Source of the DNA: Bacteroidales bacterium
GTDB taxonomy: Bacteria; Bacteroidota; Bacteroidia; Bacteroidales; GCA-2711565
Reading direction: 5' to 3'
Assembly (NCBI GenBank): GCA_963675215.1
Contig: OY775914.1
Span: forward strand, 3,339,181 to 3,403,180
DNA: 64,000 nt
Below the pieces are notes generated by a model. The model was not told where the DNA came from. It saw nothing but the letters and a program-made list of their open reading frames with translations, and did not search any database. Each line of letters opens with the position of its first letter. Position 1 is the stretch's first letter. Below are positions 1 to 64,000 of this stretch, in pieces. Position numbers and translations under genes: made by a program.

Positions 1-122
1 TCCGTTTCAGCAGCAAAAGGTTCTTTTTCTTCCAAAATATTTTCAGATACATGCTCGGTGCTGCAATTCACAAAAAAAACATTGAGTATGGCAATAAACA
101 TGTAAATTTTCCAGTTTTTCAT
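1..122 (-). CDS. 5' end of a lipoprotein-like gene running off the window start (partial)
   Basis: Reverse complement of 122..1 reads MKNWKIYMFIAILNVFFVNCSTEHVSENILEEKEPFAAET: basic N-terminus, hydrophobic core, then a Cys in a lipobox-like context. Missing from the ORF track because the window edge truncates it. Confidence 0.4.
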   Translation of the reverse strand, partial: MKNWKIYMFIAILNVFFVNCSTEHVSENILEEKEPFAAET

Positions 123-548
123 TACTCCAGATTTCTGAATACGTTTGCAATATACATAGATGTAGATAAGTACAAAATAGGTAAAACACTTAGATATCAC
201 CTAAACACTTCTTTTTTAAATTTAATGAACGGCACAAATAAATTCAATATTTCATACTTGCCTTCATGCATAGCGATCATTTTCTCTATTTTTTCGGGAA
301 CAATTGCTTTAATAATTCGACAAACTCCTCATTAGAAGGCCCTTTTTGTTTATTTTAAAAACAGAAAACCTAAATTAAATTCTACATTTCGTTTATAAAC
401 TTTACTTTTAAAGATCAAAAATAGAAAATGGAATAGGACATGTTTTTTGCACATTTTATAATATCATTAAAAGTTCTTACAAAGAGTATGCATTTTAGCG
501 TATTTTTTATAATTTTGGAGTTCAAACCTAATTAAATGAAATATTAAG

Positions 549-905
549 ATGGACAAATACATCACCATCAAGCCTTGGGAAACAAATGCCCCTAATCATC
601 TTGAATTTCATTTCAACGAGTTGGTTGAAATAACTGAAAAACAGCCTAATAATTCTGAGTGGAAAGATTGGATCTGGTGTCATAATGATTCAAATTCGGG
701 TTGGATTCCAAAGGATTTGATCGAAAAAGTTGATGATAATACCGGCAAAATTTTAGAAAATTACTCGGCCAAAGAGTTGAGTATTGGAGCAGGTGAAGTT
801 GTAAATGGCTATAAAGAGTATGGTGGTTGGGTTTGGTGTCAGCATATTGAAACAGGAGAAAGAGGTTGGTTACCTTTCGAGATATTACTCAAACTTTCAG
901 AATAA
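549..905 (+). CDS. small cytoplasmic protein with two SH3-like W-rich modules, function unknown
   Basis: 118-aa ORF with an internal duplication of the pattern W(I/V)WC....GW(I/L)P ('WIWCHNDSNSGWIPKDLI' and 'WVWCQHIETGERGWLPFEIL'), as in bacterial SH3-like folds. Confidence 0.6.
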   Translation: MDKYITIKPWETNAPNHLEFHFNELVEITEKQPNNSEWKDWIWCHNDSNSGWIPKDLIEKVDDNTGKILENYSAKELSIGAGEVVNGYKEYGGWVWCQHIETGERGWLPFEILLKLSE

Positions 906-2378
906 TTAATCCTTCATTTTACTATTATTTAAGTTCAACGACATTACGGTGCCGATTATTGCAATTAGTGATCCTAATAAAAAGGTGTAACTGTAAGCCT
1001 GTTTTATATTGGCTTCACTCCCATTTGAGGCAGCTACAAAACTAAAACATAAGGCAAACAATAGTACACCCATTAATTTCCCTAAACTTTTTGATGCCGA
1101 AATTGCAGCTGAACCCATTCCTGATTGATGTTTTAAGAGATCCTTCATCCCGACAAAAGAATTAACAGGATAGTATAAGCCCATTGCTAAACCCAGAAGT
1201 ATCATAGCAAGGATAAGTTCCCAAACAGCTGTATGATTATCCCAAAGCGAAAACCAAAACATGGAGGATGCGAGTAAAACATTGGCTGTAATGATGACAA
1301 TCTTGGGTTGAAAATACTTTGACAATAACCTTGAAAACGGGGAAACAAAAAGCATTACCAATGGAGACACCATCATTAACAATCCTGAGATTTGCGGGGT
1401 CACCAACTTCACATTCTCAAAATAAAAAGGCCTTAGAAACCTGGAACCTACATTAACCATAAAAAAAACAAAAAAACCAATGGCAGCCAGATTAAAATTC
1501 CTAACCCTAAATAATTTAAAATCGAATATCGGATTATTAAAACGCCGCTCTCTTCTGATAAAAAACATCAAAAAAACCAAAAATGATGAAAACGCCACAA
1601 TCATGATCCAGTCATTAAATCCTTCTTCGTTTGATGCATTAAGGGCGAAAATCACTGAGGCTAATGTTATAAAACTGTAAAATGCTCCCCAATAATCAGC
1701 ATTTTTGATTCTTTTTAAACCCCTTAGCATAAATGAACCGTTAAGAATCAAGAGTAAAATACCAATTGAACTGAGCGAAAAATTGATCAGAAATACACCA
1801 TGCCAATTAAATTCAGATAATATAAACCCACCAATCACAGGACCAAAACTAATTCCAACTGCGGTTGATGCCATCCATATACCATAGGCTGATTGTTGCT
1901 TATCACCCTGAATGTTTTTTCGAATATAAGCAGGTCCTACAACATACAACAAGGCTTCGCCAAAGCCCTGAAAGAATCTAATCGCGAGTAATATTTCAAA
2001 CTGATCGACAAAAAAACTACTTAGTGTTCCTATTATAAAAATCAAAAAGCCGAGGGTTAAAATTGCAGAAGTTTCGTAATTATCGATGATCCGCCCGGCA
2101 ATAATCGCAAAACTCGTTGCACTTAACATAGATGCCATCAGCAACCACGAAACTTTACTCATCCCAATTCCATAATATTCGCTAATTGTTGGGAGGGCAA
2201 TATTTACTGAAGTTAGATCCATTAAAACTATTGCGGCAGCCAGGTAACAAGCCCAGAGAATGGTTTTGTTAGAGTTAAGAATGGTAGGAGTTAATTTTGT
2301 CAATTGTGTCGAATAAGCTTTAAGCAAATTTAACAATTTTATATTCTCAGTGAAACACCAGTATCCAAAGCCATTCAA
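906..2378 (-). CDS. MFS transporter, DHA2/EmrB-like drug:H+ antiporter family
   Basis: 490-aa ORF that is hydrophobic throughout with about 14 TM segments and two-halves MFS organisation. The first ~30 codons of the ORF-track model may lie upstream of the true start. Confidence 0.85.
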   Translation of the reverse strand: MNGFGYWCFTENIKLLNLLKAYSTQLTKLTPTILNSNKTILWACYLAAAIVLMDLTSVNIALPTISEYYGIGMSKVSWLLMASMLSATSFAIIAGRIIDNYETSAILTLGFLIFIIGTLSSFFVDQFEILLAIRFFQGFGEALLYVVGPAYIRKNIQGDKQQSAYGIWMASTAVGISFGPVIGGFILSEFNWHGVFLINFSLSSIGILLLILNGSFMLRGLKRIKNADYWGAFYSFITLASVIFALNASNEEGFNDWIMIVAFSSFLVFLMFFIRRERRFNNPIFDFKLFRVRNFNLAAIGFFVFFMVNVGSRFLRPFYFENVKLVTPQISGLLMMVSPLVMLFVSPFSRLLSKYFQPKIVIITANVLLASSMFWFSLWDNHTAVWELILAMILLGLAMGLYYPVNSFVGMKDLLKHQSGMGSAAISASKSLGKLMGVLLFALCFSFVAASNGSEANIKQAYSYTFLLGSLIAIIGTVMSLNLNNSKMKD

Positions 2379-2479
2379 AAAACTTAACCTTTTACTTAAG
2401 GAAAAGTATTTTACATTTTGTTTGTTTCAATATTAATTATGTCGTATGTTTGCGTCATATAACATTAATAACAAAAAAC

Positions 2480-2806
2480 ATGACTTACGCCAAAACTGAT
2501 GCTTTTGATACTGAACTACAACACATCGCAAAAATCTCAAAGGTTCTCTCTCATCCGGCACGATTAGCCATTATAAAATATTTGGCCGAGTGCAATAGTT
2601 GTATCTCCGGAGATATTGCCAATGAATTGCCGCTAAGTCGAACAACTGTATCTCAACATTTGCAAGAATTAAAAAACATAGGTTTAATTGAAGGGGAGAT
2701 TGACGGCGTGAAGATTTGTTATTGCCTTAACCAAAAAAACATCATTGAAGCCCGAAATAAAATTGAAGCTTTTTTCAAACTTGGATTTCCGGGCTGTAAC
2801 TGTTAA
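2480..2806 (+). CDS. arsR: ArsR/SmtB family metalloregulatory transcriptional repressor
   Basis: Winged-helix signature 'KVLSHPARLAIIKYLAE...SGDIANELPLSRTTVSQHLQELKNIGLI'. The ATG at 2480 is preferred over the TTG at 2450 used by the ORF track. Confidence 0.85.
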   Translation: MTYAKTDAFDTELQHIAKISKVLSHPARLAIIKYLAECNSCISGDIANELPLSRTTVSQHLQELKNIGLIEGEIDGVKICYCLNQKNIIEARNKIEAFFKLGFPGCNC

Positions 2807-2818
2807 AAAACAAACAAG

Positions 2819-3655
2819 ATGCAAACAAACGAAGAAATTAAAACCGAAGTAAAAAAGAAATACAGTCAGATTGCTAGTCAAAATAAAGACCAAAACGAAC
2901 AAAGCTGCTGTGGTGCCGGAGACACTTGCTGCACCATTGATTATTCTGCATTTTCTAACGACTACACAAAAATTGAAGGTTACAACCCCGAAGCAGATTT
3001 AGGTTTGGGTTGTGGTTTACCAACTCAGTATACACAAATTAAAGAAGGCGATACTGTTTTAGATTTAGGTTCAGGAGCAGGTAACGATTGTTTTGTTGCC
3101 CGCATAGCTGTTGGCAAAATGGGCAAAGTAATCGGGCTCGATTTCACCGAAACCATGATTGAAAAGGCACGCATTAATGCCGATAAATTGGGATTTAATA
3201 ATGTAGAATTTCGTTTAGGTGAAATAGAAAACATGCCTATCGGTGGAAGTTCTATTGACGTTATTGTGAGTAATTGTGTTATGAATTTAGTACCCGACAA
3301 GCAAAAGGCTTTTGCAGAAACCTATCGTGTACTCATACCAGGAGGTCATTTTAGTATTTCTGATGTGGTGTTAAGGGGTGAACTCCCAAAGAACTTTATT
3401 ACAGATGCAGAAATGTGGGCAGGTTGTGTTTCGGGAGCGATGCAAATAGAAGATTACCTCAAAGCAATTGAGGATGCCGGGTTTAAAAACATCAAAGTAC
3501 AAACCGAAAAAAAGATAGCTTTGCCTGATCAGTTACTTTATGATAATTTTACCGAAGAAGTGGTTGAGAAATTTAAACAATCAAACACAGGCATCTATAG
3601 TATAACCGTGTATGCAGAAAAACCCACTTCCGAATGTGGATGCTGCTGTTGCTAA
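2819..3655 (+). CDS. arsM: arsenite S-adenosylmethionine methyltransferase
   Basis: SAM motif 'VLDLGSGAGNDCF'; Cys pairs 'CCGAGDTCC', 'SNCV' and 'AGCVSGA' typical of ArsM; Cys-rich tail ECGCCCC. Lies 12 nt after arsR. Confidence 0.85.
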   Translation: MQTNEEIKTEVKKKYSQIASQNKDQNEQSCCGAGDTCCTIDYSAFSNDYTKIEGYNPEADLGLGCGLPTQYTQIKEGDTVLDLGSGAGNDCFVARIAVGKMGKVIGLDFTETMIEKARINADKLGFNNVEFRLGEIENMPIGGSSIDVIVSNCVMNLVPDKQKAFAETYRVLIPGGHFSISDVVLRGELPKNFITDAEMWAGCVSGAMQIEDYLKAIEDAGFKNIKVQTEKKIALPDQLLYDNFTEEVVEKFKQSNTGIYSITVYAEKPTSECGCCCC

Positions 3656-3697
3656 TGAAGCGTTTAAAAGCTTATTTTTACACTTTAACAAAAAAAG

Positions 3698-5905
3698 ATG
3701 TCAGAAAAAAAAATCTACCCCGTATTAGGAATGTCTTGTGCATCCTGTGCTTCCAGTGTTGAGAGCATGCTCACTGTGCAGCCGGGTGTGATTTCTGCCA
3801 GTGTCAATTATGCCAACGGCGAAGTTTACATTGAATTTGACAAAAAACTGGCTAATCTCACTGAGATGCAGGAAGCCATTAAAAAGATAGGCTACGAAAT
3901 CATTATTGAGACCAAAGAACCCGAAAAGATTGTCGAAGAAAAGGAGAAAGAGCGATTCATTACGCTCCGGAAAAAACTAATTCTGGCCATTTTTCTAACC
4001 TTACCCATTTTTGTGGTCTCCATGTTTATGATGCCTTTGGCTCAGGCGGATAAATGGGTATTATTAGCATTGAGTATTCCGGTATTGTTTTATTGCGGTT
4101 CCGAATTCTTTATCAATGCATTTAATCAGGCACGGCGCAGATCAACAAACATGGACACCTTGGTTGCTCTGGGAACCGGAGTGGCTTTTATTTACAGTGC
4201 AATTGTAACCATATTCCCTTATTATTTTTTGAATCATGGCTTACCAACCCATGTTTATTTTGAATCTGCCACCGTCATTATTTCCTTCATTTTATTTGGA
4301 AGGTTTCTTGAAGAACGAGCAATAAAAAGAGCGTCTTCTGCTATTCATAAGCTAATGAACCTGCAACCAAAAAAATTAAATGTACTCCGAAACAATCAGG
4401 AAATGCAAATTGCGATTAAAGACGTACTCATTAATGATATCGTGCTTATTAAGCCCGGAGAAAAAATTCCGGTAGATGGAATTGTAGAAAGTGGAGAAAG
4501 TTATGTTAACGAGAGCATGATTAATGGTGAGCCAATCGCACTTCGTAAAACAACAAATGCAAAAGTTTTTGCAGGAACCATTAATCAGAAAGGAAGTTTG
4601 ACAATTATTGCTGAGAAAATTGGAAAAGAAACGCTGTTATCTCAGATCATTGACATGGTGAAAGAAGCCCAAAGGGTTAAACCTCCCATACAAAAACTAG
4701 CAGATAAAATTGCCAGCATCTTCGTTCCTATAGTATTGGCAATTTCACTTTTGACTTTTGGACTTTGGTATTTTTTAGGCCCTGAGCCGAGTGCCACTTA
4801 TGCTTTTGTTACCACCGTTGCAGTACTAATTATTGCGTGCCCTTGTGCTCTGGGATTAGCAACGCCAACAGCATTAATGGTTGGAATTGGAAAAGGTGCA
4901 CAGCATGGCATTCTTATTAAAAATGCTGAAAGCCTTGAAATGGCATACAAAGCAAACACGCTGTGCATCGACAAAACAGGAACACTAACGGAAGGAAAAC
5001 CGAAGGTTAGCGATCAATACTGGATACAGGATAATCCATACTTTAAATTGATTTTAATTGAAATGGAGAAAAAATCTGAGCATCCATTGGCTGGAGCCAT
5101 TGTGGCCGGAATTAAAACTTCGGATAATAAAATCCTCACGTTTGAAAATTTCCAGAACCATCCAGGTTATGGTGTGAGCGCAAGAATAGAAGGGATAAAT
5201 TATTACGTTGGACGATTTGATTTCATTAAAGAAAAAGAAATTCAGATTGAGGCAGCAGCAAAAGCAAAAATAGATCATTGGCAAAGCGAAGCCAAAACAC
5301 TGGTACTGTTTTCAGACGAAAAAAGAATATTGGCTGTAGTAGCAATAACCGATCTGCTTAAGGAAGGAACCCCATTTGCCATTAAAAAGCTAAAACAAAT
5401 GGGCATCGAAACCATTATGCTAACAGGAGATAATGAGAATTCAGCCAGAGCGATTGCAAAGCAATCAGGAATTGAAAAATTTCATGCAGGGATGATGCCT
5501 CAAGAAAAAGTTAAGATCATCAAAGAACTTCAGGCAGAAGGTAAAATTGTTGCCATGGCTGGAGACGGGATTAATGATTCTGCCGCATTGGCTCAGGCAG
5601 ATATTGGAATTGCCATGGCAAGTGGTTCAGACATTGCCCTTGAAAGTGCCGGAATTACCCTGATGAAATCAGATTTAAGCCATTTAATTGGAGCCATTAA
5701 ACTTTCGTTTGCAACGGTAAAAACCATCAAGCAAAACTTGTTCTGGGCTTTCTTTTATAATATCATCGCCATTCCTATTGCTGCCGGAATACTTTACCCA
5801 TTCACCGGATTTTTACTCAACCCCATGATTGCCGGAGCTGCCATGGCCATGAGCTCTGTTACCGTAGTAGCAAATAGTTTAAGATTACGAAAAGTGAGGT
5901 TATAA
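3698..5905 (+). CDS. copA: heavy-metal (Cu(I)-type) translocating P1B-type ATPase
   Basis: N-terminal HMA 'GMSCASCASSVE', TM 'CPC', 'DKTGTLT', 'GDGINDS'. The 'YN' (TM7) and 'MSSVTVVANS' (TM8) residues match the Cu(I) subclass. Confidence 0.9.
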   Translation: MSEKKIYPVLGMSCASCASSVESMLTVQPGVISASVNYANGEVYIEFDKKLANLTEMQEAIKKIGYEIIIETKEPEKIVEEKEKERFITLRKKLILAIFLTLPIFVVSMFMMPLAQADKWVLLALSIPVLFYCGSEFFINAFNQARRRSTNMDTLVALGTGVAFIYSAIVTIFPYYFLNHGLPTHVYFESATVIISFILFGRFLEERAIKRASSAIHKLMNLQPKKLNVLRNNQEMQIAIKDVLINDIVLIKPGEKIPVDGIVESGESYVNESMINGEPIALRKTTNAKVFAGTINQKGSLTIIAEKIGKETLLSQIIDMVKEAQRVKPPIQKLADKIASIFVPIVLAISLLTFGLWYFLGPEPSATYAFVTTVAVLIIACPCALGLATPTALMVGIGKGAQHGILIKNAESLEMAYKANTLCIDKTGTLTEGKPKVSDQYWIQDNPYFKLILIEMEKKSEHPLAGAIVAGIKTSDNKILTFENFQNHPGYGVSARIEGINYYVGRFDFIKEKEIQIEAAAKAKIDHWQSEAKTLVLFSDEKRILAVVAITDLLKEGTPFAIKKLKQMGIETIMLTGDNENSARAIAKQSGIEKFHAGMMPQEKVKIIKELQAEGKIVAMAGDGINDSAALAQADIGIAMASGSDIALESAGITLMKSDLSHLIGAIKLSFATVKTIKQNLFWAFFYNIIAIPIAAGILYPFTGFLLNPMIAGAAMAMSSVTVVANSLRLRKVRL

Positions 5906-6010
5906 GTGATTATTGGTTATTAGTTATTAGTTATTAGTTATTGGTGATCAGTTATTAGTTGTCAGTTAAAGATTCTTTATTCTAATTTTTAACTTCTGTT
6001 TTCTTACTAT
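5906..6010. repeat. heptad-periodic tract (TTAGTTA-type) starting at the base after the copA stop
   Basis: gtgatta|ttggtta|ttagtta|ttagtta|ttagtta|ttggtga|tcagtta|ttagttg|tcagtta, then the ..TTC-ending heptads aagattc|tttattc|taatttt|taacttc|tgttttc. Confidence 0.8.
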
Positions 6011-6200
6011 GATATCATTTTTCTTGTAACTTTTATCATGTGTCTATCGTCTTGATTCCGAATTCTCCTTTTCATCTATACATCATTAAATTATTTTTCC
6101 ATCATCTTAACCTTTAATCTTCTGACACGAATAAAGCCAGAACCGCTTCACATTTTTTAACAAATTAGCAACTAAACAAATCATCTCATTACCAAAAAAA

Positions 6201-6395
6201 ATCCATATCTTTAATCCTGAAATTCTTCCCGTCCGGATAGCAGCTGTTGAATAAGAATTCCAAATTCCCCGTAATTTAAAAATTGTTGTCGTTTTACTTT
6301 TAATCGACAAAATATATGATAATATAGAACCTGTGCAACACATCCCAACCTGTCCACCTATAGAGGATTTGGATGTTATTGGCTAAGAAACGTAA
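6201..6395 (+). repeat. conserved intergenic core, copy X (paralogous to 50711..50875)
   Basis: By-eye alignment: 'TATCTTTAATCCTGAAATTCTTCC..TGTTGAATAAGAATTCCAAATTCCCCGTAATTTA..TTAATCGACAAAATATATGATAAT' versus 'TATCTTTATTCCTGAAATTCTTCC..TGTTGATTAGAATTTCAAACTCCCCATTTATTGA..TTAATCGAAAAAATATATAATTGC'. Weaker similarity continues to a GTTA(T/C) site. Confidence 0.7.
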
Positions 6396-6444
6396 ACATA
6401 TTATTAGCCAGCAATAATTAATAACCTAATTTAAAGGACATCAA

Positions 6445-7671
6445 ATGAATAGATTATTCTTTTTAGTACTTATGGGATTTTCATATTTTTTAAATGCACA
6501 AACAGCACAAGAATTTCCTGTATTGAAAGGAGAATATTTAGGACAAAAACCAGCCGATACAATCCCGAAAATATTTGCCAAAGACATTGTTTCTGATCCT
6601 AGCTGGTATGAACATTGTCAGCTTGCAATATCCCCAAAGGGTGATGAAATTTTTTGGTCCGCATTTTCAAGGGAATACCCCCTTCCTGATGGAAAAGGTA
6701 ATACTGAACAGATATATTATTCGAAAATAGAAAATGAAAAATGGACAAAACCAGCTTTAGCTGAATTTGTTACTGATTATTTAACATATGGGAATGGATC
6801 TCCTGTATTTTCACCAGATGGTAATGGACTATATTTTAATTCAACCAGAACGGGTGGCTTAGGAAGAACTGATGTTTGGTATGTGAAAAGAGAGAATGAA
6901 AAATGGAGTATGCCAGTAAATATAGGTGCACCCGTTAATACTGAAAATGATAATTGGTCCCCATCATTTTCTAATCATGAAACGGCTTATCGCATGGATG
7001 ATTATCAAGATAATTCAGATAATAAACCAATTCGTTTTGTATATCGAAATAACAAGTTTATGGATTCTTCCGTCGTAAAAATTCACCCCGAATTCTATCC
7101 CTGGTATTCTTTTTGCGTATCACCAGAAGAAGATTACATGATTTTTTCCGGTTATCATTATCTTGGTGTTGGTGTACTTGACTTGTATATTTGTTATAAA
7201 GATGAGCAGGGTAGTTGGGGCTATCCGATTATGATGAGAGATCAAATAAACACAGAAACAGTAGAAAGATTTCCTGTAGTTTCTCCTGACGGGAAGTTTC
7301 TTTTTTTCGTTCGACAAGTAGATACGCATAACTTTTATTGGGTATCAACTAAGATACTTGATAAGTATAGAAGTGAAAGTTTAGAAAAAATGAAGAACAC
7401 TCCCCTTTTTAAAGATCTAGAATTAAAAGCTGAAGAAATTGAACAATACCTTGGAGTTTATTCTCCCGTTGATTTGCCTTTTAAATTTACTATAAGCAGT
7501 GAAGAAAATAAATTAAAAATAAGAATGGGTAACTCAACTTATCCATTAGAATGTTATGGTAAAAACAAATTTAAATATGATAAACGGATGATAAAGATAG
7601 AATTCTTTCCAGATGAGAATAGAATGTTTTTTCAATCCGGAATTGAAAAAATAGATTTTCTAAAATTATAA
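6445..7671 (+). CDS. secreted PD40/TolB-like beta-propeller repeat protein
   Basis: Signal peptide MNRLFFLVLMGFSYFLNAQ. Repeated 'SP(K/D)G..(I/L)(F/Y)' blades ('SPKGDEIFW', 'SPDGNGLYFNSTR', 'SPDGKFLFFVR'). Confidence 0.75.
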   Translation: MNRLFFLVLMGFSYFLNAQTAQEFPVLKGEYLGQKPADTIPKIFAKDIVSDPSWYEHCQLAISPKGDEIFWSAFSREYPLPDGKGNTEQIYYSKIENEKWTKPALAEFVTDYLTYGNGSPVFSPDGNGLYFNSTRTGGLGRTDVWYVKRENEKWSMPVNIGAPVNTENDNWSPSFSNHETAYRMDDYQDNSDNKPIRFVYRNNKFMDSSVVKIHPEFYPWYSFCVSPEEDYMIFSGYHYLGVGVLDLYICYKDEQGSWGYPIMMRDQINTETVERFPVVSPDGKFLFFVRQVDTHNFYWVSTKILDKYRSESLEKMKNTPLFKDLELKAEEIEQYLGVYSPVDLPFKFTISSEENKLKIRMGNSTYPLECYGKNKFKYDKRMIKIEFFPDENRMFFQSGIEKIDFLKL

Positions 7672-7696
7672 TTTAAAGGTAGAATTTGCTCAAATG

Positions 7697-7842
7697 ACTT
7701 TCACTAACACCTGTAAATAAAATATGGCAAATCCGTACTCGGCTGAGAAGTAGGCAATTCGTTAACACCTTCCTTTCCGTCGGAAAGAAAAATACTCCGA
7801 AATATTGCAACGTTCCATAGCCTAAAGCTTAGTGCGTTAAGC
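7697..7842 (+). repeat. full-length structured intergenic element A (attC-like imperfect dyad)
   Basis: Starts CACTAACACC..ATATGGCA and ends CCATAG..TTAGTGCGTTAAGC. Nested pairings: cactaa/ttagtg, tatgg/ccata, gcaat/attgc, and a central ctttcc-gtc-ggaaag hairpin. The right end GTTAAGC fits GTTRRRY. Confidence 0.6.
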
Positions 7843-7855
7843 AGAAAAACGAAAT

Positions 7856-8779
7856 ATGAAAGTTAAAAATCAAATTATTGTTTACGGCGGAACTGGCTTT
7901 TATGGACAAAAAGTAGTTGAAAAATTAGTTAAAAAAGGACAGCTTGTAAAAGTGGTTACCCGAAACTCTGAAAATGCTAAGAAAATATTTGGAGATAAAA
8001 TAGAACTATTTCAAGGAGATGTAACGGAAAAAGGAACTATTGAAAAGTCTTTAAAAAATGTTAGTGCTATTGTAATTTGTCTTTCGGCGATGAGTAATAA
8101 ACTGATCAGAAAAATGAAAGAAATTGAGCGTGATGCTGTTTTGGAAATCATGGAAGAAGCAAAAAAAGCGGATATTTCAAGATTAGTTTATATGTCGGGA
8201 TATGAAATGAGAAAACAACTTCTTGATGATTTAAAAATCCCAGAATTTGGAGAAATAAAAATAGAAGTTGAGGCAAAAATCAGACAATCAGATTTTAACT
8301 GGACCATATTAGGCGATGCCCCCGCATTTGAAATATTTTTTGCATTCACAAATAAAGGAAGAATGACGGTACCCGGAGGTGGGTTAAATGCATTTCCAAC
8401 TATATCACCAGAAGATGTTGGAGAGCTAACATCACAAATTGTAATGCGAACAGACTTAAACGGAAGAAGAATAAAATTAACAGGGCCGAAAGCCTATTCT
8501 TTTCCCGAAGTAGCAAAATTAATGTCCTACATAGGTGGAAAAAAAATCAAACATATGGCGATCCCTTTATTTATAATAAACGTGGTGTCATTTTTACTTT
8601 TACCATTTACACCTTTTGTTAGATATTTATATAAGAGTTTAAAAATGCTAAATAATTTTCCAGCAGATTTAGCAGAAAATGTTCCAGGAGATCACAAACT
8701 ATTAAGGGAATTATTTGATTATGAGCCAGTAACCTTGGAAATGGAGATTAATCGTAGAATAAACAATAATACATTATAA
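7856..8779 (+). CDS. NAD(P)H-binding NmrA/SDR-like oxidoreductase
   Basis: N-terminal Rossmann motif 'VYGGTGFYGQKVVEKLVKKGQLVKVVTRN'; 307 aa, an atypical-SDR length. Confidence 0.75.
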   Translation: MKVKNQIIVYGGTGFYGQKVVEKLVKKGQLVKVVTRNSENAKKIFGDKIELFQGDVTEKGTIEKSLKNVSAIVICLSAMSNKLIRKMKEIERDAVLEIMEEAKKADISRLVYMSGYEMRKQLLDDLKIPEFGEIKIEVEAKIRQSDFNWTILGDAPAFEIFFAFTNKGRMTVPGGGLNAFPTISPEDVGELTSQIVMRTDLNGRRIKLTGPKAYSFPEVAKLMSYIGGKKIKHMAIPLFIINVVSFLLLPFTPFVRYLYKSLKMLNNFPADLAENVPGDHKLLRELFDYEPVTLEMEINRRINNNTL

Positions 8780-8807
8780 AACATAGAAATGGAATAAGCT
8801 CATAATT

Positions 8808-9341
8808 ATGAAAAAAACTATTGTAATATTTTATTCAAATAAAGGAAGTAACAGATATTTAGCAAAAAGAATTTCAGAGAATCTGAACTGTGAAATTGAA
8901 GAAATCAAGCCTAAAATAGATGCTCATCTTTTTTTGCTGTTCGGATTAAGTTTCGGAAATAAAAAACCCAAAATAAACTTAGCAGCATACGATAGAGTTG
9001 TTTTGTGTGGACCCATTTGGATGGGTAAATTTATTGCTCCTTTAAAAGGGTTTGTAAAAAAACACATAAATAATATAAATGAATTGGTTTTTGCAACTTG
9101 TTGTGGAAGTAGTTTTGACATGAAAGATAAAAAATTCGGTCATGGACTTGTATTTAAAGAAATCAAAGAAATGCTAAAAGGTAAGTGCATACATTGTGAG
9201 GCTTTTCCAATTACTTTAGTAATCCCTGACGACAACAAAGAAAACCCTGATACGGTAATGAAAACACGACTTACAGATGATAATTTCAAAGGTGAAATAC
9301 TAAATAGATTTAATGATTTTATTAAAAAAATATCAGCTTGA
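8808..9341 (+). CDS. flavodoxin-like fold protein
   Basis: 177-aa ORF beginning 'KKTIVIFYSNKGSNRYLAKRI' (flavodoxin-type beta1-loop). The rest is not diagnostic. Confidence 0.5.
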   Translation: MKKTIVIFYSNKGSNRYLAKRISENLNCEIEEIKPKIDAHLFLLFGLSFGNKKPKINLAAYDRVVLCGPIWMGKFIAPLKGFVKKHINNINELVFATCCGSSFDMKDKKFGHGLVFKEIKEMLKGKCIHCEAFPITLVIPDDNKENPDTVMKTRLTDDNFKGEILNRFNDFIKKISA

Positions 9342-9367
9342 AAAAATATTAAAAATTTGTATTGAAA

Positions 9368-9424
9368 CTACGATAGCAAAACAGTAGCTATAAAACATGC
9401 AAATCTTTACTGGCTGAAACGTAG
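9368..9424 (+). repeat. left-half copy C of the structured element
   Basis: 'ctacgaTAGCAaaacagtagctataaaacATGCAAATCTTTACTGGCTGAAACGTAGG' aligns with the left half of A ('ATGGCAAATCCGTACTCGGCTGAGAAGTAGG'). It ends where the convergent LytTR gene terminates. Confidence 0.55.
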
Positions 9425-9436
9425 GAGGCGCGCTGA

Positions 9437-10183
9437 CTACTGATCCAACCAAGCCTTGAAATCAGCCACCCGCTCTCTGGCCACAATTATTTCTTCTTCA
9501 AGGCCTTGAATTTTTAATCGCAAGCGGCTGTTGGTCCAAGCCAACACATCAGCACAAGCGCGATGCGAAACGATGAATTTCCTGCTAATTTTAAAAAATA
9601 TTTCAGGGTTTACCAACTGTTCTATTTGTTCCAACGAATAATCGATCACATATGATCTTTGATCTTCGGTAAACAAAAAACTGGCTTTTGCCATGCTATA
9701 AAAAGCCAGAATTTTATCTGTTTCTATGCTTTTTATTTTATCTCCAACCTTAATCATAAACCTGTTTTTAAATGAAGGCATATTCAAGCTCGTCATTAAA
9801 CTTGCGATTTGCTCAATTGCCATCGGTTTTTGAATGGTTTTGAGCTTATCAAGGGCCTGTTTTAAGCGAGCTTCTTCGATTGGTTTTAATAAATAATCGA
9901 TGCCGTTGGTTTTAAAAGCTTCAATGGCGTATTGATCGTAGGCCGTTGTAAAGATAATGGGACAAAACAACTGATGCTTTTCAAAAATTTCAAAACTTAG
10001 ACCATCTGCTAACTGAATATCAGCAAACACCAACGAAACAGTATTATTTGCTCTAAAAAAAGCGATTGCATCCCGCACCGACTCAAAAACACCAATTATA
10101 CGCATCTCAGGAGCCAGCTTTTTTATCAACAATTCCAATCGATTTGCTGCTCTGTGTTCATCTTCCAATATCACTACATTCAT
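9437..10183 (-). CDS. LytR/AlgR-family response regulator (REC + LytTR DNA-binding domain)
   Basis: REC N-terminus 'MNVVILEDE..' with acceptor 'FADIQLADG'; the C-terminal ~100 aa are LytTR-like. Overlaps the upstream kinase gene by 4 nt. Confidence 0.9.
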   Translation of the reverse strand: MNVVILEDEHRAANRLELLIKKLAPEMRIIGVFESVRDAIAFFRANNTVSLVFADIQLADGLSFEIFEKHQLFCPIIFTTAYDQYAIEAFKTNGIDYLLKPIEEARLKQALDKLKTIQKPMAIEQIASLMTSLNMPSFKNRFMIKVGDKIKSIETDKILAFYSMAKASFLFTEDQRSYVIDYSLEQIEQLVNPEIFFKISRKFIVSHRACADVLAWTNSRLRLKIQGLEEEIIVARERVADFKAWLDQ

Positions 10184-11238
10184 GATTTCACAGATTTTAA
10201 GAGTGGAAGTTTTACAACAAAGAATTGATCGGTATGCTGAACCTCAATGGGTGCTTCTGTAAAGAATTTATACTGCTGAAGAATATTTTTCATCCCTATT
10301 CCTTTTGACGAATCCCCTCTGTTTTTTACTTGCGGGTTATTCTTCACGGCAATATAGCCATCTCTTATAAAAAGTTCAATTTTTAATGGCCTTGCCGTTG
10401 AAGCTTCGTTATGCTTCACGGCATTTTCAATTAACAACTGCAAACTCATGGGTACAACTAAATCGTCATCGGCGGCTTTAATTTGATTGCTGATTTCAAT
10501 TTTATCTTCAAACCTTGTTTTCAATAAAAAAATATATGATTCAATAAAAGCCATCTCGTCCTTGAGCGGAACCAATTCTTTATCTCTGCTGTCCAATACA
10601 TAACGAAATAACCCACTCATCTGTTGAACAAACTTAACTGCTTGCTTTTGATCATCATAAATTAAATCGCTCAATACATTAAAGCTGTTAAACAAAAAAT
10701 GTGGATTAATCTGGTTTCGTAAAGCTTCGTATTTATAGGTGAGCATTTCTGTTTTGAGTTGTTCACTCTTTAATTCAGCTTTTCGCCAGGCCTGAAGATA
10801 CCCATTTGCTGAAAATATCAACGCGAGCGCCGCTCCAATTAAAAAGGCAATATAACTTCCTTTAAAGATAGAATAAAGGAGATCCCAGCTAAAAAAATCA
10901 TTAATGAGCCATATCATGAAAATTTGAATCACTAAATATGCAGACACTGAATACAAAACCATTGCAACTAATCCCCACACAATCCGTTTTGTGGGATGCT
11001 TTAATATGGGAATTTTTTTATCGATATGATGTGTTATAAAAACGATCCCACTCCATTGAGTAATGCATATTGACAGACCCCATAAAAAACTCCTTATGAA
11101 TACTTCCACAGAACTAAAAGCCTGATAAAAAAAGAAAACGATAACTATAAATGTTAAAAGGAGATTAGCTAGAATAAACTTCCACCCCTTGTCAAAAGGT
11201 CTGATTATAATTTGCCGAAATTTCAATTCTTCATTCAT
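10180..11238 (-). CDS. LytS/YehU-type sensor histidine kinase
   Basis: About 4-5 N-terminal TM helices, then the His_kinase box 'NPHFLFNSFNVL' and an HATPase region 'LLIENAVKHN'. Confidence 0.85.
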   Translation of the reverse strand: MNEELKFRQIIIRPFDKGWKFILANLLLTFIVIVFFFYQAFSSVEVFIRSFLWGLSICITQWSGIVFITHHIDKKIPILKHPTKRIVWGLVAMVLYSVSAYLVIQIFMIWLINDFFSWDLLYSIFKGSYIAFLIGAALALIFSANGYLQAWRKAELKSEQLKTEMLTYKYEALRNQINPHFLFNSFNVLSDLIYDDQKQAVKFVQQMSGLFRYVLDSRDKELVPLKDEMAFIESYIFLLKTRFEDKIEISNQIKAADDDLVVPMSLQLLIENAVKHNEASTARPLKIELFIRDGYIAVKNNPQVKNRGDSSKGIGMKNILQQYKFFTEAPIEVQHTDQFFVVKLPLLKSVKS

Positions 11239-11340
11239 AGCACATAAAATTAGGAAATATGTTTGATTAACAAAGCTGACAGTGTGTTATTCTCCTGAGA
11301 CATCTTTCACGCTATCTTTTCTAATGTCTTATCTGAGCTT

Positions 11341-11417
11341 TAGATTTTAGATAATAGACGTTAGACAATAGACTAATGAACATTCATCTAATGTCTAAAA
11401 CCTAAGGTCTAACGTCT
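11341..11417. repeat. heptad-periodic tract
   Basis: tagattt|tagataa|tagacgt|tagacaa|tagacta|atgaaca|ttcatct|aatgtct|aaaacct|aaggtct|aacgtct. Confidence 0.75.
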
Positions 11418-11421
11418 TTTT

Positions 11422-12063
11422 TTACTTACTCACCTGTCGCAATAATCCTTCCACTTGACTTTTTCCCCAATTTGGATGTATAGGAGATTTTGGTTTGTAA
11501 TTATCCCAGTCGGCTAGTAAACTTTCTAGGGCATCTCTGTAATCGGCAGGATCTTTCCCATAAAAGCTGGAACTGCCAATATCCTCTGCCAATTTCATAT
11601 ATCTGGCTCTTGGATTGTTAGGCTCCATCGCCAAAGCTTTACCAATGGTTTGGCCAAACAACATCCCATATTCCTGACCTCTGTTCATCGGATCGATAAC
11701 CAATTTTGCGGTATAATAAAATGCATTTAAGGCGATCACTTCCACCTCATTGGGGGCCAGTTCCAACATCCTGTTGATTGAGGTTTCGGCCTCAACCAAT
11801 AGGGCATCTTTATGTGAAGCATCATCTTGCGACATGAAACTCATAATGATATAAGCGTGGGCATGATAGTATAACGGCAACCATTCTTCTTTCTCAATGT
11901 TTGAGATCATTTTAAACTGATTGGCCATTTTTTGGAAATCCTCAACGGATTTGCATTTCCCATATTGGTCAATAGATTCACTCATTTTTTGTTGAAATTG
12001 TGCTTGTGAAAAACCTGTGAGGCTGATCAAAGTAATTGCTAATGTTAAAATTGTTGTTTTCAT
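11422..12063 (-). CDS. secreted helical protein of unknown function
   Basis: Signal peptide MKTTILTLAITLISLTGFSQA; 213 aa. Sits immediately downstream of the TonB-dependent receptor on the same strand. Confidence 0.7.
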   Translation of the reverse strand: MKTTILTLAITLISLTGFSQAQFQQKMSESIDQYGKCKSVEDFQKMANQFKMISNIEKEEWLPLYYHAHAYIIMSFMSQDDASHKDALLVEAETSINRMLELAPNEVEVIALNAFYYTAKLVIDPMNRGQEYGMLFGQTIGKALAMEPNNPRARYMKLAEDIGSSSFYGKDPADYRDALESLLADWDNYKPKSPIHPNWGKSQVEGLLRQVSK

Positions 12064-12092
12064 TTTATTTGGTTTTAGATTATTATTTATAG

Positions 12093-12134
12093 TTACTGGT
12101 TTCTTGATACTTGATACTTGTTTCTGGTTACTTG
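12093..12134. repeat. heptad-periodic tract
   Basis: ttactgg|tttcttg|atacttg|atacttg|tttctgg|ttacttg, between two minus-strand genes. Confidence 0.7.
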
Positions 12135-12175
12135 TTTAAAAATATTCTCATTCATAACTTATAATTCATTACTTA

Positions 12176-14338
12176 TTACTCAATCTTATCCAATTGATTT
12201 TTATCACCTTTTGCCGATAGTGTGATGAAACAGCCAACAATAAAAAACCTTTTTGCACCCGGAATGATTGGGGTGCCATTATAATAACCTTCGTCATTTT
12301 GTTCACTGGCATAGCGATATCCAAATTCTTGCTTAAAGCCAAAAACGTTGGTAGCTGAAAAATAAAAAATGATATTATCCCGATACAAAAGGGTCCAGTT
12401 TAAATCGATGGTATTATACGCCAGCGTTTTCGCTGCATAGAATTGGTTGCTATTGGGGTCGTTATAATTCCTTGGAGAACCGTATCTATATGAAAAACCA
12501 GCTAAAGATCGGATGCCCTGGAAGAAATACTTGGCAACGAAAGAAAAATTATGTTTACTCGCGTATGATGGTTGCACCTCCACAGGATAATCACGGTAAA
12601 GTCGCTTTGTATCCAGATAGGAATATGAAATCCAATATTCGAGATATTTAAAACTTTTTTTATCTCTCCAGAAAAAATCGAGCCCACGTGCATGACCGCT
12701 GCCTTCATTGTTATAGGCATCCGGTAGAAAGAAGGATTCAGAATCGAAGCGAACTAAGTTTTTATACGCTTTATGATATAGATCGAGTTTTAAAACCCTG
12801 CTATTCTTGATATGTTGAAAGCTCAGGGTGTAATGATCGGAACGCTCAGACTGAATATTATTGGTGTAAATTAAATAATCGTCGTAAGGGTTTTGATAAA
12901 ACCATCCCCACGAAAACGAAATTACATCATCTTTCGTCAATTTATAGGCTGTTGAAAATCTGGGAGAAAACCTGAATTCATTCAGAAAATCTGAATATTC
13001 AACCCTTGCTCCTACCCTGCTTACGAAATTATTTGAAGTATAGAGTTCAGCTTCGGCAAATGCAGCCAACTGATTATTCTTGAATTCTGAGTAAAAATCC
13101 ACCTCATCAGATTGATAACCAAAAGCATAATTTTGGTGATTAAAGGTTGCACCTGTTTTTAAAATAATTTTCGGGCTGGCTTCATATAGTAAAACGCTTT
13201 TCAAATTTAAACCATCAAGTTTTTTGCTAATGACTTCTGAATTTACATTGATATCGTTCACATTATTTGTTAAACTCATTCCTGTTTTCAGATAAAATTT
13301 TTCATTTATTCCTTCTTTCCAATACGCGTTCACAAATATGTTTTCATCAGTCAGGTCATAGGTGATTGGCTGAGCCGGATTACCCGGATCTTCCTGATCC
13401 AATGAAACTTTTGAATTACTATAATTCGCATATAGTTTGAACTCTCCATTTCCTGTTTTTTGTTGGAGGCTCATTTCACTTCCGTAACTTTCAGGATAAT
13501 GATGCCAATTAAAATTTTGCGGGACAATACTCATGTAAGGTTTAAGATTATTATATTTTACACTTGCAGTGATACCGCCGTTTTTCCATCTTTTGGTAGC
13601 AGCAGCATCTGCACCTACCGACATAATTGAAAAATTATATTCATCTTCGAGCGGCACATCTTTCGTTTCGAGCAATAAAACAGAAGATAATGCCTGGCCA
13701 TATTCAGCTGAATAACCTCCGGTACTAAAAACGGTTCCTCCAAAAATGAAAGGATTAAAACGGCCTCTTGTACTCGTATTTGGCACACTTGAATTATAGG
13801 GTACATGAACCAAAGTTCCATTGATATAAGTTTGAGATTCCTGACTGCTCCCACCCTTTACAAACAACTTCCCTGACTCAGGGTTGGCCGTAACGCCAGG
13901 CAGCATTTTTAATGCACCATAAACGTCACCTAACGCTCCTGCTGTGGTAATCATATCAACCGGGCTAAGCACCACCGACTTTCTTTTATCTCCGGCTTCG
14001 AAGGTTCCTGCCGTTATGGTAACAGCCTCCAGTTTATTAAAAGCCTCTTTTAACGAAAAATCCAACTGGATATTTTTATTATCTAATTCCAATTCTTTGG
14101 CGATGGATTCAAACCCTAAAAATTCAACAAGTAGTATTTGTTGTCCCTTCAAATTGGTTTGAATCATATAAGCTCCATCTACATCAGAGGATGTTCCTTC
14201 GTAAGTTCCCTTAAAGTAAATATTAGCTCCGGGAAGGGTTTCTCCTTTTTCATTTCTCACAACTCCACTAATGGTTGTTTGACTATAAATATTTATTGAT
14301 ATAAAAAGTACAATAAGCGTTGCTGTATATTTTGACAT
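12176..14338 (-). CDS. TonB-dependent receptor with N-terminal carboxypeptidase-regulatory-like domain
   Basis: The start at MSKYTATLIVLFISINIYSQ gives a signal peptide. 'ISGVVRNEKGETLPGANIYFKGT' is CarboxypepD_reg-like. The protein is beta-strand-rich with a C-terminal barrel. Confidence 0.85.
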   Translation of the reverse strand: MSKYTATLIVLFISINIYSQTTISGVVRNEKGETLPGANIYFKGTYEGTSSDVDGAYMIQTNLKGQQILLVEFLGFESIAKELELDNKNIQLDFSLKEAFNKLEAVTITAGTFEAGDKRKSVVLSPVDMITTAGALGDVYGALKMLPGVTANPESGKLFVKGGSSQESQTYINGTLVHVPYNSSVPNTSTRGRFNPFIFGGTVFSTGGYSAEYGQALSSVLLLETKDVPLEDEYNFSIMSVGADAAATKRWKNGGITASVKYNNLKPYMSIVPQNFNWHHYPESYGSEMSLQQKTGNGEFKLYANYSNSKVSLDQEDPGNPAQPITYDLTDENIFVNAYWKEGINEKFYLKTGMSLTNNVNDINVNSEVISKKLDGLNLKSVLLYEASPKIILKTGATFNHQNYAFGYQSDEVDFYSEFKNNQLAAFAEAELYTSNNFVSRVGARVEYSDFLNEFRFSPRFSTAYKLTKDDVISFSWGWFYQNPYDDYLIYTNNIQSERSDHYTLSFQHIKNSRVLKLDLYHKAYKNLVRFDSESFFLPDAYNNEGSGHARGLDFFWRDKKSFKYLEYWISYSYLDTKRLYRDYPVEVQPSYASKHNFSFVAKYFFQGIRSLAGFSYRYGSPRNYNDPNSNQFYAAKTLAYNTIDLNWTLLYRDNIIFYFSATNVFGFKQEFGYRYASEQNDEGYYNGTPIIPGAKRFFIVGCFITLSAKGDKNQLDKIE

Positions 14339-14450
14339 GTGTATTTGTTTTGTGCAAAAGTGGCGACGAAATAACAGCAGCACAAATAAAAATCGGTGAA
14401 CTGTTGAATAAAGGTGACGAACTGTAAATTGAGTTAGAAGTGCTGAGTTA

Positions 14451-14618
14451 TGAATCTTGTATCTATTTTCTAGTTACTGGTTCCTAGTTACTGGTTCCTA
14501 GTTACTGGTTTCTGGTTCCAATTTTCTGGATTCTAAATTCTGTCTTCTGGTTTCTCTATTCTATTTTTCTGTCTTGTATCTAGTATCTATTATCTTGTAT
14601 CTTAAATCTGTTTTCTTT
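14451..14618. repeat. long heptad-periodic tract (about 24 heptads, including 14-nt units TAGTTACTGGTTCC)
   Basis: tgaatct|tgtatct|attttct|agttact|ggttcct|agttact|ggttcct|agttact|ggtttct|ggttcca|attttct|ggattct|aaattct|gtcttct|ggtttct|ctattct..., then tatctag|tatctat|tatcttg|tatctta. Confidence 0.85.
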
Positions 14619-15089
14619 CAGATCAAGTCAGGCATTTGTTAACACTTTGTTCATAAAAAACGAGATGGGATTTATGACAAATTTGGCAAGGATCTTACCT
14701 TTATATTAGCATTGATAATGATTTGTTTACGAGTTCTCTCAAAACTCTTTTGAAGCATGGTAGCTGAGGCCTTATTACTGAATTAAGAAGGCTTTCAATT
14801 AATCTCAGATTGAAAATCAGCACTTAAATAAATGCTCAAAATACCATCCTGCACGTATGGTGTAAATTAATTATGATGCCAACACCAGAAGCTAATAATT
14901 AGGTTTTAGCTAGTGCAATTCGAAACAGCAGAAATAAGGTATCAGTATCCTCGAATTGCAATCAAATTCTGTCAAATTTCATAACTGCTCCCCACACTTG
15001 AGGAATCAGTTTCATCATTCACTAAGTATCATAATGCATATAGCATTAGAACTATTTAAATCTAATTAATAATTAAAACAGACTACAAA

Positions 15090-15980
15090 ATGGAAACTCA
15101 AAAACAATTAGAATCACTGATCAGAAAAGGAAGAATTAGCAAAGAAGATTTTAGTAAAATTGACGATATCGTTACGTTTCTAAGTTCTCAGATCAAGGAT
15201 AATTTATTGACGAAGGAGGACATCTCAGAAATCAACACCCATTTCCCCGACGATTTTATAAAAAACACCGTACAGGGCCATGGCCTCAGCAAACCATTTG
15301 GTTACGCAGGCGATTTTTTAATGATTGATAAAATTTATACTTATCACAAATCTGATAAACCTGAGTATGGAATATGGGATGAATATTTCCATCAACAATC
15401 TGCTCCGATTGCCGTACGAAACCGAAAAGAATATTTCAAAAAAATGATTAATCAAAAGATGGAGTATTACCCTCATCTCGAACTATTAAATGTTGCAAGC
15501 GGACCAGCACGAGATCTTTATGAAGCATATTCAGCATTACCAAAAAGCAAAAAGATTAACACAACTTGTGTAGAAATGGATGAAAATGCCATCAAATTTG
15601 CAAAAACATTAAATCATGAATTCTTGGATAATATCATATTTGTTCACAAAAACATATTCAGGCATAAGGAGATTAAGCACTATGATTTAATATGGTCTGC
15701 CGGCCTTTTCGATTATTTCAGCGACAAAGCATTTAAAATGGTGCTTAAACGTTTTAAAGACTGGATTAAAGAGGATGGCGAAATAATCATTGGCAACTTT
15801 AATGAGGATTACAACCCGAGTAGAGATTATATGGAGATATTCGGTGAATGGTATCTCAATCACAGAACCGAAAATCAATTATTTAATCTGGCTATGGAAT
15901 CCGGATTTAAGGCCAGTCAAATTACCATTGGAAAAGAACCGGAAAATGTTAATTTGTTCTTGCATTTAAAAAACAACTAA
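15090..15980 (+). CDS. class I SAM-dependent methyltransferase
   Basis: Motif I-like 'LLNVASGPARDL' and motif-II-like 'YDLIWSAGLFDY'; 296 aa. Confidence 0.7.
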   Translation: METQKQLESLIRKGRISKEDFSKIDDIVTFLSSQIKDNLLTKEDISEINTHFPDDFIKNTVQGHGLSKPFGYAGDFLMIDKIYTYHKSDKPEYGIWDEYFHQQSAPIAVRNRKEYFKKMINQKMEYYPHLELLNVASGPARDLYEAYSALPKSKKINTTCVEMDENAIKFAKTLNHEFLDNIIFVHKNIFRHKEIKHYDLIWSAGLFDYFSDKAFKMVLKRFKDWIKEDGEIIIGNFNEDYNPSRDYMEIFGEWYLNHRTENQLFNLAMESGFKASQITIGKEPENVNLFLHLKNN

Positions 15981-16036
15981 CCTGAATTGATTTTCTGTAT
16001 TCTGTATTATGTGTACTGTCTTTTATTCTTTTGTAC
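15981..16036. repeat. heptad-periodic tract starting at the base after the stop codon
   Basis: cctgaat|tgatttt|ctgtatt|ctgtatt|atgtgta|ctgtctt|ttattct|tttgtac. Confidence 0.7.
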
Positions 16037-16069
16037 CTTTGAGCTTAACAATCATTCAAAGGTTAAAAC

Positions 16070-16999
16070 ATGATTACTGCGAACAAAAATCTCGAATCCT
16101 ATAAATCCGGATACATTAACGTTTCTGACGGCTATGAATTATATTACGAATTATACGGCAACCCAAAAGGCATCCCCGTTTTATTTTTACATGGCGGACC
16201 CGGTGCGGGATTTTCGGATAGCGACAAACAGTTTTTTGATGAAGCAAAGTATAATGTGATTTTTTTCGATCAACGTGGGGCATCGAGAAGTAAGCCTTTT
16301 GGCTCCATCGAAAATAACACCACTGAACATTTAGTAGCTGATATTAATCACATTTTAGACACTTTAAATTTTAAAGAAGTTTTTGTTTTTGGCGGTTCGT
16401 GGGGTAGTACGCTGGCGTTGGTTTATGCCATTCTTCATCCTGAACGGATACTTGGTTTAATTTTAAGAGGTATTTGGCTGGCCAATAAATACGGACTGGA
16501 ACATTATATCGGTGGTGGCATTAAGGAATTCTTCCCGGATGTTTGGGGTCGTTTTAACAAACTCGTTAAAACAGGCGAAAATCCGGTGAGTTATTATTTA
16601 CAGCAAATGTTATCCGACGATCCGGAAATCAGTGATAAATACGCTTACGAATGGGCTTATTACGAATCTTCCTTTTACACCATCAACAAAATTGAACATA
16701 TCGAAGATATCGTGGCCTCATTCCCCTATAAATCTTTAGCAATTTTAGAAGCGCACTTTATCGCTAACAAATGTTTTTTAACCGAAGATTTTATCATAAA
16801 AAACACCCATAAAATAAAAGACATCAAAACCTCAATCGTACAAGGTCGATACGATTTTATTTGTCCGCCCATACAAGCATTTAGATTGCATGAACATTTA
16901 AATAACTCCAAATTAAATATAGTAAATGCAGGTCACTCCTCTTCCGATGAAGAAATAAAAAAGGCTTTAATCAATGAACTGGAACGCATCACTTCTTAA
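16070..16999 (+). CDS. pip: prolyl aminopeptidase (proline iminopeptidase, S33 alpha/beta hydrolase)
   Basis: 'LHGGPGAG', 'FDQRGASRS' and the nucleophile elbow 'GGSWGSTLAL' match the proline iminopeptidase family. Confidence 0.85.
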   Translation: MITANKNLESYKSGYINVSDGYELYYELYGNPKGIPVLFLHGGPGAGFSDSDKQFFDEAKYNVIFFDQRGASRSKPFGSIENNTTEHLVADINHILDTLNFKEVFVFGGSWGSTLALVYAILHPERILGLILRGIWLANKYGLEHYIGGGIKEFFPDVWGRFNKLVKTGENPVSYYLQQMLSDDPEISDKYAYEWAYYESSFYTINKIEHIEDIVASFPYKSLAILEAHFIANKCFLTEDFIIKNTHKIKDIKTSIVQGRYDFICPPIQAFRLHEHLNNSKLNIVNAGHSSSDEEIKKALINELERITS

Positions 17000-17165
17000 T
17001 CTAGCATGGAATTATTAGAGATTATTATTCTTTATATTATGATTTAGCTAAAAATATTTTATCAGCAAATTCATATTTTTTTATCTTTATAGACATAGTT
17101 AATGATGTTTGCGTGTGGATTTATATTATAAATTTAAATCACACTTTTGATCAAAAAAACAGGTA

Positions 17166-17507
17166 ATGAACCAAGCCGGAAAATTACTAGCAATCAAGCT
17201 TACTCACACCTTAATCTGGATATTTTTTGTTGGCATTATTTTTTATATTCTGTATTCAGGGATTAGCGATAATATAACTACTTATACCTGGATCGCAATA
17301 GGTTTAGTCATCGGAGAAGGCCTTGTACTCATAATTTTCCATCTTTACTGTCCGCTCACCATCTTGGCAAGACAATATTCTGATTCTGAAAAAGATAATT
17401 TTGATATATTTATACCAAACTGGCTGGCAAGAAATAATAAAGTGATTTTTACAAGCATTTATATTTTTGGGCTAATCATAGTTCTATATAGAGTAATACT
17501 GAATTAA
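17166..17507 (+). CDS. small integral membrane protein (3-4 TM)
   Basis: 113-aa hydrophobic ORF. Confidence 0.6.
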   Translation: MNQAGKLLAIKLTHTLIWIFFVGIIFYILYSGISDNITTYTWIAIGLVIGEGLVLIIFHLYCPLTILARQYSDSEKDNFDIFIPNWLARNNKVIFTSIYIFGLIIVLYRVILN

Positions 17508-17593
17508 GCATTTTTATTTACCATAACTACATTGATTTATGGCACTTAGTAATCCTATTAAAAAATCAAATATTTAATCAATAAATAGAAATT

Positions 17594-18334
17594 ATGAAGA
17601 AAGTACTATTCATAGCTACAATAGTTTGTATTGGACTATCAGTAGGCTGTAAAAAAGAGAAATCCGCTTCCAATGATGTAAAATACGAGAAAATTTTAGG
17701 ATTGGAGTTGTATAATTTCGGCAATACACAGGTTGTTTATACAGGTGGGGGTAATACATACGATCTCACTTTTAAAAATGATGGTACATATACCAAAAAA
17801 AGATGGTCGGATAAAAGTACCGTAAGTGGCACGTGGGTTACATCGTCAACAGAAATTACGATGAGCGAAAAAAACGGACCAACATATACGCTCACTGCTA
17901 ATCCCGAAGGTATTGTTAAGGATGGCATGGCTGTTTACATAAACGGAGAATCAGGATATATTGTTGGCCTTTTCAATGAATTAATTGGCACCGGTTCAGG
18001 GGTACTTGACATGTGTTATACAGACGCTTTGGGCAGGTATAAAGTGGAATTATTGGGCGATGTTGCATCCATTATTATCAACATCAATAATGGAGAATTA
18101 AACATCAAAAGGAATCTGTTAAGTGGCGGATTTTTAGAAGACAATGACTATGAATGGACCTGTGACGGGTATGATGTAATATTATCAAAAATGGGTACTT
18201 CTGGAGAACCGCAAGACATTTCTAAAATTGATGATAAATGGTGGGTAGAAGGAATTCCTATTAATCTTTTCTTTATATCGGATAACTCATACGTTGGATA
18301 CATGGTAACCAATATTGATTACCTGGGTGAATAA
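17594..18334 (+). CDS. lipoprotein of unknown function
   Basis: Signal peptide plus lipobox 'IGLSVGC'; 246 aa. Confidence 0.7.
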   Translation: MKKVLFIATIVCIGLSVGCKKEKSASNDVKYEKILGLELYNFGNTQVVYTGGGNTYDLTFKNDGTYTKKRWSDKSTVSGTWVTSSTEITMSEKNGPTYTLTANPEGIVKDGMAVYINGESGYIVGLFNELIGTGSGVLDMCYTDALGRYKVELLGDVASIIININNGELNIKRNLLSGGFLEDNDYEWTCDGYDVILSKMGTSGEPQDISKIDDKWWVEGIPINLFFISDNSYVGYMVTNIDYLGE

Positions 18335-18409
18335 ATTGAAATCGTTTCAGGCAATCCTAATTTATACGCGCTTCTATAATTATTAATTATAATTTGATAA
18401 TTTTAAGCC

Positions 18410-19180
18410 ATGAGGATTACCAAATACATTTTCTTTTTATTACTGATTGCCAAATATGGCAGTTCACAAACAATCATTAATGCAGAGCGATTGATTAGTG
18501 GCAGCGATTCTACAATTTACGCGATGTCATTATCATATAACGGCACCAATGGAAACTCAGTCACAACCCAACTTAATATTGCTCCGTCAATCATTTTTGT
18601 AAGAGCAAAGAATGATTATAAAATACTTGGGGGCTACTCCCTGCTTTCTGAAGATAATAATGGAATTTTAAATAGTGGCTTTGTACATCTCAGGCATAAT
18701 TACAAAATAGCAGACCGCATTAAAACATTTGAATTTTATCAAATACAATTTAATGAGGTGATCCTGCTCACCAAAAGAGAAGTTTTTGGAGCAGGCTTGA
18801 GATTTAATCTGATAAAAAAAAACAGTCTTAAGTTTGATTTAGAAGCAGGGCTTATGCGGGAGATGGAAACCTTAGACAAAACCAAATTAGCATTAAATGA
18901 AACGTTTTCTGCAAACGTTTATCGCTTAACACTCGTAAGTATTTTTAAATGCAATATTGGGAAATTGGTTAGATTGAATAATATTAGTTACTACCAACCC
19001 AATACAGAGCGTTTTTCTGATTTCAGACTTTTAAATGAATTAAACCTTACATTTAAGATTTCTGACAATTTTGAATTAATTAATGCCTTAACCATACGAT
19101 ACGACAGTCATCCACCGATTGCTCTAAAAAAAATGGATACCGCCCTTAGCTTTGGATTAAACATTAAATTTAACAAATAG
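18410..19180 (+). CDS. outer-membrane beta-barrel protein (DUF481-like)
   Basis: Signal peptide, alternating beta-strand pattern and terminal 'LSFGLNIKFNK'; resembles the DUF481 family. Confidence 0.6.
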   Translation: MRITKYIFFLLLIAKYGSSQTIINAERLISGSDSTIYAMSLSYNGTNGNSVTTQLNIAPSIIFVRAKNDYKILGGYSLLSEDNNGILNSGFVHLRHNYKIADRIKTFEFYQIQFNEVILLTKREVFGAGLRFNLIKKNSLKFDLEAGLMREMETLDKTKLALNETFSANVYRLTLVSIFKCNIGKLVRLNNISYYQPNTERFSDFRLLNELNLTFKISDNFELINALTIRYDSHPPIALKKMDTALSFGLNIKFNK

Positions 19181-19185
19181 GAATT

Positions 19186-20250
19186 ATGGCCAGATTTATA
19201 AAAAAACACCGAAAAGAAGTAGGACTCTCACCCGATGCACTGTATTTCAGAGGGAACCAGAAGATTGATAATATTTTATTGCGTTTGATTGATTTTGATG
19301 CTGAGAATTTAGAGGAAAGTGCTATTAATACTGTTGCAGAAGTCTTGAGCTATCAAAAGAAGAATACGGTTACCTGGTTTAATATCGACGGACTGCATAA
19401 TAAAGAAATTATGCAAGAAATTGCAAACGGGTTTAAACTCGATACCCTTGTTTTGGCAAGAGTAATGGACACGCATTCGCGTCCAACCATCCGAGAACAT
19501 TCAAATTGCATCTTCTTATCCATCAAAATGCTTCAGCAAAATGAAAACAGTACTTCCATAACTGTCGAAAACTTAAGTTTAATTCTTACGAAAAACATAT
19601 TAATCTCATTTCAGGAAAGAAAAGGGGATGTTTTTGAGCCTATACGCGAGCGCATTCGTGCTCAAAAGAAGAGAATTAGAAGTTCTGGAATCGACTATCT
19701 GGCATTTGCATTACTCGACATCGTTATTGATAATTACATTTATATAATTGGTGAGTTTGGCGAAAAAATTGAAAACCTGGAAGACAAATTATTGTTAAAC
19801 CCGAACCAAAGTGTGATTGACGAAATTAACACTTATAAAAGAGAATTAAATTTTTTGAGAAAAAACATCATTCCTGCCAAAGAAATGATTTTGTCATTAT
19901 CGAAGCTAGAATCGGAGTTCATCTCTGAAAGTTCGGAAGTTCATTTTAAGGAATTACTTGACAATATAAATTATGCCATCGAATCAACAGACAACTACAG
20001 GGAGATTTTATCAGATCAGCTGAATATTTATCACACAACCATGAGTACAAAGTTAAATGATGTGATGAAATTTTTAACCGTATTCTCCGTTATTTTCATC
20101 CCGCTGACATTTATTGCCGGTATTTACGGAACCAACTTTGATGTTGTTCCTGAGCTTCATTATGAATACAGCTATTTTATAATGTGGGGGGTAATCGTAG
20201 TGATTGCAATTTCAATGTTGTTTTATTTCAAAAAGAAAAAATGGCTCTAA
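19186..20250 (+). CDS. corA: CorA-family divalent metal ion transporter
   Basis: Two C-terminal TM helices with the loop motif 'YGTNF' (canonical YGMNF); cytoplasmic alpha/beta funnel-domain length is typical. Confidence 0.85.
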   Translation: MARFIKKHRKEVGLSPDALYFRGNQKIDNILLRLIDFDAENLEESAINTVAEVLSYQKKNTVTWFNIDGLHNKEIMQEIANGFKLDTLVLARVMDTHSRPTIREHSNCIFLSIKMLQQNENSTSITVENLSLILTKNILISFQERKGDVFEPIRERIRAQKKRIRSSGIDYLAFALLDIVIDNYIYIIGEFGEKIENLEDKLLLNPNQSVIDEINTYKRELNFLRKNIIPAKEMILSLSKLESEFISESSEVHFKELLDNINYAIESTDNYREILSDQLNIYHTTMSTKLNDVMKFLTVFSVIFIPLTFIAGIYGTNFDVVPELHYEYSYFIMWGVIVVIAISMLFYFKKKKWL

Positions 20251-20417
20251 AAACAAGATTTAACATCTAGACATTACAATATATTGGCATTTTAAGTATC
20301 TCATTTGAGATAATTAGTATAAATCTCCCAAAAAAATCGACCAAAAGGCGGATCAAATTTTGATTACTTATCGCTATCAAATTGCTTTTTAGTATATTTG
20401 TCGCTTAACCTGGTTAT

Positions 20418-22094
20418 ATGCACTCTTACGAAAAACTAAATTTTGCAACTGTTATCCCCGATGTAGTTTCAAAATATGCCAATAATGTGGCTTTGGGATT
20501 TGTTGATGAAGAACAAATTACCTATGCCCAAATGGGAACCAAAATAAAGGCAGTTATATCATTTCTGGAAACCTTAAATATAAAGCCCGGAGACAAAGTA
20601 ATTATTTATAGTCAGAACATGCCTAATTGGGGGATTGTTTATTTTGCGCTGCAATGCATGGGTGTTGTAACTGTTCCGGTTTTACCGGATTTTAATAAGC
20701 ATGAATTACAAAATGTTTTAAGCCATTCAGAGGCCAAGGCTATTTTTATTTCTGAAAGTCTGGAATATAAATTTAAAGATATAGATAGAGGGTTTATTAA
20801 ATCCGTGATTCGTCTTGATAATTTAAAAGTTTTAGAAAGTGAAGAACAAAATATTGCTTTTAATATAGATGCAATAGCTGCAAATTCTTACAATCCAGAC
20901 GAAAATGAATTGGCCATCTTACTCTATACTTCAGGAACAACAGGTGATTCGAAAGGTGTAATGTTATCCCAAAAGAATGTAATTATCAATGCATTTCAAA
21001 GCAATGACATTCAAAATATTCATGAAACAGATAAATTTTTATCGGTATTACCCTTGTCACATACCTACGAAAACACCCTTGGTTTAGTTTTACCTGTTTT
21101 AAAAGGAGCGAGTGTAAGTTATTTGCGTAAACCTCCAACTGCAGCAGTTCTGATTCCTGCAATGCAAGCAATCAGACCAAATATTATGTTGACGGTTCCG
21201 ATGATTATCGAAAAAGTATACCGAAATAGCATCCTGCCTAAATTACAAAGCAAAAGTATAACCCGATTTTTACTCAAATTTAAACCAACTCGAAAACTGC
21301 TTCATCGCATTGCAGGAAAAAAACTATATGAAACTTTTGGTGGAAGACTAAGCTTTTTTGGAATTGGCGGCGCAAAGCTAGATCCAAAAGTTGAGCAATT
21401 TTTAAGAGACGCTAAATTCCCATATGCGATTGGATACGGGCTAACAGAAACAGCTCCAATGCTTGCCGGCTCAAATCCATCCATGACTAAATTTCAGGCC
21501 ATTGGTCGAAAAGTAGTCGATTGCGAATTAAAAATTCATAATCCTGATCCGATAACAGGTGAAGGAGAAATTTGGGGAAAAGGACCAAATGTAATGCTGG
21601 GCTACTATAAAAATGAAGAAAAAACAAAAGAGGTTATGACCGAAGACGGTTGGTTTAAAACCGGCGATTTAGGGGTGTTTGACAAAAACGGCTGGCTTAG
21701 TCACAAAGGGAGATTAAAAAATATGATTGTTGGTGCCAATGGCGAGAACATTTATCCCGAAGAAGTTGAATCTCTCATTAATAATTTCAGGCATGTTGTA
21801 GAATCGATAGTTATTGAAAAGAAAGGCAAATTAATGGCACTGGTTTATTTTAATAGAGAAGAACTGGAGTTAAGGATGAAAGAATTAAGAAGTGAACTTA
21901 CGAATAAAGTTGATGAAAAAATTGAAGAAGTTACCCAATTGGTCGATCAGTCAATCGACGAATTAGCCACAGAACTTCAAGAATACATAAATAGCAGGGT
22001 AAATAAATTTTCGCGCTTACAATTAATCGTAGTACATCCTGATCCATTTCAAAAAACAGCAACCCTTAAAATAAAAAGGCATCTGTATTATTAG
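20418..22094 (+). CDS. AMP-dependent synthetase / long-chain-fatty-acid--CoA ligase
   Basis: AMP-binding motif 'YTSGTTGDSKGV', 'GYGLTET' and 'GWFKTGD'. Confidence 0.85.
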   Translation: MHSYEKLNFATVIPDVVSKYANNVALGFVDEEQITYAQMGTKIKAVISFLETLNIKPGDKVIIYSQNMPNWGIVYFALQCMGVVTVPVLPDFNKHELQNVLSHSEAKAIFISESLEYKFKDIDRGFIKSVIRLDNLKVLESEEQNIAFNIDAIAANSYNPDENELAILLYTSGTTGDSKGVMLSQKNVIINAFQSNDIQNIHETDKFLSVLPLSHTYENTLGLVLPVLKGASVSYLRKPPTAAVLIPAMQAIRPNIMLTVPMIIEKVYRNSILPKLQSKSITRFLLKFKPTRKLLHRIAGKKLYETFGGRLSFFGIGGAKLDPKVEQFLRDAKFPYAIGYGLTETAPMLAGSNPSMTKFQAIGRKVVDCELKIHNPDPITGEGEIWGKGPNVMLGYYKNEEKTKEVMTEDGWFKTGDLGVFDKNGWLSHKGRLKNMIVGANGENIYPEEVESLINNFRHVVESIVIEKKGKLMALVYFNREELELRMKELRSELTNKVDEKIEEVTQLVDQSIDELATELQEYINSRVNKFSRLQLIVVHPDPFQKTATLKIKRHLYY

Positions 22095-22101
22095 CGACCT
22101 T

Positions 22102-22815
22102 ATGAAACTTATAAGTACGTCTTTTAAATCGGTTTCGTTAATTTTTGCACTCTTCATTCTTACTATTTCATGTGGTACACCAAAGGAAGATGGCTACAAA
22201 CAAGCCTTGAATGTTGTATCCGACTCTGAAATTTACCATAAACTGATAGATGAAAACCCAACAAATGAATTAATTGATCTTGAAAAATTCATCCCTGATA
22301 TCATATTCGACATCCGTTATGCCACCAAAAACAATTTCACGAAACAGGTAATTTACAATTCGCCAAAAGCCTTTGTTCGGAAACCTGTTGCAGATGCTTT
22401 AGCCAAAATTCAAACTGAACTAAAAGCTCAAGGCTTGGGATTAAAAATATTTGATGCATACCGACCTTATGCTGCAACCGTTAAATTTTACGAAGTTTAC
22501 CCCGACACAAACTTTGTTGCAGCACCATGGAAAGGATCAGTGCATAACCGAGGCTGTGCTGTGGATTTGACCATCGTAAATACAGCTACAAATATGGAGC
22601 TGAAAATGCCTACTCCATTTGATGATTTCACAGATAAAGCAGCACATTCGTATATTGAGCTTTCAGATACGGTTTTAAAAAATCGCACTTTGTTGAGAGA
22701 AATTATGGAAAAACATGGTTTTCAAATCTATAGTTATGAATGGTGGCATTATAACTTTAATGGATGGCAAGATTTTCAATTAATGGATATTCCTTTTGAA
22801 CAGTTAGTGAAGTAA
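22102..22815 (+). CDS. D-alanyl-D-alanine dipeptidase (VanX/M15D family), lipoprotein-type
   Basis: 'DAYRPY', 'SVHNRGCAVDLT' (SxHxxGxAxD) and 'EWWHY'. The N-terminus has a signal peptide with 'LTISCGT'. Confidence 0.85.
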   Translation: MKLISTSFKSVSLIFALFILTISCGTPKEDGYKQALNVVSDSEIYHKLIDENPTNELIDLEKFIPDIIFDIRYATKNNFTKQVIYNSPKAFVRKPVADALAKIQTELKAQGLGLKIFDAYRPYAATVKFYEVYPDTNFVAAPWKGSVHNRGCAVDLTIVNTATNMELKMPTPFDDFTDKAAHSYIELSDTVLKNRTLLREIMEKHGFQIYSYEWWHYNFNGWQDFQLMDIPFEQLVK

Positions 22816-22898
22816 GATAATTTTATCCAAAACCCAAATTAGACAAAATGAAATTGGTTTAAATATTTAAAGTATATTTGAATTACTAATCATAAATC

Positions 22899-25061
22899 AT
22901 GAAATATAAAGCGATACTATCCTTACTTATAATAATAGTCGTTTGTTTCTGTGGGTGCAAAGAAAAGGAAATAGTTAAGGATAACGATATCGAAAAAGAA
23001 CTAAGCAAGGCAGACACAACAATCATTCTATCTGAGCTCAGGAAAGCTAATTCATTTACAGCCAATTTTCCCGATTCTGTTAAATTCTACGCAGAAGATG
23101 CTTTAAAATTATCCAAAGAAATCAATTTTAACCGTGGAATCGATTTTAGTAATTATTATTTAGGTGTTGCTGAATGGAGTAAAGGAAACTATCCAGAATC
23201 CATAGCTTACCACAAAAAAACACTTAACAACACCAATAACGAAGGACTTAAAGCCCTATGTTTACGCGATATAAGTTTATCTTTAATCTATTCAAACAAA
23301 CACGAAGAAGCCAGAAACTATCTTGATCAATCGATTGAAATATTTGAAAAACTAGATAACAAATCAGCATTAACCCTGGCTTATATCAATTACGGTTTAA
23401 TTGAAAGTTATAATGAAAACTATCTGCTTGCCTTAGCTCATTATCACGAAGCGCTTAAACTTAGCGAAGAAACAAAGAACTTAACGAATAAATCTCTCAT
23501 CCTGAACAATCTTGGAGTTATTAATTCGAAGCTAGAAATGAACCCAATATCACTCGATTATTACCAACAGGCCTATGATATTGTTAAAGAATCTGGCGAT
23601 TTAAAATTAAGAGCACTTTACCTTAATAATATTGCAAACATCGATATTGAATTAAATAACTATAAGGAGGCACTCCTTCTTATTGATTCAGGATTAATGC
23701 TCACCGAAGAATCGGGAGATAAAAGAAGTAAATTGTTTTTACTTACAAACAAAGGAAAAGCGTTACAAGGTATTAAGGAATTTGATTTAGCTATTCAATT
23801 TTATAAGCAGGCAAATGAATTGGCGAATGAAACCGGCGTCAGAGATAACGCATTAAAAATACAAACTGGGCTAGGAACTACATATTTTGAGATGGGTAAT
23901 TTTAATATGGCGATGACTCACCTGAACAAAGCACTTAATGATGCAGAGCAAGAAGCCGATAAAGAAATCATCAAAGAAGCGAGCGAATTAATGGCAAAGA
24001 TTTACGCATTGCAATTAGACTTCGAAAATGCTTTTATTTATATGAAGATGAGTAATGAAATGGCAGACAGCCTTTCAAAATCTAAAATTGTAAAGCAGTT
24101 TACTCAAATGGAAATGCAATTTGAATTCGACAAAGAGGTGTATGAAAATGAATTGGTTCAGCAAAAGATTAATCTTCAAAACAAGCAAAAAATTGAAAGA
24201 CAACGATTTCTTTTATATGTTTTTATCCTGATTTTCTCAATTATCTTATTCTTTGTTTTTGTGACTTATAGAAACTATCGAAACAAACAAAAGCTTAATT
24301 TAAAACTTGCAGAAAATTTTAAACAAATCAAAGAACAAAACAGACTTATTGCAAACAAAAACAACGACTTAGAGTCCTTAAATGAAACAAAAGATAAATT
24401 ATTTTCATTAATTGCCCACGACCTTACAAGCCCCTTTAATACGATATTAGGATTCGCTGAAATGTTTTCTGATCAATACGATTCAATTGATGAAACCAAA
24501 CGCAAGCATTATCTTAAGCAAATTTATCAATCCTCAAAACAAGCTTTTAATCTTTTGGTAAACTTACTGGTGTGGGCTCGTTCACAAAAAGGGAGTATTG
24601 AAATCGAAATGGAGGATGTAATTTTATATGAATTGATAAATAAAAGTGTTGAACCTTTTTTATCGAACGCGAATGAGAAAAAGATTAACATTCATGTTAA
24701 TATTCCGGATAACATTACTGTTAGATTAGACAAGTTCACCATGCAAAGCAGTTTTGGGAATTTAATAAATAATGCCATCAAGTTCACAAAACCCGGAGGA
24801 CATATAGATATTTCGATTGTATTACATTCCTCCTATTTGGAGATTAAAATATCTGATGATGGTATCGGAATTGCACCCAATCGAATTAATAATTTATTTA
24901 AAATTGGCAAAAACCATTCAACACCGGGTACCAATAATGAAAAAGGTACCGGCTTAGGTCTGATCATTTGTAAAGACTTTATCGCAAAGAATGGCGGAAA
25001 GCTAAAAGTGGAAAGTAAACTTGGGAAAGGAAGTACTTTCAAGGTAATTCTCCCATTATAA
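22899..25061 (+). CDS. TPR-repeat sensor histidine kinase
   Basis: Lipoprotein-like signal, about 350 aa of TPR-like repeats, one TM, then HisKA 'LIAHDLTSP' and HATPase 'GTGLGLIICKDF'. Confidence 0.85.
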   Translation: MKYKAILSLLIIIVVCFCGCKEKEIVKDNDIEKELSKADTTIILSELRKANSFTANFPDSVKFYAEDALKLSKEINFNRGIDFSNYYLGVAEWSKGNYPESIAYHKKTLNNTNNEGLKALCLRDISLSLIYSNKHEEARNYLDQSIEIFEKLDNKSALTLAYINYGLIESYNENYLLALAHYHEALKLSEETKNLTNKSLILNNLGVINSKLEMNPISLDYYQQAYDIVKESGDLKLRALYLNNIANIDIELNNYKEALLLIDSGLMLTEESGDKRSKLFLLTNKGKALQGIKEFDLAIQFYKQANELANETGVRDNALKIQTGLGTTYFEMGNFNMAMTHLNKALNDAEQEADKEIIKEASELMAKIYALQLDFENAFIYMKMSNEMADSLSKSKIVKQFTQMEMQFEFDKEVYENELVQQKINLQNKQKIERQRFLLYVFILIFSIILFFVFVTYRNYRNKQKLNLKLAENFKQIKEQNRLIANKNNDLESLNETKDKLFSLIAHDLTSPFNTILGFAEMFSDQYDSIDETKRKHYLKQIYQSSKQAFNLLVNLLVWARSQKGSIEIEMEDVILYELINKSVEPFLSNANEKKINIHVNIPDNITVRLDKFTMQSSFGNLINNAIKFTKPGGHIDISIVLHSSYLEIKISDDGIGIAPNRINNLFKIGKNHSTPGTNNEKGTGLGLIICKDFIAKNGGKLKVESKLGKGSTFKVILPL

Positions 25062-25187
25062 CATCTTAAATCAACACAAAATCCCATCTAATTTACTAAT
25101 TTAGCCATTTAACAATCTCCACCACTTAATATTAATTGTTAAGCAGTTGGAACTTTTGAATATTTTATTGAATACTGAACTAAGACT

Positions 25188-25760
25188 ATGATTCCGACTA
25201 ATTACCGCCGAAAAAAAGCCCAAACCATAAGTTTATTTAGAAAGATTCATCGAAAACTGGCAATCTTCCTATTTCTATTTTTCTTTATTATTTCAATTTC
25301 AGGCTTATTATTAGGCTGGAAGAAACACAGCGGTGGAATAATTTCTCCAAAGTCATATATCGGAACTACCACAGATTTAAAAAAATGGCTTCCAATTGAT
25401 AGCTTAAACAATATCGCCAGTAAGATTTTAATCGACTCTGTTTCACCGGATCTATCTGATGAATTAGACAGGATTGACATCCGAAAAGAACTCGGGATGG
25501 TAAAATTTGTATATAAAAATCATTACTGGGGCATACAACTCGATGGTGCTACAGGTAAGTTGTTAAATTTGGAGAAACGTCGTTCTGATTTTATTGAAAA
25601 TGTGCACGATGGAACCATATTCGATAAATATTTAGGCACTAACAAAACTTATATCAAATTAATTTATTCCACTTTAATGGGGCTTGCCTTGATCGTGTTC
25701 ACCTTTACCGGATTTTGGTTATGGTATGGGCCTAAAAGGATTCACAGAAAAAAGGATTAA
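25188..25760 (+). CDS. PepSY-associated TM helix family membrane protein
   Basis: N- and C-terminal TM helices flank a soluble domain; 'FRKIHRKLAIF' is typical of PepSY_TM proteins. Confidence 0.55.
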   Translation: MIPTNYRRKKAQTISLFRKIHRKLAIFLFLFFFIISISGLLLGWKKHSGGIISPKSYIGTTTDLKKWLPIDSLNNIASKILIDSVSPDLSDELDRIDIRKELGMVKFVYKNHYWGIQLDGATGKLLNLEKRRSDFIENVHDGTIFDKYLGTNKTYIKLIYSTLMGLALIVFTFTGFWLWYGPKRIHRKKD

Positions 25761-25900
25761 GCATATAAAACGGTTCAATTAATACTAAAACAGAGGCAAT
25801 TATTTTAATCAGTATATGATTTTCAAAAAATAATTTCAGATTGTAAGAAAATTACCACTATCTTTGCCCCCTAAATTTATTTTAACAATTTATTAAAACA

Positions 25901-26092
25901 ATGAAAAACGGAACAGTAAAATTCTTCAACGAATCCAAAGGATTTGGATTTATCGTTGATGAAGATTCAAAAGAAGAATTCTTCGTACATGTATCAGGAC
26001 TAATTAATGAAATCCAAGAGGGTGACGCAGTAAGCTTCGAATTAAAAGAAGGTAAAAAAGGTTTAAATGCAGTTGATGTAAGAACAGCATAA
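25901..26092 (+). CDS. cold-shock protein (CspA family)
   Basis: 'GTVKFFNESKGFGFI' (RNP1) and 'FFVHVS' (RNP2); 63 aa. Confidence 0.92.
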   Translation: MKNGTVKFFNESKGFGFIVDEDSKEEFFVHVSGLINEIQEGDAVSFELKEGKKGLNAVDVRTA

Positions 26093-26116
26093 AAATATTA
26101 AGATTTTTTTATCATT

Positions 26117-26148
26117 AAAAAGCCTGTCAATATTGACAGGCTTTTTTT
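26117..26148 (+). terminator. rho-independent terminator of the cold-shock gene
   Basis: agcctgtca-atat-tgacaggct (9-bp perfect stem) followed by a 7-T run. Confidence 0.8.
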
Positions 26149-26281
26149 GTTCTAAGTAATAAATTTATGCTTTGAACTGCAAAAGCAGAATTAAAAATCT
26201 GAACCTCATTTTCTTCCTGAGAATCACTAAAGATGTAATAATTGTTTTTACTATATTCGTTTTTCATTGAACTAATTATTT

Positions 26282-27190
26282 ATGCAAGCAAAAGTTTTAA
26301 TCGCAGGTGGATCGGGTTTTATAGGAAACAAATTGGGAAAACTACTCCTTGATAAGGGTTATCAGGTTGCGATTTTAACTCGAAATAAACACAAAGAATC
26401 AATCTTCGAAGAATTTACATGGAACATAAACTCCAAGCACATCCAGTCGGATGCTTTGAAGAATGTCGATTATGTGATAAACCTTGCAGGTACAAATATT
26501 GCTGAAGGCAGATGGACTAAAAAACGCAGACAAGACATCCTGGATAGTCGAATAAAATCGACTGAGTTATTATTTGAGCACACCCAAAAACTGCAAATAA
26601 AACCCAAAGCCTTTATCGCTGCATCAGCGGTTGGCTATTATGGTAATGCGGATAATGATAAAACTTACGACGAACAAGAAATGGCAGGAGTTGATTTCCT
26701 TGCGAAGGTTTGTCAAAAGTGGGAAGAAGCGTCATTGAAATTTCAAAAGGCAAAAATTAGAACTGTAATATTAAGGACAGGTGTTGTTTTAGACAAACAA
26801 GGTGGTGCTTTCCCGAAAATGGTTCAAAGCCTTAAATTCGGTTTCATTTCAAGTATTGGTTCAGGCAAACAATATATTCCATGGATTCATCTGAATGATT
26901 TATTGAACATCTATCTGAATGCGATTGAGCATGAAAACATAATCGGGATTTACAATGCTGTAGCTCCTCATCAAATTACCCAAAATGATTTTGCTCAGGA
27001 AATTAAAACGGTCTCTCAAAAAATAAAATTTCCTAATTTACCCGCATTCGTTTTAAAAATCCTGTATGGAGAAATGTCATCAATACTATTAAAAGGGAAT
27101 AAAATTTCAGCAAAAAAAATACTTGAAACTGGTTTTAGTTTTAAGTATAATCATATAAGTGCTGCGTTGAAAGAGCTATTGAGAAAATAA
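26282..27190 (+). CDS. TIGR01777/YfcH-like epimerase-family protein (NAD-binding plus DUF1731 C-terminus)
   Basis: 'VLIAGGSGFIGNKL' Rossmann motif; C-terminal 'GFSFKYNHISAALKELL'. Confidence 0.8.
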   Translation: MQAKVLIAGGSGFIGNKLGKLLLDKGYQVAILTRNKHKESIFEEFTWNINSKHIQSDALKNVDYVINLAGTNIAEGRWTKKRRQDILDSRIKSTELLFEHTQKLQIKPKAFIAASAVGYYGNADNDKTYDEQEMAGVDFLAKVCQKWEEASLKFQKAKIRTVILRTGVVLDKQGGAFPKMVQSLKFGFISSIGSGKQYIPWIHLNDLLNIYLNAIEHENIIGIYNAVAPHQITQNDFAQEIKTVSQKIKFPNLPAFVLKILYGEMSSILLKGNKISAKKILETGFSFKYNHISAALKELLRK

Positions 27191-27283
27191 TCCAAATCTA
27201 AATTCGACACTAAAAATACGCTGGTAAACTTTTTTGTTTATATTGCGTATAAAATTGTTAATCCCCATTACCAATTTTAATAG

Positions 27284-27340
27284 CTAACACCTAAACTGTA
27301 AATCAAATGTGTGAACTTGATATATAATGGTGTTTAAATG
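27284..27340 (+). repeat. possible degenerate left-end copy G of the structured element
   Basis: 'CTAACACCTAAACTGTAAATCAAATGTG' versus copy A 'CTAACACCTGTAAATAAAATATGG'. Confidence 0.4.
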
Positions 27341-27396
27341 CTCTTAAATTATTGAAATTGAGTTGTTCGCAATAATTGACAACAAAACAAAATCGG

Positions 27397-30300
27397 ATGA
27401 GAAAACTGAAATTGGTACTCATTTTACTTTGGTTCTTACCCATTTGGGGGCAGGCACAAAATATCTCCATCCGATTCCAACATCTCAGTGTTAATGAAGG
27501 ATTATCTCAAGCTACAATTACTGCTATAACGCAAGACAAATATGGGTTTATTTGGGTTGGAACTCAAGATGGATTAAATCGTTTTGAAGGTTACGATTTC
27601 AAAACTTTTAGGAATAATCAGCAAGATTCAAACTCAGTTTCTAGCAGTTATATTCTATCATTATTAACAGATAGTTATAAAAACATCTGGGTTGGTACGC
27701 AATTAGGGTTGGATCGTTACGACTATTTAACTGAACAATTTATTAAATACCCCATTACTAAGTCAAGTCAAAGCAAATCATCACATGAATCAATTAATGT
27801 AATTACAGAATCAGTAAGTAAACCAGGAATACTTTGGTTAGGAACCAATCATGGCATACTTGAATTTAACACGCAAACTTTTACATATTCTGAAGATCAT
27901 TACCATTTTCTTGACACCCTTGAACAACGACAGTATTTAATTAATGACATTTACGAATCGCCCAATGAACCCGGAATACTTTGGGTCGGATCATCTGATG
28001 GCCTGTTCAGAGTTAATAGCATCAATAAAAAAATTGAGCGCTATCTGGTCAGTGATGGATTGAGTGATAATTATATAAATTGCATTTATGAGGATTCATA
28101 TCAAAAATTATGGATCGGAACTGGTAACGGATTAAATGAATTTAACAGAAACACCGAAGCCTTTACCTTATACAAAAATAAAACAAATGATTCTCAAGGT
28201 TTAAGCAATGGGCACATAAGTGCAATTTATGAGGATAGTCGTCGAAATTTATGGATTGGAACACTCGGCGGTGGATTAAACAAATATAACAGAGACTTAA
28301 ATAATTTCACTAAATGGTTAAGCCAACCGGGAAATTCAACAACCATTAGTGGAAATAATATCTCAGCAATTTTTGAGGATCAATCTGGAATAATGTGGTT
28401 TTGCACAGAAGGCAACGGATTGAATAAGGTAAATCCAAATTATCAAAATATTGTTTATCATTATCATGATCCAAATAACCCGAATAGTTTAGTGGGTGAA
28501 AGAATCAGATCTGTTATAGTTGATAAGCAAAACCACCTCTGGATTGCTACCACCAATGGGATCAGTATTTATAATCCAAAAACAAAAAACTATTCACATT
28601 TGGTTCATCAGGATAATAACCCCAATACAATTGCCAGTAATTTGATTAGGGTGATTTATCAAGATCGTAAAGGTTTCATATGGATCGGTAGCAGAGACGG
28701 CGGACTTGATAAATATGACCCCGTAAAAAAACAATTCAGGAATTATAAAAATGATGTTAACGATAAAAATAGTTTAAGCAGTAATTATATCAGAGCGATT
28801 TTAGAAGATGAAGATGGAATGATATGGATCGGAACAGTCTTTGGTGGTTTGAATAGTTTTAATCCTAAAACTGAATTATTCACGCATTATTATCACGATG
28901 TGAATAATAAGAACAGCATAAATGACAATAGGATTTACGCGCTCTTTAAAGATAGTAAAGGTATACTCTGGTTAGGAACCGGCTCAGGAATAGCAAAATT
29001 TAACCCTGTCAGTAAAAATTTTGAACGAATTTTAAACGACCCATCAGATAGAAATAGTTTAAGCCCTGATCTAATCATGGGGATTTCGGAAGATCATTTG
29101 GGCAATATTTGGTTTGCCACTTATGGAGGAGGGATTAGCAAACTTAATCCAGAAAGTGGGAAATATAAACGTTATACCGAAACAGAAGGACTTGCCAATA
29201 ATGCTTCTTATATTGTCATTGAAGATAAGGATTACAACCTATGGATCAGCACCAACCTGGGGATATCTAAGCTTAATCCTGTCACCGAAAAATTTACAAA
29301 TTATGATATTGAAGATGGCTTGCAAGAAAGTGAATTTAATGCAGGGGCATACTATAAAGATGCGGCCGGTTATATTTATTTTGGAGGGGTGAATGGCCTA
29401 AATATTTTTGATCCCAGCAAACTTACGCAAAGCGAATATGTCCCACCCATTCTCATAACGGATTTCCAAATCTATAACAAAACTGTTAATCCCTTAGATT
29501 CGCTTAACGGAAAAATTATTCTATCAAAATCTATCCTCGAAACAGATACCATTATATTATCACACCAAGAAAATATCTTCTCTTTCAGTTTTGTTTCATT
29601 AGATTACTCTAATCCAAAAAAGAATAAATACACCTATATTCTTGAAAATTTTGAAAACAAATGGAATGATGCGGCTAAGCGAAGGTTTGCAAGCTACACA
29701 AACCTCTCACCCGGAGAATACGTTTTTAAAGTAAAGGGATCAAGCAGTTCAGGGATTTGGAACGAAGAGGCCCAGTCTGTAACTATTATTATTATTCCTC
29801 CATGGTGGAAAACAAAAACGTTCTATTTCCTATCCGCTATTGCCATTTTGTTAATCATTATTATTCTGTTTAGAACCAGATTGTATCAATTAAAGAAAGA
29901 TAAATCAAGGTTAACCAGAAGAGTAGAAGAGAGAACAAAAGAAATCCAACAAAAAAACAAAATCCTAGAGCAAAGTGAGGCTAAACTCCTTAATCAGAAG
30001 AAAGAAATCCAAAAAAGTGTAAATGAACTAAAAGAAGCCAATGCCACAAAAGATAAATTTTTTAACATCATCGCTCACGATTTAAAAAATCCATTTAATA
30101 TCATACAAGGTTATGCGGATATTTTAAAAACCGAATATGATAAATTCACTGATACAGAGCGAAAAAGAATGATAAATGAAATTGATCGTTCTTCAGAAAT
30201 TACTTTTCGTTTACTTGAAAACCTGTTAATGTGGTCACGTTCTCAACGGGGAAAAATAAAAATTATCAAAGAAAATACTGACCTTAACGATCTGGTTAGG

Positions 30301-30732
30301 GGAAGTATCAATCTTTACCAAGCTAACGCTAAAAATAAAAAGATAGCTGTAATTAACACTATTAATTCAAGCTTAATGCTTAACTGTGATAAATTTACCT
30401 TAAATACCATAATTGGAAATCTCCTCAACAATGCAATTAAATTTACACCTGAAAATGGAGAAATTAAAATTTCAGGCAGTGAGACGGAAAATCAAATTCA
30501 TCTTTCGATAAAAGATAATGGTGTTGGCATGACCGATGAAATAAAAACAAATCTTTTCAAGATTGATGAAGGATTAACCACTCTTGGCACAAACAATGAA
30601 AAAGGAACTGGCTTGGGACTAATTCTTTGTAAAGAATTTGTAGAAATGAACAACGGCACAATAACAGTTGAAAGCAAAGTTGGGAAAGGCACAACGATCA
30701 AACTATCGTTTAATAAAAGCCAAAAAGCCTGA
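27397..30732 (+). CDS. sensor histidine kinase with periplasmic two-component-regulator beta-propellers and Y_Y_Y domain
   Basis: Many 'W(I/V)GT..GL..(F/Y)' propeller repeats, one TM (FYFLSAIAILLIIIILF), HisKA 'IIAHDLKNP' and HATPase 'GTGLGLILCKEF'. No receiver or AraC domain. The ATG at 27397 is preferred to the TTG at 27376. Confidence 0.85.
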   Translation: MRKLKLVLILLWFLPIWGQAQNISIRFQHLSVNEGLSQATITAITQDKYGFIWVGTQDGLNRFEGYDFKTFRNNQQDSNSVSSSYILSLLTDSYKNIWVGTQLGLDRYDYLTEQFIKYPITKSSQSKSSHESINVITESVSKPGILWLGTNHGILEFNTQTFTYSEDHYHFLDTLEQRQYLINDIYESPNEPGILWVGSSDGLFRVNSINKKIERYLVSDGLSDNYINCIYEDSYQKLWIGTGNGLNEFNRNTEAFTLYKNKTNDSQGLSNGHISAIYEDSRRNLWIGTLGGGLNKYNRDLNNFTKWLSQPGNSTTISGNNISAIFEDQSGIMWFCTEGNGLNKVNPNYQNIVYHYHDPNNPNSLVGERIRSVIVDKQNHLWIATTNGISIYNPKTKNYSHLVHQDNNPNTIASNLIRVIYQDRKGFIWIGSRDGGLDKYDPVKKQFRNYKNDVNDKNSLSSNYIRAILEDEDGMIWIGTVFGGLNSFNPKTELFTHYYHDVNNKNSINDNRIYALFKDSKGILWLGTGSGIAKFNPVSKNFERILNDPSDRNSLSPDLIMGISEDHLGNIWFATYGGGISKLNPESGKYKRYTETEGLANNASYIVIEDKDYNLWISTNLGISKLNPVTEKFTNYDIEDGLQESEFNAGAYYKDAAGYIYFGGVNGLNIFDPSKLTQSEYVPPILITDFQIYNKTVNPLDSLNGKIILSKSILETDTIILSHQENIFSFSFVSLDYSNPKKNKYTYILENFENKWNDAAKRRFASYTNLSPGEYVFKVKGSSSSGIWNEEAQSVTIIIIPPWWKTKTFYFLSAIAILLIIIILFRTRLYQLKKDKSRLTRRVEERTKEIQQKNKILEQSEAKLLNQKKEIQKSVNELKEANATKDKFFNIIAHDLKNPFNIIQGYADILKTEYDKFTDTERKRMINEIDRSSEITFRLLENLLMWSRSQRGKIKIIKENTDLNDLVRGSINLYQANAKNKKIAVINTINSSLMLNCDKFTLNTIIGNLLNNAIKFTPENGEIKISGSETENQIHLSIKDNGVGMTDEIKTNLFKIDEGLTTLGTNNEKGTGLGLILCKEFVEMNNGTITVESKVGKGTTIKLSFNKSQKA

Positions 30733-30758
30733 CCCAAGAATAGAATCCCGAGTCAGGC
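30721..30758 (-). terminator. terminator-like hairpin for the minus-strand gntR-ABC operon, overlapping the 3' end of the + strand kinase gene
   Basis: gcctgac/gtcaggc 7-bp stem, followed on the minus strand by CTTTTTG. Confidence 0.5.
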
Positions 30759-30844
30759 AAAATAATTATATAATAATCCTAAGCGTAATAAGAGCCGTTA
30801 TCAACATTACTGCCCCTACAATGAGTATGGCAGCAAATATTTTA

Positions 30845-31240
30845 TTACTGGTTTTTTTCATCATCATTTTTATTTTGATTATTTAACTTCCATTTTTTAA
30901 ACATTTCTTCAAGGTCTTCAAACGTCAGGCCAATGAGTTGCATTTTCCTGTAAAACTCTGGCAACTCAACCTCTATAAATTGTTGTTTTATCATATCGAT
31001 CAAAATAGTTTTTGCATTAGGTGAAACAAAATAACCAATTCCTCTTTTATTATAAATTACCCCTGATTCTTGCAGGTGCGTATATGCCCGCATAACCGTA
31101 TTAGGGTTTACTTCTAATTCAATGGCCAGTTGCCTCACAGAGGGTACTTTCTCATCCGATTTCCATTGCTCTTCTAAAATATTATCACCAAAGTAATCTG
31201 CAATCTGCATATAAATCGCTTGCCTGTCTCTAAATTCCAT
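30845..31240 (-). CDS. GntR-family (YtrA-subfamily) transcriptional regulator
   Basis: 'PSVRQLAIELEVNPNTVMRAYTHLQESGVIYNKRGIGYFV' winged helix with a short C-terminal tail. Confidence 0.85.
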   Translation of the reverse strand: MEFRDRQAIYMQIADYFGDNILEEQWKSDEKVPSVRQLAIELEVNPNTVMRAYTHLQESGVIYNKRGIGYFVSPNAKTILIDMIKQQFIEVELPEFYRKMQLIGLTFEDLEEMFKKWKLNNQNKNDDEKNQ

Positions 31241-31241
31241 C

Positions 31242-32075
31242 TTATACCTCCCGTTCTTTAAGTTTAAAATAAGCGGTCACATAAAAAGCTGTACTCACAA
31301 GAAACATCATTAAGCGCCAAAAATATCTGATCCTGTAACCCATTGTTTCAATCACTTCACCTTTATAAATTATTCGATCAACAAACCAATCTTTATCTGC
31401 AAGCAAATTACCCAGTGACTCCATGGCTTCACCAAAATTCTCCATTGAGCCAAATAGGATAACGATAACAATTAGTGCCAATAAAGAAAATGACCATTGC
31501 AAAACAGTTAGGCTGATCAATGTTTTTACGATGGGATATCTTTTAAAAGTTGCAGCTCCTAATAGAAAAGTTGAATGCACGAGAATGATGGCTAATGTTA
31601 TTTCAAAAAGAAATGGTATTTTGAATATCTCTGAAGCATAGAAAATCTGAAAATCATATCCAAATGAACATGACCATGCACAATTAAATATCAGACTAAA
31701 AAGGTGATAGCTCACAAAACTAAATACCAACCAAATAATGGAAGTTGATATCATGGGTAAAATAAACTTTTCAAAAGTAGATGCAGGAATTAATATTTGA
31801 CCAATTGATCGTTCAGGAGTATTCATATCCTGAAATGACCTACTCGCCAATAAAACACATCCCAATAACATCATAATTGATATTGAAATATAATGAAAGG
31901 TCTCGTAAAAGGAAAACTCTTCGGTATTATTTCGGCCTGCGTACGCAATAAAAAACCCAATAATTAAAAGCAAACCAAAATATCCTAAAACACTCATCAT
32001 GAGTACCTTTTTATGCAGATTAAACTTTAACCTGGCTAACAAAACTATTCTTTTAAAATCATATACCTGGTTCAT
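31242..32075 (-). CDS. polytopic membrane protein, putative permease partner of the ABC ATPase
   Basis: 277 aa, about 6 TM. Lies between the ABC ATPase and the GntR gene with 1-3 nt spacers. Confidence 0.7.
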   Translation of the reverse strand: MNQVYDFKRIVLLARLKFNLHKKVLMMSVLGYFGLLLIIGFFIAYAGRNNTEEFSFYETFHYISISIMMLLGCVLLASRSFQDMNTPERSIGQILIPASTFEKFILPMISTSIIWLVFSFVSYHLFSLIFNCAWSCSFGYDFQIFYASEIFKIPFLFEITLAIILVHSTFLLGAATFKRYPIVKTLISLTVLQWSFSLLALIVIVILFGSMENFGEAMESLGNLLADKDWFVDRIIYKGEVIETMGYRIRYFWRLMMFLVSTAFYVTAYFKLKEREV

Positions 32076-32078
32076 AGC

Positions 32079-32918
32079 TTAATTTTTTAGATGTTCAACA
32101 ATTTCGTTTTGCTTACTCAAAACTGCATTAAATAACAGTTCGAAATCAATCGGTGATTCATGATCATCACTTCGCTCTGTGAGTAAGTATTTTCCTCCAA
32201 AAATAGGTTCGCTATAAAGTACGTTAATACCTTCCGGAGCTTTCTCATGCACCTTTATAAAGCTGAGTTTGTTCGAAATATTTTCAATACTTTCCTGAAA
32301 AACAATTTTTCCTGACTCAATAATTACCAATGGATCAATGAGGTTTTCAAGGTCTCTTACCTGATGAGTTGAAATAATAAAAGTTCGATCTTCATTGGCA
32401 GTTGAAGCTATAATTTTCCGGAATTTACTTTTTGAAGGAATGTCCAGGCCATTGGTTGGTTCATCCATAAACACAACTGAGCAATTGGTTGCAATTGAAA
32501 AAGAAACGATGAATTTTTTCTTTTGTCCGTGCGACAATTTGTTTAGCTTCTTACCTCTGGTAACTTCAAATTCAGTAATCAATTCTTCAAATAATTTGTG
32601 ATCGAATTTGGGATAGAATGGTGAAACATTTGCGACATACGCTTCTAAGGTAAAATCAGGTAAATAAAACTCTTCAGGTATTAAATAAATATCCTGTAGC
32701 ATTTTAGGGCTTCGCTTCGAAACATCTTCACCATTTATTTCCAGTTCACCTTTTTGAGTATAGAGTAAACCACACATAAGTTTTAAAAGGGTTGATTTAC
32801 CGGCTCCATTTTTACCTAGTAAGCCGTAAATGCTTCCTTTAGCGATATCCAGTTCGAGCTTATCAAATAATAAGCCACTTTTAGGATAACCAAAATCAAG
32901 ATTTTTAATTGATAACAT
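32079..32918 (-). CDS. ABC transporter ATP-binding protein
   Basis: Walker A 'GKNGAGKST', signature 'LSHGQKKK', Walker B 'VFMDEPTNGLD'. Confidence 0.9.
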   Translation of the reverse strand: MLSIKNLDFGYPKSGLLFDKLELDIAKGSIYGLLGKNGAGKSTLLKLMCGLLYTQKGELEINGEDVSKRSPKMLQDIYLIPEEFYLPDFTLEAYVANVSPFYPKFDHKLFEELITEFEVTRGKKLNKLSHGQKKKFIVSFSIATNCSVVFMDEPTNGLDIPSKSKFRKIIASTANEDRTFIISTHQVRDLENLIDPLVIIESGKIVFQESIENISNKLSFIKVHEKAPEGINVLYSEPIFGGKYLLTERSDDHESPIDFELLFNAVLSKQNEIVEHLKN

Positions 32919-33160
32919 ATTTATTGTATTAGTGTATTACTTTATTAGTACACTGCAAATGTATATTCTGATTTTAGAAAATCCAAATTTTTTTATCATT
33001 ATTTTCAATTTATTTTTTTGCTATTTCCAAATCCCTTTATTTTCAAAGCTTTCTAACGCATTCATTTTTTAGCCAAACATGAGTAATTAACAACTTTTCA
33101 ACAAGGGGTGATAAACTAAATCAAATGAATTAGATTTACTTCTCATTTAAAACTACAATA

Positions 33161-34564
33161 ATGGGCGGATTTTTTGGTACAATTTCAACTTCAGATTGCG
33201 TTAAAGATTTATACTACGGAACAGATTACCATTCTCACTTAGGAACAAAGAGAGGTGGCTTGGCTGTTGTAAACGACAATATTTTTACCAAGGCTATTCA
33301 CAGTTTGGAGAATTCTTATTTCAGAACAAAATTCGAACCTGAATTACCTAAGTTTTTTGGGAACAGTGGAATTGGAATTATTAGTGATACTGAATCTCAA
33401 CCTATTGTTATTAATTCGCACCTGGGCAAATTTGCCATTGTAACAGTAAGTAAGATAGCTAATATTGATGAGTTAACTCAGCGTGCCATTGATCGAAAAG
33501 ATCATTTTGCAGAAGCCGGAAGTGGTAAAACCAGTCCAAGTGAATTAGTGGCTATGCTAATTAATGAGAAAGACACCATTGAAGAAGGCATCGAAAATGT
33601 ACAGAATTTGGTAAAAGGATCATGTTCACTCTTACTTTTAACACAGGACGGAATTTTTGCTGCCCGCGATAAGTTAGGGCGCACACCTATCATCATTGGA
33701 AAAAAAGTGGGGGCTTTTGCAGCCTGTTCAGAATCTAGCTCCTTTTTAAATCTCGGCTATGAAATTGATCACTACGTTGGCCCAGGAGAAATCCTCTTTA
33801 TAACAGCCGACAAATATGAACAAAAACGTAAACCTAATAAAGAAATGCAGGTTTGTGCATTTTTATGGGTTTATTACGGATATCCCAGCTCCTATTATGA
33901 GGGGATAAATGTGGAAGATGCACGTTATCGATGTGGGGCAGCTTTGGCTCGAAATGACGATAAAGAAGTTGATTTTGTTTCAGGTGTGCCCGATTCAGGA
34001 ATAGCCCACGCTATTGGTTATTCGAATGAGAAACAAATACCATACAAGAGAGCTTACGTAAAATATACACCTACCTGGCCACGAAGTTTTATGCCTCAAA
34101 ATCAGGAAATGAGGAATTTGGTCGCGAAAATGAAATTGATTCCGAATACAGCTTTAACCAAAGACAAAAAGATTGCTTTACTTGATGACTCCATTGTTAG
34201 AGGTACACAATTACAAGACAATGTTCAGGTTTTGATGAAATCCGGAGCCAAAGAGGTTCATGTCCGACCAGCATGCCCTACATTGGTATATCCTTGTGAA
34301 TTTTTGAACTTTTCAACTTCTCGATCAACACTGGATTTGGCAGGAAGAAAAGCCATTAAAGAAATTGAAGGTGTCGAAGATGCTAATCTGAAAGCGTATG
34401 CCGATCCCGACTCACCAAAATGTGCTGCCATGGTTGAGAAAATAAGAGAGAAGATGGATGTGACATCCTTAAGATTTCAGCGGCTTGATGATTTGGTAAA
34501 AGCCATAGGTTTACCTAAAAATAAACTTTGTACCCATTGTTGGGATGGAAGTAGTCATTTCTAA
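33161..34564 (+). CDS. amidophosphoribosyltransferase-like protein (PurF paralogue lacking the N-terminal Cys nucleophile)
   Basis: Class-II amidotransferase-like N-half beginning MGGFFG; PRPP-binding loop 'IALLDDSIVRGTQL'. Confidence 0.75.
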   Translation: MGGFFGTISTSDCVKDLYYGTDYHSHLGTKRGGLAVVNDNIFTKAIHSLENSYFRTKFEPELPKFFGNSGIGIISDTESQPIVINSHLGKFAIVTVSKIANIDELTQRAIDRKDHFAEAGSGKTSPSELVAMLINEKDTIEEGIENVQNLVKGSCSLLLLTQDGIFAARDKLGRTPIIIGKKVGAFAACSESSSFLNLGYEIDHYVGPGEILFITADKYEQKRKPNKEMQVCAFLWVYYGYPSSYYEGINVEDARYRCGAALARNDDKEVDFVSGVPDSGIAHAIGYSNEKQIPYKRAYVKYTPTWPRSFMPQNQEMRNLVAKMKLIPNTALTKDKKIALLDDSIVRGTQLQDNVQVLMKSGAKEVHVRPACPTLVYPCEFLNFSTSRSTLDLAGRKAIKEIEGVEDANLKAYADPDSPKCAAMVEKIREKMDVTSLRFQRLDDLVKAIGLPKNKLCTHCWDGSSHF

Positions 34565-34609
34565 TGATAAGCTCCTGAAAAATATTTTATATCTTTCCTG
34601 ATTATTAAT

Positions 34610-34625
34610 ATTAACCATGGTTAAT
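34610..34625. promoter_or_regulatory. perfect 16-bp palindrome ATTAACCATGGTTAAT upstream of the tricorn-like protease gene
   Basis: The sequence is self-complementary with no loop, which fits a dimeric-protein operator better than a hairpin. Confidence 0.4.
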
Positions 34626-34771
34626 GACTATCACCACAAAGAAGTGTGCGTCAATATCATGTTTTTTAATCAAACCTTTTATATGAAACTTGCATATCTG
34701 ATTATTCCATACAAGGATAAATCCCATACTTGCATATTTCATCAAATTCATTTAATAAAAACCATTCTCAG

Positions 34772-37700
34772 ATGAAAACACTACTTAAATTAAGCATTTT
34801 GCTGTTGGTCATCAATACTTCAGTATTTGGCCAGGGCACACAATTATTAAGGCAACCTACCATTTCTTCAGAAAGCATCGTTTTTGTTTACGCGAATGAT
34901 CTTTGGAAAGTTGATCGAAATGGAGGAGAAGCCATGCGTTTAACAACTAATGAAGGAGCCGAATCTGATCCCCATTTTTCGCCGGATGAAAAATGGATCG
35001 CTTTTACAGGACAGTATGGCGGAAATACAGATGTTTTTGTAATTCCTTCCGAAGGTGGTTCACCAGAAAGATTGACATGGCATCCAGGTGCAGACATAGT
35101 ACAAGGATGGACCCCCGAAGGAGAAATCATGTTCAGATCTTCAAGAGAAGGCAAACCTACACTAACCAATAAATTTTATAAAGTCGGACTTAATGGCGGA
35201 TTACCTGTGGCTATTGATATTCCACGAGCCGCTTACGGTGAAATTTCTCCTGATGGAAAATATATTGCTTACACCCCAATTACAGGATGGGATCCGGAAT
35301 GGAGAAACTATCGTGGTGGTCAGGCTATGCCAATCTGGATTGTCGATATGGCAACCAAAGACCTGATACGCACACCACAGCCAACTCAGGAGCGCCATTT
35401 AGATCCCGTTTGGTTTCAAAACAAAGTTTATTACTTATCAGAAAGAGATTATGCCAGTAATATCTGGTCATTCGATCCTACTACAAAAGCTGAGGCACAA
35501 ATTACACATCACATGAAGTTTGATGTTAAAAGTTTAGATGCCTGCAAGGATGCCATTGTTTATGAACAAGGTGGATACCTTCATTTAATCACCGAAAATT
35601 CGACTGAAGCTAAACAGCTAAATATTGAAGTTAAGGGTGATATGAATTTCGCAATCACGCGATGGGAAAATGTTCCTTCTTCAGGATTAACTAATGCCAA
35701 CATTTCTCCTAATGGTAAACGAGCTATTTTTGAGCATAGGGGTGAAATTTTTACAATTCCTAAAGAAGAGGGAAGTTGGAGAAACTTAAGCAATAGTTCA
35801 GGAGTAGCAGACCGTTCTCCAATCTGGTCTCCGAAAGGTGATCAGGTTGCATGGTTTTCAGATGCAAGTGGAGAATACCAATTGATGATAGCAGATCAAT
35901 TTGGAAATAACGTACGACAAATCAAACTCCCAAACCCAACTTTTTATTTTGTACCCGATTGGTCACCTGATGGAAAGTATATTGCTTATACTGATACTGA
36001 CTACAATATCTGGATTTTGGATATAAAAAGCGGAAAAGCTAAAAAAGCTGACACCGATCGTTTTGCACATCCAAACAGAGCAATGAATCCGGTTTGGTCG
36101 CCAGACAGTAAATGGATTGTTTATTCACGCCAACTTGAAAATAGTTTTAAAGCAGCCTTTGTTTATAATGTTGAAACTGAAGAAAGACTTCAACTCACTG
36201 ATGGAATGGCTGATGTTGTAACACCGGTTTGGGATAAAAGTGGTAAATATTTATATTTCTTATCAAGTACCAATTATGGATTACAAACGGGTTGGCTGGA
36301 CATGAGTTCTTATGATCCAAGTGCGACATATAATTTATATTGCATGATATTGGATGAAGGTGTTCCTTCTCCATTACTTGCAAAAAGTGATGATGAAGAA
36401 GCGGCTAAGGAGGCTAAAGTAGAACCCGCGGATGCAGATTCAAAAAAATCTAAAAATGCTAAAAAGGATGATAATCCTAAAGCTGATAAAAAAACCATTG
36501 AAGTAAAAATCAGCACCACAAATCTTGCAAAAAGAATTATTGCATTAAACATGCCAGCCCGGAATTATCCGGCATTGGTAGCAGGTCCTGAAAATTCAGT
36601 TTTCGTTTTGGAAGGAATTGCAAATGAGCGCGGTTTAACAATGCATAAATACGATCTAACTAAAGATAAAGCAAGTGAATTTCTTACCGGAATAACTTCG
36701 GTTACAAGTTCTACTGATGGAAATAATCTATTGTACCGATCAGGACAATCATGGAGTATTGTTGATACTAAAAGTAAACCAAAAAAAGGTGATGGCGCAT
36801 TAAAGCTCGACCTAAAAATTAAAATTGATCCTCAAGCCGAATACCGACAAATTTTTAAAGAAGGCTGGCGATACATGCGCGATTTCCTATATGTTGAAAA
36901 TGTGCACGGTGCCCCCTGGGATGATATTTTTGATTGGTATTCACCATGGATTGACCACGTGCGACATCGTACAGATTTAAATTATGTGGTAGATATTATC
37001 AGTGGTGAAGTAGCCATTGGTCACTCCTACGTTTCCGGTGGTGATATGCCGGATTTAGATTTCGTACCAGTAGGTTTACTTGGTTGTGATTTAGTGGAAG
37101 AAAATGGCTATTATAAAATTACCAAGATTTACACAGCTGAAAGTTGGAATCCAGGTATGGTTGCTCCACTTGACATTCCAGGAATTAAAGTTAAAGAAGG
37201 TGACTATTTGCTTGCTGTAAATGGCAAAGCCTTGAAAGCTCCAACCAATCCTTACAGTTTATTTGAACAAACAGCAGGTATTCAAACTAAAATTACTGTA
37301 AACGCAACTCCCGACATGAGCACAGCCAAAGAAATAACCGTTGAACCAATTAGCAGAGATGGAGGCTTACGTAATATTGAATGGGTAGAAAGTAATCGAA
37401 GAATGGTTGATAAATTATCGGGTGGTAAGCTTGCTTATGTTTATGTGCCAAATACCAGTAATCCGGGCTTCACCTCATTCAATCGATATTATTTTGCACA
37501 ACAAGATAAAAAAGGGGTCATTATAGACGAAAGAAACAATGGTGGTGGATCTGCTGCTGACTATATGATGGACATCATGCTAAGACCACTTTATGGATAT
37601 TTCAACAGTGCAGCAAACGATAGAAGGCCTTGGACAACTCCAATGGCCGGTATCTGGGGACCAAAAGTGATGATCATTAACGAAAGAGCCGGCTCGGGTG

Positions 37701-38056
37701 GAGATTTATTTCCATACATGTTTAAAAAAGCCAAATTAGGACCAATGGTCGGAACCCGAACCTGGGGCGGATTAGTTGGAACCTGGGATACGCCAAGATT
37801 TATTGATGGTGGAAGAATGGTGGCGCCTCGAGGTGGATTTTATGATACAGATGGTAACTGGGCTGTTGAAGGCGTTGGCGTCACTCCTGATATTGAAGTG
37901 ATTCAAGAACCCAAATTATTATTGCAAGGGATTGATCCACAATTGGTGAAAGCAGTGGAAACGGCCATGGAACTATTAAAAGATAATGAATTCCAACTTA
38001 AGCCTGAACCTAAAGCACCAATCCGTTCATTAAGACCTAAAGGTTTTAAAAAATAG
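34772..38056 (+). CDS. tricorn protease homologue (PD40 propellers + PDZ + S41 peptidase)
   Basis: Signal peptide at MKTLLKLSILLLVINTSVFG; repeated 'SPDGK(Y/W)IA(F/Y)' blades; C-terminal 'DERNNGGGSAADY' and 'NERAGSGGDLFP' S41-type motifs. Confidence 0.85.
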   Translation: MKTLLKLSILLLVINTSVFGQGTQLLRQPTISSESIVFVYANDLWKVDRNGGEAMRLTTNEGAESDPHFSPDEKWIAFTGQYGGNTDVFVIPSEGGSPERLTWHPGADIVQGWTPEGEIMFRSSREGKPTLTNKFYKVGLNGGLPVAIDIPRAAYGEISPDGKYIAYTPITGWDPEWRNYRGGQAMPIWIVDMATKDLIRTPQPTQERHLDPVWFQNKVYYLSERDYASNIWSFDPTTKAEAQITHHMKFDVKSLDACKDAIVYEQGGYLHLITENSTEAKQLNIEVKGDMNFAITRWENVPSSGLTNANISPNGKRAIFEHRGEIFTIPKEEGSWRNLSNSSGVADRSPIWSPKGDQVAWFSDASGEYQLMIADQFGNNVRQIKLPNPTFYFVPDWSPDGKYIAYTDTDYNIWILDIKSGKAKKADTDRFAHPNRAMNPVWSPDSKWIVYSRQLENSFKAAFVYNVETEERLQLTDGMADVVTPVWDKSGKYLYFLSSTNYGLQTGWLDMSSYDPSATYNLYCMILDEGVPSPLLAKSDDEEAAKEAKVEPADADSKKSKNAKKDDNPKADKKTIEVKISTTNLAKRIIALNMPARNYPALVAGPENSVFVLEGIANERGLTMHKYDLTKDKASEFLTGITSVTSSTDGNNLLYRSGQSWSIVDTKSKPKKGDGALKLDLKIKIDPQAEYRQIFKEGWRYMRDFLYVENVHGAPWDDIFDWYSPWIDHVRHRTDLNYVVDIISGEVAIGHSYVSGGDMPDLDFVPVGLLGCDLVEENGYYKITKIYTAESWNPGMVAPLDIPGIKVKEGDYLLAVNGKALKAPTNPYSLFEQTAGIQTKITVNATPDMSTAKEITVEPISRDGGLRNIEWVESNRRMVDKLSGGKLAYVYVPNTSNPGFTSFNRYYFAQQDKKGVIIDERNNGGGSAADYMMDIMLRPLYGYFNSAANDRRPWTTPMAGIWGPKVMIINERAGSGGDLFPYMFKKAKLGPMVGTRTWGGLVGTWDTPRFIDGGRMVAPRGGFYDTDGNWAVEGVGVTPDIEVIQEPKLLLQGIDPQLVKAVETAMELLKDNEFQLKPEPKAPIRSLRPKGFKK

Positions 38057-38074
38057 AATCTCGATTTTTTTTAA

Positions 38075-38110
38075 AGGTCACTTCGAGCTTGTCGAGAAGT
38101 GGCCTTTTTT
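38075..38110 (+). terminator. rho-independent terminator
   Basis: ggtcacttcgagc..gtcgagaagtggcc imperfect stem followed by an 8-T run. Confidence 0.65.
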
Positions 38111-38207
38111 TTATTCCCTGCTGAAGGTTTTTCAAGAAATGCCTTAAAGCACCTCCGTAATTTCACTATATTTATGCTGAACAATTCAACCTCCAAAGAT
38201 TTTAAAC

Positions 38208-39155
38208 ATGAGCTCAAAAAAAACAATCTCCAATACTTTTATCTTCTCATTCATCATTCTTTTAGCATCATGCATGACTGAAAACCAACCGAAAGAAAAT
38301 GATTTCGACCCTAAGCTTCAGGCCATTTCTCTTTTTGGAGATTCTTTATTTTCATCAATTCCGGGAGAAAAAACCATTAAAAAATACGAATTGGCGAAAT
38401 CAATTTATAAGGCTGATAAAAATAATGCAGATAATTTGGTTTGGTTTGGAAGATGGACGGCCTATACCGGGAATTATAAAGAAGCGATCAAAATTTTCAC
38501 CAAGGGAATTGAACAATTCGCCGATGATGCCAGATTTCTTAGGCACAGAGCACATCGTTACATCAGCATTCGAAAATTTGATCTGGCGATTAAGGATTTA
38601 GAATTAGCCTCAAAATTAATTGAGAATAAAGAAGACATTGTTGAACCAGATGGAATGCCCAATGCCATGAATATGCCTATCAGTTCTCTTCATTCGAATA
38701 TACGTTACCATTTAGGTTTAGCCTATTATTTAAATAACCAGATGGATAAGGCTTTTGAAGTTTTTAAAAAGGATGTTGAACTGGCATCTAATGACGATAA
38801 AATTGTTTCGAGTAGTCATTGGCTGTATATGATTTCAAGACTTCGCAATGACAATGAAATGGCGAAAAAAACTTTAGAACCAATTACAAGAGAAATGAAC
38901 ATTATTGAGAATTTTGACTATCATCAATTGCTCTTACTTTATAAAGGCGAATTAATCGACACTGATTTACTGGGAGAAAACTATGATGTAAAGGTTTCAG
39001 ATGGAATGGCTTATGGAATTGCCAATTGGTATTATTACAATGGGGAAACTGAAAAAGCAAAAATCCTGCTCAACAAAATCCTTAACGGCAATCAGTGGGC
39101 TTCTTTTGGTTTTATTGCTGCTGAAGTTGACTATGTGAAAAACTTCGGCAAATAA
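38208..39155 (+). CDS. TPR-like lipoprotein
   Basis: Signal peptide plus lipobox 'ILLASCMT'; TPR-like helical repeats. Confidence 0.7.
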   Translation: MSSKKTISNTFIFSFIILLASCMTENQPKENDFDPKLQAISLFGDSLFSSIPGEKTIKKYELAKSIYKADKNNADNLVWFGRWTAYTGNYKEAIKIFTKGIEQFADDARFLRHRAHRYISIRKFDLAIKDLELASKLIENKEDIVEPDGMPNAMNMPISSLHSNIRYHLGLAYYLNNQMDKAFEVFKKDVELASNDDKIVSSSHWLYMISRLRNDNEMAKKTLEPITREMNIIENFDYHQLLLLYKGELIDTDLLGENYDVKVSDGMAYGIANWYYYNGETEKAKILLNKILNGNQWASFGFIAAEVDYVKNFGK

Positions 39156-39156
39156 A

Positions 39157-39200
39157 ATAACAAAAGGTTCATATTTGGAGGAATCTCATTTAATGTTTAC
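39157..39200 (+). repeat. possible degenerate left-half copy H of the structured element, 2 nt after the stop codon
   Basis: 'ATAACAAAAGGTTCATATTTGGAGGAATCTCA' versus copy B 'CTAACAAAGGCTCATAAAACATGGCTAATTCTTA'. Confidence 0.35.
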
Positions 39201-39254
39201 TTTTATAATCTCCCTCAGTCTAAAATTTAGTTTAGACTTATTTCATATGTCTTT

Positions 39255-39269
39255 ATTTACGATGTAAAT
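39255..39269. promoter_or_regulatory. ATTTAC-GAT-GTAAAT inverted repeat plus an adjacent TTATTTAC direct repeat upstream of the 39360 operon
   Basis: 6-bp arms with a 3-nt spacer. The half-site TTATTTAC recurs 18 nt downstream. The shape is compatible with a LuxR/NarL-type dimer site. Confidence 0.35.
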
Positions 39270-39359
39270 TTCTTATTTACACACAATAAATACAGGGAAT
39301 CATTTCACCCACAACTCACAAATTAAATTCATTATTAATCAAACGAAAGGATATTTATT

Positions 39360-40082
39360 ATGAAACTAGAAACAATTAAAACTGCAATTCAAGAATGGTA
39401 TGAACTAAATGATTATGTAAACGAAACCCAATTTTTACTAAACGAAGGTGTTATCTTCAAAATTGATCCAAAAGTAAAAGACTTCATTGGTGACACAATA
39501 GAAAAAAAGGACGTATACATCCATGCTTATCCTGGGGTTATTGAGGGTAAATTAAAGTTTATACTCATCAATTCCGAAATGGATAAATTAGAAAAATTTG
39601 AAGATAAAAATGATCCGATAACCCGATACATTTATGTCTCAGATGTGATGGGAATGGACAGCCAACTTGCGGCAGATTTTCTAAAACTAAAATCCTTAGG
39701 TACAAATGACGATAAAATAAGTCCGGAAGTGGCAAAAGAAAGGATTTTAAGATGGTCGTTAACAAAAGATGAATGGATAGTAAATCAAATTAACAATACT
39801 GAAGGTGTATTTGAAGTTTTTGTAATTCCTGATATTGATTTGAAAAAGGGGTCTGATATTTACGCTTTTCTTGCATTAACAGATAAAAATACAGCCGATT
39901 TAATTATCATGGATAAAAATAAAAAAACAAATGAACTTAATATCATAAATCCGGATGATGAAGGCTTGTATGATGTGGTAGCTCCATGTCCTCCCTATGG
40001 AGTTGATGGAATAAGCGCCGAAGTAGCGAATGGAAAAACAGATAAAAAGAATTTCTTTTTACTTGATATTAGCATTCAATAA
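39360..40082 (+). CDS. acidic cytoplasmic protein of unknown function
   Basis: 240-aa ORF with no signal peptide and no motif I recognise. First gene of a 4-gene same-strand cluster that ends in a two-component pair. Confidence 0.65.
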   Translation: MKLETIKTAIQEWYELNDYVNETQFLLNEGVIFKIDPKVKDFIGDTIEKKDVYIHAYPGVIEGKLKFILINSEMDKLEKFEDKNDPITRYIYVSDVMGMDSQLAADFLKLKSLGTNDDKISPEVAKERILRWSLTKDEWIVNQINNTEGVFEVFVIPDIDLKKGSDIYAFLALTDKNTADLIIMDKNKKTNELNIINPDDEGLYDVVAPCPPYGVDGISAEVANGKTDKKNFFLLDISIQ

Positions 40083-40095
40083 TTCAAAATAAATA

Positions 40096-40767
40096 ATGTC
40101 ATCTAAACAATTATTAATTTTTATTACTTATACCTCTCCAGTATTATTACTAATTGGCTCAATCGTTGCTGCCTATAATTATAAGTGGCTAAGCAAACGA
40201 TTTAAAATTGTTGGCATCTATTTATTTATGGCTTTCGTTATAGATATTATTTCTCGTAAATGGGGATTCTTCTCAACAAGCAGAAACAATCTATTCATTA
40301 TTCCGGTTTTTGGATTCATTGAACTTGCAATTTTCTCATTTCTCTATTATCGATACATACTTAAAAGCAACAATAAGATTCTTAAATTGTATGTGTTTAT
40401 CGCGCTCTTTTTAATCTTAATTGATATTATTTTTATTGACACTCAAAATGTAAAAGCGTTTCATTCGTATGGCAGGCTGCTCGCTAATTTGAGCATTATC
40501 TTTTACTGCCTTCTTACTATATGGAATTCAATAAAAGGCAATATGAATAATGACAATGAAGCAATGATATTAAGTTTTGGTGCTTTGGTATATTTCTCTA
40601 TCAACTTACTGGTTTACTTACCGTTAAATTTTTTGATAAACGGAAGTCCAGATTTAATTTTTTATTTTTGGAATATTAATTTGTTTTTTACAATTGCATT
40701 TTACGCACTCCTAATTTTTCTTATATGGCAGAATGGCAAGACCCGCAAACATTTGCGATTGGGCTAA
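40096..40767 (+). CDS. polytopic membrane protein (about 6 TM), possibly the detached sensor module of the downstream kinase
   Basis: 223 aa, hydrophobic throughout. The 3' end overlaps the kinase ORF by 43 nt in another frame. Confidence 0.6.
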   Translation: MSSKQLLIFITYTSPVLLLIGSIVAAYNYKWLSKRFKIVGIYLFMAFVIDIISRKWGFFSTSRNNLFIIPVFGFIELAIFSFLYYRYILKSNNKILKLYVFIALFLILIDIIFIDTQNVKAFHSYGRLLANLSIIFYCLLTIWNSIKGNMNNDNEAMILSFGALVYFSINLLVYLPLNFLINGSPDLIFYFWNINLFFTIAFYALLIFLIWQNGKTRKHLRLG

Positions 40768-41501
40768 GCATCGTTATTATTCTTGTTTTAGCGCTTATAA
40801 TTTCCATCATTATTTTCACCAAAGGATACATTAAGCGAATTAAGCAAGAGCAAACTAAATTGAGTGAAACAAAAATTAAGTATCAAAAAGACCTACTTAA
40901 GGATAGTGTTTTAGTTCAGGAGCGTGAACGAAACCGTATTGCAGCCGACTTGCATGATAATTTAATTTCTAAACTACATATTTTAAAGCTAAGTCATCAT
41001 GCAAAAAAGCCGGCATCTCAAATTGACGAAATGCTGACAAATTCAATTGACATTGCCAGAAGAATATCGCATGATTTAAGTCCTCCCCTGATTGAAGAAA
41101 CTAGTTTAATTGAATTAATTGGCGAAATTACAAGTTCAATTCAGGGGAGCATTAATGTGGTCTTTTCTAAAACCAATATCACTGACCTTGAGATTCCCGT
41201 TGAATACAAACTGCAGATATTGCGAATCATACAAGAAGTAATTCAGAATATTTTAAAACATGCAGCAGCTAAAAGGATTGACATAAACTTACGAATCACA
41301 AAAAACAGCTTTGCCATCACCGTAAAGGATGATGGCATTGGTTTTGACCCTACCAGAAAAGCAAAGGGATTGGGAACAAAAAACATTGAACTAAGAACAC
41401 AATTACTTAAAGGACGTTATCGCTTTAAGTCAAAGATAAATGAAGGGACCTTTTTCCTTTTATTTATAAATGAATTTCATAAAAAAATAACAAATGACTA
41501 A
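40725..41501 (+). CDS. NarL/LuxR-type (HisKA_3) histidine kinase
   Basis: One TM (FAIGLSIVIILVLALIISIIIF), H-box 'ERNRIAADLHDNLISKL', and HATPase 'KDDGIGFD..KGLGTKNIE'. Confidence 0.8.
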   Translation: MAEWQDPQTFAIGLSIVIILVLALIISIIIFTKGYIKRIKQEQTKLSETKIKYQKDLLKDSVLVQERERNRIAADLHDNLISKLHILKLSHHAKKPASQIDEMLTNSIDIARRISHDLSPPLIEETSLIELIGEITSSIQGSINVVFSKTNITDLEIPVEYKLQILRIIQEVIQNILKHAAAKRIDINLRITKNSFAITVKDDGIGFDPTRKAKGLGTKNIELRTQLLKGRYRFKSKINEGTFFLLFINEFHKKITND

Positions 41502-42165
41502 AATTAACATAGCAATTGTTGATGATGAAGGATTGATCGTAGAATTACTAGATAATTTCTTTTCAAAAACAGATGAAATAATGGTTACGCTTACCGCTGG
41601 TGATGGTGAAGAATTTCTGCAAAAGTTACATGAAATGAATCAACTTCCCGACATTGTGTTGTTAGATCTTAGGATGAAGCAAATGAATGGGATCGAAACT
41701 CTCACCATACTAAAGCAGGATTTTCCGTTGATAAAGACAATAATTATGTCCTCGTACTACAAAAAGAATTTAATGGGATATATGCTAAAACTGGGAGTTA
41801 ATGCATTCATTCCCAAAGGTGTTTCACCTGAGCAATTGGTCGAAATTATTAAGGATGTAGCCGAAAAAGATTATTTTTTCATGAATGATCAGATTGATGA
41901 ATTACGAAAACAATTATCGTCAAAAATACCTAAGCCCAAACTGATTGAAGAAGAACAATTATCAGATAGAGAAAAAGAAGTGCTCTCCCTCATCTGTCAA
42001 CAAAAAACAGCCCAGGAAATTTCAGAGATATTATTTCTATCCAAACGAACTATTGAAGGTCACAGAACTAATTTATTATTAAAAACCGGGGCAAAAAACA
42101 CAGCAGGCCTGGTAATTTTTGCGATTCAGAACAAAATAGTAGATCCAACCGAACAGATAATGTAA
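41494..42165 (+). CDS. NarL/LuxR-family response regulator
   Basis: REC 'IAIVDDEGLIV..DIVLLDLRM'. C-terminal LuxR HTH 'LSDREKEVLSLICQQKTAQEISEILFLSKRTIEGHRTNLLLKTG'. Confidence 0.9.
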   Translation: MTKINIAIVDDEGLIVELLDNFFSKTDEIMVTLTAGDGEEFLQKLHEMNQLPDIVLLDLRMKQMNGIETLTILKQDFPLIKTIIMSSYYKKNLMGYMLKLGVNAFIPKGVSPEQLVEIIKDVAEKDYFFMNDQIDELRKQLSSKIPKPKLIEEEQLSDREKEVLSLICQQKTAQEISEILFLSKRTIEGHRTNLLLKTGAKNTAGLVIFAIQNKIVDPTEQIM

Positions 42166-42282
42166 AGATCACGCTCAGCGTCATTGAAGCAAATTTTCTT
42201 TTCTGCCCTAAGTGCCTTTTAATCAATTTGGTAATCGCACTTCCTACACTAAACCTTCTGCATTTTAGATACAAATGGTGTT

Positions 42283-42357
42283 TATACCTGTTTTACAAAT
42301 TGAGTATTTCCTACCTAAAATTTCCATTGATGAGTTACTAAATTCGCTGCATAACTA
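42283..42357 (+). promoter_or_regulatory. conserved upstream box, copy 1 (shared with 44342..44402)
   Basis: 'TATACCTGTTTTACAAATTGAGTATTTCCTACCTAAAATTTCCAT...GCTGCATAACT' versus 'TATACTTGATTTTACAAAACAGGTATTTCCTACCTAAATATTTACAT...GCTGCTTATAACT'. The 16-mer GTATTTCCTACCTAAA is identical. Confidence 0.6.
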
Positions 42358-42485
42358 AATGTTAATTTAATTAATTACTAATTAAAACCATGTCTACTTC
42401 AAGAAAGCTCAAAAACTTAGACAGGTTTACACAATTAAATAATTAATTCCATTTCAAACTAATCATAAACTTAAAATCAAACAAA

Positions 42486-43097
42486 ATGCAAAATTTAAAA
42501 ACAGTTTTTCAAAAGGCACCTGCTAATTCAGGGTCATCAGCAGATGGTATTAGCGTAACATCATTCGGACAGGGACAATGTTCTGGTGTAACATATACAG
42601 TATCTCCACATTCTGTAATTGATGTTGATTTTACCATTAACATGCTTTGTGTAACACCTGAGAATGTTGACACATTGGACAAATTAATCAGGAGTATGCT
42701 AAGTGCTTCAAAGCAGCATGAATATGATCAGTTAACCAAGAAAAGTTCAAGTGGCGGAAGAGGTTTCTTCTTGTTTTTCTCAGGTGGTGGAAGTCGTTCA
42801 TCTGTGAGCCAAACTACTCATACCATGGATTCGTTTGGACTTACCAGAGAGCAACAATCAAAAATTATTGATTCAATGCTGGCATTGGTTGCAAAAACAA
42901 ACAAATTTAGTTTTAAGGGCAAAATTTCAAATCAACAATACGATTATGCCGTTTCAGGAAATCTGTTTGCGATTGTGATGGATGCAACAATTCAAAAAGG
43001 TGAAACCCATACACAAGTCAGATTTTTAGCACCTAATGTACACATGAACAGTACAGATGGCGCTGCTAGTTTGCCAGTTGAAGGCAAGCTTTATTAA
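42486..43097 (+). CDS. orphan protein with a central Gly/Ser/Phe-rich segment
   Basis: 203-aa ORF with no signal peptide; 'KKSSSGGRGFFLFFSGGGSRSSVSQTT' lies mid-protein. Flanked by the conserved box upstream and a strong terminator downstream. Confidence 0.65.
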   Translation: MQNLKTVFQKAPANSGSSADGISVTSFGQGQCSGVTYTVSPHSVIDVDFTINMLCVTPENVDTLDKLIRSMLSASKQHEYDQLTKKSSSGGRGFFLFFSGGGSRSSVSQTTHTMDSFGLTREQQSKIIDSMLALVAKTNKFSFKGKISNQQYDYAVSGNLFAIVMDATIQKGETHTQVRFLAPNVHMNSTDGAASLPVEGKLY

Positions 43098-43121
43098 TCC
43101 TATATTTTAGTCTAGTGTATT

Positions 43122-43170
43122 AAAATAATACCTCCGGGTTATGATTAACCAGGAGGTATTATTTTAAAAC
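43122..43170 (+). terminator. rho-independent terminator
   Basis: aaaataatacctcc / ggaggtattatttt 14-bp perfect stem, with an inner ggtt/aacc extension, ending in a T-run. Confidence 0.8.
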
Positions 43171-43248
43171 TATAAATATCTTATCGTACCTGCCTGTTTT
43201 TGATACTGATAATATAATTTGTTTTGGAATTTGTAGGAACATATCAGA

Positions 43249-44256
43249 ATGAGATATGATAAAATCTTAAAAATGTATACAATAGGTACAAACGAAAGCC
43301 GCAATTACTCAGTGAAAAAGCTACAGAATCTAAAACAAAAACACAATTCCGGCATAGGATATATTTGTGCGCTTTTGTTATTCACTTTTGTATTTCATTT
43401 AAACACGAATGGACAATGCATTAGAACAAGAAACACTCGCAACTGGGATTCAAAATTCACGATTGGTATAGAACGCGGTATTGCATCACAAATAATAAGA
43501 GGCAACTCAAGTCTGAATTTCACAAGTATCCCGACTAACTCAGAAGCCGCTATAAATTTAAGTGAAACAAGATTATTTGACCAGCATCTTAGCTCATCTG
43601 CACTCATTGGAATTGAGGCTTTGTATAAAATTACGCCTGCAATTTCAATAGGCTTAGCCTATCAATTCCGAAACCAGAATACCTATAATTCAAAGATGAT
43701 TTTTAATCAGGATAAGTTAATCCTATCAAATGATTTAGCGGTGTCTTCATTCGGAGAATTTAAACTTAATTCGGATATCAGAAATACATCCATTTCTGTG
43801 GTTACCCATTTAAATATCTTCAATTTCAGCCTTACAAACGAACATGCCGGTTCATTCGAGATTGGCCTTGGAGGCGGAATATCTTTCTTTAAAATAAAAT
43901 CCTTTGTATCACAAGCTTTCTTAAGAATGGACATTCAAAATGATTATGTTGAGGGCAGATACATATTAGGTCCCGGAAATATTTCACCTGAAACCAAAAG
44001 ATCAGCATCCTGCACTTGGCAATTGATCACCGCTTTAAATTTAAAGTCGACTTATTCGCCTGATATTAAGATAGGATTCAGAATAAGCAGTTTAGGACAT
44101 TTTATTATTTTGAAAAGAAATAAAGAAATGCATCAATTGTTCAAACTCACCAGTGCGAATACAGGCTCACAAGATCAGGAATTATCTCTATTATCAACAA
44201 ATAGCAGCAGAGAAATTATCCTCAATGAGATTTTTATTAGAATTTATTTATGGTAG
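43249..44256 (+). CDS. putative outer-membrane beta-barrel protein
   Basis: Hydrophobic signal-like segment 'IGYICALLLFTFVFHLNTNGQ', alternating-residue strands, and a C-terminal aromatic end 'IFIRIYLW'. The start (43249 or 43273) is uncertain. Confidence 0.55.
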   Translation: MRYDKILKMYTIGTNESRNYSVKKLQNLKQKHNSGIGYICALLLFTFVFHLNTNGQCIRTRNTRNWDSKFTIGIERGIASQIIRGNSSLNFTSIPTNSEAAINLSETRLFDQHLSSSALIGIEALYKITPAISIGLAYQFRNQNTYNSKMIFNQDKLILSNDLAVSSFGEFKLNSDIRNTSISVVTHLNIFNFSLTNEHAGSFEIGLGGGISFFKIKSFVSQAFLRMDIQNDYVEGRYILGPGNISPETKRSASCTWQLITALNLKSTYSPDIKIGFRISSLGHFIILKRNKEMHQLFKLTSANTGSQDQELSLLSTNSSREIILNEIFIRIYLW

Positions 44257-44341
44257 CATTTAAATAAAAACGTTGGCGGTGAATGCAGCATCAGAGCCTG
44301 TCGCTAAAATATTATGCAATCTGTAAGGCATAAATAGTAAT

Positions 44342-44402
44342 TATACTTGATTTTACAAAACAGGTATTTCCTACCTAAATATTTACATAGGCTGCTTATA
44401 AC
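44342..44402 (+). promoter_or_regulatory. conserved upstream box, copy 2
   Basis: See copy 1. Located about 40-100 nt upstream of the 44440 ORF. Confidence 0.6.
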
Positions 44403-44439
44403 TTAGCCATAACTTGTTAGATTATATGGTTAAAAAGTT

Positions 44440-45102
44440 ATGATTATGAACAAGATTAAAAATATCATCAATGTTCCTTTAGCTAACACTCACGCTTATT
44501 TTAATATGAATCATACTTCTGCAATAGAAAAAGGATTCATTTCAAATGGTTATGCAGAAATAAAGACGAAACTTCAACATACCAAAAACAAGATTGAATA
44601 TTTTATTGAAATAAACTCAATTGATGTAGCAGTTTTTACAGAATGGAGATTACAACTCATTAAAATATTAGGCAATAGGCTTATTAATAACATTGAATCG
44701 ATAATGGTTTTAGACTCCCCATTAAAAAAGAATCATGTCCTCATCGAACACATGCCAACCTATGTGCTTTACATCATCGAATATGCTTTAAAAACAAATA
44801 TTAATATTGAAAAGTTCCCAAACTATACACAAATTCATTTTAACACTACAAGTTCTTCAAACTGTCAATGCAATCAAATATTTGAAAGTATTTACAATTT
44901 GGAATCGAATATAATTCAACATTCAGGAAAACTGCTTGCTACTAAAAACCGTCAATTATCAAAAGCATATATTCCAGTTACTATTCTTGAATTTTCTGAT
45001 GGTAAAATTGTTCCTTTCACAGGATACAATGGGCCATTCACCATAACATCCAGCTTTCATAATTCATTGCGATTACAATATGAATGCAATAATATGAATT
45101 AA
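44440..45102 (+). CDS. orphan Asn/Ile/Lys-rich protein
   Basis: 220-aa ORF with very AT-rich codon usage, no recognisable motif and no signal peptide. Confidence 0.55.
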   Translation: MIMNKIKNIINVPLANTHAYFNMNHTSAIEKGFISNGYAEIKTKLQHTKNKIEYFIEINSIDVAVFTEWRLQLIKILGNRLINNIESIMVLDSPLKKNHVLIEHMPTYVLYIIEYALKTNINIEKFPNYTQIHFNTTSSSNCQCNQIFESIYNLESNIIQHSGKLLATKNRQLSKAYIPVTILEFSDGKIVPFTGYNGPFTITSSFHNSLRLQYECNNMN

Positions 45103-45166
45103 CATAAAAAATCCTTGCCCATGTTAATATTGAAAGTCAGATAAGAAGTGGAGTTCAGAAACCACT

Positions 45167-45240
45167 ATAACAAACGAAACCTTCCCGAATTGGTTAAAAC
45201 TTGGGGGCGAAAACCGAAAAGCCTTATGAGTAGGAATAAC
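45167..45240 (+). repeat. possible divergent copy I of the structured element
   Basis: 'ATAACAAACGAAACC....GGTTAAAACTTGGGGGCGAAAACC....TATGAGTAGGAATAAC' shares the TAACAAA start and the GAGTAGG block with copies A and C. Confidence 0.3.
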
Positions 45241-45255
45241 TAAATATTATTAATT

Positions 45256-45711
45256 ATGGCTATTTTAAATTTTGTTGGACGCGTTAACATTGCAGTCCGT
45301 ATCGTAACAGAGAAGTACCCTAACGCAAAATTGTATGAAGCAGAAGGCGTATCTTCAACAGGATTGACTACTGATCCTCTAAAAATTGATAAACTAAAGG
45401 TCGTTTTTCAAAACAGTAATAACACAACTGTTATTATTAAATCAACTGGTTGGGGAGAATTTGGAGAACCAGAATTAATTCCTTACCCATGGTGTGAAGA
45501 TGTTGTTATTCAATGGCCTGTAAAAATGGATTTGGCAGAAGCCAATCAACTAAAAGAGGCTGCTGGTTACAAAGCCTCCTATGGTGCAGTAACTCTTCGT
45601 AATCCTTTAGGACCAAAAATTGGCAATCCTTATTACATTTTTGGCAGCAATCCAAGAGAACCGTATATTTTTGTGGACACGATAACCAAAGATGTACATG
45701 CTGGAAGTTAA
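45256..45711 (+). CDS. orphan small soluble protein
   Basis: 151-aa ORF with no signal peptide and no motif I can name. Confidence 0.6.
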   Translation: MAILNFVGRVNIAVRIVTEKYPNAKLYEAEGVSSTGLTTDPLKIDKLKVVFQNSNNTTVIIKSTGWGEFGEPELIPYPWCEDVVIQWPVKMDLAEANQLKEAAGYKASYGAVTLRNPLGPKIGNPYYIFGSNPREPYIFVDTITKDVHAGS

Positions 45712-46184
45712 TCTGAGTATGGTAAAACGGGCAGTAATTCTACAATTAAAGAATTACTATCCGTTACTTATCTTAATCAAGTACTTGAGGTATATCAACT
45801 TTTATATTGTGCCATCCAAACAGGTGTTTTTTTCTCAAAAACAAATTAAAATCAGATCAGACTTGTATGATGCAGATTAACATCCGATTGCGCTATAAAT
45901 TTATAAACAATCGCTATGACATTTAAATTCCACAATTTCAATCTAGTCAGAGGAAAGCAAATCCTGAACTGAATCAAAAAAATCAATTTTTAACCTGAAA
46001 ACTAAAAAAATACAACAGGCCATTTAAAGCCAGGAATTTAAACTCCATTTCGGGAATTAACAAAAAAAGACAAAATACTTTTTTAAAACCGCAATGAAGA
46101 CACGTTAGTGAAATAAAGAAAATTTATTTTTAATCTAATCTCTCCTGTTCACGCGAGTTATTGCTGATCAATAGCTCACATCAT

Positions 46185-46226
46185 ACTGCTCATTCAGTTC
46201 TCAATACTTGTATGAGCAGTTTTTAT
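46185..46226 (+). terminator. orphan rho-independent terminator in a 730-bp ORF-free region
   Basis: actgctcat / atgagcagt 9-bp perfect stem followed by TTTTT. No credible upstream ORF. Confidence 0.55.
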
Positions 46227-46438
46227 AACTTAAAAACTAGAATTAATAAACACCCTTCAAAAAATCAGAATCCAGCAAACCTGAATTTAAAGAAACAATA
46301 TTTTTACATATTTAAATCATCTCTTATTTTTTTATACTTTTATCTATCTATTTGGATATATTAAATCTATCTACTAACCAAACTATTACAACACTTATTA
46401 TTCATTTTGTTATTTAATTTAACCAATCTATATCAATT

Positions 46439-49400
46439 ATGAAAAAAATAGCCCTTTACCTAAGTTTATTTTTCATACTTCTGTCTTCGACAGGATTTTC
46501 ACAAAGCAATGAGAAAGATGAACTTCTATCTGAAAAAACTTTTAAAGATTTAAAATTTCGAAATATCGGACCGGCTTTCATGTCGGGAAGAATTGCCGAT
46601 ATAGCTATTCATCCTAATGACGACAACACCTGGTACGTTGCCGTTGGATCAGGTGGTGTTTGGAAAACCGTAAATGCAGGAATCACCTGGGAACCCATTT
46701 TCGATAATGAAACTTCATACTCAATCGGCTGTGTAAGTATTGATTCAAAAAATCCAAACAACATTTGGGTTGGAACCGGCGAAAATGTGGGTGGTCGTCA
46801 TGTTGGCTTTGGCGATGGCATTTACAAAAGTGTAGATGCCGGAAAGACATGGAAAAACATGGGTTTAAAACTCTCTGAGCATATCTCAAAAATCATTGTT
46901 CATCCTACGAATTCCGATATTGTATGGGTTGCAGCCCAAGGTCCTTTGTGGAGTAAAGGAGGAGAACGGGGTTTATATAAAACTGTTGATGGTGGAAAAA
47001 CATGGAAAAAGACTTTAGGTGATGATACCTGGACAGGTGTAACTGATCTGGTTATTGATCCCCGAAATCCGGATGTACTTTTTGCTGCAACATGGCAACG
47101 ACATCGATCCGTCGCTTCTTATGTCGGTGGTGGACCCGGATCTGGAATTCATAAAAGTACTGATGGAGGCGACACTTGGCTAAAACTTAGCAGTGGATTA
47201 CCAGAAGAAAACATGGCTAAAATAGGGCTTGCGATCTCACCACAACAACCCGATATTGTTTATGCCGCAATTGAATTAATTCGTGTCAAAGGTGGAATTT
47301 ATCGCAGCAGCAACTCAGGAATGACTTGGGAAAAGCGTTCAAATGTTGTCTCTGGTGCCACGGGACCACATTATTACCAAGAACTTTATGCATCACCTCA
47401 TCAATTCGAACGATTATATTTGGTTGACAACACCATGTTGATTTCGGAAGATGGAGGAAAAAATTTCTCTCGCATGAACAACACCCATAAACATGGTGAT
47501 GAACATGCAGTGGCATTTAAAAAAAACGACCCGGATTATGTGATGGTTGGTTCTGATGGTGGTTTATACGAAAGCTTTGATCATACTAAGAATTGGCGAT
47601 TTATGGAAAATCTTCCGATCACTCAATTTTATAAAGTCGCGCTGGATGATGCGGAACCATTTTATAATATTTATGGAGGAACTCAGGATAATAGCACTCA
47701 AGGCGGACCATCGCGAACAGATAATTTTCAAGGCATTCAAAACTCCGACTGGAGCGTGGTATTAAACTGGGATGGACATCAACCTGCAACAGAGCCCGGC
47801 AATCCAAATATCATGTACGCTGAACGTCAGGAAGGGGCGCTATCACGAATTGACCTAAGCACTGGTGAAGTAATCGATATTCAACCAGCACCAAATGCCG
47901 ATGAAGATTTTGAGCGATTTAATTGGGATGCACCGATTTTGGTGAGCCCGCACTCCCCTACCCGAATTTATTTCGCATCTCAAAGGGTTTGGAAATCCGA
48001 AAACCGTGGTGACGAATGGAAAGCCATTTCTGGTGATTTAACTAAAAATGAATTGCGAATTGCTACACCGCTAATGGATGGAACCCAAAGCTGGGATGCG
48101 GCCTGGGATTTCAATGCCATGTCAAATTATAATACCATTACTTCTTTGGCCGAATCACCAAAACAAGAAGGTTTAATTTATGCCGGAACCGACGATGGAA
48201 CCATTCAAGTGACTGAAGATGGAGGAAACAATTGGCGAAAAGTTGATTTCGGAAAAATTCCGGGACTTCCTAAAACAGCATTTGTAAATGACATTAAAGC
48301 TGATTTATTTGATGCCGGAACCGTTTATGTTTCATTTGATAATCATAAATATGGCGACTTCTCACCCTACTTATACAAAAGTACTGATAAAGGTAAAAGC
48401 TGGAAATCCATCAGTTCAAATATCCCAGATAGAACTTTAATCTGGCGATTGGTTCAGGATCATGTAAAACCTGAATTGATGTTTTGTGCCACTGAGTTCG
48501 GTGTTTATTTTACCATCAATGCAGGCGAAAAATGGATTAAATTAAGTGGAGGGATTCCTACCATTTCCTTCAGAGATATAGCCATTCAAAAACGAGAAAA
48601 TGATTTAGTTGCGGCTTCCTTTGGGCGTGGATTTTTTGTTTTAGACGACTACAGTGTACTTCGTGAAATTACAGAGGAAAAACTTGAAGCAGAAGCCAGT
48701 TTATTCTCAACTCGAAAAGCATGGTGGTATGTTCCCCGTTCTCACCTGAGTTTTGATGAAGAGAAAGGCAGCCAGGGCGCTGATCATTATGTAGCACCTA
48801 ACCCCGATTTTGGCGCCATTTTCACTTACTTCTTAAAAGATGATTTGAAAACCAAAGAAAAGATCAGACAGGAAAAAGAAAAAAACTTGAGCAAACAATC
48901 CAAAGCAATTTCCTTTCCCGGATGGGATGAGCTGCTTGATGAAGTAAGGGAAGAAATGCCCGGCATTTATATTGTTGTCAGCGATGCAACTGGCAAAGTA
49001 ATTAGAAGGGTAAAAGGACCTTCAACAAAAGGATTTCACCGTGTGAGTTGGGATTTACGTTACCCGGCTACCAGTGCAATTCGTTTGGACGAAACTAGTT
49101 CAAATCAAACATCAGGTCTTTTGGCTGCCCCCGGAACCTATACTGCCGAAATGGTAAAATACGCAAACGGAAAAATCAGCAAGCTCTCCGAAGCCATTTC
49201 TTTTGAGGTGGTGCCTTTAAAGTCGGGTGCATTGAAGGGTGCTTCGATGGAGGAAGTTGATGCTTTCTGGCGTGCATACGAAAAAGTATCTCGCGAAGTT
49301 TCTGGAATGGAAATAGAACTGGCAAATGCTTTAAATAAAATTAAAGCAATGCAAAAAGCTCTATTGAGCTCATCTTCAAAACCAGGAACTTTGGAAACAC

Positions 49401-49696
49401 AATTATTTGAAGTTCATCAAACACTGCTAAATTTGGATATGGAACTATACGGCCATCAGGCTAAACGACAGGTTGGCGAAAAAACCAAACCCAATATTGG
49501 TCAGCGCATGTTCAGACTTGAGTTGGGAATTAGTCGTTCAACCTACGGCCCCACTCCTACCCACAGAAAACAATTAAAAATTGTAAACGATCAGTTGTCT
49601 GCAATCATCACTAAATTGGAAAAAGCAATGCAGGAAATGGATGTTTTGGGTAAAACCCTGAAAGATCATGGTGCTCCCTTGGTTGAAGGAAGATAA
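46439..49696 (+). CDS. secreted BNR/Asp-box (sortilin/VPS10-like) repeat protein
   Basis: Signal peptide; repeated Asp-boxes 'SVDAGKTW', 'TVDGGKTW', 'STDGGDTW', 'SSNSGMTW', 'TEDGGNNW', 'STDKGKSW'. Confidence 0.85.
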   Translation: MKKIALYLSLFFILLSSTGFSQSNEKDELLSEKTFKDLKFRNIGPAFMSGRIADIAIHPNDDNTWYVAVGSGGVWKTVNAGITWEPIFDNETSYSIGCVSIDSKNPNNIWVGTGENVGGRHVGFGDGIYKSVDAGKTWKNMGLKLSEHISKIIVHPTNSDIVWVAAQGPLWSKGGERGLYKTVDGGKTWKKTLGDDTWTGVTDLVIDPRNPDVLFAATWQRHRSVASYVGGGPGSGIHKSTDGGDTWLKLSSGLPEENMAKIGLAISPQQPDIVYAAIELIRVKGGIYRSSNSGMTWEKRSNVVSGATGPHYYQELYASPHQFERLYLVDNTMLISEDGGKNFSRMNNTHKHGDEHAVAFKKNDPDYVMVGSDGGLYESFDHTKNWRFMENLPITQFYKVALDDAEPFYNIYGGTQDNSTQGGPSRTDNFQGIQNSDWSVVLNWDGHQPATEPGNPNIMYAERQEGALSRIDLSTGEVIDIQPAPNADEDFERFNWDAPILVSPHSPTRIYFASQRVWKSENRGDEWKAISGDLTKNELRIATPLMDGTQSWDAAWDFNAMSNYNTITSLAESPKQEGLIYAGTDDGTIQVTEDGGNNWRKVDFGKIPGLPKTAFVNDIKADLFDAGTVYVSFDNHKYGDFSPYLYKSTDKGKSWKSISSNIPDRTLIWRLVQDHVKPELMFCATEFGVYFTINAGEKWIKLSGGIPTISFRDIAIQKRENDLVAASFGRGFFVLDDYSVLREITEEKLEAEASLFSTRKAWWYVPRSHLSFDEEKGSQGADHYVAPNPDFGAIFTYFLKDDLKTKEKIRQEKEKNLSKQSKAISFPGWDELLDEVREEMPGIYIVVSDATGKVIRRVKGPSTKGFHRVSWDLRYPATSAIRLDETSSNQTSGLLAAPGTYTAEMVKYANGKISKLSEAISFEVVPLKSGALKGASMEEVDAFWRAYEKVSREVSGMEIELANALNKIKAMQKALLSSSSKPGTLETQLFEVHQTLLNLDMELYGHQAKRQVGEKTKPNIGQRMFRLELGISRSTYGPTPTHRKQLKIVNDQLSAIITKLEKAMQEMDVLGKTLKDHGAPLVEGR

Positions 49697-49716
49697 AGCA
49701 GATTTAAGCAAAGTGA

Positions 49717-49757
49717 ATTTATTCGGCTGTGAGATTCTTATGGCCGAATATTTTTTT
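49717..49757 (+). terminator. rho-independent terminator
   Basis: attcggc / gccgaat stem followed by ATTTTTTT. Confidence 0.7.
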
Positions 49758-49816
49758 GTACCCCAATTAAACAATACTTTTATATTCCTTTATTAAAAGG
49801 GAATAATAATTTATAC

Positions 49817-50539
49817 ATGCCTAAAAAAATCAAAACATTCTTAAACTGGAGTTCGGGTAAGGATGCCGCCATGGCTCTTTATTATATGCAACAAAGCCCG
49901 GATTTTCAAGTCGATCATTTGCTTATTTCCGTCAATGGACATTTAGATCGGGTGTCAATGCATGGCGTTCGCACTTCGCTCTTAAAAATGCAGGTTGAGG
50001 CCATTGGCCTGCCTTATTCTATAATTAAATTACCGGAAGAACCCAGCATGGATACCTATGAAGCTATCATGTCGGTGCAAGTAAAAAAGCTACAAAGTGA
50101 AGGATTCACCTGTGCTGCTTTTGGAGATATTTTTCTGGAAGATCTTCGTGAATATCGAGAAAAAAAACTGAAAGAAATTAATATGCAAGCGGCTTTCCCT
50201 TTATGGAACAAGAACACCAAAACACTTTTAAACGAGTTTTTAGATCATGGTTTTAAAGCCATTGTGGTTTGCATTAATTCCAATTTATTGGATGCTTCTT
50301 TTGCCGGTCGGGTCATCGATAAAGATTTTATAAAAGATTTGCCTGGCAACGTTGACCCTTGCGGAGAAAATGGTGAATTTCACACCTTTTGTTTTGATGG
50401 CCCTATTTTTAAACAGCCCATTGATTTTACAATTGGCGAAAAAATATTTAAAGAATACAAAACACCTAAAGGAGACAATAAAGAAAATGACAGCAACATG
50501 GGATTTTGTTTTTGCGACCTGATTCCGAAAATCAGTTGA
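49817..50539 (+). CDS. Dph6-related / MJ0570-type ATP pyrophosphatase (PP-loop) domain protein
   Basis: 'WSSGKDAAMAL' PP-loop variant and 'GENGEFHTF' motif. Confidence 0.75.
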   Translation: MPKKIKTFLNWSSGKDAAMALYYMQQSPDFQVDHLLISVNGHLDRVSMHGVRTSLLKMQVEAIGLPYSIIKLPEEPSMDTYEAIMSVQVKKLQSEGFTCAAFGDIFLEDLREYREKKLKEINMQAAFPLWNKNTKTLLNEFLDHGFKAIVVCINSNLLDASFAGRVIDKDFIKDLPGNVDPCGENGEFHTFCFDGPIFKQPIDFTIGEKIFKEYKTPKGDNKENDSNMGFCFCDLIPKIS

Positions 50540-50665
50540 CTGGTTGTTGGTTGTTGGTGATTAGTGACTGGTTCTGAATTTAGTAATCAGATTCTAACAA
50601 TCTATTTTTCTTTTTTCTTTTTTCTTTTTTCTACATTCTGCATTCTAACTTCTCATTTTCAAATT
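50540..50665. repeat. heptad-periodic tract (about 18 heptads) starting at the base after the stop codon
   Basis: ctggttg|ttggttg|ttggtga|ttagtga|ctggttc|tgaattt|agtaatc|agattct|aacaatc|tattttt|ctttttt|ctttttt|ctttttt|ctacatt|ctgcatt|ctaactt|ctcattt|tcaaatt. Confidence 0.85.
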
Positions 50666-50677
50666 AGCACATCATCA

Positions 50678-50705
50678 AACTTGCCTGTTGCAAGCAGGTT
50701 TTCAA
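50678..50705 (+). terminator. terminator-like hairpin
   Basis: aaacttgcctg-ttg-caagcaggttt imperfect stem followed by TTC. Confidence 0.45.
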
Positions 50706-50710
50706 ATTTA

Positions 50711-50875
50711 TTCCTTATCTTTATTCCTGAAATTCTTCCTGCCCTTGGGAAGTAATTGTTGATTAGAATTTCAAACTCCCCATTTATTGAATTTTTAGCT
50801 CGGTTTTAATTAATCGAAAAAATATATAATTGCACAAAAGCTAGCTAATACATGTCTATATAGGTGAATATAGTT
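50711..50875 (+). repeat. conserved intergenic core, copy Y (paralogous to 6201..6395)
   Basis: See copy X. Confidence 0.7.
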
Positions 50876-50953
50876 ACTAAAGATGCCCATATATAGTCGT
50901 TAGGTTTAATGCAAAAAAAGGGAACAAAAATTGACTACGTGTACTAATTTTTA

Positions 50954-50961
50954 TATTTTTG
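50954..50961 (+). promoter_or_regulatory. Bacteroidota-type -7 box candidate (TATTTTTG = TAnnTTTG) in front of the Fic gene
   Basis: Matches the TAnnTTTG consensus, 18 nt before the ATG at 50979. Confidence 0.35.
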
Positions 50962-50978
50962 GTACAAATATTGAAAAC

Positions 50979-52061
50979 ATGGGACAAAATGCACCATATC
51001 GGATTCTAGAAAAACTACCTCCCCCAAGAGAAAAAGTAGAAACAATCAAGATATTAAGAAATGTGAGCAAGGCAACTGCTGCATTGGCCGAATTAAAAGG
51101 TATTGCCAAAACAATCCCTAATCAGGCAATGTTGATTAATGCGATTGTTCTTCAAGAAGCAAAAGGCAGTTCAGAAATAGAGAACATCATCACGACACAA
51201 GATGAGCTATACAAAGCTTTGACTGTAAACAGATCAATCATTTCAGCAGGAACAAAAGAAGTAGTAAACTATAGAAAATCAATTTTTCAGGGGTTTGACT
51301 TGATTAAGAAACAAGGACTTTTAAAAGTAAACGATATTGTAAACATCCAACAAGAGTTAGTTGGAAACAATTCTGGTATAAGAAGTATGCCTGGAACCGT
51401 ACTTAAAAATGACACAACAGGAGAGATTGTTTACACTCCTCCTCAGGACAAACAAGAAATATTAGATTTACTTTCAAATTTCATTGATTACTACAACCAA
51501 AACAATCAGGAGTTATCACCTTTGATAAATCTTGCAATTTTGCACCATCAATTTGAGAGCATTCACCCATTTTATGACGGGAATGGAAGAACTGGTAGAA
51601 TATTGAACATTTTATACCTGATATTAAATGACTTGATAGATATACCAATATTATATCTCAGTTCGTATATCATAGAAAACAAGGCAGGTTATTACCGTTT
51701 ATTAAACCAAACAAATCGTCTGAATGAATGGGAAGAATGGATTTTATTCATGCTCAAGGCTGTTGAAGTCACATCCTTACAAACAATCGAAAAGATAAAT
51801 ACCATTAGACAATTATTAAATCAAACTATAGAAAAAGCACAGATTGATGCTCCTAAAATATATAAGAAAGAGTTGGTTGAATTGCTATTTGAACAACCTT
51901 ATTCAAAAATAGAATTCGTAGTAAACCTCTTAAGGGTCGAAAGAAAAGCAGCATCAAGATACCTAAAGGAGTTAGAGAGAATTGGAATCTTGGAATCTCA
52001 AATAGTTGGTCGAGAAACATTATACATTAATAAAGAACTGATTGAAATATTAAAAAAATAA
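50979..52061 (+). CDS. Fic-family protein (AMPylase-type) with an N-terminal inhibitory helix motif
   Basis: Fic motif 'HPFYDGNGRTGR'; upstream 'GSSEIEN' fits the (S/T)xxxE(G/N) auto-inhibition motif; C-terminal winged-helix-like tail. The ATG at 50979 is preferred to the TTG at 50931. Confidence 0.85.
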   Translation: MGQNAPYRILEKLPPPREKVETIKILRNVSKATAALAELKGIAKTIPNQAMLINAIVLQEAKGSSEIENIITTQDELYKALTVNRSIISAGTKEVVNYRKSIFQGFDLIKKQGLLKVNDIVNIQQELVGNNSGIRSMPGTVLKNDTTGEIVYTPPQDKQEILDLLSNFIDYYNQNNQELSPLINLAILHHQFESIHPFYDGNGRTGRILNILYLILNDLIDIPILYLSSYIIENKAGYYRLLNQTNRLNEWEEWILFMLKAVEVTSLQTIEKINTIRQLLNQTIEKAQIDAPKIYKKELVELLFEQPYSKIEFVVNLLRVERKAASRYLKELERIGILESQIVGRETLYINKELIEILKK

Positions 52062-52068
52062 TGCACTA

Positions 52069-52175
52069 AGCCCAACAAAAGCTATGGTTCATGGCGCTCA
52101 GACAGGTTACGAAATCTTAGGGTTTTCCTGCCTACGGCAGGCAGGTGCCACGTAACCATCGCAATACAGTTAGCG
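52069..52175 (+). repeat. full-length structured intergenic element D (attC-like imperfect dyad)
   Basis: GCCCAACAAAAGCTATGGTTCATGGCG....CCATCGCAATACAGTTAGCG. Nested pairings: aac/gtt, atggtt/aaccat, tggc/gcca, and a central cctgcc-tac-ggcagg hairpin. Starts 8 nt after the Fic stop. Confidence 0.6.
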
Positions 52176-52238
52176 GCAATGTAAAATTTAAACTCCTAGA
52201 AAAAGGAATATTTGTATTAAAAACCTAAACTCAAGATC

Positions 52239-52661
52239 ATGAAAACTTTAACCAAATTATTTTTGTCAGTTTTTATAATTAGTCTTACTTCTTGTAACCA
52301 TTTTAAAGATAAACCTGAATGTATTAACAAAGATAGCTTCTTTGACAATAATGATCCAATGACAGAAACATATCAGGAAAAAGTTAAAGAAGTTTTAAAA
52401 ATTACAACCCCTAATGATTTTAGATATTTTTTCGTAACATTTACTGGCGACAATAATGAATATCTAATGGTGAACATGAGAAACAATGAATATTGTTTTG
52501 ACGCAAAAATATTGGTAGAAAATTGGGATAAATTAGCAGGCATGAGAGAGAAAAAGGGGAGATCGTATCCCGAAGAATTACATAATTTAAAATGGAAATT
52601 AGAAAAATCTGGAGGAAGCGAAAATATAGTCTATCTAGACATGAACAAAATTATTGATTAA
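52239..52661 (+). CDS. small lipoprotein, unknown function
   Basis: Signal peptide plus lipobox 'ISLTSCNH'; 140 aa. Confidence 0.65.
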   Translation: MKTLTKLFLSVFIISLTSCNHFKDKPECINKDSFFDNNDPMTETYQEKVKEVLKITTPNDFRYFFVTFTGDNNEYLMVNMRNNEYCFDAKILVENWDKLAGMREKKGRSYPEELHNLKWKLEKSGGSENIVYLDMNKIID

Positions 52662-52663
52662 CA

Positions 52664-52720
52664 CTGCTGCTAACAAAGGCTCATAAAACATGGCTAATTC
52701 TTACTCAGCAGAAACGCATT
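52664..52720 (+). repeat. left-half copy B of the structured element
   Basis: 'ctgctgCTAACAAAGGCTCATAAAACATGGCTAATTCTTACTcagcagAAACGCAT'. ctgctg/cagcag can close a stem. Starts 3 nt after the stop codon. Confidence 0.55.
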
Positions 52721-52747
52721 AATTATAAATATATAAAAACGAAAATC

Positions 52748-53323
52748 ATGAATAGAATTATTATTTTACTCATCTTTTCTCACTTTTTTTCAAATGGCAT
52801 ATCTGCGCAAGACATTCTTGATAAATACACTTCAACCAAATGGGGGTTTACCATTTCTTTTCCTTTCGAGAAAACAAAGAAGGGTAGCCGTTTCGAGGAT
52901 GATAAAACTTTTCAGTTTCACATCAGTCAGTATTACAGAGGGCAATATGATGTAGTCGATATTTCAGTGATAAAATATTCCGATACGCTTGAACTGGTAA
53001 ACAATTACAATTCAATGATTACAGCACTTGAAACATCAAAACTAAGCGATGGATACACGCTGATCGACAGTCTTTGTTCAGAAGTTAAAAGTGCTCATTA
53101 TAACGGGGTTCAAAAAGCTTTTTATAATGAATTCGCTGGTCTGAACAAAGATTATATCATCGTTCGCTTCTTCAAAACAGACCGCTATTTATATAGTCTT
53201 ACGCTTACAGTTCCAAACCTGAAAAGATATAATGAAAATTTGAAAATATTAGCGTCGTTTACCATTCTTACCCAGGATAATCAAACTGGCGCTCCAAAAA
53301 AAGAAAGAAAACGACCCAAATAG
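52748..53323 (+). CDS. secreted protein, unknown function
   Basis: Signal peptide MNRIIILLIFSHFFSNGISAQ; 191 aa; basic tail KKERKRPK. Confidence 0.65.
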   Translation: MNRIIILLIFSHFFSNGISAQDILDKYTSTKWGFTISFPFEKTKKGSRFEDDKTFQFHISQYYRGQYDVVDISVIKYSDTLELVNNYNSMITALETSKLSDGYTLIDSLCSEVKSAHYNGVQKAFYNEFAGLNKDYIIVRFFKTDRYLYSLTLTVPNLKRYNENLKILASFTILTQDNQTGAPKKERKRPK

Positions 53324-53327
53324 TAAG

Positions 53328-53831
53328 ATGATGAAAAACATAGGTTATTACTTCTTTATATCTGCAATTACAATTTTGTTATTATCAAGTTGTAACAAAG
53401 AATCCAAAATAATTATTGATAAAAAAAGTGAAATAGAGGGAATTTGGTACACTGAGGGTTATTTGGAAGAATTTAATGAAATTTCCAGATTAGAATATAA
53501 TTTCAAGAAACAAGGAGGACTTGATATTCTAAGAGTCGAGCTTGATTTTAATTCAAGAGAAATATTAGGTTACAGATATCGGACGCTAGGGAAATATAGA
53601 TTAGAAGAAAATCATTTAATATTATACAGTTTGAGAAGCTTCGGGAATGATGATACCATAGCACATTATACGAATCTTCACAATTTGCAATTTGTCCCCA
53701 ACAGTGATATGCATACATATAATTACAGGTATGAGATAATTGATGGGGAAAATAAATTAATTATATACTTTACGAGTGGAAGAACAAGTAAAAGTAGTCT
53801 GGGTAAAATTATCTTAACAAAGCAGCAATAG
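53328..53831 (+). CDS. small lipoprotein, unknown function
   Basis: Signal peptide plus lipobox 'LLLSSCNK'; 167 aa. Confidence 0.65.
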   Translation: MMKNIGYYFFISAITILLLSSCNKESKIIIDKKSEIEGIWYTEGYLEEFNEISRLEYNFKKQGGLDILRVELDFNSREILGYRYRTLGKYRLEENHLILYSLRSFGNDDTIAHYTNLHNLQFVPNSDMHTYNYRYEIIDGENKLIIYFTSGRTSKSSLGKIILTKQQ

Positions 53832-53860
53832 AATTGTTTGTGCCAAAGTTGACTAATCTT

Positions 53861-53922
53861 AATAAGGGCTTTAAACAATGGCGCCTGCATGCAGTGCAGC
53901 TAAACCATCACTACCAACTGAA
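53861..53922 (+). repeat. short degenerate copy F of the structured element
   Basis: 'AATAAGGGCTTTAAACAATGGCGC-CTGCATGCAG-TGCAGCTAAACCATCACTACCAACTG'. The ATGGC..CCAT frame surrounds a perfect 10-bp palindrome; both ends are mutated relative to D. Confidence 0.45.
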
Positions 53923-53952
53923 ATTAAATGGTGCAATAAAAATTTGAATAAC

Positions 53953-54126
53953 ATGAAAAAACAATCTTATTTAGCATTAATCCTTTTAATATTGGGACTC
54001 ATATTTTCATCAAGTTTTGGATTTAAATTTAATTTAAGTGATGGATTTACCATGCTTGTTACTGGATTCACCAGCCTTTTCAATTTCTTGATTTTGCAGT
54101 TATCGGCTCAAATGAAGTTCATTTGA
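53953..54126 (+). CDS. tiny membrane protein (57 aa), or the 5' part of a frameshifted membrane-protein gene
   Basis: MKKQSYLALILLILGLIFSS... The ORF-track start at 53878 lies inside repeat F, so the internal ATG is preferred. Confidence 0.4.
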   Translation: MKKQSYLALILLILGLIFSSSFGFKFNLSDGFTMLVTGFTSLFNFLILQLSAQMKFI

Positions 54127-54401
54127 CATCACATCTTATTGGTTACATTTTTTATTTTTTTGCAGGAATAGTAGCACTTAAAAATGTAAAAACTGGTGAC
54201 AAAAAAACCAAAACTGCGACAAGTATCTTTTTCTTATTAATTGCAATTGTTTTTATAAGTGAACTTTACTCATACCATCAAGACTTTAATAACATATTTA
54301 TTGGCCGGCACTTCAGAGTTGGGTTTACTGTTTTTCTTATTGGAGTTTTCATCTTAAAACAATTAAAAAATAAATCCGATCAAGCAATCACAAAACATTA
54401 A
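54123..54401 (+). CDS. small membrane protein (TTG start), or the 3' part of the same frameshifted gene
   Basis: 92 aa, 3 TM; overlaps the preceding stop in TTGA. Confidence 0.4.
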   Translation: MTSHLIGYIFYFFAGIVALKNVKTGDKKTKTATSIFFLLIAIVFISELYSYHQDFNNIFIGRHFRVGFTVFLIGVFILKQLKNKSDQAITKH

Positions 54402-54438
54402 ACTTTCAAAACTTAGTCGCTAACAAAAACCTAATGAA

Positions 54439-54897
54439 ATGAAAAATCAAAAATATAGCCTTTTCATAGTGTTCTTCATAGTTTTTCCTTTTCTTTCTCT
54501 TTCAGCTCAAGACACTTTTAAAAAAGTTACGGAAAGGATGATTGATAAATCTAAAATTGAACTCGCTACAAAAATTGCAAGTTCGTTTTTTGAAAACTTA
54601 AAACAAGGTAAATTTTACGACTTTAGCGAAGTTGCTATAAAAACTTTTAGTGATGGAATGGGTGCTGAGGTTCAAAAACAAACCTATGAGCAATTAAAAA
54701 TTCAATTTGGCGAATTCAAAAAACTTGACTATGCGGAAACATGGGCAGCAAATGAAGATGATGGTTTACAAGTTATTCGCTTTAAAGGTACTTTTGAAAA
54801 TTATACAGCGCCTTTAGAAATAAGAGTCGTGATAAACGATTCAAATAAATTAACAGGATTGTGGTTTAAACTTTGGAAGGACAACTTAAACAACTAG
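54439..54897 (+). CDS. secreted DUF3887-like protein
   Basis: Signal peptide; 'QTYEQLKIQFGEFKKL..' and 'PLEIRVVINDSNKLTGLWF' resemble DUF3887. Confidence 0.55.
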   Translation: MKNQKYSLFIVFFIVFPFLSLSAQDTFKKVTERMIDKSKIELATKIASSFFENLKQGKFYDFSEVAIKTFSDGMGAEVQKQTYEQLKIQFGEFKKLDYAETWAANEDDGLQVIRFKGTFENYTAPLEIRVVINDSNKLTGLWFKLWKDNLNN

Positions 54898-54901
54898 TAA
54901 A

Positions 54902-55294
54902 ATGACAAAATCAAGCATTTCAAATTATTTAAACAAGTTTGACTATAAATTTATTGAGCACGAAAAATCATTTATTGTTGACCTTGATTTTTCATTGCAA
55001 ATTATCATCGAACTGATGGATAATGGAAAAATAAAAATAACCGACCAATTAAAAGGTTTAAATTTCCTAACATGGCCTTTTCCAATGAGTATTAAGTCAT
55101 CAATGATCTACAATACAATTGGTTTAATCGTATTTACACTACTTATTCTTGTAATAGAAAAATCATACAGTCAATTTTTTCTCACTATAATTTATATGTG
55201 TGCTATCTTTGCGATTTTATTTTGGATGATTTACTATTTTGTTAAAGCTGAGAATTTTAAAAAACAAATTATTGATCTGATTACTCATCAATAA
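54902..55294 (+). CDS. small membrane protein, unknown function
   Basis: 130 aa with a soluble N-half and 2 C-terminal TM helices. Confidence 0.55.
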   Translation: MTKSSISNYLNKFDYKFIEHEKSFIVDLDFSLQIIIELMDNGKIKITDQLKGLNFLTWPFPMSIKSSMIYNTIGLIVFTLLILVIEKSYSQFFLTIIYMCAIFAILFWMIYYFVKAENFKKQIIDLITHQ

Positions 55295-55306
55295 AAATTA
55301 AACTAA

Positions 55307-55747
55307 ATGAAAACTTCCGAAAACACTGTTGTTGTTGAACAAACTTTTAAAACATCACCTGCGAAGGTGTGGAGTGCCATTACCAATGTGAAAGAAATGA
55401 CACTTTGGTTTTTCGATAATATTCCTTCCTTCAAAGCTGAGGTTGGATTTAAAACACAATTTTTGATTCAGGTAAGAAAAAGAAAATTTACCCACCTTTG
55501 GGAAATAACTGAGGTAATTCCCAATCAAAAAATAACTTATAACTGGAAGTATAAAGAATACCCTGGAGATGCCTACGTGACTTTTGAACTATTTGAAGAA
55601 GAGAAGCAAGTCAGACTCAGAGTCACCATGCTCGTGACTGAAGATTTTCCGGACGATGTTCCTGAATTTACCTGGGATAGCTGCATTGAGGGCTGGAGGT
55701 ATTTTATAGTTGAGCGACTTAAAATTTATTTGCACCGAAGGCGGTAA
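55307..55747 (+). CDS. SRPBCC/AHSA1-like domain protein
   Basis: 'VVVEQTFKTSPAKVWSAITNVKEMTLWF' and the length (146 aa) fit the Aha1/START-like superfamily. Confidence 0.7.
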   Translation: MKTSENTVVVEQTFKTSPAKVWSAITNVKEMTLWFFDNIPSFKAEVGFKTQFLIQVRKRKFTHLWEITEVIPNQKITYNWKYKEYPGDAYVTFELFEEEKQVRLRVTMLVTEDFPDDVPEFTWDSCIEGWRYFIVERLKIYLHRRR

Positions 55748-55833
55748 ACCGAGGCTCATTCTTTTACTTCAAATTCGTTTGTTCGAGCAATCCATTTTCT
55801 TTATTTTTACATTTCACTTAAGTAATTCAATTT

Positions 55834-56595
55834 ATGTTACTACTTCTTTCTCCTGCTAAATCATTCGATTTTGATTCACCGGCGCAAACGCAATCATTCT
55901 CTGAACCTGTCTTTAATGAGGAGTCGACACGGTTGATCAAAAAGATGAGCACCTTCACTGCTAAAAAATTGGCTACACTTATGGGCATTAGTTCTGAATT
56001 AGCCGCATTGAATGTTGAACGATATCAATACTGGTCGTCAACCCCAAGTTTAAATAACGCAAAACAGGCCATACTTGCATTTAATGGAGAAGCTTATCGA
56101 GGTCTAAATACTGAAGAGATGAATGAGGCTGATTTAGAATTTGCTCAAAATCATTTACGAATTTTATCAGGCTTATACGGTGTACTTCGGCCCTTGGATT
56201 TAATTCAACCTCATCGCCTGGAGATGGGAACCAAGCTTAAATATTACAGCTACAACAACCTTTATCAATTCTGGGGCGATAAAATAACCAAGCGAATAAA
56301 CGATGATTTGGGAGAGAGCAATACCCTTATAAATTTAGCTTCCAACGAGTATCTCAAATCAGTGAAACAAAACAAACTCAAGGCTAAAATCATTACGCCA
56401 ATTTTTAAGGATTACACCAATAGTGGCTACAAAGTGCTGATGACCTATGCTAAAAATGCCCGAGGTGCAATGGCTAATTATATCATTAAAAATAAAATTA
56501 TTGAACCTGATTTAATTAAATCATTCAATAAAAATAGTTACGTTTACGACCCGTGTTTATCCGATGATTCGAACTGGGTTTTTACAAGAGGTTAA
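55834..56595 (+). CDS. yaaA: peroxide stress protein YaaA (UPF0246/DUF328)
   Basis: N-terminal 'LLLSPAKSFDF' hallmark; 253 aa. Confidence 0.85.
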   Translation: MLLLLSPAKSFDFDSPAQTQSFSEPVFNEESTRLIKKMSTFTAKKLATLMGISSELAALNVERYQYWSSTPSLNNAKQAILAFNGEAYRGLNTEEMNEADLEFAQNHLRILSGLYGVLRPLDLIQPHRLEMGTKLKYYSYNNLYQFWGDKITKRINDDLGESNTLINLASNEYLKSVKQNKLKAKIITPIFKDYTNSGYKVLMTYAKNARGAMANYIIKNKIIEPDLIKSFNKNSYVYDPCLSDDSNWVFTRG

Positions 56596-56608
56596 TAAAA
56601 CTCAAATC

Positions 56609-56965
56609 ATGATAAAAAAAATTAACTGGGCTGATGTTCCTGAAGAACAGGTAAATCCCAAAATGAAAAGGAAATTAGTTTATGGCGAAAAAGTGATGAT
56701 CGCTAAAATGAAATTTAAAGATGGTTTTTTGGTACCACTGCACAGCCACGAAAATGAGCAAATTACGGAGGTACAATCAGGTACCATCCGTTTTTGGTTT
56801 GGCGAAAACAAAGAACAGGAAATGGAAATTCATGCGGGTGAAATCATTGTGATTCCGCCACATCTGCCTCATGCAGCTTTAATGGTTGGTGATGTTGAAG
56901 AAACAGATACATGGGCACCTCCGCGTAAAGATTGGTTGGACGGTACAGATACTTATTTAAGATAA
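56609..56965 (+). CDS. cupin domain protein
   Basis: 'PLHSHENEQITEVQSG' and 'IPPHLPHAA' are cupin motifs 1 and 2. The ATG at 56609 is preferred to the overlapping upstream start. Confidence 0.75.
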   Translation: MIKKINWADVPEEQVNPKMKRKLVYGEKVMIAKMKFKDGFLVPLHSHENEQITEVQSGTIRFWFGENKEQEMEIHAGEIIVIPPHLPHAALMVGDVEETDTWAPPRKDWLDGTDTYLR

Positions 56966-56969
56966 AAAT

Positions 56970-57731
56970 ATGGATTTAGGAATCAAAAGCAAAAGAGCCT
57001 TAGTAATGGCTTCGAGCAAAGGCCTGGGCAAAAGTGTCGCATTGCAGCTTGCAACAGAAGGTGTTGAAGTGATGATTTGTGGAAGAAATGAAGCGAGCCT
57101 AATCGAAACTGCAAAGGAAATTACTGCACTTAGTAAAACTAAAATTCATTTTACCGTTGGCGACCTATCCTCTGCGGATGATCGCAAAAAAATATTAAAT
57201 GCCTGCAAAGATAAAATGGGCGCAATTGATATCTTAGTCACCAATTCGGGTGGTCCTCCATTTGGTGATTTTGAAAAGCATGAGGAAACCGACTGGGAGC
57301 AAGCTTACAAGTTGCTACTTGAAAGTGTTGTTGGGATGATAAAGGGTGTACTTCCTGAGATGAAAAAGAATAAATGGGGACGCATTGTTACCATTACTTC
57401 TCAGGCTGTGAAACAACCTGTTGATGGACTCATCTTATCAAACTCCATAAGGGCTTCGGTAGTTGGGCTTGTTAAAACCCTTTCTAACGAATTGGGTTCA
57501 TTCAATATTACGGTCAATAATGTAATGCCGGGTTATACCCAAACAGAAAGACTTGAAAACCTGATCAAAGCTAATCCCGATTTAATGAAAGTGACCAATG
57601 AAATTCCTTTGGGTCGCATTGGAAAACCCGAAGAATTTGCCAATGCCGTTACCTTTTTAGCAAGTGAAAGAGCTAGTTATATTACAGGAGTTTCATTGGC
57701 TGTTGATGGAGGATGGATTAAAGGCATTTGA
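56970..57731 (+). CDS. SDR-family oxidoreductase (3-oxoacyl-ACP reductase-like)
   Basis: 'ALVMASSKGLGKSVA' (TGxxxGxG variant), 'NSGG' and a 'SxxxxxxxxxxxYxxxK'-region equivalent. Confidence 0.8.
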   Translation: MDLGIKSKRALVMASSKGLGKSVALQLATEGVEVMICGRNEASLIETAKEITALSKTKIHFTVGDLSSADDRKKILNACKDKMGAIDILVTNSGGPPFGDFEKHEETDWEQAYKLLLESVVGMIKGVLPEMKKNKWGRIVTITSQAVKQPVDGLILSNSIRASVVGLVKTLSNELGSFNITVNNVMPGYTQTERLENLIKANPDLMKVTNEIPLGRIGKPEEFANAVTFLASERASYITGVSLAVDGGWIKGI

Positions 57732-57906
57732 TTACTATCATATCATATTAAAACAATTGAAAACAATAACAAATACCTACAGTTTTCAAATTCGCTAGTT
57801 AATTATAACTAAATCAACAAATCTTATTCAGATTTGAACTCATTAGCCACTGGAATCTCGTCTATAAATTGTTAAATTTGGATAAGTATTAACTAAATTT
57901 AATATT

Positions 57907-60900
57907 ATGTCTCGCATTATAAATTTTATTTTATGCAGTCTTTTTCTGATTGCTACAGTACCTATAATAGCCCAAGAAAACCCACTTTGGCTCAGATATC
58001 CGGCCATCTCACCAGATGGACAAACCATACTTTTCAATTATCAGGGAGATATTTTTAAAGTATCGGCAAAAGGTGGAACTGCGGTTCCTCTAACAATTAG
58101 CGACACTTATGAGTATAATGCCGTTTGGAGTCGTGATGGTAAACAAGTAGCCTTCGCATCCGATCGTTTTGGAAATTTTGATGTTTTTGTAATGCCAATT
58201 GAAGGTGGAGAAGCAAAAAGATTAACCTTTCATTCCAGTAATGAAGTCCCCAGTGCTTTTACGCCCGATAATCAAAATATAATATTCGACGGATTAAGAC
58301 AGGACCTGCATTCGAATGTTCAGTTTCCTACAGGAACTTTAACTGAACTCTATAGCGTGCCTGTTAACGGAGGAAGAGTTACACAAATCCTAACCTCACC
58401 AGCCCTTGATGCAACATTTAGCCCGGATGGGAAAAAACTAATTTTTCATGATCGAAAAGGCTATGAAAACATCTGGAGAAAACATCATAAATCATCAGTA
58501 ACCAGAGATGTATGGGCTTATGATTTGAAAGACAAAAAATACACCCAACTTTCAACTTTTGAAGGTGAAGATCGAAATCCTGTTTTCGACAGCAACAATA
58601 ATGATTTTTACTATTTAACAGAAGAAAGCGGAACTTTTAATGTTCACAAAAGTTCGTTAAGCAATCCAGCATCTAACACTGCGATTACCAATTTCAAGAA
58701 AAACCCCGTACGATTTTTAACCAAAGCTTCTGATAATACCCTCTGTTTTGGTTATGACGGAGAAATTTACACCATGACTTTAAATGGGCAAGCGCAAAAA
58801 GTTAATATTCAGATTGCCTATGATGGTCGCAGTACACTGGATAAAATTGTGCCTGTTAATTCAAACCTAAGAGATGCCAGTCTTTCGCCAAACGGAAAAG
58901 AATTTGCATACACTTTCAGGGGTGAAATATTCGTCAGTAGTATTGAAGCAGGAACTACAAAACGTATTACCAATACACCCTGGCAGGAACGAAGTGTAAG
59001 TTTTAGTCCTGATGGTAAATCATTGGTTTACGCAGCCGAGGTCGAAAACAGCTGGAATATTTATACAACTTCGATTGTCAGAGATGAGGAGCCCTATTTT
59101 TATATGTCTACCTTATTAAAACAAGAAACCATTATTGCAAGCCCCAGAGAAGAATTCCAGCCAGCCTATTCACCCGATGGTAAAGAAATTGCTTATTTGG
59201 AGGATCGAACCACTTTAAAAGTAATCAACCTGGCCAGCAAAAAAACCAGAACAATTATGGGGGCAGAACACAATTACTCCTATGCTGATGGAGATCAATG
59301 GTATCAATGGTCGCCCGACAGCAAGTGGTTCCTTGTCGAATTTGGTCAGCCTGAAGCCGTGATGAGCGGAGAAGTTGGATTGGTAGATGCAGCCGGAAGC
59401 GGAAAAATTATCAACCTTTCTCAAAGTGGTTACGGTGATGGTGCTCCTAAATGGGCCATGGATGGACAGATGATGATTTGGTATTCTACCCGTGAAGGAA
59501 CCAAATCGGAAAATGATCGAATCGCTTTTGGAGACGTTTATGGAATGTTTTTTACACAAGAAGGCTTCGACAGATTTAATTTATCAAAAGAAGAATTAGC
59601 CTTACTCGAAGAAATTGAGAAAAAGGACAAAAAGAATGAGAAGGATGATAAATCAAAAGATGACGAGAAAAAAGATGAAAAGAAAATTGAAGATCTTAAA
59701 ATTGATTGGGAAAACTTAAGAGACAGAAAACAGAAACTCACAGTAAACACGTCAAGTCTCGGAGATTATGTGCTTTCAAAAGATGGGGATAAACTATTCT
59801 ATTTTACCAGATTTGAAGGCCGGAATGATTTATGGGTAACTGACCTTCAAAGCAAAGAAGCCAAATTATTTACCAAAATAGGTGCAAATAGAACAAGCAT
59901 GGACCTTTCGAAAGATGGTAAGTTTTTATTGGTGATGGCTGATGGCAAACCAAGAAAAATAAATACTTCGGATGGGAAATCAAAATCGATCCAAACCAAA
60001 GGTGAAATGCTTCTGCAACAAGCGGATGAACGCGCATACATATTTGATCATAGCTGGCGACAAGTGCGCGAAAAGTTTTACGTAAAAGATTTGCAGGGTG
60101 TTGACTGGGATTATTATTATACACAATACAAAAAATTCTTACCTTTTATCAATAACGGTTATGACTTTGCAGAGATGCTTAGTGAAATGCTTGGTGAATT
60201 GAACGCTTCTCATACCGGTGGCAGTTATCGTTTCAGGGCGCAAAATGCCGACCAAACGGCCTCTTTAGGTTTATTATACGACTATGCACATACCGGCAAT
60301 GGCTTAAAAGTCGCTGAAGTTATCAAAGGCGGCCCACTCAACAAGGCTAAATCAAAAATTAAAGCAAACGATATTATCGAAAAGATAGATGGCATCGCCT
60401 TAACAACATCCATCGATTTTTATCAACTCCTGAATAGAAAAGCAGGTGATAATGTGCTGTTATCTATGTTTAACCCAAATACAAACAATCGTTGGGAAGA
60501 AGTTGTTAAACCCATTTCAACGGGTATGGAAAACCAACTACTTTATATAAGATGGGTTGAAACCCGAAGAGCTGAGGTTGAAAAATTATCGAAAGGGAAA
60601 TTGGGCTACGTGCATGTTCGTGGAATGAATGATGCAAGCATGAGAACTGTTTTCGAAGATGCACTCGGAAAACATTTATCAGCAGATGCACTCATTGTGG
60701 ATACCAGATTTAATGGCGGTGGAAACTTACACGATCAGCTTTCTGATTTCTTAACAGGGAAAAAATACATGGATATTATTCCTCACGGACAATATGTTGG
60801 ACATCAACCAGGAAATCGATGGATTAAGCCTTCTATTGTCATCATGGGAGAAAGTAATTATTCTGATGCCCACCTTTTCCCTGTGGCTTATAAAATTAAA

Positions 60901-61143
60901 GGAGGTGGAAAAACACTTGGTATGCCGGTACCCGGAACAGGTACTTTTGTTTGGTGGGAAAATCAAATTGACCCAACCATTACTTTCGGAATTCCGATGG
61001 GAGGATGGAGACCAATAGGTGAGCCATTCCTTGAGAATCATCAGATGGAACCAGACATCATGGTTCGGAATGAAGCAGGAATAATGGCCATTGGGCGTGA
61101 CCAACAAATTGAAGAAGCAGTTAAAGAATTATTGAAAAAATAA
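57907..61143 (+). CDS. tricorn protease homologue, second paralogue (PD40 + PDZ + S41)
   Basis: Signal peptide; 'SPDG(Q/K)' blades; C-terminal 'DTRFNGGGNLHDQL'. Same architecture as 34772..38056. Confidence 0.85.
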   Translation: MSRIINFILCSLFLIATVPIIAQENPLWLRYPAISPDGQTILFNYQGDIFKVSAKGGTAVPLTISDTYEYNAVWSRDGKQVAFASDRFGNFDVFVMPIEGGEAKRLTFHSSNEVPSAFTPDNQNIIFDGLRQDLHSNVQFPTGTLTELYSVPVNGGRVTQILTSPALDATFSPDGKKLIFHDRKGYENIWRKHHKSSVTRDVWAYDLKDKKYTQLSTFEGEDRNPVFDSNNNDFYYLTEESGTFNVHKSSLSNPASNTAITNFKKNPVRFLTKASDNTLCFGYDGEIYTMTLNGQAQKVNIQIAYDGRSTLDKIVPVNSNLRDASLSPNGKEFAYTFRGEIFVSSIEAGTTKRITNTPWQERSVSFSPDGKSLVYAAEVENSWNIYTTSIVRDEEPYFYMSTLLKQETIIASPREEFQPAYSPDGKEIAYLEDRTTLKVINLASKKTRTIMGAEHNYSYADGDQWYQWSPDSKWFLVEFGQPEAVMSGEVGLVDAAGSGKIINLSQSGYGDGAPKWAMDGQMMIWYSTREGTKSENDRIAFGDVYGMFFTQEGFDRFNLSKEELALLEEIEKKDKKNEKDDKSKDDEKKDEKKIEDLKIDWENLRDRKQKLTVNTSSLGDYVLSKDGDKLFYFTRFEGRNDLWVTDLQSKEAKLFTKIGANRTSMDLSKDGKFLLVMADGKPRKINTSDGKSKSIQTKGEMLLQQADERAYIFDHSWRQVREKFYVKDLQGVDWDYYYTQYKKFLPFINNGYDFAEMLSEMLGELNASHTGGSYRFRAQNADQTASLGLLYDYAHTGNGLKVAEVIKGGPLNKAKSKIKANDIIEKIDGIALTTSIDFYQLLNRKAGDNVLLSMFNPNTNNRWEEVVKPISTGMENQLLYIRWVETRRAEVEKLSKGKLGYVHVRGMNDASMRTVFEDALGKHLSADALIVDTRFNGGGNLHDQLSDFLTGKKYMDIIPHGQYVGHQPGNRWIKPSIVIMGESNYSDAHLFPVAYKIKGGGKTLGMPVPGTGTFVWWENQIDPTITFGIPMGGWRPIGEPFLENHQMEPDIMVRNEAGIMAIGRDQQIEEAVKELLKK

Positions 61144-61175
61144 TATATTAAAACACGATTATTGAGTTAGTAAGA

Positions 61176-61226
61176 AAAAGAATGCACCCAAAGCAATGAA
61201 TGTTCAAGCTGGGTGCATTCTTTTTA
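61176..61226 (+). terminator. rho-independent terminator
   Basis: aaaaagaatgcaccca / tgggtgcattcttttt long stem with a T-run. Confidence 0.8.
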
Positions 61227-61259
61227 TATTTGTGTCTTTATTCATTTCAATTTTTAATT

Positions 61260-62174
61260 TTGATTAAGCAGCCCCGAAACAAACAACAAACATTAGGTTA
61301 TCTGTTTGCCCTTCTGGCTACCGCATTCTGGTCGGGTAATTTTATCGTCGCCCGAGACTTATCAGGAAGTATTCCTCCTGTAAGCATCGCATTTTGGCGC
61401 TGGACCGTGGCCCTGATTGCAATAACTCCTTTTGCAATCCGATCATTAATCAGAGATTGGCAAATTGTCAAAAAGAATATTCCATATTTATTCATTACCT
61501 CCATTCTGGGAATTACGATTTTCAATACATTAATCTATATTGCCGGACATTCAACAACGGCTACAAACCTTTCATTAATAGCCATTACCTTTCCTGTTTT
61601 TATACTTATTTTATCACGGATCTTTTACCAAGAAAAAATATCGCTTAAAAAAGTAATTGGCATTTGCATCGTAGCAACAGGAGTGGTTCTGATCATTACC
61701 AAGGGATCTTTAGAATTGCTTTTAAATCTTACTTTCTCAATTGGGGATATCTGGATGTTGCTGGCCTCAATTATTTTTGCAACCTACAGTATCTTACTTA
61801 AACGCAGACCCAGTGAATTAAGCATTTGGGCATTCCAAATTTCTACTTTCTTTATCGGACTTGTGAGCTTGTTTCCGTTTTATATCATGGAATATATAAA
61901 TGCTCCGGCATTTAGTTTTGATACAAAGTCATTTATCTCTATTTTGTATATCGGTGTCTTTTCATCACTTACCTCATTCGTATTATGGAATAATGCCATC
62001 GTAAAAATTGGCCCCACAAAAGCCGGATTGATATATTATACTTTGCCTGTTTTTAGTGGACTTTTGGCATTTTTATTGCTGAAAGAGGAAATTGGAATTA
62101 TCCATTTTTTAAGTGCACTAATGATTATTACCGGAATACTCATCGCAAATTATGAAAGCCGGAAAAAGCTATAA
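61260..62174 (+). CDS. EamA/DMT-family transporter
   Basis: 10 TM with duplicated EamA halves. The ORF-track ATG at 61200 lies in the terminator loop, so a TTG at 61260 (or nearby) is more plausible. Confidence 0.75.
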   Translation: MIKQPRNKQQTLGYLFALLATAFWSGNFIVARDLSGSIPPVSIAFWRWTVALIAITPFAIRSLIRDWQIVKKNIPYLFITSILGITIFNTLIYIAGHSTTATNLSLIAITFPVFILILSRIFYQEKISLKKVIGICIVATGVVLIITKGSLELLLNLTFSIGDIWMLLASIIFATYSILLKRRPSELSIWAFQISTFFIGLVSLFPFYIMEYINAPAFSFDTKSFISILYIGVFSSLTSFVLWNNAIVKIGPTKAGLIYYTLPVFSGLLAFLLLKEEIGIIHFLSALMIITGILIANYESRKKL

Positions 62175-62181
62175 ATTAATT

Positions 62182-62694
62182 TTACTTGAGTAAAAATTCA
62201 GGATTCAGCAAATCAACCGGCTTATCATCTTTAAACCAATTGCCCCCCAAATAATCATCATGTTCAATAATCGGATTTGTTTTCCAACATTCAAGATGCA
62301 GCATCGCATTTTTACCGTCCTTTAATTTTTGCACGTAAACCGGATCACGCTCAGTTACCTTACTCCCATCCAATACTTGACCAACAAGTGCAACAACATT
62401 GCCTGCCTTCACCTCATCACCAACTTTAACTTTTGGATATGCAACTTCTCCATACTTAATAAAAAAACCATCTGCTTCAATAACAATCTGATAGGTGATA
62501 TTCCAGTAATGGATAAAATCGGGATGGGTCATTACTTCAATGGCGATAACTTTCCCATCGGTTATGGCATAAATTTCATCGTCTTTTTCAGCGTACAAAT
62601 CAATTCCACAATGGTGACGATCTCCCCGATCTTCCCAAAAAGAACCCTGTCCGGAGACAGGGATTTCTGTTATGTTTTTTAAAGGCTTGTACAT
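62182..62694 (-). CDS. M23-like (LytM-fold) peptidase domain protein
   Basis: 'HHCGIDLYA' (HxxxD), 'GDEVKAGNVVALVG' and 'MLHLE' in place of the HxH motif. Confidence 0.65.
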   Translation of the reverse strand: MYKPLKNITEIPVSGQGSFWEDRGDRHHCGIDLYAEKDDEIYAITDGKVIAIEVMTHPDFIHYWNITYQIVIEADGFFIKYGEVAYPKVKVGDEVKAGNVVALVGQVLDGSKVTERDPVYVQKLKDGKNAMLHLECWKTNPIIEHDDYLGGNWFKDDKPVDLLNPEFLLK

Positions 62695-62699
62695 TAATT

Positions 62700-64000
62700 T
62701 TATTCAATGATCGTGTTAAATAATAATTTAAACGTTCCATCCATTTGATTTCGGTGCTGCACTCTAAAACCTATTAATACAACCTTTCCCTTTCCATAGG
62801 TTGTAACTATCATTCCCGGCTTTTTAGCAATATAATCTTCCCCAATAAGCCAACCACTCTTCAATAAATCTTTATCCTCATAACGTGCAATGGTTTTATA
62901 ATCGGCGTTGGTTCTACTTGGTACAACTTCAAAAGCAGGACTGTAATTAAACATAACCAAACCTTCATCAGGCATTCCATAAGCCAGTGGATCAGTGTTA
63001 TCAAACTTAACTTTCACGGTTGAGCCCGGGCAGAAAAATTCCTTTGACGCTATACCTGAAGTTATGTCTCTTACTTTCAAATCAAATTCATCAACCACAT
63101 ACTCATAGGAAGAACCAAGCGCTACCAGTGTGCCGCCATTTTTAACAAATTCTTTAAGCATTTTGCCACCGTCTTTTCCAACTCCACTCTCATACTTTTC
63201 AGGATATTTTTCCGGAGTTCTGCGCCCGCCTTTGGGATAAATTCCTGTAATTCCTGAAGGTGAATCATTAGGAATCACGATCACATCCCACTTCTTATTT
63301 AAATCTCCCTTTCTCACTTCGGTGCTCATTAAAGTCTTGTAAGGAATGGCAAAATTCTCAAAACATAAACGGGTCCATCCTTCATCCATATTACCACCGT
63401 TATATCGCTGAAACAATCCAACCCGTCCTCGTTTAACCTGATGATTGACAACCAAAGGTTTTTCATTTAAAGGCATAAAGTTAATCCCGGTTTCGTCAGC
63501 GATATTTTTCAAAACATTTTCATTGGCTTTGTCAATGATAAAATCTCCCGGACGATTACTATTAAATTTCTCGTCCAGGCGTTTTACTTTTACCCCTTTA
63601 TCAATCAATAAACTAACAGCTTTAAAAGCATTGTTTTGTCGACCATCTAAAAGATATCCATTGCTCCCTTCAATTACTTCTGATTCAATTTTCTCAGGGA
63701 AATTTACGGTTGCAAAATCACCTTCAATATGTACTGATTTATTATCTACTTCAACACCCATAAATTCAGCCATGGTATGTGTGGCCAGATCATAAGGACG
63801 AATAGGTGATCCATCAGCTGAACGTGTCCATGAATTATCAGCGTAGTGTGTTTCCATCAGTAAATTCTTAAGTAATCCCATTTTAGGCTGGGCAAGAGAT
63901 ATTACATAAGAACCCTTTTTGTAACTCATGGATCCTACCTTAAAATCAGCCTTTGCTTTTTTAATTTCAATGCCTGATTGTAAGAGGATATTTATCATTT
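62700..64000 (-). CDS. C-terminal part of a larger protein that continues beyond the window end (partial); possibly the accessory domains of an M14-type peptidase
   Basis: Open frame to the window edge (432+ aa). The family assignment is a weak impression only. Confidence 0.6.
   Translation of the reverse strand, partial: MINILLQSGIEIKKAKADFKVGSMSYKKGSYVISLAQPKMGLLKNLLMETHYADNSWTRSADGSPIRPYDLATHTMAEFMGVEVDNKSVHIEGDFATVNFPEKIESEVIEGSNGYLLDGRQNNAFKAVSLLIDKGVKVKRLDEKFNSNRPGDFIIDKANENVLKNIADETGINFMPLNEKPLVVNHQVKRGRVGLFQRYNGGNMDEGWTRLCFENFAIPYKTLMSTEVRKGDLNKKWDVIVIPNDSPSGITGIYPKGGRRTPEKYPEKYESGVGKDGGKMLKEFVKNGGTLVALGSSYEYVVDEFDLKVRDITSGIASKEFFCPGSTVKVKFDNTDPLAYGMPDEGLVMFNYSPAFEVVPSRTNADYKTIARYEDKDLLKSGWLIGEDYIAKKPGMIVTTYGKGKVVLIGFRVQHRNQMDGTFKLLFNTIIE

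Follow-up and report, generated by a model that had tools for sequence, protein, structure and literature searches.

A probable attC-type recombination site behind a Fic gene, and the integron-like system around it, in a Bacteroidales chromosome

Introduction

Is a single imperfect hairpin, found directly behind a Fic-family gene in a Bacteroidales chromosome, a cassette recombination site, and if so, to what system does it belong? The hairpin, called element D, lies in a stretch of 64,000 nucleotides (here the window, C1:3339181-3403180) of a genome that consists of one 4.05-Mb contig, C1. A preliminary description of the window proposed that element D is an attC site. Clusters of attC sites and single attC sites that lack an integron integrase are called CALINs and SALINs, respectively (Cury 2016, Neron 2022, Loot 2023). 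The CALIN definition makes no reference to attI. We compared element D with the rest of its genome and with other genomes of the genus, folded both of its strands, and examined the DNA on either side of it.

Results

Element D occupies 52070-52175 on the + strand. A 107-bp hairpin had been placed at 52069-52175; the element itself stood, and its start moved by one base, since GCCCAAC begins at 52070 and the element has 106 bp. Its layout is GCCCAAC-AAAA-GCTATGGTTCATGGCGC...CCTGCCTACGGCAGG...GTGCCACGTAACCATCGC-AATACA-GTTAGCG. On the left are the R'' box (GCCCAAC, 52070-52076), a 4-nt 5' spacer (AAAA, 52077-52080) and the L'' arm (52081-52097), all on the + strand like the remainder of the site. 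A variable region (52098-52144) holding a GC hairpin (52127-52145) leads to the L' arm (52145-52162), a 6-nt 3' spacer (AATACA, 52163-52168) and the R' box (GTTAGCG, 52169-52175). The core triplets are AAC (52074-52076) and GTT (52169-52171), and the GC-rich hairpin inside the element has 7 bp.

The boxes and stems were as first read. The left box agrees with RYYYAAC, and the right box is GTT followed by bases that deviate and do not fit GTTRRRY. The inner pairs of ATGGTT (52084-52089) with AACCAT (52154-52159), the TGGC/GCCA pairing and the central stem CCTGCC-TAC-GGCAGG (52127-52141) were all located in the sequence.

A short-word BLAST search of the same genome gave about 35 copies of the left half of D at 87-96% identity, nearly all of them on the minus strand of C1:2.547-2.627 Mb. 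The left 54 nt of D were identical to family members in this genome at 52 of 54 positions, and the right 28 nt at 24 of 28. Pattern and HMM scans resolved a main array of about 85 sites of 132-189 nt, all in one orientation over 80 kb (C1:2.547-2.628 Mb). Outside it lay a satellite of 7 sites at 1.31 Mb, and about 15 more sites were scattered. The family has about 100 copies in the genome, with D 710 kb from the main array, and was found in 10 of 13 genomes of the genus. A repeat search within the window did not reveal it, because the window copies are too diverged from one another. A strict pattern, RYYYAAC(N35-140)GTTRRRY, gave only chance matches inside genes when run on the window, and missed D.

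We assembled an alignment (A1) of 25 non-redundant main-array sites. The sites share a left part of NNNTAAC (or NNNCAAC), a 4-nt spacer and an L'' arm, then a centre that varies and may contain GC-hairpin modules, and on the right an L' arm, a 6-nt spacer and GTTNNNN. The end triplets AAC and GTT were invariant in all 25. The box consensus was NRRTAAC/GTTAYYN (for example TGGTAAC/GTTACCA), and the family as a whole departs from the RYYYAAC/GTTRRRY consensus. In the L stem, 97.5% of the cells of A1 were paired and 23 cells carried double changes, compared with 3.9 in shuffles; when the partner was slid by one column, pairing fell to about 33%.

The attC covariance-model check was carried out with a model of the genome's own array. 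This model, R1 (133 positions, 21 pairs), was built from the 25 main-array sites with no window sequence and was used in place of the IntegronFinder attC model; it is specific to this family. With filters off, R1 matched D on the + strand only, over the full length of the model (positions 1-133), at 67.1 bits and with an E-value of 4.6e-16 in the window and 2.9e-14 genome-wide. Element A, a second site of the window at 7702-7834, scored 38.1 bits, and all other R1 matches in the window had E > 0.1. Array sites scored 36-150 bits, those outside the seed alignment 36-65, and the score of D lies in the lower part of this range of real sites. By comparison with the other copies, D is confirmed as a real member of the repeat family, far beyond chance.

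Elements A and D had been described as having the same architecture. They do belong to the same family, and A is of another sequence subtype. The right box that had been read for A, GTTAAGC, is not at the homologous position: the R' triplet of A is CTT (7828-7830), nine bases earlier, which by homology to the family would be a mutated GTT. A further partial left-half site (ATAAAACATGCAAATC...GAAACGTAGG) was seen at 9342-9436 of the window, after a flavodoxin-like ORF (8808-9341); it is too diverged for the covariance model.

Two other features of the family were observed along the chromosome. Between C1:2,569,800 and 2,626,000 many array units recur with a period of 261-268 nt, each made of a 134-nt site and a spacer of about 130-250 nt, with the boxes TGGTAAC/GTTACCA. 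The repeated units are tiny or 'empty' cassettes, of which some occur in 3-4 tandem copies. From 1.29 to 2.68 Mb the attC sites are on the minus strand, apart from a single one at 2.456 Mb; from 3.1 Mb through 0.01 Mb they are on the plus strand, the window sites at 7702, 52070 and 52668 among them. Their orientation flips with the chromosome half, and the changes of strand fall at the extremes of the GC skew, at about 0.75 and 2.6 Mb. The indicators of the origin conflict, with gene-strand bias and the position of dnaA (3.696 Mb) on one side and the usual GC-skew reading on the other.

The DNA around D was compared with that of a relative, G011, whose contig G011:C7 showed protein synteny with the window at 75-96% identity across 30 kb (tblastn). 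The segment 50540-55282 is absent there. This strain-specific islet of 4.7 kb, read on the + strand as a platform and a decayed cassette array, is inserted between a diphthamide-synthase-like gene (49817-50539) and an AHSA1-like gene (55307-55747). In G011 the two flanking genes are 81-82% identical to those of the window and adjacent, with about 95 nt between them, and a tblastn search of G011 gave no match for any of the islet ORFs. The islet contains a Fic gene, D and eight small ORFs on the same strand.

The islet opens, all on the + strand, with a conserved 'core' module of about 145 nt (50699-50842, found by blastn) and an orphan attI-like site (50846-50905) that ends in GTTAGGT (50899-50905) and was recognized by homology to the attI region of the main array. 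The Fic-family gene that follows (50931-52061) has Fic_N, Fic and SoFic-like C domains (Pfam PF13784, PF02661 and PF21248) and is the cargo of the first cassette; its true start may be a downstream ATG. D begins 8 nt past its stop codon, on the same strand, and by this position marks the 3' end of a predicted Fic gene cassette of 1,270 bp (50900-52169). The closest homologue of the Fic gene, a copy in the genome G003 with 82% amino acid identity, has no attC after the gene, so the Fic gene need not be part of a cassette.

The cargo of the second cassette is a 140-aa lipoprotein-like ORF (52239-52661, + strand) with no Pfam match. It is followed on the same strand by a second attC of which only the left half is present (52668-52716; R'' TGCTAAC, spacer and L'', of the 'AAAACATGGCAAA' subtype). 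Over 46 nt this half site was 89-96% identical to about 15 array sites (blastn-short), and it matched nhmmer model positions 2-48 and scored 9.6 bits with R1, its right half and R' box being lost. Downstream, again on the + strand, are an internally deleted attC relic of 57 nt (53857-53913; TCTTAAT AAGG GCT..ATGGCGC..AGC TAAACC ATC), which at 12.5 bits and E 0.35 with R1 is not significant alone, and a possible minimal relic, CGCTAAC-AAAA-ACC (54418-54436), a weak candidate read from the sequence. The half site and the relics indicate a decayed cassette array rather than a single insertion. The main array yielded no paralogues of the islet ORFs.

Relative to G011 the window has two more insertions of its own, at 42166-44439 and 45103-49816. 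One of them holds ORFs of 203 and 335 aa with no Pfam match, and the other a 151-aa ORF and a 1085-aa sortilin/BNR-repeat protein with about 10 paralogues in the genome. Repeats of 7 nt (GTTATTA, GGTTGTT and CTAGTTA types) form intergenic tracts that begin right after stop codons at 5906-5990, 12064-12175, 14500-14700 and 50540-50600 of the window; some of these tracts are unrelated to cassettes.

At the head of the main array, about 90 nt separate the stop codon of a recombinase gene from the first cassette and end in ...TATATACTA|GTTACCG. This attI-like segment has seven homologues in the genome that lack a recombinase, and downstream of each, at a distance of 0.7-1.9 kb, comes an attC of the same orientation. 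The window contains two of them, at 6340-6401 before element A and at 50846-50905 before the Fic gene and D. The latter is a 60-nt homologue, its nearest relative being C1:8575-8645, and its GTT end is 30 nt before the Fic ORF; crossover at this site would fall at G|TT, between 50899 and 50900. A tblastn search for recombinase fragments near the orphan platforms found none.

The core module of the islet was 78.6% identical to C1:2628691-2628611, 77.6% to C1:2682791-2682647 and 74% to window 6201-6320 (blastn). About 20 copies of it are present in the genome, with many more across other genomes of the genus, and it had no Rfam match. Its place is just upstream of the recombinase gene in the main array and just upstream of the attI-like site in the orphan platforms.

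We counted the main array and the seven recombinase-less copies as eight platforms. The junction heptamer and the R'' box of the first attC are exactly complementary in five of the eight. In the two window platforms the junction and R'' match at 2 of 4 positions, which fits their general erosion; for D, this match of its R'' to the upstream attI junction is not significant alone. The platform at C1:8795-9587 (C1:8.6 kb) carries a single cassette with a Gp49/HigB-like toxin and an XRE-HTH antitoxin (HigB/HigA-like). Its attI junction, GTTACCA, exactly complements the attC R'' box, TGGTAAC. Among the loci away from the recombinase it gives, judged by these boxes, the clearest case of an attI x attC product.

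These platforms bear on whether D could be an isolated cassette (a SALIN) that the recombinase put directly into a non-classical genomic attG site, with no attI platform of its own. Genomes often contain isolated attC sites, and for IntI1 experiments have demonstrated insertion straight into a genome (bioRxiv 10.1101/2022.09.11.507474). D is moreover the only full-length site of the islet, and its R'' box fits the upstream junction heptamer poorly. We nevertheless consider such an insertion unlikely, as the Fic gene is preceded by an attI-region homologue, six more of the scattered attC sites are arranged alike, five of the eight platforms have exact phasing, and the half site and relics downstream of D point to a former array.

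Folding of D gave z-scores of -2.06 for the top strand and -1.77 for the bottom strand. Simple folding alone is weak evidence at this level, and with z only about -2 on either strand the case for D rests on its comparison with the other copies. With DNA energy parameters the bottom strand was more stable than the top strand in 72 of 72 array sites (-30.9 vs -27.7 kcal/mol); top-strand A.C mismatches become G.T pairs on the bottom strand. For D the minimum free energy (MFE) structure of the bottom strand was the canonical R/L-box hairpin, that of the top strand was a different fold, and the L-core pairs had ensemble probabilities of 0.74 (bottom) and 0.19 (top). The total energies of D were nearly equal (-16.2 vs -16.9 kcal/mol), with no bottom-strand energy advantage. 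Both D, through this canonical hairpin, and the array sites therefore have the favoured bottom-strand fold of an attC. With the full-length match to the family model, this bears out the identification of D as an attC that had been made from its sequence.

The predicted folds and alignment A1 place a single bulged base of D on the bottom-strand arm that carries AAC, whereas the extrahelical bases of canonical attC sites are found on the other bottom-strand arm, opposite AAC (PMC5027507). In the 'GGCTCATA' subtypes of the genome, the same alignment and predicted folds put the extra base on the canonical arm.

A hairpin in this position could instead act at the RNA level, as a transcription terminator or an mRNA-stabilising hairpin for the Fic gene, its likeness to a recombination site being incidental to its present role. 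The close spacing to the Fic stop codon and the 7-bp GC-rich hairpin would suit this, and a decayed attC could be kept for such a role. However, a terminator scan was negative for D, the hairpin is not followed by a T run, and Rfam gave no match at the gathering threshold in the window and none that was credible at E<=1 in 50500-52800. What is conserved are the R and L boxes, and the GC hairpin is an optional module of the family. We regard an RNA-level role of this kind as very unlikely.

Neighbouring sites of the array showed the phasing of cassettes. The variable bases of R' matched the reverse complement of the R'' box of the next site at 3.65 of 4 positions, compared with 2.19 for the site's own R'' and 2.08 for random pairs, and the match was perfect for 62 of 71 adjacent array sites. 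Read from the boxes, this phasing is the footprint of a crossover at the AAC/GTT core, and it does not tell which strand is cut. With a crossover at the core, each cassette carries a tail that pairs with its own site. The R' box of D, GTTAGCG, agrees at 3 of 4 positions with GTTAGCA, the reverse complement of the next site's R'' (TGCTAAC), and 37% of random pairs reach 3 of 4. The deviating right box of D is as expected if its R' tail belongs to the next cassette, the usual explanation for attC sites, the 3/4 match itself not being significant alone. A selfish REP- or MITE-like palindromic repeat spread by transposition or replication slippage might also give imperfect palindromes of 130-190 nt in about 100 intergenic copies, but it is extremely unlikely here, since such box phasing between neighbours is unexpected for a REP or MITE, the array sites are all oriented with the ORFs and start at one recombinase gene in three species, and there are no terminal duplications.

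We searched the genome for an enzyme that could act on these sites. The best match to the integron-integrase model was a 383-aa ORF at the head of the main array, on the same strand as the cassettes. It scored 178.5 bits with TIGR02249 (cut-off 265), with model positions 182-238 unmatched, and 192.7 bits with NF040815, the XerA/integron-integrase model (cut-off 220). An IntI-specific additional domain around patch III is given as defining and necessary in a passage of PMC9668308 that cites Messier & Roy 2001. Compared with VchIntIA (2A3V), the 383-aa recombinase has about 12 residues where IntI has about 54, an insert of about 40 aa being absent, and it aligns gap-free to archaeal XerA, so it lacks the IntI-specific domain. 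It also has a 105-aa N-terminal extension. As the best TIGR02249 match of the genome is this one, below the cut-off, no IntI with the extra domain was found in the genome.

In G011 and in a further genome, G007, recombinase orthologues with 76-87% identity are found at the head of attC arrays on the same strand; the recombinase scan of genome contigs gave the metagenome-assembled genome (MAG) G011 only. Two of the more distant relatives (47-49% identity) were looked at, one on a mobilisable element and the other with no visible cassette array beside its gene, where only about 630 nt follow on the contig. These two indicate that the wider recombinase family is not array-specific. The recombinase of the integron-like system would belong to a Bacteroidota family with at least one member on a mobilisable element. 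The array-type recombinase nearest to D is 710 kb away.

Element D shows signs of wear. Its centre lacks 41 model positions, two pairs of its L stem are non-canonical (T.C and G.T), and the 3' spacer reads AATACA instead of the AAAACC of the family. The site at C1:9384 shares the left junction of D, GGGTTTTC followed by the CCTNCCTNCGGCAGGCAGG hairpin, and has a second copy of the CCTNCCTNCGGCAGGCAGG hairpin just before L'. From this shared junction and the second copy, D looks like the product of a deletion between two hairpin copies. It was probably derived in this way, by deletion between GC-hairpin modules, from a longer site of the C1:9384 type, with a few point changes since. D is a slightly worn but genuine site. 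That it is still active seems to us possible, if rather doubtful.

Discussion

Element D is very probably an attC-type cassette recombination site at the 3' end of a Fic cassette, and one of about 100 sites in a lineage-specific family. By analogy with integrons, the bottom (- strand) of D would fold into a hairpin in which AAC and GTT form the R box, followed by a 4/6-nt unpaired spacer, an imperfect L stem of about 15 bp in which one base is bulged, and a variable tip. The conserved AAC/GTT core would then be cut by a tyrosine recombinase, and strand exchange would take place with an attI-like site or another attC, again as in integrons. The most likely candidate is the 383-aa XerA/IntI-like enzyme, which would act on D in trans over 710 kb, because it is the only recombinase associated with these arrays.

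The closest known counterparts are the attC sites of sedentary chromosomal integrons, such as the VCRs of Vibrio cholerae. Like these, the sites described here are imperfect palindromes of about 130 nt that are highly similar within the genome, with AAC...GTT cores, unpaired R-L spacers, a covarying stem and a variable tip. They lie 3' of short ORFs on the same strand, their R' tail complements the next R'', their bottom strand is the more stable, and their cargo includes toxin-antitoxin and Fic genes. D itself has the AAC/GTT ends, and an L''/L' stem, unpaired spacer and variable tip, the stem being kept with two defective pairs; of the full RYYYAAC/GTTRRRY consensus, its R'' fits and its R' does not. 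The family differs from VCR-type sites in its boxes (NRRTAAC/GTTAYYN in place of RYYYAAC/GTTRRRY) and in its spacers of 4 and 6 nt, the subtype of D differs in having, in the predicted folds, the single bulge on the arm that carries the bottom-strand AAC, and the array recombinase differs in lacking the IntI extra domain and in being transcribed in the direction of the cassettes.

Taken by itself, the islet of D has an attC without a nearby integron integrase, as CALINs and SALINs do. It is small, with one full attC and remnants, it has no flanking transposase, and no recombinase gene lies within hundreds of kb. In contrast to a CALIN or SALIN, it opens with its own attI-like site and a conserved upstream module, and at least seven such recombinase-less platforms are found in the one genome. 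The main array in turn resembles a complete integron (intI, attI, Pc and array) in having a tyrosine recombinase, an adjacent junction site and about 85 cassettes, but the recombinase falls below the IntI cut-offs, the insert of about 40 aa is absent, and an N-terminal extension of 105 aa is present. Because no IntI with the extra domain occurs in the genome, the surrounding system is integron-like and not a canonical integron.

We tentatively propose, at a little short of even confidence, that D is an outpost of this integron-like system, in which a recombinase without the IntI domain and at least seven recombinase-less attI landing pads would be combined, the pads being loaded in trans by the single distant recombinase. 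The IntI-specific domain is regarded as essential for reading folded attC sites. If our proposal is true, folded single-strand cassette capture needs no IntI domain, or it arose a second time.

Alone, D is an ordinary decayed attC, and its context matters more. That context links a stray site with a large cassette array of an uncultured Bacteroidales genus, an array that standard integron finders would label 'CALIN' because its recombinase fails the IntI test. The stray cassettes that sit behind attI-like sites of their own suggest dispersed landing pads rather than random insertion. This makes it possible to test directly whether attC recombination requires the IntI extra domain and whether an attI site can be functional far from the integrase gene.
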